Virus record (IMG/VR): IMGVR_UViG_3300034151_000064
Coordinates: 1 to 24,214 of that record
From: a virus
Lineage: Duplodnaviria > Caudoviricetes
Direction: 5' to 3' (one strand)
Length of the DNA: 24,214 nucleotides
Part shown: positions 1 through 24,214 of the stretch, in pieces
Layout of the letters: each line of letters starts with the position of its first letter
How positions within the stretch are numbered: position 1 is the stretch's first letter
Translations under genes and position numbers: made by a program
Notes under the pieces: model-generated
Told to the model about the DNA's origin: nothing
Seen by the model: the letters and a program-made list of their open reading frames with translations, nothing else
Databases searched by the model: none

Positions 1-132
1 GTCGAGCGCGAATTTTCGCAGAAAACCCAGGAAAATGGGCCAAAAACAGCGGAACCGCTTGAGTGTCGCCATTGAAGTGCAATTACTCCGTGGTGCGCTC
101 GTGGTGCTCCGCGGGATCCGCCGCGGTCTTGA

Positions 133-549
133 ATGGGTGATCAGGGGATCGATCACAAATTAACTATGGGTTTCCACGCTCCGCCATATGGACGCATTAC
201 CGATCACCCGCGATTAGGATCCACCGCGGCGGATGGGGCTAATGGTGCGTTTGATCTCGTGTCACCCGAGCCAGGATGGACACTCACGATCATTATTTCC
301 GATGGGCGGATCGCGGGTGAGCTCGGTGGGTGGGAGCATGTGAGCGTTCACGCTTACCGTGGCGGCAAGTCACGGATCCCCACGTGGAAAGAAATGAGTT
401 TTGTAAAGGGATTGTGTTGGGATCCTGACGATTGCGTGATGCAATTGCACCCATCGCAAAGTAATTACGTGAATACACATCCCCACGTTTTACACTTATG
501 GCGACCTATTGATCGTGAGATACCCACTCCACCCATTCATTTGGTGTAA
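133..549 (+). CDS. Conserved phage hypothetical protein (WEHVSV...PTW.EM..VK...HP...YVN.HP..LHLW family)
   Basis: 138-aa ORF with a His/Trp motif set I recognise from many phage hypothetical proteins; alternative ATG at 166; function unknown. Confidence 0.7.
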   Translation: MGDQGIDHKLTMGFHAPPYGRITDHPRLGSTAADGANGAFDLVSPEPGWTLTIIISDGRIAGELGGWEHVSVHAYRGGKSRIPTWKEMSFVKGLCWDPDDCVMQLHPSQSNYVNTHPHVLHLWRPIDREIPTPPIHLV

Positions 550-573
550 TTCAGTTACGAAGGGAGCACACAC

Positions 574-900
574 ATGCAATCGAGAATGGCGGTGATTACA
601 TTCATGGACGGCGGCGGGGGCTCGGTAGATAACACGCTTCCGAGTGGGCCCAATTACCCGAGCGGTGGGCCACTTCCCCCAGGGGCGATCACGCTTCCTG
701 TATTTCCGTTTGATCCCACGGTGCCCGATAACACGCTCCCAGGTGCCCCCACGCCAGGGACACCGCTTCCCACTCCGCCGCCCGTGCGGCCCTCACAACC
801 TATCGCCCCAGGCGGGCGGTTTATCGTGAAGTGGTTTGCGTGTCACGGGCTGATCTTAGTGCCCGATAACACGCTACCGCCCGCACCCGCCCCAAAGTAA
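574..900 (+). CDS. Pro-rich protein with three DNTLP repeats
   Basis: RBS AAGGGAG upstream of the ATG; 108 aa; stop lies 3 nt before the terminase small subunit ATG. Confidence 0.7.
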   Translation: MQSRMAVITFMDGGGGSVDNTLPSGPNYPSGGPLPPGAITLPVFPFDPTVPDNTLPGAPTPGTPLPTPPPVRPSQPIAPGGRFIVKWFACHGLILVPDNTLPPAPAPK

Positions 901-903
901 TAC

Positions 904-1395
904 ATGGGCAACCACAATAGCGGTAGACGCCCCGAGCCCACCGCTATGCGGCTCTTACGGGGTAATCCTGGCAAACGTCCGATTAACAAAGACGAGCCAC
1001 GGATTGCCCCCGCGGATCCGAGTTTTGATACTCCGCCCGCGGAGATCACCGCGGATATAGCGGCGGCGGGTGAGTGGGCCCGCATTGTGCCCTTGCTCCG
1101 TGTGAGCGGGCTTATTAGTCAAAGTGAGCGGGCGGCTTTAGTCGCACTCTGCCAGCAATGGAGCCGCTATCTTGCCGCCCATGCCCAAGTGCAAGAGCTC
1201 GGGATGGTGATCGAGAATACCAAGGGCGGGCTATCGACCAATCCGTATTTGGAAGTGGCGGATCGAGCTCTCGGACATTGCCACCGCCTATGGCATGAGC
1301 TCGGGCTCACCCCGAGCGGAAGAGCCAGGGCCACAAAGTTACAAGCCACACCAGAGCCCGATAAAACAAGCAAATGGGCGGGGCTTTTGAAATGA
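904..1395 (+). CDS. terS: Terminase small subunit, P27 family
   Basis: N-terminal GRRPEPT..R.L.GNPGKRPIN..EP and C-terminal NPY...ELGLTPSGRAR signatures; directly upstream of TerL. Confidence 0.93.
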   Translation: MGNHNSGRRPEPTAMRLLRGNPGKRPINKDEPRIAPADPSFDTPPAEITADIAAAGEWARIVPLLRVSGLISQSERAALVALCQQWSRYLAAHAQVQELGMVIENTKGGLSTNPYLEVADRALGHCHRLWHELGLTPSGRARATKLQATPEPDKTSKWAGLLK

Positions 1396-1487
1396 CGTTA
1401 GATCGGTGGCGTGGCACATTAGGCCCGCTCGGGTGGCTTACTCGGAAGTGGGATGTATTAGTGCTTCGCTGGACATTCCGTAGATAA
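1392..1487 (+). CDS. Possible 31-aa Trp/Arg-rich peptide (MTLDRWRGTLGPLGWLTRKWDVLVLRWTFRR)
   Basis: ATGA overlap with the terS stop suggests translational coupling; it fills most of the terS-terL gap; below the ORF-track size cutoff. Confidence 0.4.
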   Translation: MTLDRWRGTLGPLGWLTRKWDVLVLRWTFRR

Positions 1488-1536
1488 TAGGCGGGCCCGC
1501 GATGGGGCCACACTCCGAGTAATAGAACGGGGCCCC

Positions 1537-3081
1537 GTGATGCCGCGGGCCATTTCCACCGCCACACAAAAAGTAAAGCTGATTAATCAGCTAACACACA
1601 CCAAGGGCCCTTTTGCGGGCCAACCCTTCCGCTTGCGACGATGGCAAGAGCAACGCATTATCCGCCCCTTATTCGCCACGGATCCCGCCACGGGTTTACG
1701 CACCAAGCGGATGTGCTTATTAATGCTGCCGCGGAAAAATGGAAAAAGCGAATTAGCCGCCGCCCTGGCCATAGACGGATTGTTATTCGACGGGGAAATC
1801 GGGGCGGAAGTGTATTCCGCCGCCGCGGATAAAGATCAAGCGGGCTTGGTGTTTAACGTGGCGGCTCAGATGATCCGCAACGATCCCGAGCTCTATGCCG
1901 CATGTGAAATCGTAGATAGCCAAAAGCGAATTGTCCACCGAGCCACGGGCTCATTTTATCGGGCGATTAGTGCAGAGGCATATTCCAAACACGGGTTTTC
2001 GGCGAGTCGGATCATTTATGACGAGCTCCATTGTGCGCCCACTCGGGAATTGTGGGATGTGCTCACAAGCTCCACGGGGGCCCGAGCCCAACCACTTGTT
2101 ATCGGTATTTCCACCGCGGGTTTTGATCGTCACTCTATTTTGTGGGAGCTCTACACCCACGCGAAAAAAGTAGCGGAGCACCCCGACTTAGATCCGTCAT
2201 TCCTGCCGATTATTTATGAAGCCCCCACCGATGCGGATTGGACAAGCGAAAAAGTGTGGCGGGCATGTAATCCCGCTCTTGGGGATTTCCGATCACTGGA
2301 AGAGATGCGGATCGCGTGTGCCCGAGCTCGGGAAATTCCCGCCCAAGAGAACACATTCCGCCGTTTGTATTTGAACCAATGGACAGAGCAAGCAAGCCGA
2401 TGGATCACGATGCCCGCATGGGATGGGTGCCAGGGCGAAATCGAGCGGGCCACGCTCAAAGGGCGGCGGTGCTATGTGGGGCTCGATTTGTCCACCACGA
2501 CGGACCTTACCGCGGCGGTGGCGGTATTCCCGAGCTCGGATGGCTTTGACGTATTAGCCCACTTTTTCATGCCCGCCGAGCGGATCCCGCTCCGAGTCAC
2601 ACGGGATCGTGTGCCATACGATCAATGGGTGAAAGAGGGGTGGCTTACCGCGATCCCTGGCCCCGTGATCGATTACGAGCGGGTAAGGGCGGTGCTCCAA
2701 GGGTGGGATCAGGAATTTGACGTAAAGATCCTGGCATACGATCCGTGGAATGCCACCGATCTGATTTCCCGCTTAGAAAAAGATGATGGCTTCACGTGCG
2801 TGAAAGTGCGCCAGGGCTTTGCCAGTCTCACCGCCCCGAGTAAAGCATTTGAAACCGCGGTGCTCTCCAAGCGGCTCCACCATAATGGCGATCCCGTGCT
2901 CCGTTGGAATGTCGCTAACGTGAGCGTGGAAACCGATGATGTCGGGAATATCCGCCCGAGTAAGAAAGCCAGCACGGAGCGGATCGACGGGGTGATCGGG
3001 CTCATCCTGGCCATTGATGCCATGGATCGCCACGATCACACCCCGCCGCCGTCCTATCAGATGATGGTGTTTGGGGCATGA
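1537..3081 (+). CDS. terL: Terminase large subunit (Terminase_1 / HK97-like)
   Basis: Walker A LPRKNGKS, Walker B RIIYDELH, motif III ISTAG, nuclease motifs GLDLS, YDPWNA and ERIDG; start is GTG 1537 or ATG 1540. Confidence 0.97.
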   Translation: MMPRAISTATQKVKLINQLTHTKGPFAGQPFRLRRWQEQRIIRPLFATDPATGLRTKRMCLLMLPRKNGKSELAAALAIDGLLFDGEIGAEVYSAAADKDQAGLVFNVAAQMIRNDPELYAACEIVDSQKRIVHRATGSFYRAISAEAYSKHGFSASRIIYDELHCAPTRELWDVLTSSTGARAQPLVIGISTAGFDRHSILWELYTHAKKVAEHPDLDPSFLPIIYEAPTDADWTSEKVWRACNPALGDFRSLEEMRIACARAREIPAQENTFRRLYLNQWTEQASRWITMPAWDGCQGEIERATLKGRRCYVGLDLSTTTDLTAAVAVFPSSDGFDVLAHFFMPAERIPLRVTRDRVPYDQWVKEGWLTAIPGPVIDYERVRAVLQGWDQEFDVKILAYDPWNATDLISRLEKDDGFTCVKVRQGFASLTAPSKAFETAVLSKRLHHNGDPVLRWNVANVSVETDDVGNIRPSKKASTERIDGVIGLILAIDAMDRHDHTPPPSYQMMVFGA

Positions 3082-3266
3082 AGCGATCACGTGGACGCCC
3101 ACCGCTGGATCCCACGGATCGATCCGTCAAACTCTGTATTACCTTACCGCTCCGCCAATTTGACGGCTACTGTAGTAAAGCCTTACGGGAAGCCGTGAGT
3201 ATTCCCGAGATCATCCGCCGAGAGCTCCGCGGGAATAAAGCACTACAAATTACCCGCCCCAAGTAA
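3078..3266 (+). CDS. Small ribbon-helix-helix (CopG/Arc-like) DNA-binding protein
   Basis: ATGA overlap with terL; basic RGRPP arm, beta-strand VKLCITLP, then helices ending SIPEIIRREL. Confidence 0.6.
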   Translation: MKRSRGRPPLDPTDRSVKLCITLPLRQFDGYCSKALREAVSIPEIIRRELRGNKALQITRPK

Positions 3267-3287
3267 TGCCCGCGATACTGGCCCGCG

Positions 3288-5153
3288 GTGATTACCCACG
3301 CCCACGCTCTTTTTGAAATTAAATCCGTTGATACCGAGCTCCGCACCATTACGGGGATCGCCACCACACCCACCCCTGATCGGATGGGGGATGTATTAGA
3401 TCCGCTCGGAGCCACATTTACCAATCCGCTTCCGCTCTTACTCCACCACGATACGCACCGCCCCGTTGGGAAAGTCACATTAGGCAAAGCCACCGCCGCG
3501 GGGATCCCATTTACGGCGGAGCTCCCGATCATTACGGATGCGGGCCCGCTCCGTGATCGTGTGGAAGAGGCATGGCAAAGCATTAAAGCGGGATTGCTCC
3601 GCGGGGTGAGTGTCGGCTATCGAGTGCTCACCGATGGGATCAAACCCCTAGTGGGCGGGCGGGCACGGCTCACCAAAACCGAATTAGTGGAGCTCTCACT
3701 CGTGGCGGTGCCCGCGAATATGGACGCCACGATCCGCACGGTCAAATCATTAGACGCACCACATAGAGCCGCGATTGGCTCCGCCCATCCGCCCCGCGAT
3801 AGGGGCAAGCCCACGGGGCCAGCCATGACACTTCAAGAAAAAATTGCGACGTTTGAAAACTCCCGAGCCGCGAAAGTGGCCCGCATTAACGCCATTACGG
3901 AAACCGCGGGCACCGATACCACATTGGACGATGTGCAACGGGCGGAAATGGATGAGCTCACCATGGACGTAAAAGGGATCGATAGTGATCTCATGCGGTT
4001 CCATGAATTGGAGCGGCTCAATACTTCCGCGGCCACCCGCGTGGAAGGCGTCACGGGCACCAAAGCCGCCGCCGATGTGCGGAGCGGCGGGCATACGGTG
4101 AGCGTCCGAGATAACGCACCCAAGGGGCAAGCGTTCATCCGCTCCGTGATGACACTTGTGCAAGCCAAGGGTGATTCTTTCCGCGCTATGGAGCTCGGGA
4201 AGCAATACCGCGATCCCAATGTGGAGCTCTTGATCAAAGCCGCGGTGGCCCCTGGCACCACGTTAGATCCCGCATGGGCCCAAGCCCTTGTGCAGATTAA
4301 TGCCCTTACGGGGGAATTTATCGATCTAGCCCGCCCCGCCACGATCCTGGGGAAGATTCCAGGGCTTACCAAAGTGCCCTTTAACACCCAGGTTCCCATT
4401 CAAACGGGCGGCGGGACGTATAAGTGGGTGGGGCAAGCGAAAGCCAAGCCCGTGGGTAAGCTCACGTTTGGCACCGCCACTCTTGGCATGGCCAAAGCCG
4501 CGGGCATTATCGTGCTCACGGAAGAGCTCATCAAAACATCCACACCAAACGCGGAAGAGATTGTCAGGCGGGATATGGTGCGGGGGATCGCAGCGTTTCT
4601 CGATCAGCAATTCACAGATCCCACCGTGGCGGAAGTCGCCCAAACGTCACCCGCGTCAATTACCAATGGAGCCACCACCGCGGCATCCTTGGACGATCCG
4701 AAAAAAGATCTCGGGCTCATCGTGGGGCATTTCACCACCCAAAATCTGCCATTGGAAGAGCTCACGATCATCATGAGCCAGACCAATGCTTACGCGATGG
4801 GGCTCTCGGTGAATGCCTTGGGAATGCCGCTCTATCCTGGGGTGGGCGTGAATGGCGGGAATGCTAACGGGCTCACGGTGATCGCGTCCAATGTAGTCGG
4901 CCAAAACGTGATCGCCCTGGCTCCCGAATATATCCTTTACGCCGATGATGGCGGGGTGGCCATAGATGTATCGCGGGAAGCCACATTGCAAATGAATGAT
5001 GCCCCCGTTAATCCCGCGGATCCCGCGACAACCGTGTGGACAAACATGTTTCAAGATAATTTGGTGGCTCTCCGAGCGGAGCGGTTTATCAATTGGAAGA
5101 GAGCCACCGCTAACGCCGTGTATTACCTCACGGGTGCGGTATACGCGATCTAA
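3288..5153 (+). CDS. Prohead protease (HK97-family, S78) fused to HK97-fold major capsid protein
   Basis: N-terminal ~160 aa has DRMGD, LLLHHD (His), GVSVGY (Ser) and ELSLVAVPAN; then a coiled-coil delta/scaffold region; the capsid domain ends in MFQDNLVALRAERFINW. Confidence 0.93.
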   Translation: MITHAHALFEIKSVDTELRTITGIATTPTPDRMGDVLDPLGATFTNPLPLLLHHDTHRPVGKVTLGKATAAGIPFTAELPIITDAGPLRDRVEEAWQSIKAGLLRGVSVGYRVLTDGIKPLVGGRARLTKTELVELSLVAVPANMDATIRTVKSLDAPHRAAIGSAHPPRDRGKPTGPAMTLQEKIATFENSRAAKVARINAITETAGTDTTLDDVQRAEMDELTMDVKGIDSDLMRFHELERLNTSAATRVEGVTGTKAAADVRSGGHTVSVRDNAPKGQAFIRSVMTLVQAKGDSFRAMELGKQYRDPNVELLIKAAVAPGTTLDPAWAQALVQINALTGEFIDLARPATILGKIPGLTKVPFNTQVPIQTGGGTYKWVGQAKAKPVGKLTFGTATLGMAKAAGIIVLTEELIKTSTPNAEEIVRRDMVRGIAAFLDQQFTDPTVAEVAQTSPASITNGATTAASLDDPKKDLGLIVGHFTTQNLPLEELTIIMSQTNAYAMGLSVNALGMPLYPGVGVNGGNANGLTVIASNVVGQNVIALAPEYILYADDGGVAIDVSREATLQMNDAPVNPADPATTVWTNMFQDNLVALRAERFINWKRATANAVYYLTGAVYAI

Positions 5154-5159
5154 TGAGCA

Positions 5160-5196
5160 GGGCCCCGCGGGAGTAATCCCCGTGGGGCTCTCTTTC
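5160..5196 (+). terminator. Probable partial intrinsic terminator after the capsid gene
   Basis: GC-rich stem GGGCCCCGCGGGA-GTAA-TCCCCGTGGGGCTC (GNRA loop, one bulge) followed by a short TCTTT tract, between the capsid stop and the portal start. Confidence 0.55.
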
Positions 5197-5204
5197 CCAC
5201 CCCT

Positions 5205-6608
5205 ATGCGATTACGGCTCTTTGGTAAATACGAAGTCACGCTAGGGAAAGCCGCCCGCGGGCTTTCGCCGCTCTCCCGTGGCTCGGGCGGGTGGTATCCC
5301 ATGGTGGTGCGGGAGCCCTTCCAAGGGGCATGGCAGCAAAACCAAGAGATCAGCGGGGATACCGCCCTGTCCTATTTCGCGGTGTTTGCGTGTGTCACGC
5401 TGATCGCCGCGGATGTGGCCAAATTACAATTGCGGCTCGTGGAAGTAGACGATAACGGCATATGGCGGGAAACCACCAACCCCGCATACTCCCCCGTTCT
5501 CCGGAAGCCCAACCGCTACCAAACGATTGTGAAATTTATCGAGCAATGGATTACGTCCAAGCTCGTGCATGGCAATACCTATGTGTTGAAAGAGCGGGAT
5601 CAGCGGGGCATGGTGCGGGCTCTCTATGTGCTCGATCCCACTCGGGTGGTGCCGCTCGTGGCCCCCGATGGTGCGGTGTATTACGAGCTCCGCCGCGATG
5701 ATCTCTCAGGGATCGCCCCCAACGGGGCCCCCGTGACCGTGCCCGCGAGTGAAATTATCCACGACATGATGATCCCGCTTTTCCACCCCTTGATCGGGGT
5801 GAGCCCGTTATATGCGTGTGGGCTCTCGGCATTGCAAGGGCTCACCATGCAAACCACGAGCAATAAATTTTTCGCGGGCGGTGCGGCCCCTGGCGGAGTG
5901 CTCACCGCCCCAGGGGCGATAGCCGATGACACCGCAAAGCGGCTCAAAGAGTATTGGGATCAAAACTTCACGGGGGCCAACGTGGGGAAAGTGGCGGTGC
6001 TCGGGGATGGCTTGAAATACGAGCCACTCACCGTGAATGCCGCCGATTCCCAATTGATCGAGCAATTACGGTGGACAGCGGAAACGATTTGCTCGTGCTA
6101 TCACGTGCCCGCGTTTAAGGTGGGTGTGGGCCCACACCCGCCATATAACAACGTGGAGCCCTTAAACCAACAGTATTACTCTGACTGTATACAAAGTCTC
6201 TTACGGTCATTGGAAACCGTCTTAGATGAGGGCTTGGGATTAGATGGCACGGATTACGGCACCGAGTTTGACGTAGACGATCTGATCTGGCTCGATACCG
6301 CGACAAAAACGAAAGCCGCGGCGGATGCAATTGGCTCGGGGGCCATGGCTCCGAATGAAGCCCGCAAAAAATGGTATGGGCTCGGGCCCGTGAAGGGTGG
6401 CGATACCCCATACATGCAGATTCAGAACTACTCGCTTGGGGCCCTGGCGGAGCGTGACAAACACGCCCCGTTAGCCGCACCGCCCGCCCCCGAGCCGCCG
6501 CCGCCCGAGCTCCCGCCCGCGGATGATGATGAGGGCACCAAAGAGCTCACGGCGTTTACGTGGGCATTACTTCGCAAAGATTGGAGCGGGATCGCCAATG
6601 CCCTTTGA
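5205..6608 (+). CDS. Portal protein, HK97 family
   Basis: AVFACVTLIAADVAKL, LRKPNRYQT, HGNTYV, GVSPL, NVGKVAVLGDGLKY and PNEAR motifs; Pro/acidic C-terminal tail. Confidence 0.96.
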   Translation: MRLRLFGKYEVTLGKAARGLSPLSRGSGGWYPMVVREPFQGAWQQNQEISGDTALSYFAVFACVTLIAADVAKLQLRLVEVDDNGIWRETTNPAYSPVLRKPNRYQTIVKFIEQWITSKLVHGNTYVLKERDQRGMVRALYVLDPTRVVPLVAPDGAVYYELRRDDLSGIAPNGAPVTVPASEIIHDMMIPLFHPLIGVSPLYACGLSALQGLTMQTTSNKFFAGGAAPGGVLTAPGAIADDTAKRLKEYWDQNFTGANVGKVAVLGDGLKYEPLTVNAADSQLIEQLRWTAETICSCYHVPAFKVGVGPHPPYNNVEPLNQQYYSDCIQSLLRSLETVLDEGLGLDGTDYGTEFDVDDLIWLDTATKTKAAADAIGSGAMAPNEARKKWYGLGPVKGGDTPYMQIQNYSLGALAERDKHAPLAAPPAPEPPPPELPPADDDEGTKELTAFTWALLRKDWSGIANAL

Positions 6609-7089
6609 TGCCGCGGCCATGGCGGAAGTAGTGGAAGCGGTGATCAAATCCGCCCTGGCTCCGCTCGTGGCTAGGGTGAAAGCCCTTGAAGCCCACCCGC
6701 CCGCGGATCTCGGGGATGTGCGGGAGCGGATCGCCACATTGGAAGCCCACAAGCCCGAGCCAGGGCCCGCGGGGCCCATCGGGGAAAAAGGGGCGGATGG
6801 GGTGGGCGTCACCGATTACAGCGTGGACTATGACGGGGAGCGAACATTTACCCATAAGTGGAGCTCGGGCGGGGAAATCCAGCAAATGCAATTCCGCACC
6901 CCGTTGGCCATCTTCCAAGGGGTGTATGTAGACGGGAAGATTTACGAGCGTGGGGATCTCGTGACCGTCAACGGCTCCATGTATCACGCTAACGTGGACA
7001 CTACCGCCCGCCCTGGCAATGGCTCCAAAGATTGGACGTTAGCGGTAAAGCGGGGCAAGGATGATCGCGGGGGCCCATGGCCGCGGTAA
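6598..7089 (+). CDS. Head-associated protein: coiled coil, short collagen-like G-X-Y stretch and C-terminal carbohydrate-binding-module-like domain
   Basis: Likely start ATG 6598 (GGAG upstream, overlaps portal end) rather than 6523; GPAGPIGEKGADG; Y.RGDLVT.NGS.YHA...T.ARPG.GS.DW.LAVKRG.DD. Confidence 0.7.
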   Translation: MPFDAAAMAEVVEAVIKSALAPLVARVKALEAHPPADLGDVRERIATLEAHKPEPGPAGPIGEKGADGVGVTDYSVDYDGERTFTHKWSSGGEIQQMQFRTPLAIFQGVYVDGKIYERGDLVTVNGSMYHANVDTTARPGNGSKDWTLAVKRGKDDRGGPWPR

Positions 7090-7388
7090 TTACCCTCACG
7101 GAAGCCAAAACCCAGTTACGTATTACGGATGCGTGGCACGACACCGAGATCCAAGCCGCGGTGGATGCCGCGGACGCCATGATCCGCAAATACATCAAGA
7201 GCTCCGATGATCCCACGTGGGATGAGACTACCGCCCCCGCCGATATTAAACACGCCGTCAAACTGATGACGGCTCACGTATACGAGCACCGCGGGGATGC
7301 TTTCGGGCCCGATCAAGATAACGATGATCGCGTGTGGATGGCGGTGGCTAATGTGCTCCGTATGTGGCGGGATCCCGCCCTGGCCTAA
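7077..7388 (+). CDS. Head-tail connector (HK97 gp6 / SPP1 gp15-like)
   Basis: ITLTEAKTQLRI...D.EI and IKHAVKLMTAHVYEHRG signatures. Confidence 0.9.
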   Translation: MAAVITLTEAKTQLRITDAWHDTEIQAAVDAADAMIRKYIKSSDDPTWDETTAPADIKHAVKLMTAHVYEHRGDAFGPDQDNDDRVWMAVANVLRMWRDPALA

Positions 7389-7726
7389 TGGCAATCGGGG
7401 ATTATCGCCACCGTGGCGTCTTTCAGGATCCCGCCACTATGGTGCCCGATGGTGAGGGCGGATGGATCGAAGGGTGGACAGATCTGGTCCCACCCGATTG
7501 GCCCGTGAGCATTACCCCCGCCACGGCTCGGGATATGGAGCGGATCGCGGGCGGCACCGTGATTACATCCGCCACCCATGTAATCGAAGGGCGGTGGCGG
7601 CCCGATGTGAGCACCAAAACGCGGGTGCTCTTTGAGGGGCGGATCTTTCACATTACATCGATCATCAACGTGGAAGAGCGGGATATTACCATGCGGCTCG
7701 TGGTGGAAGAGCAAATCGGGGGCTAA
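7388..7726 (+). CDS. Head closure / head-tail adaptor (SPP1 gp16-like)
   Basis: TAATG coupling gives start 7388; IG..RHR, DGEGG...W and RVLFEGRIFHITSIINVEER patterns; position in the module. Confidence 0.85.
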   Translation: MAIGDYRHRGVFQDPATMVPDGEGGWIEGWTDLVPPDWPVSITPATARDMERIAGGTVITSATHVIEGRWRPDVSTKTRVLFEGRIFHITSIINVEERDITMRLVVEEQIGG

Positions 7727-8110
7727 ATGTCTTTCCGCTTCACGATAGATGGGATCGATGATTTCCGAGATCTTCCAAGTAATATCGCCGCCCAAGCGGG
7801 CCCGCTCACCAAAGCCGCGGCGGAGCGGGCGAAAGCCGCGGTGGTGGCCGCGTATCCACGGGTAACGGGGCGATTACAAGATGGGGTAATTATCGTGCCC
7901 GCGGCATCCTTTACGGAAGCGGTGCAAGGGTATTACGTGATCACCACCGCCCACCATGCCACGCCGTATGAATTTGGTTCCACCAAGCACAATATCCGCC
8001 CGCGGCCCACGTTTTTGCCGATTATGAAGCGGGAGCGGCAAGCCCACGTGAATGGGCTCGTGGAGATTGTCAAAGGGGCGGGCTTTATTGTCACGGGGGA
8101 TGATACCTAA
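7727..8110 (+). CDS. HK97 gp10-like neck protein
   Basis: P.VTGRL, YEFGS and PRPTFLP motifs; synteny. Confidence 0.75.
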   Translation: MSFRFTIDGIDDFRDLPSNIAAQAGPLTKAAAERAKAAVVAAYPRVTGRLQDGVIIVPAASFTEAVQGYYVITTAHHATPYEFGSTKHNIRPRPTFLPIMKRERQAHVNGLVEIVKGAGFIVTGDDT

Positions 8111-8550
8111 TGCCCGTGGTGATTGGGGATCTCTCCGAGATAGACACGGCGATATTTACCACCCTGGCCAATGACGCCACATTACAAGGGTTGTGCCCTG
8201 GCGGGGTGTTTTGGGATGTGGCTAACGGGGCGGAGAAATTTGTATTACTCTCACGGAGCCCTGAGATTGAATATGCCAATGCGTTGGGTAATGCCGATGG
8301 GTGGCTCCGTGTCACGTATACCGCGAAAGCGGTGATTAAATCCGCCAGTGTGGTGGCGTCCAATAATGCCGCCATGCGGATTCACGAGCTCTTACACCGC
8401 GGCTTGCAAGATCTCACGGCGGGCAATTACAGCGTGATGAATATCGAGCGAACAATTCCCGTGCGATACACGGAAGTGGATCCCCAAAATACCGCCGCAC
8501 GATGGCAGCACCACGGCGGGCAATACGAAGTAATGGTGTGCCCAATTTAG
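8110..8550 (+). CDS. Probable tail terminator / tail completion protein
   Basis: TAATG coupling; AIFTTLANDATL..L.PGGVFWD.A resembles DUF3168-type proteins; directly before the tail tube gene. Confidence 0.65.
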   Translation: MPVVIGDLSEIDTAIFTTLANDATLQGLCPGGVFWDVANGAEKFVLLSRSPEIEYANALGNADGWLRVTYTAKAVIKSASVVASNNAAMRIHELLHRGLQDLTAGNYSVMNIERTIPVRYTEVDPQNTAARWQHHGGQYEVMVCPI

Positions 8551-8567
8551 TAAAAGGGTGGTGATGT

Positions 8568-8981
8568 ATGGCACGGCGGCACGGATCAAAGGGTAGCGTG
8601 TTAATGGATCCCACGGGAGCACCCACCACACCCGTGGTGGTGGCGTCCATGAACGGGTGGACACTCGATCTTGCCAGGGATAAAGTGGACGTTACCGCGT
8701 TTGGCGATTCCTTCAAACAATACGTGCAAGGGCTCCCCGATATTAAGGGCACGATTAAGGGATGGTGGGATGCTGCCGCAAGCCGCCCGCTCTTTGATGC
8801 CGCTCTCGGGGAAGTAGCGGTCTTTCTGAAGCTCATCCCGAGCGAATTAGATCCCACGTATTTTTTCTCGGGCCCCGCCTATCTCGATGCCTCAATTGAA
8901 GTGGCCGCGGATGGGGCGGTGAGTATCAGCGGGAACTATGCGGGAGCGGGCGATTGGTCCGTGGATCCCGCCACCCCATAA
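8568..8981 (+). CDS. Major tail tube protein
   Basis: 137 aa; W.LDLARDKVDVTAFGD..KQYVQGL.D..GTI.GWWD pattern of siphophage tail tube proteins. Confidence 0.85.
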   Translation: MARRHGSKGSVLMDPTGAPTTPVVVASMNGWTLDLARDKVDVTAFGDSFKQYVQGLPDIKGTIKGWWDAAASRPLFDAALGEVAVFLKLIPSELDPTYFFSGPAYLDASIEVAADGAVSISGNYAGAGDWSVDPATP

Positions 8982-8990
8982 AGCGGGAGC

Positions 8991-9308
8991 ATGATCCGCG
9001 GCATCGTGGGCCACGTGAAGTGGCATTACTACACCGCGGCGGCTATTAACGGCTATACCGTCACCCGCGCCAAGGGTGGCGGGCTCTCGTTAGTGGCCAC
9101 GGTAGTAATGCGGGATGCGTTCAAATTAGCGCAGCGGCCCTTAACGTTTGAAGCCCCGCATAAAAACGGGGTGTGGAAATGGCCAATCGTGAGCCACGAG
9201 CTCCACGAGAGTGGGCGGCTCGTGGCCACGCTCGGGCCCGAGTTACCCACGAGCCCCGAGTGGGGGCCACCAAAGGATTTATGTCTCGATTTCTCAAACC
9301 CGAAATAG
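8991..9308 (+). CDS. Hypothetical tail-module protein
   Basis: RBS GGGAG; 105 aa, beta-rich; between tail tube and chaperone genes. Confidence 0.6.
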   Translation: MIRGIVGHVKWHYYTAAAINGYTVTRAKGGGLSLVATVVMRDAFKLAQRPLTFEAPHKNGVWKWPIVSHELHESGRLVATLGPELPTSPEWGPPKDLCLDFSNPK

Positions 9309-9670
9309 TGCGGATCAATCTCACGGGTGGCGATTGGATCACCGTGAAGCGGCAATTAACGGCGGGAGAGCAACGCCGTGCATTTGCCCGCACCGTAAAA
9401 ACCGTGAAAGCGGGAGCCCCGCTCGAATTAGATTTAGAAAAAGCGGGATTGGCCACGCTCGTGGAGTATTTGATCGATTGGTCTTTCACGGATGAGGCGG
9501 GCAAAGCCGTGGTGATCCGTGATACGCCCGCGGATATCGTGATGGATATTCTCAATAATCTCGATGCCGATAGTTACCAAGAGATCACGGACGCCATTAA
9601 CACCCACGAGAAAAGCGTGGCGGATGAAAAAAAAACGCGGGCTACCGAGAGCGTATCGCAAGTGACTTGA
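9281..9670 (+). CDS. Tail assembly chaperone (lambda gpG-like)
   Basis: Start ATG 9281 with AAAGGA upstream (not 9173); LIDWSFTD..G motif; ends just after a slippery A run. Confidence 0.85.
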   Translation: MSRFLKPEIVRINLTGGDWITVKRQLTAGEQRRAFARTVKTVKAGAPLELDLEKAGLATLVEYLIDWSFTDEAGKAVVIRDTPADIVMDILNNLDADSYQEITDAINTHEKSVADEKKTRATESVSQVT

Positions 9671-9771
9671 ATATTTGCCGCCTCATGCACTGGACATACC
9701 CGGACGTGCTGGATTTACCCGCCGATGTTTACGAGATCTTAGTGGAAGAGCTCATAAAAGAAAGCCATTAG
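9281..9771 (+). CDS. Frameshifted tail assembly chaperone (gpGT-like), -1 shift at A AAA AAA 9628-9634
   Basis: GAA AAA AAA ACG; the -1 frame reads NAGYRERIASDLNICRLMHWTYPDVLDLPADVYEILVEELIKESH and stops at TAG 9769-9771, 3 nt before the tape measure ATG. Confidence 0.85.
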
Positions 9772-9774
9772 GCT

Positions 9775-12042
9775 ATGGCCCTCACCGCGAAATTTGTCTC
9801 CGATTTCACCCGCTTTTATGCCGATGTGCAAAAAGCCACGGTGATGCTCGGGGGCTTTCAGGATGATGCGGATAAAACCGCGGCATCCCTAAACCGTGTC
9901 GCCACGTCACTCTCAGGAAAGACACTCATTACCAATGCCACCAATATGGTGGCCGCGGTGGAAGCCATCGGAGGGGCAAGCAAACTCACCGATGCCGAGC
10001 TCAAAAAAGTGGGGGCCACGGTAGCGGATGCCGTGGTCAAAATGGAAAAGATGGGGATCGCGGTGCCCCAATCCTTCAAAGATATTCAAGCCGCCACCGC
10101 GGGAGCCACCCAAGCCGCGTTTGACTGGAAATCGGCACTCGTGAGTGCCGCGGGGGCACTCGGGATCGCATTCTCCGCCAATGCCCTGAAAAACTTTGTG
10201 ATCGGGGTGATCGATACGGGAGCCAAGATCGGGGATCTCTCCGAAAAATTGGGTATTAGTGCGGAAGCGGTGCAGCGGTTTGACTATGCCGCCGAGCAGA
10301 GCGGGGCGTCCATTGAAACGGTAGACCGTGCCATCAAAGCCATGAATGTAAATCTTTCGGAGGGCAGCAAGAGCACTATAGCCGCCCTCACGGAAGCGGG
10401 CTTGCGTTTTGAAGACATACGCAAAATGTCACCCGAAAAAGCTTTTGTGGCTATCGGGGATGCGGTGGCCAGGATCGAAGATCCCATGCTCCGCGCCAAA
10501 GTGGCCACGGAGCTTTTCGGGAAAGCGGGCCAGGAACTTATACCCACATTTCTATCCGGCATTACCAAGATCGGCAAAGAAACGTCCGTGATGGCAGATG
10601 ACACGGTGCGCCGTTTGAAGGAAGCCCAGGATGCCTGGGGGCGTTTCAAAAATGCGGTGGTGGTCGCGTCAGGGGAATGGATCGCCGCGGTAGAAAAAGA
10701 TGCCCAACGCTGGATCAAAGCGGTGGCCGCTCTCGGGAAACCCCCGCAAGATTTGTGGAAGTTTCTACAAAGTTTCCGTGATCAAAGCGGGGCGATAGCC
10801 CAAAGTGCGTCAGATCTCGGGGCGATGGCCGCGAGTGTCACACCACCCGTGCAGAATTTCGCGGATCGAGCTCTTAAGCCCGTGGCGTTAAACGCGGATC
10901 AAGCGGAAGCCGCCATCGGATGGCTCAATGCCACGCTCACGAAAGTGCCCGAGCCCACCAAACAAGCGGTGGCGGCCACGGAAGCACTCAATCAGTCACT
11001 AGAACGGGTGCGGTATACCCAATTCCAAATGGGCCAATCCGCGGTGGCCGCTACGCAAAACGTGCAGGGCTTTGGGATCCGTATGTCGGAAGTGGTGCAA
11101 ATTAATCGGGATTTCTCGGAGATCCTTACGGCGTCCACGATCCACGCCGATAAATTTGGCCACGTGCTCACCACCAATGTGCTCCCGTCATTACAGGGGA
11201 TTGGCGGGGCCACCTACCAAGCGGGGCTCCGTATCAAAGACACCACCACATGGCAGCAAACCCTTAATAGCCGTATGGATGATGTGACGGGGATCCTTGG
11301 GGGCATTCAAACGGGGTGGGCCCAAATGGCCACCGTGGGCGCAAAAGCCATTCAAGGGATTACTAATGATCTCCTGGCGGGTAATTGGATTGGGGCGATT
11401 ACGAAAGCCACCGCAGCACTCGGGGGCTTTATTGCCAAATTACTCTCGGGCTCGGAAGAGTCAAAAAAAGTCAGCCCTATCCGTGATGAATTTTTCAAAT
11501 TACAGGGCGGGCTCGAAACCCTTAATCCGAAAGTGCAAGCCCTCACCGGAAATCTCACCGCGGTGCAAGCGGTGTTTGATGCCAAGACCGTGCAGCAATA
11601 TGACGCGGCCATCGCCAATCTCAATCGGATCCTGGCTATGGAGCAAACGGCTCTCGATAATGCCACGGATTCCGCGGAAGAGTATTCCGCTGCATTGCGA
11701 AAAATCCCAAGCAAGATCCCTATTGATATTCGCTACACCGAAAGCGGAGCGATCCCGAGTGGTGGGAAAGCGGTGCCAGGATACGCCACGGGCACCAATG
11801 GCTTTGTGGATTTCGGGGCGGGCACCCTGGCCATGCTGCATGGCAAAGAAATGGTGGTGCCAGAAAGTGCGGTGCAATCCGCGGGCGGGGGCGGGCTCCC
11901 AAGCGGTGCCCCGATCACCATTGTGATTAATGCCCAAGGATCGTTTTACGATACGCCAGGGGATCTCCAACGGTTAGCCGATAAAATTAACGCGGCCCTC
12001 ACCGCCAAACACGGGCTGACAAATAGGGTCCGTGCCGCCTAA
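9775..12042 (+). CDS. Tail tape measure protein
   Basis: 755 aa, Ala-rich and helical; DLSEKLGISAEAVQ..DYAAEQSG, ELFGKAGQELIP and C-terminal GYATG...LAMLHGKEMVVP motifs; follows the chaperone. Confidence 0.93.
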   Translation: MALTAKFVSDFTRFYADVQKATVMLGGFQDDADKTAASLNRVATSLSGKTLITNATNMVAAVEAIGGASKLTDAELKKVGATVADAVVKMEKMGIAVPQSFKDIQAATAGATQAAFDWKSALVSAAGALGIAFSANALKNFVIGVIDTGAKIGDLSEKLGISAEAVQRFDYAAEQSGASIETVDRAIKAMNVNLSEGSKSTIAALTEAGLRFEDIRKMSPEKAFVAIGDAVARIEDPMLRAKVATELFGKAGQELIPTFLSGITKIGKETSVMADDTVRRLKEAQDAWGRFKNAVVVASGEWIAAVEKDAQRWIKAVAALGKPPQDLWKFLQSFRDQSGAIAQSASDLGAMAASVTPPVQNFADRALKPVALNADQAEAAIGWLNATLTKVPEPTKQAVAATEALNQSLERVRYTQFQMGQSAVAATQNVQGFGIRMSEVVQINRDFSEILTASTIHADKFGHVLTTNVLPSLQGIGGATYQAGLRIKDTTTWQQTLNSRMDDVTGILGGIQTGWAQMATVGAKAIQGITNDLLAGNWIGAITKATAALGGFIAKLLSGSEESKKVSPIRDEFFKLQGGLETLNPKVQALTGNLTAVQAVFDAKTVQQYDAAIANLNRILAMEQTALDNATDSAEEYSAALRKIPSKIPIDIRYTESGAIPSGGKAVPGYATGTNGFVDFGAGTLAMLHGKEMVVPESAVQSAGGGGLPSGAPITIVINAQGSFYDTPGDLQRLADKINAALTAKHGLTNRVRAA

Positions 12043-13748
12043 TGGCCTTAAGCGGATCGCAGTTAGCGTATTTATACGCCCGCTCCAAGGTGGCCCGCTC
12101 GGGAGCCACCCGTAGTAATTACGTTCAAGCCCGCCCCACTATTGCGTGGATCATCCGTGATGATGCGGGCAATATCATTTCCACCACGGATATTTCAGAT
12201 CTCGTGTTACTCGGATCCGCGCATATTGTCCAAGCGTTAAATGATGAGCCTGACACATGCAGTTTTGATATAGGCCCGCAACCCGCGGCCACCCCATTAC
12301 CCGCGGTGGGGGATGAGATTAGTATCGCGTGGACGACGGGCCCGCCCTCATCTGGCGTCACACTGTTTTATGGGTATGTCGTTACCATCCAAAAGGATTG
12401 GCGGCTCGGGGCGGTCCAACCGCCCTGGCTCTCGATCCAGTGTCAGGATTCCATGTGGCGGTTTGATGCCCGATTAGTGACGTATAGATTTCCCACCCAA
12501 TCCGCCACGGCATCTATCGAGTTTATCGTGCAGTGGTTTTGTAATAACCGAAACCCGCACCCACTAAATTTCAATACAAATGATGTGGCCCCAGGTATGC
12601 CGAGTGTGCCCACATTTGAAGTGATTAATCAGCGGCCATCCACCGTGTTACGCACACTCACCGCGGCGGTGGCGGGTGGGTTTTATATTGAGGGCTTAAA
12701 CGTCCACGCTTGGGCCAATAGTGTGAGCGAACCTAATCAGACTAATCCGATCCCGCTCACCGTGGGCACGGCATCATTAAAAGCGGTTCGGCTCCATACG
12801 GATATTACCCAAATGCGGAAGCGGGTATTTGTGGAAGGGAAACGCACATCTACACTAACGTCCATTCCCGATGGTGGCTACAATCTCGGGGTGCCCGTGG
12901 AGGATGCGTCAATATTTGCTACACATCCATACGATCCCAATTACGCATTGGCGCGGATGGGCAATCAATGGATGTATTGCGATACGCCCGTGACCGTCAC
13001 CGCAAATGGAGCCCAACCGCCGCAAGCAAAAGTGGCGGTGGCGTTTTTGGTGGGCCCATCCGTGGATCGTTTATTTCTAGCCAAAATGGCCACGGTGCCG
13101 CCGCCCCTAGGGTGGATTCGAGTGGGAAATCAATACGCCCGTTATGATGCGGTGAATGGTAATCCGCTCACGGGGCAATTTTGGCTCCAAGTGTGGCCAT
13201 CCACCGCCACGCACGGAAAATTCACTGAAGATATTCCCATAGGGGAAACCGTGGAATGGGTGGATTGTATTTCACGGCTCACACCACATGGGCACGTATG
13301 GGCGGGCACACCGTATGGACAATCACAAACCGGTAGTGATCCACTCCACGGGCACCCATCACAAACGCCGATTGTAATCCTGTCGTATCACCCAATTGAT
13401 GGCGTCTCGCCACCCGCCAGTAAGTGGCCACCCTTAGAGGGCTTTGTGCAAGATGGCCGCTATAGTTACACGGGAGCCCAAGCCCGAGCGGTGCAGGATA
13501 TAGCGACATTCCAAGATCCATTGGAAACCGTGGAATGGATCACGGAGGATGTGAATGCACTCCCAGGGCGATCCCAGGTGATCGCGTTATCGGGCCCAAC
13601 GATCACCCCACCGATTAATAAGACGGTCACGATCTTACGTGTGGAGATTACATTTCCGCTCCGCACGATTCCACCGCGGCGGGTCTGCACGGGTGGGGTG
13701 GTGAAGCCGAGCTCATATCTTGATCTCGTGGTGACAGCGGATAATTAA
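12042..13748 (+). CDS. Tail tip / hub protein
   Basis: TAATG-coupled to the tape measure gene; 568 aa; NDEPDTCSF and LFYGYV...IQCQD patterns resemble tail hub proteins. Confidence 0.65.
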   Translation: MALSGSQLAYLYARSKVARSGATRSNYVQARPTIAWIIRDDAGNIISTTDISDLVLLGSAHIVQALNDEPDTCSFDIGPQPAATPLPAVGDEISIAWTTGPPSSGVTLFYGYVVTIQKDWRLGAVQPPWLSIQCQDSMWRFDARLVTYRFPTQSATASIEFIVQWFCNNRNPHPLNFNTNDVAPGMPSVPTFEVINQRPSTVLRTLTAAVAGGFYIEGLNVHAWANSVSEPNQTNPIPLTVGTASLKAVRLHTDITQMRKRVFVEGKRTSTLTSIPDGGYNLGVPVEDASIFATHPYDPNYALARMGNQWMYCDTPVTVTANGAQPPQAKVAVAFLVGPSVDRLFLAKMATVPPPLGWIRVGNQYARYDAVNGNPLTGQFWLQVWPSTATHGKFTEDIPIGETVEWVDCISRLTPHGHVWAGTPYGQSQTGSDPLHGHPSQTPIVILSYHPIDGVSPPASKWPPLEGFVQDGRYSYTGAQARAVQDIATFQDPLETVEWITEDVNALPGRSQVIALSGPTITPPINKTVTILRVEITFPLRTIPPRRVCTGGVVKPSSYLDLVVTADN

Positions 13749-13759
13749 GCGGGGGATAT

Positions 13760-14605
13760 ATGGCCATCACACGGAGCGTGTGGATCGATGATGACGGGAG
13801 CGGCACCACTGGCACGATCTTGAATAATTCCGAGCTCCAAAAGATTTACAACAATATCGACGCATTATTTGCGGCATCGGCGGGTGGTGCGCTCGCAATG
13901 CTCGATAACGCGGATGTTGGGACGGTGCATAATTGGGCCCCTGCGGGTTTCACAGCTAAGAATACCTTCATCCGGTGGACTGGCACATCGGATCTCAATT
14001 TAACTGGATTCGCGGGTGGCGTCGTGGGGCAAACGGTCACAATTGCGAATTATCACGCTACCGCTCTAATTACATGTGCCCATATATCGCCATCATCGGC
14101 GGTGGGTAATAAATTTAGCAATGTTGCGGCAAGTGCGCCAACGCCAATCGCGGCCCGCGGGTGGGTGACGTTTTGCTATGGGAATATTGGCGGGCAAAAC
14201 GGTTGGAATATGATCGCCCACGAGCAAGGTGCGTGGATTTCACCACCCTTTGTGGCGTCCGACTATTTCGGCGGCGCGAGTATGACATGGACGGTTACGG
14301 CTGGACAGGTGACGACCGCAATGTATCGGCTATCAGGCCGCACGCTCTTTTGGGCGTTAGATGTTCGGAATACCACATTAGGCGGAACACCCACGGTTAA
14401 CATAATTCGCAAACATTTCGGCGGCTTTACACTGTCCAGCGCGATCATGTGGGCCACGTGCGGTTTTGGTGGTGCTAATACGGGGATCGGGATCGGCACG
14501 GGCGCGGGGTTAGGCACGGCGTTTTATCGTGATGGGACATTTGCATTGAACTTCACCCTAGGATCCCAGAACGTGCTCGGCACGGGTTTCTACGAAATCT
14601 CCTAA
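13760..14605 (+). CDS. Putative tail fibre / receptor-binding protein
   Basis: Last structural gene; Gly/Thr/Ala-rich beta content; YRLSGRTLFW...GTGFYEI C-terminal pattern typical of RBP head domains. Confidence 0.65.
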   Translation: MAITRSVWIDDDGSGTTGTILNNSELQKIYNNIDALFAASAGGALAMLDNADVGTVHNWAPAGFTAKNTFIRWTGTSDLNLTGFAGGVVGQTVTIANYHATALITCAHISPSSAVGNKFSNVAASAPTPIAARGWVTFCYGNIGGQNGWNMIAHEQGAWISPPFVASDYFGGASMTWTVTAGQVTTAMYRLSGRTLFWALDVRNTTLGGTPTVNIIRKHFGGFTLSSAIMWATCGFGGANTGIGIGTGAGLGTAFYRDGTFALNFTLGSQNVLGTGFYEIS

Positions 14606-14614
14606 GGGGGCCTA

Positions 14615-14785
14615 ATGCTTGAAGTGTTATTTGCGATAGCCATTGTGGGGGCGGTGCTCTATCTGATCGAAAGTCTCACGCCGATGGCCGCACCGATAAA
14701 GATCGTGGTGCGGCTCGTGGCGATCCTGATCATTGCGGTGCTCTTGCTCCGCTTGCTCCGTGTGGTGGGTATTGCGATCCCGTGA
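14615..14785 (+). CDS. 56-aa two-TM membrane protein (Thivi_2564-like; holin candidate)
   Basis: Not in the ORF track. AAGGGGG RBS; MLEVLFAIAIVGAVLYLIESLTPMAAPIKIVVRLVAILIIAVLLLRLLRVVGIAIP; two hydrophobic helices joined by PM..PIK. Confidence 0.75.
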   Translation: MLEVLFAIAIVGAVLYLIESLTPMAAPIKIVVRLVAILIIAVLLLRLLRVVGIAIP

Positions 14786-14994
14786 CACCCGCCCCGCTCG
14801 GGCCCAGGGCGGATGTGCTTCTCGCGGTGATCGTGGAAGGGATCGCCCACGGCGGGATCCCGCTCAATAGCATGGAGGATGTAGCCGCCCTGTATGCGTG
14901 GCTTACCGTGATCGTGCCCACCCTGGCCCCGCCACCCGCGGCCCACGAGTTCCCGCCGCCCGCTCGACGCTACCCTAAAATTACGCAAGATTAA
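14782..14994 (+). CDS. Hypothetical protein
   Basis: GTGA overlap with the preceding stop; 70 aa; ends just before the att region. Confidence 0.5.
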   Translation: MTPAPLGPRADVLLAVIVEGIAHGGIPLNSMEDVAALYAWLTVIVPTLAPPPAAHEFPPPARRYPKITQD

Positions 14995-15009
14995 GCCCAA
15001 TACCCCTTC

Positions 15010-15252
15010 CGTGCGTGACACTCGTGCGTGACAAATAGGTTAAAGCCCATAAACGCTATGGCTTACGGATGTGGCTATCGGCCTTCTAAGCCCAAACCCT
15101 CACCCCATAAAACTTCCACTAAGTCACTGAAAACACGCCACTTACGGCTCACGGGCTCGAGCCAGTGTCACGCACACCCCTAAACAAGATTATGCAAATT
15201 TACTAACAATTACGCACGGCGGGATCACCGTGCGTGACACCGTGCGTGACAC
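15010..15252. other. attP: Putative attP site (arm-type repeats flanking a tRNA-derived core)
   Basis: Intergenic and lower in GC. GTGCGTGACA-containing repeats at 15010-15021, 15023-15034, 15229-15240, 15241-15252 (direct) and 15165-15175 (inverted); core ATCGGCCTTCTAAGCC at 15077-15092. Confidence 0.8.
15077..15092 (+). other. att core resembling a tRNA-Arg(UCU) anticodon stem-loop
   Basis: GGC-CTTCTAA-GCC: 7-nt loop CT-TCT-AA with dyad flanks, the layout used by tyrosine integrases that cross over in tRNA anticodon loops. Confidence 0.7.
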
Positions 15253-15254
15253 TA

Positions 15255-15284
15255 TGGACAAAGCTAAGCCGCTTGGGTTATACT
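15255..15284 (+). promoter_or_regulatory. Sigma70-type promoter with an operator-like dyad in the spacer
   Basis: TGGACA (15255-15260)-N18-TATACT (15279-15284); the spacer holds CTAAGC-C-GCTTGG; 8-bp hairpin 15289-15310 and AGGAG RBS follow. Confidence 0.65.
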
Positions 15285-15327
15285 CCGTGAGTGGGCAATA
15301 CCGCCCACTCTGATAGGAGCGGCAAAC

Positions 15328-15708
15328 GTGAAGCGGAAATCGGTAGTAGCGGAATACATGGCGGAAGTGGGGCGGCGGGGTGGGCGGGTGAGCTCGAAAG
15401 CCAAAGCCGCGGCGGCTCGGGCCAACGGTGCTAAGGGTGGACGCCCACGCAAGCCCGTGGTGGAGATCAAGATCCCCAATGGGTGGTTTCTCGTGGATCA
15501 CCGAGAGCGGGCACTACCCACCCCCGCGGTGCTCCGTGAGAATAAAAAACACGCATGGATCGCGGGGAACGATCCCGCCCTGGGTGAGCTCGTGGACGAT
15601 GCCCGCCATTACGCCCACGCCAACGGGCCCGATCAATGCCCCACTGGCTTGATTACATCCGCTCGGGCTCTCTTGCGGGCCCTAGCGGCGGCGGGGGTGG
15701 CGATATGA
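15328..15708 (+). CDS. Basic protein with an N-terminal GRRGG...AKAAAARANGAKGGRPRK putative DNA-binding motif
   Basis: AGGAG RBS before GTG; the motif is recurrent in small phage proteins and ends in an AT-hook-like GRPRK. Confidence 0.7.
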   Translation: MKRKSVVAEYMAEVGRRGGRVSSKAKAAAARANGAKGGRPRKPVVEIKIPNGWFLVDHRERALPTPAVLRENKKHAWIAGNDPALGELVDDARHYAHANGPDQCPTGLITSARALLRALAAAGVAI

Positions 15709-15848
15709 AGCTCACCCCGCGGGTATGCCGCTTTTGCGGGAAGCCCAAAGCCACGATCCCATTTCGCCAGGATGGTGGGGCTTTCTATGCTCACTTGTCG
15801 TGCTTCCGTAAATGGCGGGCCACCGCGGCGAAAGCGGGGGCCAAATGA
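15705..15848 (+). CDS. 47-aa putative zinc-finger protein (CxxC...HxxC)
   Basis: ATGA overlap gives start 15705; MKLTPRVCRFCGK...HLSCFRKW. Confidence 0.6.
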   Translation: MKLTPRVCRFCGKPKATIPFRQDGGAFYAHLSCFRKWRATAAKAGAK

Positions 15849-16231
15849 CGCGGGCGGAAGCGGATAAAAAGCTTAAACGGATTTTTGGCACCGCGGCGGC
15901 TTATCGGGTGGATCGTGGGGCTCGGGATCAGGATGAGCGGGAAGCGGCCCACGTGGAGCACATGAGCGTAAAAGCGGAATGGGAAGCCGCCAATAAAGCC
16001 CTAAGTGAGCGGGCGGCGGCTCTGGCGGCGGCGGATGTGGAATATCAGCGATTGAAAACCAAACGGGATGAGCTCCGAGCGGTGAAGGATCGATTATTCG
16101 GGGTGGTGCTCCACTACCGATTCACCGCGGGATATATGGCCCACGGATTCTTTCACGTGGAAGCCCAAGCGGATACCTGGGAGCAAGTCTTTGAAAAACT
16201 GAAAGAGAAATACCCCAACGGGAAGCGGTGA
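15845..16231 (+). CDS. Hypothetical coiled-coil protein
   Basis: ATGA overlap gives start 15845; 128 aa with a central Ala/Glu/Lys helix. Confidence 0.7.
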   Translation: MTRAEADKKLKRIFGTAAAYRVDRGARDQDEREAAHVEHMSVKAEWEAANKALSERAAALAAADVEYQRLKTKRDELRAVKDRLFGVVLHYRFTAGYMAHGFFHVEAQADTWEQVFEKLKEKYPNGKR

Positions 16232-16255
16232 GCTCGTGGCGGCGGTGGAAACGTC

Positions 16256-16290
16256 AAAGGGCCAGGGATTACAACCCCTGGCCTTTTTTC
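16256..16290. terminator. Intrinsic terminator, probably bidirectional
   Basis: Stem GGCCAGGG (16260-16267) / CCCTGGCC (16276-16283) with T6 on + and a short T tract on -; located where + and - operons converge. Confidence 0.8.
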
Positions 16291-16592
16291 TTTGCCGCTT
16301 CCAATTGATCAAAGCGGCGGATCCTTTTTTTCCGCTCAGGCGGGAGATTGCGGAACCACTCCCGCATTTCGCGGGCCCGCTCGTGCTTCCGCTCCCGCTC
16401 CGCCCGCTTAAGATTTCGCGTCCACATGGCCCACTTGGCGTGAAACTTTTTGATGTATGCCGCGGAGTGCTGATAACGGCGTGGCTCGGTTTTCAGCGGG
16501 AGATTGATTTCTAAATCCCTGGCACACCGTAAGAGCGTGGCACGAGTGGACGGGGCCCGAGCTCGGGAAGCCGCCGCCCGCCAAACGTCCAC
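16269..16592 (-). CDS. Basic hypothetical protein
   Basis: Arg/Lys-rich; I place the start at GTG 16592 (GGGGG upstream) because the longer 16706 start runs through the tRNA. Confidence 0.5.
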   Translation of the reverse strand: MDVWRAAASRARAPSTRATLLRCARDLEINLPLKTEPRRYQHSAAYIKKFHAKWAMWTRNLKRAERERKHERAREMREWFRNLPPERKKRIRRFDQLEAAKKKGQGL

Positions 16593-16612
16593 GAGCCCCC
16601 ACAAATGAGCAA

Positions 16613-16688
16613 TGGTGATCGGGGCGGGATTTGAACCCGCGGCCCCCGCGTTAGAAGCGCGGTGCTCTATCCCCTGAGCTACCCGATC
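16613..16688 (-). tRNA. tRNA-Arg, anticodon UCU
   Basis: 76-nt cloverleaf GATCGGG TA GCTC AGGGGATA GAGC A CCGCG CTTCTAA CGCGG GGGCC GCGGG TTCAAAT CCCGC CCCGATC A CCA; all four stems pair perfectly, CCA is encoded, and the Arg identity base A20 is present. Confidence 0.96.
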
Positions 16689-16873
16689 AAGTCGATTTTT
16701 CGCCACCGATACATACCAGACACAAACTCCATAGGCATGGGATCAAACGATCCCGCCCGCACCGCTTTGAGAATTTCCCGCTCTTCCATACGGAGGATAG
16801 CCGCCACTTCCGGCAAGATGAGCACCACGGGCCACGTGGTGGGATCGCGTGGATCAAACTCAGGATTATTCAT
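16679..16873 (-). CDS. Excisionase/Cox-like winged-HTH protein
   Basis: PVVLILPEVAAILRMEEREILKAVRAGSF.P....YRW.K.DL fits the HTH_17/MerR-like Xis pattern. Confidence 0.7.
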   Translation of the reverse strand: MNNPEFDPRDPTTWPVVLILPEVAAILRMEEREILKAVRAGSFDPMPMEFVSGMYRWRKIDLIG

Positions 16874-17123
16874 AGATCCCCCGCCGATGGTGTAAGCGGA
16901 TTTGTTGGCGGATCGTGAGCGTGAAGTGGCGGATCATCCCTTCCGCATTCTCGGGATGATCACGGGTGCATCCCGCCAGGATCCGCCCGAGCTCATACGA
17001 GAGTGCCGCCGCAATTTCCGCGGCCCCGTCGTGGGCGAAATTCTCCACAAGCCACACCATGAGCCGCTCTTGAATTTCCACCGCCCGCTTGGCATCAATG
17101 GGATCATCCACGGGGTGTGTCAC
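16866..17123 (-). CDS. Hypothetical protein
   Basis: 85 aa; overlaps both neighbours in a coupled - strand operon. Confidence 0.65.
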   Translation of the reverse strand: MTHPVDDPIDAKRAVEIQERLMVWLVENFAHDGAAEIAAALSYELGRILAGCTRDHPENAEGMIRHFTLTIRQQIRLHHRRGIYE

Positions 17124-17668
17124 TTTTCCGCGGTTTGCTCGGCATCTTTCGGGTTGATGTAAAAGGGTTTCGCGGTGCGAATATACCCGCCACCCTTCCG
17201 TTTGAGATAGCCCCGCCGCACATAGGGCCCCATGTGTCGCACATTCACCCCGAGCTCTACGGGGATAAACGGATCCTTGAGATCAAATTTAGCCAGGGCT
17301 TCCGCGGTGCGTTGGCGTTGTGCTAAGTATTTCGCCAGATCTCCAGGGCTCTTCCGCTTTTTCTGTTTCTTTCCTGGCTTGGTGCCCGCTCGGTATTTTG
17401 CCTTACGGGCCCGCCATAGGGCCCGCCGCCGCTTTTCATCCATCGCCACCGCCGCCCGCTCGATAGTCGGAAGCCCATTCCCGTTACCGTTAGAGCTCTC
17501 GTGGTGTTTTTGAAATGCGGCGGATTTACGATCCCCACCCACCCGCGGCACGGGTGATGCTGACAGCAACGCCATGGTGGCCCGCACCGTGGCCGCGGCA
17601 TTCTCGTGGTAAGCCAAGAGCCGTAATAGACGATCACTCACTGTGGGATTAGCTGGCATGGGCTCCAC
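17120..17668 (-). CDS. Basic hypothetical protein, possible C-terminal DNA-binding domain
   Basis: 182 aa, Lys/Arg-rich; GGAG RBS; C-terminal YVRRGYLKRKGGGYIRT resembles a wHTH wing. Confidence 0.65.
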   Translation of the reverse strand: MEPMPANPTVSDRLLRLLAYHENAAATVRATMALLSASPVPRVGGDRKSAAFQKHHESSNGNGNGLPTIERAAVAMDEKRRRALWRARKAKYRAGTKPGKKQKKRKSPGDLAKYLAQRQRTAEALAKFDLKDPFIPVELGVNVRHMGPYVRRGYLKRKGGGYIRTAKPFYINPKDAEQTAEK

Positions 17669-18143
17669 TCCGTTTTTCTAAACGCTCCACACGGATTGTG
17701 TGGGCGATATTGCGGCGGGCGGCTTTACGGGCTTTGGTGTCTTTCTTTTCTTTGGCCCGCTCGGTTTCGTCTTTGTGCTTGAGGGATGCAAACGTGATCG
17801 GGCTTCCGCGGTGCTTCGCAAACCAATTGAGTAGTGGGGCATCCCCGCCAAGCCCTTTGACTTCAAAAGCCGCCCCGAGCACCGCCAGGGATACCGCCCC
17901 GAGCCGCGGGATCGCCAGTCGATCAGGGTGGATGTGCTCAAACACTTCGCGGGTATCTTTCACCCGTAATTCTGTATTGAGCAATTTGGAGAGATTAGCC
18001 GCGGCGGTGAAATTAAAACACGCCACTTTCGAGAGTGCCGAGCGGTCAAAGAGATCCCGCCCGATACGGAGCACCGCGGTTTTTTGCCGCTCCGTGATAT
18101 ACGCCACCACCGATTTGCCGAGAATCGCCGCGGAGAGATCCAT
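17649..18143 (-). CDS. Hypothetical protein
   Basis: 164 aa; GGGGGTAAGG upstream of the ATG; IPRLGAVSL could be an HhH-like motif. Confidence 0.7.
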   Translation of the reverse strand: MDLSAAILGKSVVAYITERQKTAVLRIGRDLFDRSALSKVACFNFTAAANLSKLLNTELRVKDTREVFEHIHPDRLAIPRLGAVSLAVLGAAFEVKGLGGDAPLLNWFAKHRGSPITFASLKHKDETERAKEKKDTKARKAARRNIAHTIRVERLEKRSGAHAS

Positions 18144-18162
18144 TGAACCTTACCCCCATAGG

Positions 18163-18201
18163 AAAAGAGCCGCCGCGGGTGGGTAGTGCCCGCGGCGGCT
18201 C
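18163..18201 (-). terminator. Intrinsic terminator / attenuator after the integrase gene
   Basis: Perfect 13-bp stem GAGCCGCCGCGGG (18167-18179 / 18189-18201) followed by TTTT on the - strand, 4 nt past the int stop. Confidence 0.75.
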
Positions 18202-18205
18202 GGGT

Positions 18206-19462
18206 TTAGCCCGTCTTTTTCACGAGAGCCAGGGCCCCGCGGCCCCGCTTTTTTGTGGGTGTGGGTGGTGGGGCCCCGTGTAAGTGCTCGTGCATTTTGG
18301 CCATGGCCGCGGCCACCCGCTCCGATACCGCGGCACCCGTATAGCGTTTAGTGGTTTCCAAGTTTGAATGCTGCATGAGCTCCGCCACCGCACGGAGATC
18401 CCCCGTGACTTTGTAAGCAAATGTCCCAAACGAGTGGCGGAGATCATACGGGTGGCATTTAGGCGGGAGCACATGGAGCCATGCGTCTAAGGGAGCTCGA
18501 TCCCCTGAGTGCATGGCTTCCAACGTGAGCCGCTCGGTAATGCGGCGGATCGCACCCTTCCACGCTTTCCCCATGGAAGAGCGGGAAAACTTTTTACCCC
18601 ACAAATTGGCCGCACCGAAAGCCACAAAAGCCGCCACCGCTTCCGGAAAGAGCGGGCCCACCCATACACCGTCTGAGCCCTCACCCTTCCGCCGCGGGGT
18701 GAGAAAGACACGCCCACCGAGCATGGAGACACCATCGGGAGAAAGACACCCCAAGAGATCCACATGGCCCTTTTCGAGCCGCTCCAATTGGGCGGGCGGA
18801 GCTCCCGTATACGCCATGAGCGTTAGGCGGATCTTGGTATGGCTCACGGTGCCACGCTTCCCAAACCGAGCCGCCCGCCCACGATCAGGAATAGCCGCCA
18901 GGATGAGCCGCACCGCTTCCATAGGGATGCCCCGTTGGAGCGGCTTGGGCTCACGGAGTTTTTTAATCCGATCCGTGGGGTGCGGGGTATCTTCCCCGTC
19001 CATTAGATCGTAAAAGCGGCGGAGTGCCCGCACACGGTGATTCACGCTTGAAGCCGCCGCCCCGCCGTCTTTCCATGCGGTGCGCTGTTTACGTATGTCT
19101 CTACGGGTGAGCTCGTGGCGGTGGAGCGATCCGAGTGGGCTCTCGATCCAATGCTGCATAAGCGAAGTGAAATCGGCCCGCTGGCCCTCTTCGATCATCG
19201 TGAGCATTTCCGCCACATCGGCGGCTATGGTGCCCTCACGAGCCGCCCGCGGGAGCTCTTCCAATAATTCCGCTTCCGCTCGGGCTTGCCACGCTTTCAT
19301 TTTGTCCACGTGGGTGGAGAGCGGAAATTTGGTGCTCCGCGGGATCTCTTCCGTGGATTTCGATCCCTTCCGTTTTGTCACGTAGTAGAAATTTTTCTCT
19401 CGATAGATCCCTGGGGCCCCAGGAACGGGGATCCGCCGCTTCGTAATCTTGTGACGTTTCAT
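18206..19462 (-). CDS. int: Tyrosine recombinase / integrase with an atypical box I
   Basis: 418 aa; AASSVNHRVRALRRFY core-binding region; box II YDLRHSFG...VAELMQHSNLETTKRY; box I reads YTGAPPAQL instead of TGxRxxEL. Confidence 0.92.
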   Translation of the reverse strand: MKRHKITKRRIPVPGAPGIYREKNFYYVTKRKGSKSTEEIPRSTKFPLSTHVDKMKAWQARAEAELLEELPRAAREGTIAADVAEMLTMIEEGQRADFTSLMQHWIESPLGSLHRHELTRRDIRKQRTAWKDGGAAASSVNHRVRALRRFYDLMDGEDTPHPTDRIKKLREPKPLQRGIPMEAVRLILAAIPDRGRAARFGKRGTVSHTKIRLTLMAYTGAPPAQLERLEKGHVDLLGCLSPDGVSMLGGRVFLTPRRKGEGSDGVWVGPLFPEAVAAFVAFGAANLWGKKFSRSSMGKAWKGAIRRITERLTLEAMHSGDRAPLDAWLHVLPPKCHPYDLRHSFGTFAYKVTGDLRAVAELMQHSNLETTKRYTGAAVSERVAAAMAKMHEHLHGAPPPTPTKKRGRGALALVKKTG

Positions 19463-19480
19463 ACTGCGATTGCGTCTTTC

Positions 19481-19666
19481 CTAGTTTGTGGTGGTGTTAC
19501 CACCCGATTTTGTTCCGCTCCGCGGTGGGCGGGTGCGGGGGCGATTCCAATACGGACTACGACACCGCGGGCACGTGGCGGGTAAAGCATCTTTGAAACG
19601 GGGAAGCCATTCATGCCCGCACCGCTCACACAAAAATCCAAAACGGGTGATGCTGATTCGGGCCAT
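19481..19666 (-). CDS. 61-aa zinc-ribbon protein (CxxCGHEW.PR...CPxCxSPYWN)
   Basis: MARISITRFGFLCERCGHEWLPRFKDALPATCPRCRSPYWNRPR; first gene of the leftward operon, directly upstream of int. Confidence 0.75.
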   Translation of the reverse strand: MARISITRFGFLCERCGHEWLPRFKDALPATCPRCRSPYWNRPRTRPPRSGTKSGGNTTTN

Positions 19667-19853
19667 AAAACCGCCCGAAAATTCTTTCCTGTGCAATCCC
19701 CGTAAACAATATACGGCCCTCTGCGTAGCATAATACGTATAGTGGTGCTTATTTTTGCATAAATTTGTGTCAGTTATTTGACACACCGCAAGGATCCGCC
19801 GTAAAACGTCCTTTATACCCTGGGATATTTGAGCTCCCCCACGCTCAAATATC
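19667..19853. promoter_or_regulatory. Divergent control region with a palindromic operator
   Basis: AT-rich gap between oppositely oriented operons; TGTGTCA-N6-TGACACA at 19766-19785 overlaps a perfect TTGACA (19778-19783). Confidence 0.65.
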
Positions 19854-20318
19854 GTGCAAGCCGCCGACCTAAGCCCCGCCGTGGTTCCCTGGCGGCGGAG
19901 CTTTCTTACTAGTCAGGGATGGCCCGCTCTTCCCGCTCGGGGGTGTCCTTTGGTGAAACGTCGCCGCCCCGCCGCCGCTACTTCCGCCGCCGCTTCGCTG
20001 TCTGATGTGATTGCCACCCGCACCGTGGCCGCGATCCCTGTGCTCTTAACGCTCCGCGATATGGCCGCGATCTATCGCGTCAGCGTGGGCACCATCCGCC
20101 GCGGGCTCCAAGCGGGCACATTCCGCCCCATCCCCTGGGATAAATACCCGTATCGGTGGAACCCGTCCGATGTGGAGCGGGATTTAGAAACCCGCCGAGA
20201 TCTCCGCATGAGAGATCATGGCCGCTTCAATAAACACCGTTTGAGATCCGCCAAGGTCGAAAGCCCGAGCAAGCGGGGGAATGGGAAAAAGCGATCCGGC
20301 GGGAGCTCCACGCATTAG
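19854..20318 (+). CDS. Excisionase/Cox-like HTH DNA-binding protein
   Basis: LLTLRDMAAIYRVSVGTIRRGLQAGTF.P....YRW; the true start may be GTG 19953; first gene of the rightward early operon. Confidence 0.75.
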   Translation: MQAADLSPAVVPWRRSFLTSQGWPALPARGCPLVKRRRPAAATSAAASLSDVIATRTVAAIPVLLTLRDMAAIYRVSVGTIRRGLQAGTFRPIPWDKYPYRWNPSDVERDLETRRDLRMRDHGRFNKHRLRSAKVESPSKRGNGKKRSGGSSTH

Positions 20319-20344
20319 GCCCCGCAAGGGCATCAGGGCGGGCC

Positions 20345-20716
20345 ATGAAGTGGTTTCAATTGGAAAGTGATATGCCGCACGATCCCAAGATCCGAGCGGT
20401 CACACGGGCTCTAGGGCCCGCGGGGCTCGGTGGGCTCACCGCGGTGTGGTGTCATGTGGCCCGCCATGGGGCATCCCCAGGGCGGGCGATTAATTCACGG
20501 CGGGATCCGCTCCCGTTGGAAGAGCTCCAAGACGCCAGCTTATTACCCGCGGCCCAATTCGGTGAATTACTCGAAATCTGCTTAAAAACTCGCCACTTCA
20601 AAGTGGAAGAGTGGGAGCGGTGCCGCGGCATTTGGATCCCCGCCATGGAGCGGCGGGCAGATCGTTACACAAAAGAACAAACGAAACGACAGCAAGGAAC
20701 TTTACCGCTCGATTAA
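20345..20716 (+). CDS. Short replication-initiator-like protein (replisome organiser N-terminal domain)
   Basis: MKWFQLESDMPHDPKIRAV...GPAGLG....VW matches the N-terminus of phage replisome organisers; followed directly by repeats. Confidence 0.65.
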   Translation: MKWFQLESDMPHDPKIRAVTRALGPAGLGGLTAVWCHVARHGASPGRAINSRRDPLPLEELQDASLLPAAQFGELLEICLKTRHFKVEEWERCRGIWIPAMERRADRYTKEQTKRQQGTLPLD

Positions 20717-20720
20717 GGCG

Positions 20721-20978
20721 GTATGTGCAGAGTATGTGCAGAGTATGGCCAGTCACTACACATGTTCTGCACTAACAAACAAACAAACAAACAAAGAAAC
20801 AAACGGTAATACGTCTGTGGAAACTGTGGAAAACCGAGTAAAGCCGAGCGTTTGTAATTACTTAGCTTGTGGAAAGCGTGAATTTGTCCACGGGGGCCAT
20901 GAAAAAGGGTGCGTGATCCGTGTCGGAGAGGTTTGACGCGGAGGTAGATCCCGCTCCCACCCTGGCACCCGTGGACAA
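20721..20978. other. Putative replication origin: iterons, (ACAA)n tract and DnaA-box-like 9-mers
   Basis: GTATGTGCAGA x2.5 (20721-20747) plus inverted TCTGCAC (20766-20772); ACAA repeats 20774-20804; TGTGGAAAC, TGTGGAAAA, TGTGGAAAG, TTGTCCACG and CGTGGACAA. Confidence 0.6.
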
Positions 20979-21017
20979 AAAGATCGGGAGTAATACGAAA
21001 ACCAAAAGAGGGCTCTT

Positions 21018-21587
21018 ATGAGATTACCGATCATCGCCACGCTTGTGCTCGGGTGTATCGCTTGCGATATTCGCTTAGATACCGCGGGCACCCCCGCGGT
21101 GCCCACGAGCCCCACGGGGCCCACGATCACCGTAACCAATACCAATACCAATACGAGCACCACGGATCGCACGGGCACGGACACCGAGCCCACCCCGAGC
21201 GGTGGCGGTGGGAGTAATGCCACGCTCCCATTACCCGCGTATGGGGAGCGAGTCACGCGGGATGTAGCCGCGGCCAATCCCGCATTGCTGGCGAATAGCT
21301 GCCAGGAAGTGAGCGGGGAAAGTGCGTGGCAATTTCTCGATCTGGTAATCCGAGAGCTCCGCGATCAAAACGGGGATCAACGGTGGGGCTACCTCTGCAA
21401 AGATGCCGCGTGTATGGCGTTTGCTCGGGATGTAGTCGCATACAAAGCCAGCACGACGGAAAGCGGCATTTGGATTGTGGATGTAATTGGAAATCATTGC
21501 CCTGGCCCGAGCGATCCGCCGCCCACAGTGCGGTGGGGTGTGCTCCCGTTTGAAACGGTGCGGAAATGGGCCACGGCTCGGCGGTAA
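21018..21587 (+). CDS. Predicted lipoprotein with a Thr/Pro linker and a Cys-containing C-terminal domain
   Basis: AAGAGGG RBS; signal MRLPIIATLVLGCIAC with a lipobox-like Cys; low-complexity linker; domain containing RWGYLCK...RDVVAY...IVDVIGNHC. Confidence 0.8.
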   Translation: MRLPIIATLVLGCIACDIRLDTAGTPAVPTSPTGPTITVTNTNTNTSTTDRTGTDTEPTPSGGGGSNATLPLPAYGERVTRDVAAANPALLANSCQEVSGESAWQFLDLVIRELRDQNGDQRWGYLCKDAACMAFARDVVAYKASTTESGIWIVDVIGNHCPGPSDPPPTVRWGVLPFETVRKWATARR

Positions 21588-21787
21588 GGGCTCAATTGGT
21601 GCTCCCGCTCGGGCTCAATGACGCCACGAGCCCGCCAGGGCACCGCATACATGCGGGGCTTTACCCCACGGGGAAATGGTGGGAGCCCTGCGAAGTAATG
21701 TGCTCGGCGTGTGGGTATCGAGAAATGGCCCGCACGGTATGGGCGGCTCAAACGCTCTCATTTGCTCACGATGCCACCCATGTATAG
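21566..21787 (+). CDS. Small hypothetical protein (CxxC, HxxxH)
   Basis: 73 aa; overlaps both neighbours in the operon. Confidence 0.5.
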   Translation: MGHGSAVRAQLVLPLGLNDATSPPGHRIHAGLYPTGKWWEPCEVMCSACGYREMARTVWAAQTLSFAHDATHV

Positions 21788-22034
21788 AGAAAAACTTCCG
21801 CGGCCCACGGTGGAATTAATCCGCTCCATGCAAAACGTGGGGGAAATCTTGGACGCCACCGCCGTGGAAATGGAAAAGCAATTACACCGAGCCCCACGAG
21901 CGGTGGCGTGTGCTCGGGTTTGTGCGGCCACGTGTTACCAAGCCGCCCACCGCATAAAAGAGCTCGCCACGCTCGTGGAAGAAATCGCCCCGATTATTGA
22001 CACGCGAAAAACGCCACGGAAAAAACGGAAATGA
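21771..22034 (+). CDS. Hypothetical protein
   Basis: Start probably ATG 21771 or 21780; stop overlaps the next gene (ATGA). Confidence 0.55.
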   Translation: MPPMYREKLPRPTVELIRSMQNVGEILDATAVEMEKQLHRAPRAVACARVCAATCYQAAHRIKELATLVEEIAPIIDTRKTPRKKRK

Positions 22035-22447
22035 ATACTCGTGAAGCGTGGACGCAATTTGCCAAGAGTAGCGGTGATCCTGTGCCAAAACGCCGGCAAA
22101 ATAAATACGGGGCGCAGAAATTCCTTGTGGACGGGATCGCGTTTGATAGTGTGCGGGAAGCGGATCGCTACCAAGAGCTCAAATTACTCATGGCCGCGGG
22201 CTTAATTTCCAATTTAGAGATCCATCCTGGCTTTCCCTTGCAAGTGGTGGAGCTCTTCCGCGAAGGGCCCCCGTGGACAATAGACACCATCGGGATGTAT
22301 CACGCGGATTTCAAATACTTAGATCTTCACGCGGGCATGTGGGTGGTGGAAGATGTGAAAAGTAAAGCCACCAAAACGGAAGCCTACAAGTTACGGAAGC
22401 GGATCGTGGAAAGTGTCCACGGTATAGCCATACGGGAGATTGAGTAA
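22031..22447 (+). CDS. DUF1064-like PD-(D/E)xK nuclease
   Basis: NKYGAQK..VDGIAFDS..EA.RY.EL, YHADFKY, VVEDVK and T..YKLRKR signatures. Confidence 0.88.
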   Translation: MNTREAWTQFAKSSGDPVPKRRQNKYGAQKFLVDGIAFDSVREADRYQELKLLMAAGLISNLEIHPGFPLQVVELFREGPPWTIDTIGMYHADFKYLDLHAGMWVVEDVKSKATKTEAYKLRKRIVESVHGIAIREIE

Positions 22448-22682
22448 TTATGCGGGTGCGTGTTATCGCCCAAATTATCCTAATCGCCTTACTCGCGGGC
22501 TTTGTGTGGGCTTGCTCTTTGGCCATAGAAGGGCATTTAGCGGATGCCCCGCGGGATCCACCATGCCCACAAGCCGAGCCCTAATCACGTGCCCGCATTG
22601 CGGTGGGCGATTAGCGATCAGTGTTTTGCGCGGCGGAAAGACATAGCCAGGAAAGCCGCCCGCACCCGATGGGAAAAGCATC

Positions 22683-22946
22683 ATGGCAAATTGGCGAGTA
22701 GCGGAACCACGGATCGCCCTGTTTTGTAAGTGCGGAGCTCAGTGGTTTGGCCGCTATCTCAAAACCGCGGCGGGGAATATCGAGAGCCACCGCCAACGGT
22801 GCGGCGGGCCCATTCCCGCCCAAACGTATGAATTACTCGGGCATCGGATCATATGGCCACGCCATTGGACGGATCACGAGCGGGCCCAAGCGAGATCCGC
22901 TTCACTCCATTTCTATGATCGTCCACAAGCGGAGCACTTGGGATGA
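22683..22946 (+). CDS. Hypothetical protein, possible Zn-binding (CKCG...HxxxC)
   Basis: 87 aa, in the operon direction. Confidence 0.5.
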   Translation: MANWRVAEPRIALFCKCGAQWFGRYLKTAAGNIESHRQRCGGPIPAQTYELLGHRIIWPRHWTDHERAQARSASLHFYDRPQAEHLG

Positions 22947-23013
22947 CACTAGCGATAGGCTTTCTTATCGGCTTTGTAATTGGCACACTCGGCTATCGTC
23001 TTTGGAAAAATTG

Positions 23014-23367
23014 ATGCAGTTTTGTGCGGAGCATGGGTGTGGTGAGCTCGTGCCCCGTGGACGGTGCCAAAAACATCTCTACACCCGTGATCGAGCTCGG
23101 GGCACATTCCGTGAGCGTGGGTATACCTCACGATGGGATAGACGATCCGCCCACTTCCGATCTATTTACCCCTTGTGTGGGATGCGGCCCAATGGACAAA
23201 AGCCCGTAATGAGCCAGTGTTACACCGAGCACCGCACCACGAGAGCCACGCAAGTGGATCACGTCATACCACACAAGGGTGATCCCGTGCTCATGTGGGA
23301 TGAGCTCGGCAATTGGCAATCCCTGTGCTCGGCGTGTCACATGCGGAAAACCGCGGCGGGGAAGTAA
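23014..23367 (+). CDS. HNH endonuclease (HK97 gp74-like, terminase-associated)
   Basis: C...GC..LV..GRC.KH, RGYTSRW, PLC, ATQVDHVIPHKGD..LMWD..NWQSLC..CH..KT; start at ATG 23014 rather than 22747. Confidence 0.92.
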   Translation: MQFCAEHGCGELVPRGRCQKHLYTRDRARGTFRERGYTSRWDRRSAHFRSIYPLCGMRPNGQKPVMSQCYTEHRTTRATQVDHVIPHKGDPVLMWDELGNWQSLCSACHMRKTAAGK

Positions 23368-23645
23368 TGGACAAACAGACACTAACTAAGCAATTCACGC
23401 GGGACCAAATCACTATTGGTGGTGTGCCATTCACGCAATTACCGAGCGTGGCCCAAGATCAGATTTGTGCGTTAGCAATACTTGCCGCAATGATAGAGCG
23501 TGGAGAATGCCGCGACTTAATTACGACACGAGCGGCAATGGATTATATATGGGGCGTAACAGACGAGCTTATGCGGGCACATTTAGAAATGGCCGCGCAA
23601 TTAGAAAAAATTGGGCGGAAAGCGTTTTGGGCGGCTCGTAAGTAA
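23367..23645 (+). CDS. Hypothetical protein
   Basis: TAATG coupling to the HNH gene gives start 23367; 92 aa. Confidence 0.65.
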   Translation: MDKQTLTKQFTRDQITIGGVPFTQLPSVAQDQICALAILAAMIERGECRDLITTRAAMDYIWGVTDELMRAHLEMAAQLEKIGRKAFWAARK

Positions 23646-23809
23646 TGCGTGTGTATTGCCCGCATTGTGGGGAAGATCGGCAGATAGAACGCACGGATCG
23701 CAAATCCGTGTATGAAATGATTGCCCCACGCTTAGAGCTCTACGTGTGGTTTTGTAACGTGTGCGGGCGGGAATTTATCGCACCACGGATAGACGATGCG
23801 AATAGATGA
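23645..23809 (+). CDS. 54-aa zinc-ribbon protein (CPHC...CNVC)
   Basis: Not in the ORF track; TAATG-coupled; MRVYCPHCGEDRQIERTDRKSVYEMIAPRLELYVWFCNVCGREFIAPRIDDANR. Confidence 0.7.
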   Translation: MRVYCPHCGEDRQIERTDRKSVYEMIAPRLELYVWFCNVCGREFIAPRIDDANR

Positions 23810-24149
23810 TCACCCCTTATGGGAAGCACTCCGCCCGTTACTCTACCCACAACGATTCAAGCGGGCTCAAAGTAATACGCGGGAGCTCTTCCGAATAGAG
23901 ATCCACGATCCTGAGACAAAGCCATTTAGGGCGGCACTATTAGGGATAGAGATCAATTGTGTTACGTGTGAGCGATTGATCCACCCCGTGCGGGCCCGCA
24001 TTGGGTGGGGCACACTTTACTTAGTCACCACGTGTGACTTACCCCGCCGCTTGGGGTGTTCGCGTCACTCGAAATGTAGGGTGGAAGTGGCCAGGATCGT
24101 GGGGCTCTTGCAAGGGCATATACACCCTAAGCAAGTGGGATTGTTTTAA
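23796..24149 (+). CDS. Hypothetical Cys-containing protein
   Basis: 117 aa; CVTC plus three further Cys; last ORF before the G-rich end. Confidence 0.6.
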   Translation: MRIDDHPLWEALRPLLYPQRFKRAQSNTRELFRIEIHDPETKPFRAALLGIEINCVTCERLIHPVRARIGWGTLYLVTTCDLPRRLGCSRHSKCRVEVARIVGLLQGHIHPKQVGLF

Positions 24150-24150
24150 C

Positions 24151-24214
24151 GTGGGGTGATCCGGGGGTGATCCGGGGGGGTATGGGTAAGTCCTAGGGGC
24201 ATCCTGAGCGGGGC
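24151..24214. other. Probable right half of the cos region
   Basis: Non-coding; GGGGTGATCCGGGG repeated with 11-nt period, then a G7 run, downstream of the HNH cluster; the window start (GCGCGAATTTTCGCAGAAAA) resembles the other half. Confidence 0.5.

Follow-up and report, generated by a model that had tools for sequence, protein, structure and literature searches.

The attP core and the spare tRNA gene carried by the phage analysed here very probably represent a system of tRNA-dependent lysogeny directed at a single host tRNA-Arg(UCU) gene. The window, i.e., the whole stretch of DNA analysed, is a virus record of 24,214 bp; it carries genes for a terminase, a capsid protease, a portal and tail, as well as for a tyrosine integrase, and one tRNA. 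The 24 runs in which this record is present are sediment, freshwater sediment or soil metagenomes, seven of them containing at least half of its words, and none of those listed, in a search of DNA-type runs, is an RNA run. It is proposed that the integrase would make its crossover within the anticodon loop of the only tRNA-Arg(UCU) gene of the host, leaving two dead host tRNA halves, and that the phage tRNA, which would be expressed from the leftward int transcript and charged by the host ArgRS, would restore AGA decoding and be needed by lysogens, its altered anticodon stem presumably keeping it from becoming an integration target itself. A preliminary description of this DNA had advanced such a destroy-and-replace reading, which is supported by attP homology, host copy number, modelled junctions and co-variation among relatives. 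The interpretation is well supported, if indirect, the parts that were observed being the anatomy of the sequence, the homology with canonical attPs, the host match and its copy number, the failure of the modelled junctions and the co-variation among relatives. The features involved are the following:

15010..15033, + strand: pair of arm-type repeats to the left of the core (short side), with 11-mers, both exact, at 15010 and 15023
15077..15092, + strand: likely attP core, 16 bp, ATCGGC-CTTCTAA-GCC, matching exactly the anticodon arm of tRNA-Arg(UCU) in Vicinamibacteria
15083-15089, + strand: 7-nt loop CTTCTAA, presumed crossover region by homology with canonical attPs
15093..15125, + strand: non-tRNA DNA in place of the variable loop, T-arm and acceptor 3' strand, from the alignment with canonical relatives
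15166..15176, - strand: inverted arm-type repeat with one mismatch, partly conserved among seven aligned attPs
15229..15251, + strand: pair of arm-type repeats to the right of the core (long side), with 11-mers, both exact, at 15229 and 15241, a conserved alignment block
15252..16237, + strand: block of accessory small ORFs separating attP from the tRNA (ORF list)
16256..16287, + strand: terminator-like hairpin separating the rightward block from the leftward tRNA (consensus match only)
16613..16688, - strand: whole tRNA-Arg(UCU) with encoded CCA, A20 and A73 (Rfam RF00005, 72.1 bits)
16679..18143, - strand: four small ORFs between int and the tRNA (ORF list)
18206..19462, - strand: tyrosine integrase, 418 aa (phrog_1, E 5e-25)
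20028..20318, + strand: excisionase-like HTH gene, divergent from int (Pfam HTH_17; phrog_66, E 4.5e-7)

The core has 6 bp to the left and 3 bp to the right of the 7-nt loop, and the four 11-mers listed, all on the + strand, are the exact copies of the arm repeat. Inspection of the sequence bore out the preliminary description as to the core at 15077-15092, its anticodon TCT and the absence of a T-arm or acceptor after it, so that the site is not a canonical attP restoring a tRNA 3' half. The acceptor 5' strand and the D-arm are also absent, unlike in two relatives (L286 and L048) whose attPs restore the 5' half. The same description was right that no 5' half precedes the core, but the weak GCTTA..GGAT echo that it had noted there does not stand as a tRNA remnant: the stretch TTACGGATG also precedes the core in the canonical attPs of L060, L065 and L006, and is thus a feature of the att site.

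The 7-mer CTTCTAA occurs only twice in the window, in the core and in the tRNA, which alone is not above chance, since 25 of 100 shuffles contained at least two copies. By contrast with this short motif, a 16-mer taken from 50 host tRNAs appeared in none of 2000 mononucleotide shuffles of the 245-bp arm-bounded stretch, and in 6 of 200 shuffles of the whole window. The core was unchanged in contigs from all four runs considered (4/4, one of which may be the source sample), and it is therefore not an assembly artefact. A variant contig covering 14824-15131 carries 15 differences; the 13 substitutions listed are confined to positions up to 14994 and fall outside the att site. In a variant represented by one contig of run X6, the accessory block 15252..16237 is exchanged for 34 bp, with the joint at 15251-16238. 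Terminator-like hairpins in the region number four, against 3.2 expected.

Six related att regions can be aligned end to end with positions 15000-15265, and they share the arm pairs and the position of the loop. In five of the six, the loop is followed by the T-arm and acceptor strand of a tRNA, whereas in the window phage and in its relative L107 this 3'-half stretch is replaced by unrelated DNA of equal length, so that 15093..15125 measures the same as the canonical tRNA stretch and the spacing of the arms is preserved. Canonical relatives such as L001, L060, L012 and L022 share with the window phage the arm repeats, an arm spacing of about 218 bp, the loop position and the integrase motifs, but their attP includes a tRNA 3' half, and the DNA fetched for them contains no whole tRNA; in L001, the left arm pair has the same position and nearly the same sequence. 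Some canonical relatives even have an identical core (TCGGC-CTTCTAA-GCC), and the left sides of the attPs of L004 and L107 are nearly identical, making them a matched pair that differs in the retention of the tRNA 3' half.

The likely host is a member of the Vicinamibacteria (Acidobacteriota), as suggested by the integrase matches, the occurrence of the core in this class, and the attPs of L012, L021 and L022, canonical relatives whose 3' halves are identical over 38 nt to host tRNA-Arg(UCU) genes. Of the 12 best-matching integrase loci in genomes, ten are titled Acidobacteria or Vicinamibacteria, although these genome-borne integrases are only 28-41% identical to that of the phage, which makes the host assignment indirect. 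Among 401 genomes of the class, 31 contain members of the integrase family, whose neighbour is often a tRNA-Arg or tRNA-Val gene. The exact 16-bp core is present in 51 of 201 genomes of the class (taken as that of a Vicinamibacterales genome), versus 16 of 251 genomes of the phylum; other phyla were sampled with five genomes. When 32 of these core sites were inspected, 29 proved to be whole tRNA-Arg(UCU) genes and one a gene cut by the contig end (30/32 in a tRNA-Arg(UCU) context), the remainder being one bare 3' half beside an integrase and one that was neither. A host tRNA-Arg(UCU) with the TCGGC/GCC stem, which the preliminary description had predicted, does therefore exist.

A whole tRNA-Arg(UCU) pattern was found in 185 of the 201 class genomes, as a single copy in 181 and as two copies in four. 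From these counts the disrupted host tRNA would be non-redundant, and decoding rules suggest that it would be essential. No anticodon other than UCU can read AGA, so dependence on the phage tRNA should be strict in this phage. U34 isoacceptors are usually able to read G-ending codons, and for this reason the dependence may be looser in those relatives, described below, whose tRNAs have CCU or CAC anticodons.

Modelling of the junctions in 26 host loci points to the loss of the host gene on both sides of the prophage. ARAGORN detected a tRNA in 26/26 attB sites, in 0/26 modelled attL and in 2/26 modelled attR sites. The modelled attR retains four of seven acceptor pairs in 24 hosts and five of seven in the other two, and has GG in place of UA at positions 8-9. 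Taking into account that ARAGORN also calls the bare 3' halves of canonical attPs, its two attR calls carry little weight. In silico, a functional tRNA would thus be rebuilt at neither attL nor attR, in line with what had been anticipated in the preliminary description. These data also bear on the proposal that the phage integrates at the tRNA gene with attR remaining functional, or with a spare host copy, the phage tRNA being helpful and not required. The two attR calls and the four of 185 genomes with two copies would favour it; nevertheless, the poor acceptor pairing, the G in place of U8, the lack of a known promoter at attR, the calling of bare 3' halves and the single copy present in 181/185 genomes make this proposal very improbable. 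As for real junctions, no host-phage junction was found in contigs from 4 of the 24 runs, a type of data from which rare forms are dropped, and among the 401 class genomes no lysogen with the phage tRNA type was detected, the seven motif hits being due to chance and not tRNAs.

The phage tRNA is encoded about 1.5 kb from the core, as the last feature of the leftward gene run of the integrase, for which the promoter scan found no sigma-70 promoter. Its Rfam score and its anticodon arm, with the loop CTTCTAA of the core on a CCGCG/CGCGG stem, agree with the preliminary description of a perfect tRNA-Arg(UCU) with the same loop and a different stem. However, ARAGORN labels this RNA as tRNA-Pyl(CUA), through a fold shifted by one base that contains a G.G mismatch. 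The computed energies of the two registers are nearly equal (-34.6 vs -34.7 kcal/mol) and the fold of minimum energy is other than a cloverleaf, which leaves the choice of register undecided on energy grounds; the UCU register is favoured by the Rfam alignment and by compensatory stem changes in orthologues, all the paired-stem variation among the four tRNA orthologues falling within the anticodon stem. A tRNA-Pyl is marked by a CUA anticodon in a well-paired stem, a short D-loop and linker, the lack of TTC, and G73, whereas the phage tRNA has a 2-nt linker, an 8-nt D-loop, TTC and A73; we take it to be devoid of Pyl features and to have the Arg-type A20/A73. It is thus extremely unlikely that this RNA is an amber (CUA) suppressor or a Pyl-like tRNA, as the ARAGORN call and the near-equal energies might suggest, all the more so because the shifted fold needs the mismatch, because the orthologues vary compensatorily in the UCU register, and because long phage ORFs are open in code 11, three of them ending in TAG. 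An annotation based on ARAGORN would therefore mislabel the phage tRNA as Pyl and miss its link with attP.

The use of the tRNA for translation during lytic growth also seems unlikely, since the phage shows no enrichment of AGA (about 1.8 per 1000 codons, an approximate count in which one or more ORFs, such as that at 15847-16231, were read out of frame, vs 1.5 in host-like ORFs, defined as ORFs near islands filtered for high GC3). This point is relevant for the proposal that the phage no longer integrates, having a decayed attP and a lytic or extrachromosomal life in which the tRNA would serve lytic translation. Certain features of the integrase and its neighbourhood could be read in that sense. 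Thus, the position corresponding to the usual box-I Arg (222) is Arg in none of 50 aligned family members; no repressor gene was identified in the window with Pfam or PHROG; and the contigs of four runs contain no junction. However, the box-I Arg is missing throughout the family, in canonical members and genome-borne copies alike. Moreover, the arms are perfect and their spacing is kept, int and the excisionase-like gene are intact, the 13 listed substitutions of the variant avoid the att site, AGA is rare in the phage, and the presence of the tRNA tracks the state of attP. Altogether, the loss of integration is very improbable, and tRNA-dependent lysogeny is the explanation retained.

The integrase, located 3 kb from attP, has an N-terminus predicted to form an arm-binding domain with three strands and one helix (structure model, pLDDT 89), and gave no tblastn match among 50,697 GenBank phages. 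In the 50 aligned family members, Tyr374, His365, Arg342, His343, R228, R257 and K259 are invariant, and the first His of the H-x-L-R-H motif (position 339, aligned to XerD) is Tyr in 50/50, so that the protein, which also lacks the box-I Arg, departs from the canonical RKHRH-Y active site of tyrosine recombinases. The four ORFs that separate it from the tRNA have no PHROG match, nor a Pfam match in the three of them tested. A displacement of Arg residues has been described for IntCTnDOT and IntDes (PMC8138268): in IntCTnDOT, to which the phage integrase can be likened, the first Arg is replaced by one further downstream, and in IntDes the first Arg is shifted and the first His is changed to Tyr, as in the phage enzyme. 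IntDes is described only from Desulfovibrio in the sections of that paper considered here, and its likeness to the phage integrase is one of motifs.

The comparison of relatives links the short core to the whole tRNA. Fifty of 117 integrase homologues were aligned, and this alignment was used to fetch relatives from viral, metagenome and genome collections; the viral and metagenome loci were clustered at 90% integrase identity into 99 clusters, the states of nine being set manually. A 3'-half attP with no whole tRNA in the DNA fetched was found in 59 clusters, and the whole tRNA was present in 0/46 of the canonical clusters with at least 2 kb downstream. Five clusters have a short core between arms together with a whole tRNA, and in 5/5 the anticodons match (UCU in the window phage; CCU in L107, L073 and L089; Val-CAC in L076), so that the co-variation of core and isotype expected in the preliminary description was indeed observed: each short core matching a known host tRNA loop goes with the matching tRNA. 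In another cluster (L098), the whole tRNA is present and attP is cut off. The other clusters comprise two with a 5' half, four beside a host-type tRNA and 28 that show nothing, mostly short fragments.

The association between short core and whole tRNA has a Fisher p of 4e-7 when kinship is ignored, and of 7e-5 when five distant tRNA-less records are counted against it. These distant relatives (28-37% identity; completeness of at least 90% in four of the five) lack a tRNA 3' half, and no tRNA is present anywhere in their records. Phylogenetically independent pairs gave 4/4, with p = 0.125 (33 of 36 rows). The grouping of the four short-core integrases with long matches in a single clade was rejected (AU p 4.6e-7, on a quick tree of 36 chosen rows), and the combination of a short core with a whole tRNA of the same anticodon is found in no fewer than four lineages. 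The closest sisters, P0002, P0003 and P0005, correspond to the fragments L107 and L098, which match them at 88-98%, and their tRNA has the same scaffold as that of the window phage, with differences confined almost entirely to the anticodon arm, which has CCU instead of UCU. Taking into account that the core of L107 is of the CCU type, with the same anticodon as its tRNA, target and spare have changed together within one clade.

Anticodon nucleases cut in the anticodon loop, and it could be argued that the tRNA counters such a host nuclease, the isotype match with attP being secondary. This function, which is not exclusive of a role in lysogeny, has been raised as a possibility in the discussion of PMC10865867, and the difference between the anticodon stems of phage and host agrees with it. 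However, whole tRNAs are absent from the DNA fetched for all the canonical relatives (0/59), which would be expected to face these same defences, the isotype goes with the core for each of three anticodons, and the phage loop, the presumed cut site, is identical to that of the host. Defence against a nuclease is consequently a very unlikely reason for the presence of the tRNA, and the co-variation is attributed to tRNA-dependent lysogeny.

Several candidates and searches were set apart from these counts. Two loci, L198 (G178) and L202 (G002), show tRNA 5' halves followed by foreign DNA, the whole copy being kept in both genomes; this layout suggests 5'-duplicating islands and was not taken as support. 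The short core-like site of L070 lies outside any arms and was likewise not counted, and an Arg(GCG)-type tRNA as the target of L036 and L108 was not found in 61 genomes. Among viral contigs, the core followed by a non-G base gave nine matches, none with the window integrase and four in large tRNA arrays; a single-sequence integrase scan gave no loci, the phage-type tRNA patterns gave no matches with one pattern and two with another, and a broad tRNA-Arg pattern, with 120 loci, was too unspecific.

With respect to the avoidance of self-integration, the phage tRNA and its own core have an identical loop and differ in 7 of 10 flanking bases, and the GCG/CGC flank of the tRNA appears in 0/54 canonical cores. 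In the other short-core relatives (4/4), the phage tRNA differs from its own core by one or two loop bases and by four to seven of the ten flanking ones. It is plausible, from these comparisons, that the changed stem removes the core-type sites and spares the phage tRNA from integration; since its loop is that of the core, such protection would depend on the flanks alone in the window phage. Differences between tRNA and core would also be expected from a foreign origin of the tRNA. In this sense, calling the tRNA recoded, as in the preliminary description, was an overstatement: it is a phage-lineage scaffold unlike the host gene, and its derivation from that gene is not shown. That phage tRNA copies of this kind can be hit by integration has been put forward as speculation in PMC10865867.

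Systems of this type have been described in the actinobacteriophages Fionnbharth (K4), LeBron (L1), Cain (K6), Gaia (X) and Mollymur (DL) (Guerrero-Bustamante and Hatfull 2024, PMC10865867). As in the window phage, these have a tyrosine integrase with arm sites, a core of 8-17 bp inside a single-copy tRNA, no rebuilt tRNA, and a phage tRNA of the same isotype and different sequence, often leftward; canonical and short-core types are also mixed among relatives, with repeated origin. The isotypes differ (Lys-UUU, Ile2-CAU and Leu-CAA, compared with Arg-UCU, Arg-CCU and Val-CAC here), and in the actinobacteriophages the mechanism was proven by genetics (PMC10865867), whereas for the window phage, with its likely acidobacterial host, it is inferred. 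All the sequence-testable hallmarks of tRNA-dependent lysogeny were found in silico in the window phage, for an inferred host. Outside Actinobacteria, the Lo5R7ANS-like prophages of Sinorhizobium meliloti (PMC11476347) integrate centrally in tRNA-Leu(UAG), breaking the gene, and carry a tRNA whose isotype is the same; they are integrated, with real junctions, and differ from the window phage in host phylum and isotype. In the passages of PMC12429752 considered, phiLM21-like prophages are presented as lacking the tRNA-dependent strategy, and such a strategy has been suggested for Lactobacillus Lj965 (as cited in PMC10865867). The passages of PMC11924767 on Acidobacteriota viruses that were considered do not mention attP. 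A search of open-licence papers and preprints, without supplements, found no report of tRNA-dependent lysogeny in Acidobacteriota or at tRNA-Arg; the supplements of PMC10865867 may list more isotypes. Thus, the mechanism itself has already been published, and what is likely to be new is the Arg (and Val) isotypes, the probable acidobacterial host, and the tracking of the target by the anticodon.

Vicinamibacteria are abundant soil and sediment bacteria, and a lysogen of the type proposed would need its prophage for AGA decoding. Beyond this phage, the chances are about even that a single family of integrases whose active site is unusual has moved repeatedly between a carried 3' half, a 5' half and a whole spare tRNA, and that in the third mode a single scaffold has been retuned between UCU and CCU in step with the core, its anticodon arm being kept different from the core so that the phage does not integrate into its own spare. 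The passages of PMC10865867 considered here do not settle the frequency of tRNA-dependent lysogeny beyond Actinobacteria, or the way in which it evolves from ordinary integration. The present family supplies matched attP pairs, at least four separate origins and a tRNA anticodon that follows the target; if the above is true, it would constitute a natural series for the origin of tRNA-dependent lysogeny and of self-target avoidance.

The window integrase (18206-19462, minus strand) belongs to a tyrosine-type family in which the box-I catalytic arginine is present in none of the 50 homologues of alignment A1, and all 50 carry tyrosine at the first histidine position. R228, R257 and K259 are invariant in this alignment and are candidate residues. 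Going by the description of IntDes only, the family is similar to that subgroup.

The CGCG-rich anticodon stem of the tRNA encoded in the window (16613-16688, minus strand) can also be drawn in a CUA register, shifted by one base, with a computed energy nearly equal to that of the standard register, which is why ARAGORN was misled. By eye, the stop codon of the upstream ORF overlaps the tRNA 5' end, or sits within it, in the window (16679-16688) and in two close sisters, L098 (355-370) and L107 (558-563), the ORF in L098 being int itself. Processing of the tRNA 5' end could remove the stop codon from the upstream message. In one contig of metagenome run X6, the 986-bp ORF block at 15252-16237 is replaced by 34 bp, which puts attP near the tRNA. 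Elsewhere in the window, a small basic ORF (3078-3266, plus strand), lying between the terminase on one side and capsid genes on the other, looks by eye like a DNA-binding protein.

Parts of tRNA-Arg(UCU) were also found in bacterial genomes.

Partial copies of tRNA-Arg(UCU) in bacterial genomes
G142:C1 (L192-L194, L268, L272, L274-L276): eight scattered copies of the 3' part, in one genome
G178 and G002 (L198:3060-3100 and 5710-5750; L175; L202:3035): 5' halves followed by foreign DNA

G142:C1 also holds palindrome-extended copies of the anticodon arm; the site seems to be spread there by another mobile element. G178 and G002 each keep a whole tRNA-Arg(UCU) copy elsewhere, and their 5' halves are likely 5'-duplicating islands using the same hot spot.

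Six distant members of the integrase family (L026, L029, L036, L108, L281 and L282) have no tRNA half, and searches of five whole records (all but L108) revealed no tRNA. L036 and L108 share a hairpin core with the loop TTGCGGA; a tRNA with this loop was not found among 61 genomes of the class Vicinamibacteria.

A third strategy in the family is an attP carrying the tRNA 5' half (Arg-UCU, Arg-UCG), not the 3' half, as in L286 (11100-11145) and L048 (arm-bounded, 2451-2676). In the short-core relative L076, the DNA 3' of the Val core (2460-2510, minus strand) resembles, by eye, a decayed tRNA 3' half. This suggests that L076 is a possible intermediate, and that tRNA gain may have preceded attP decay.
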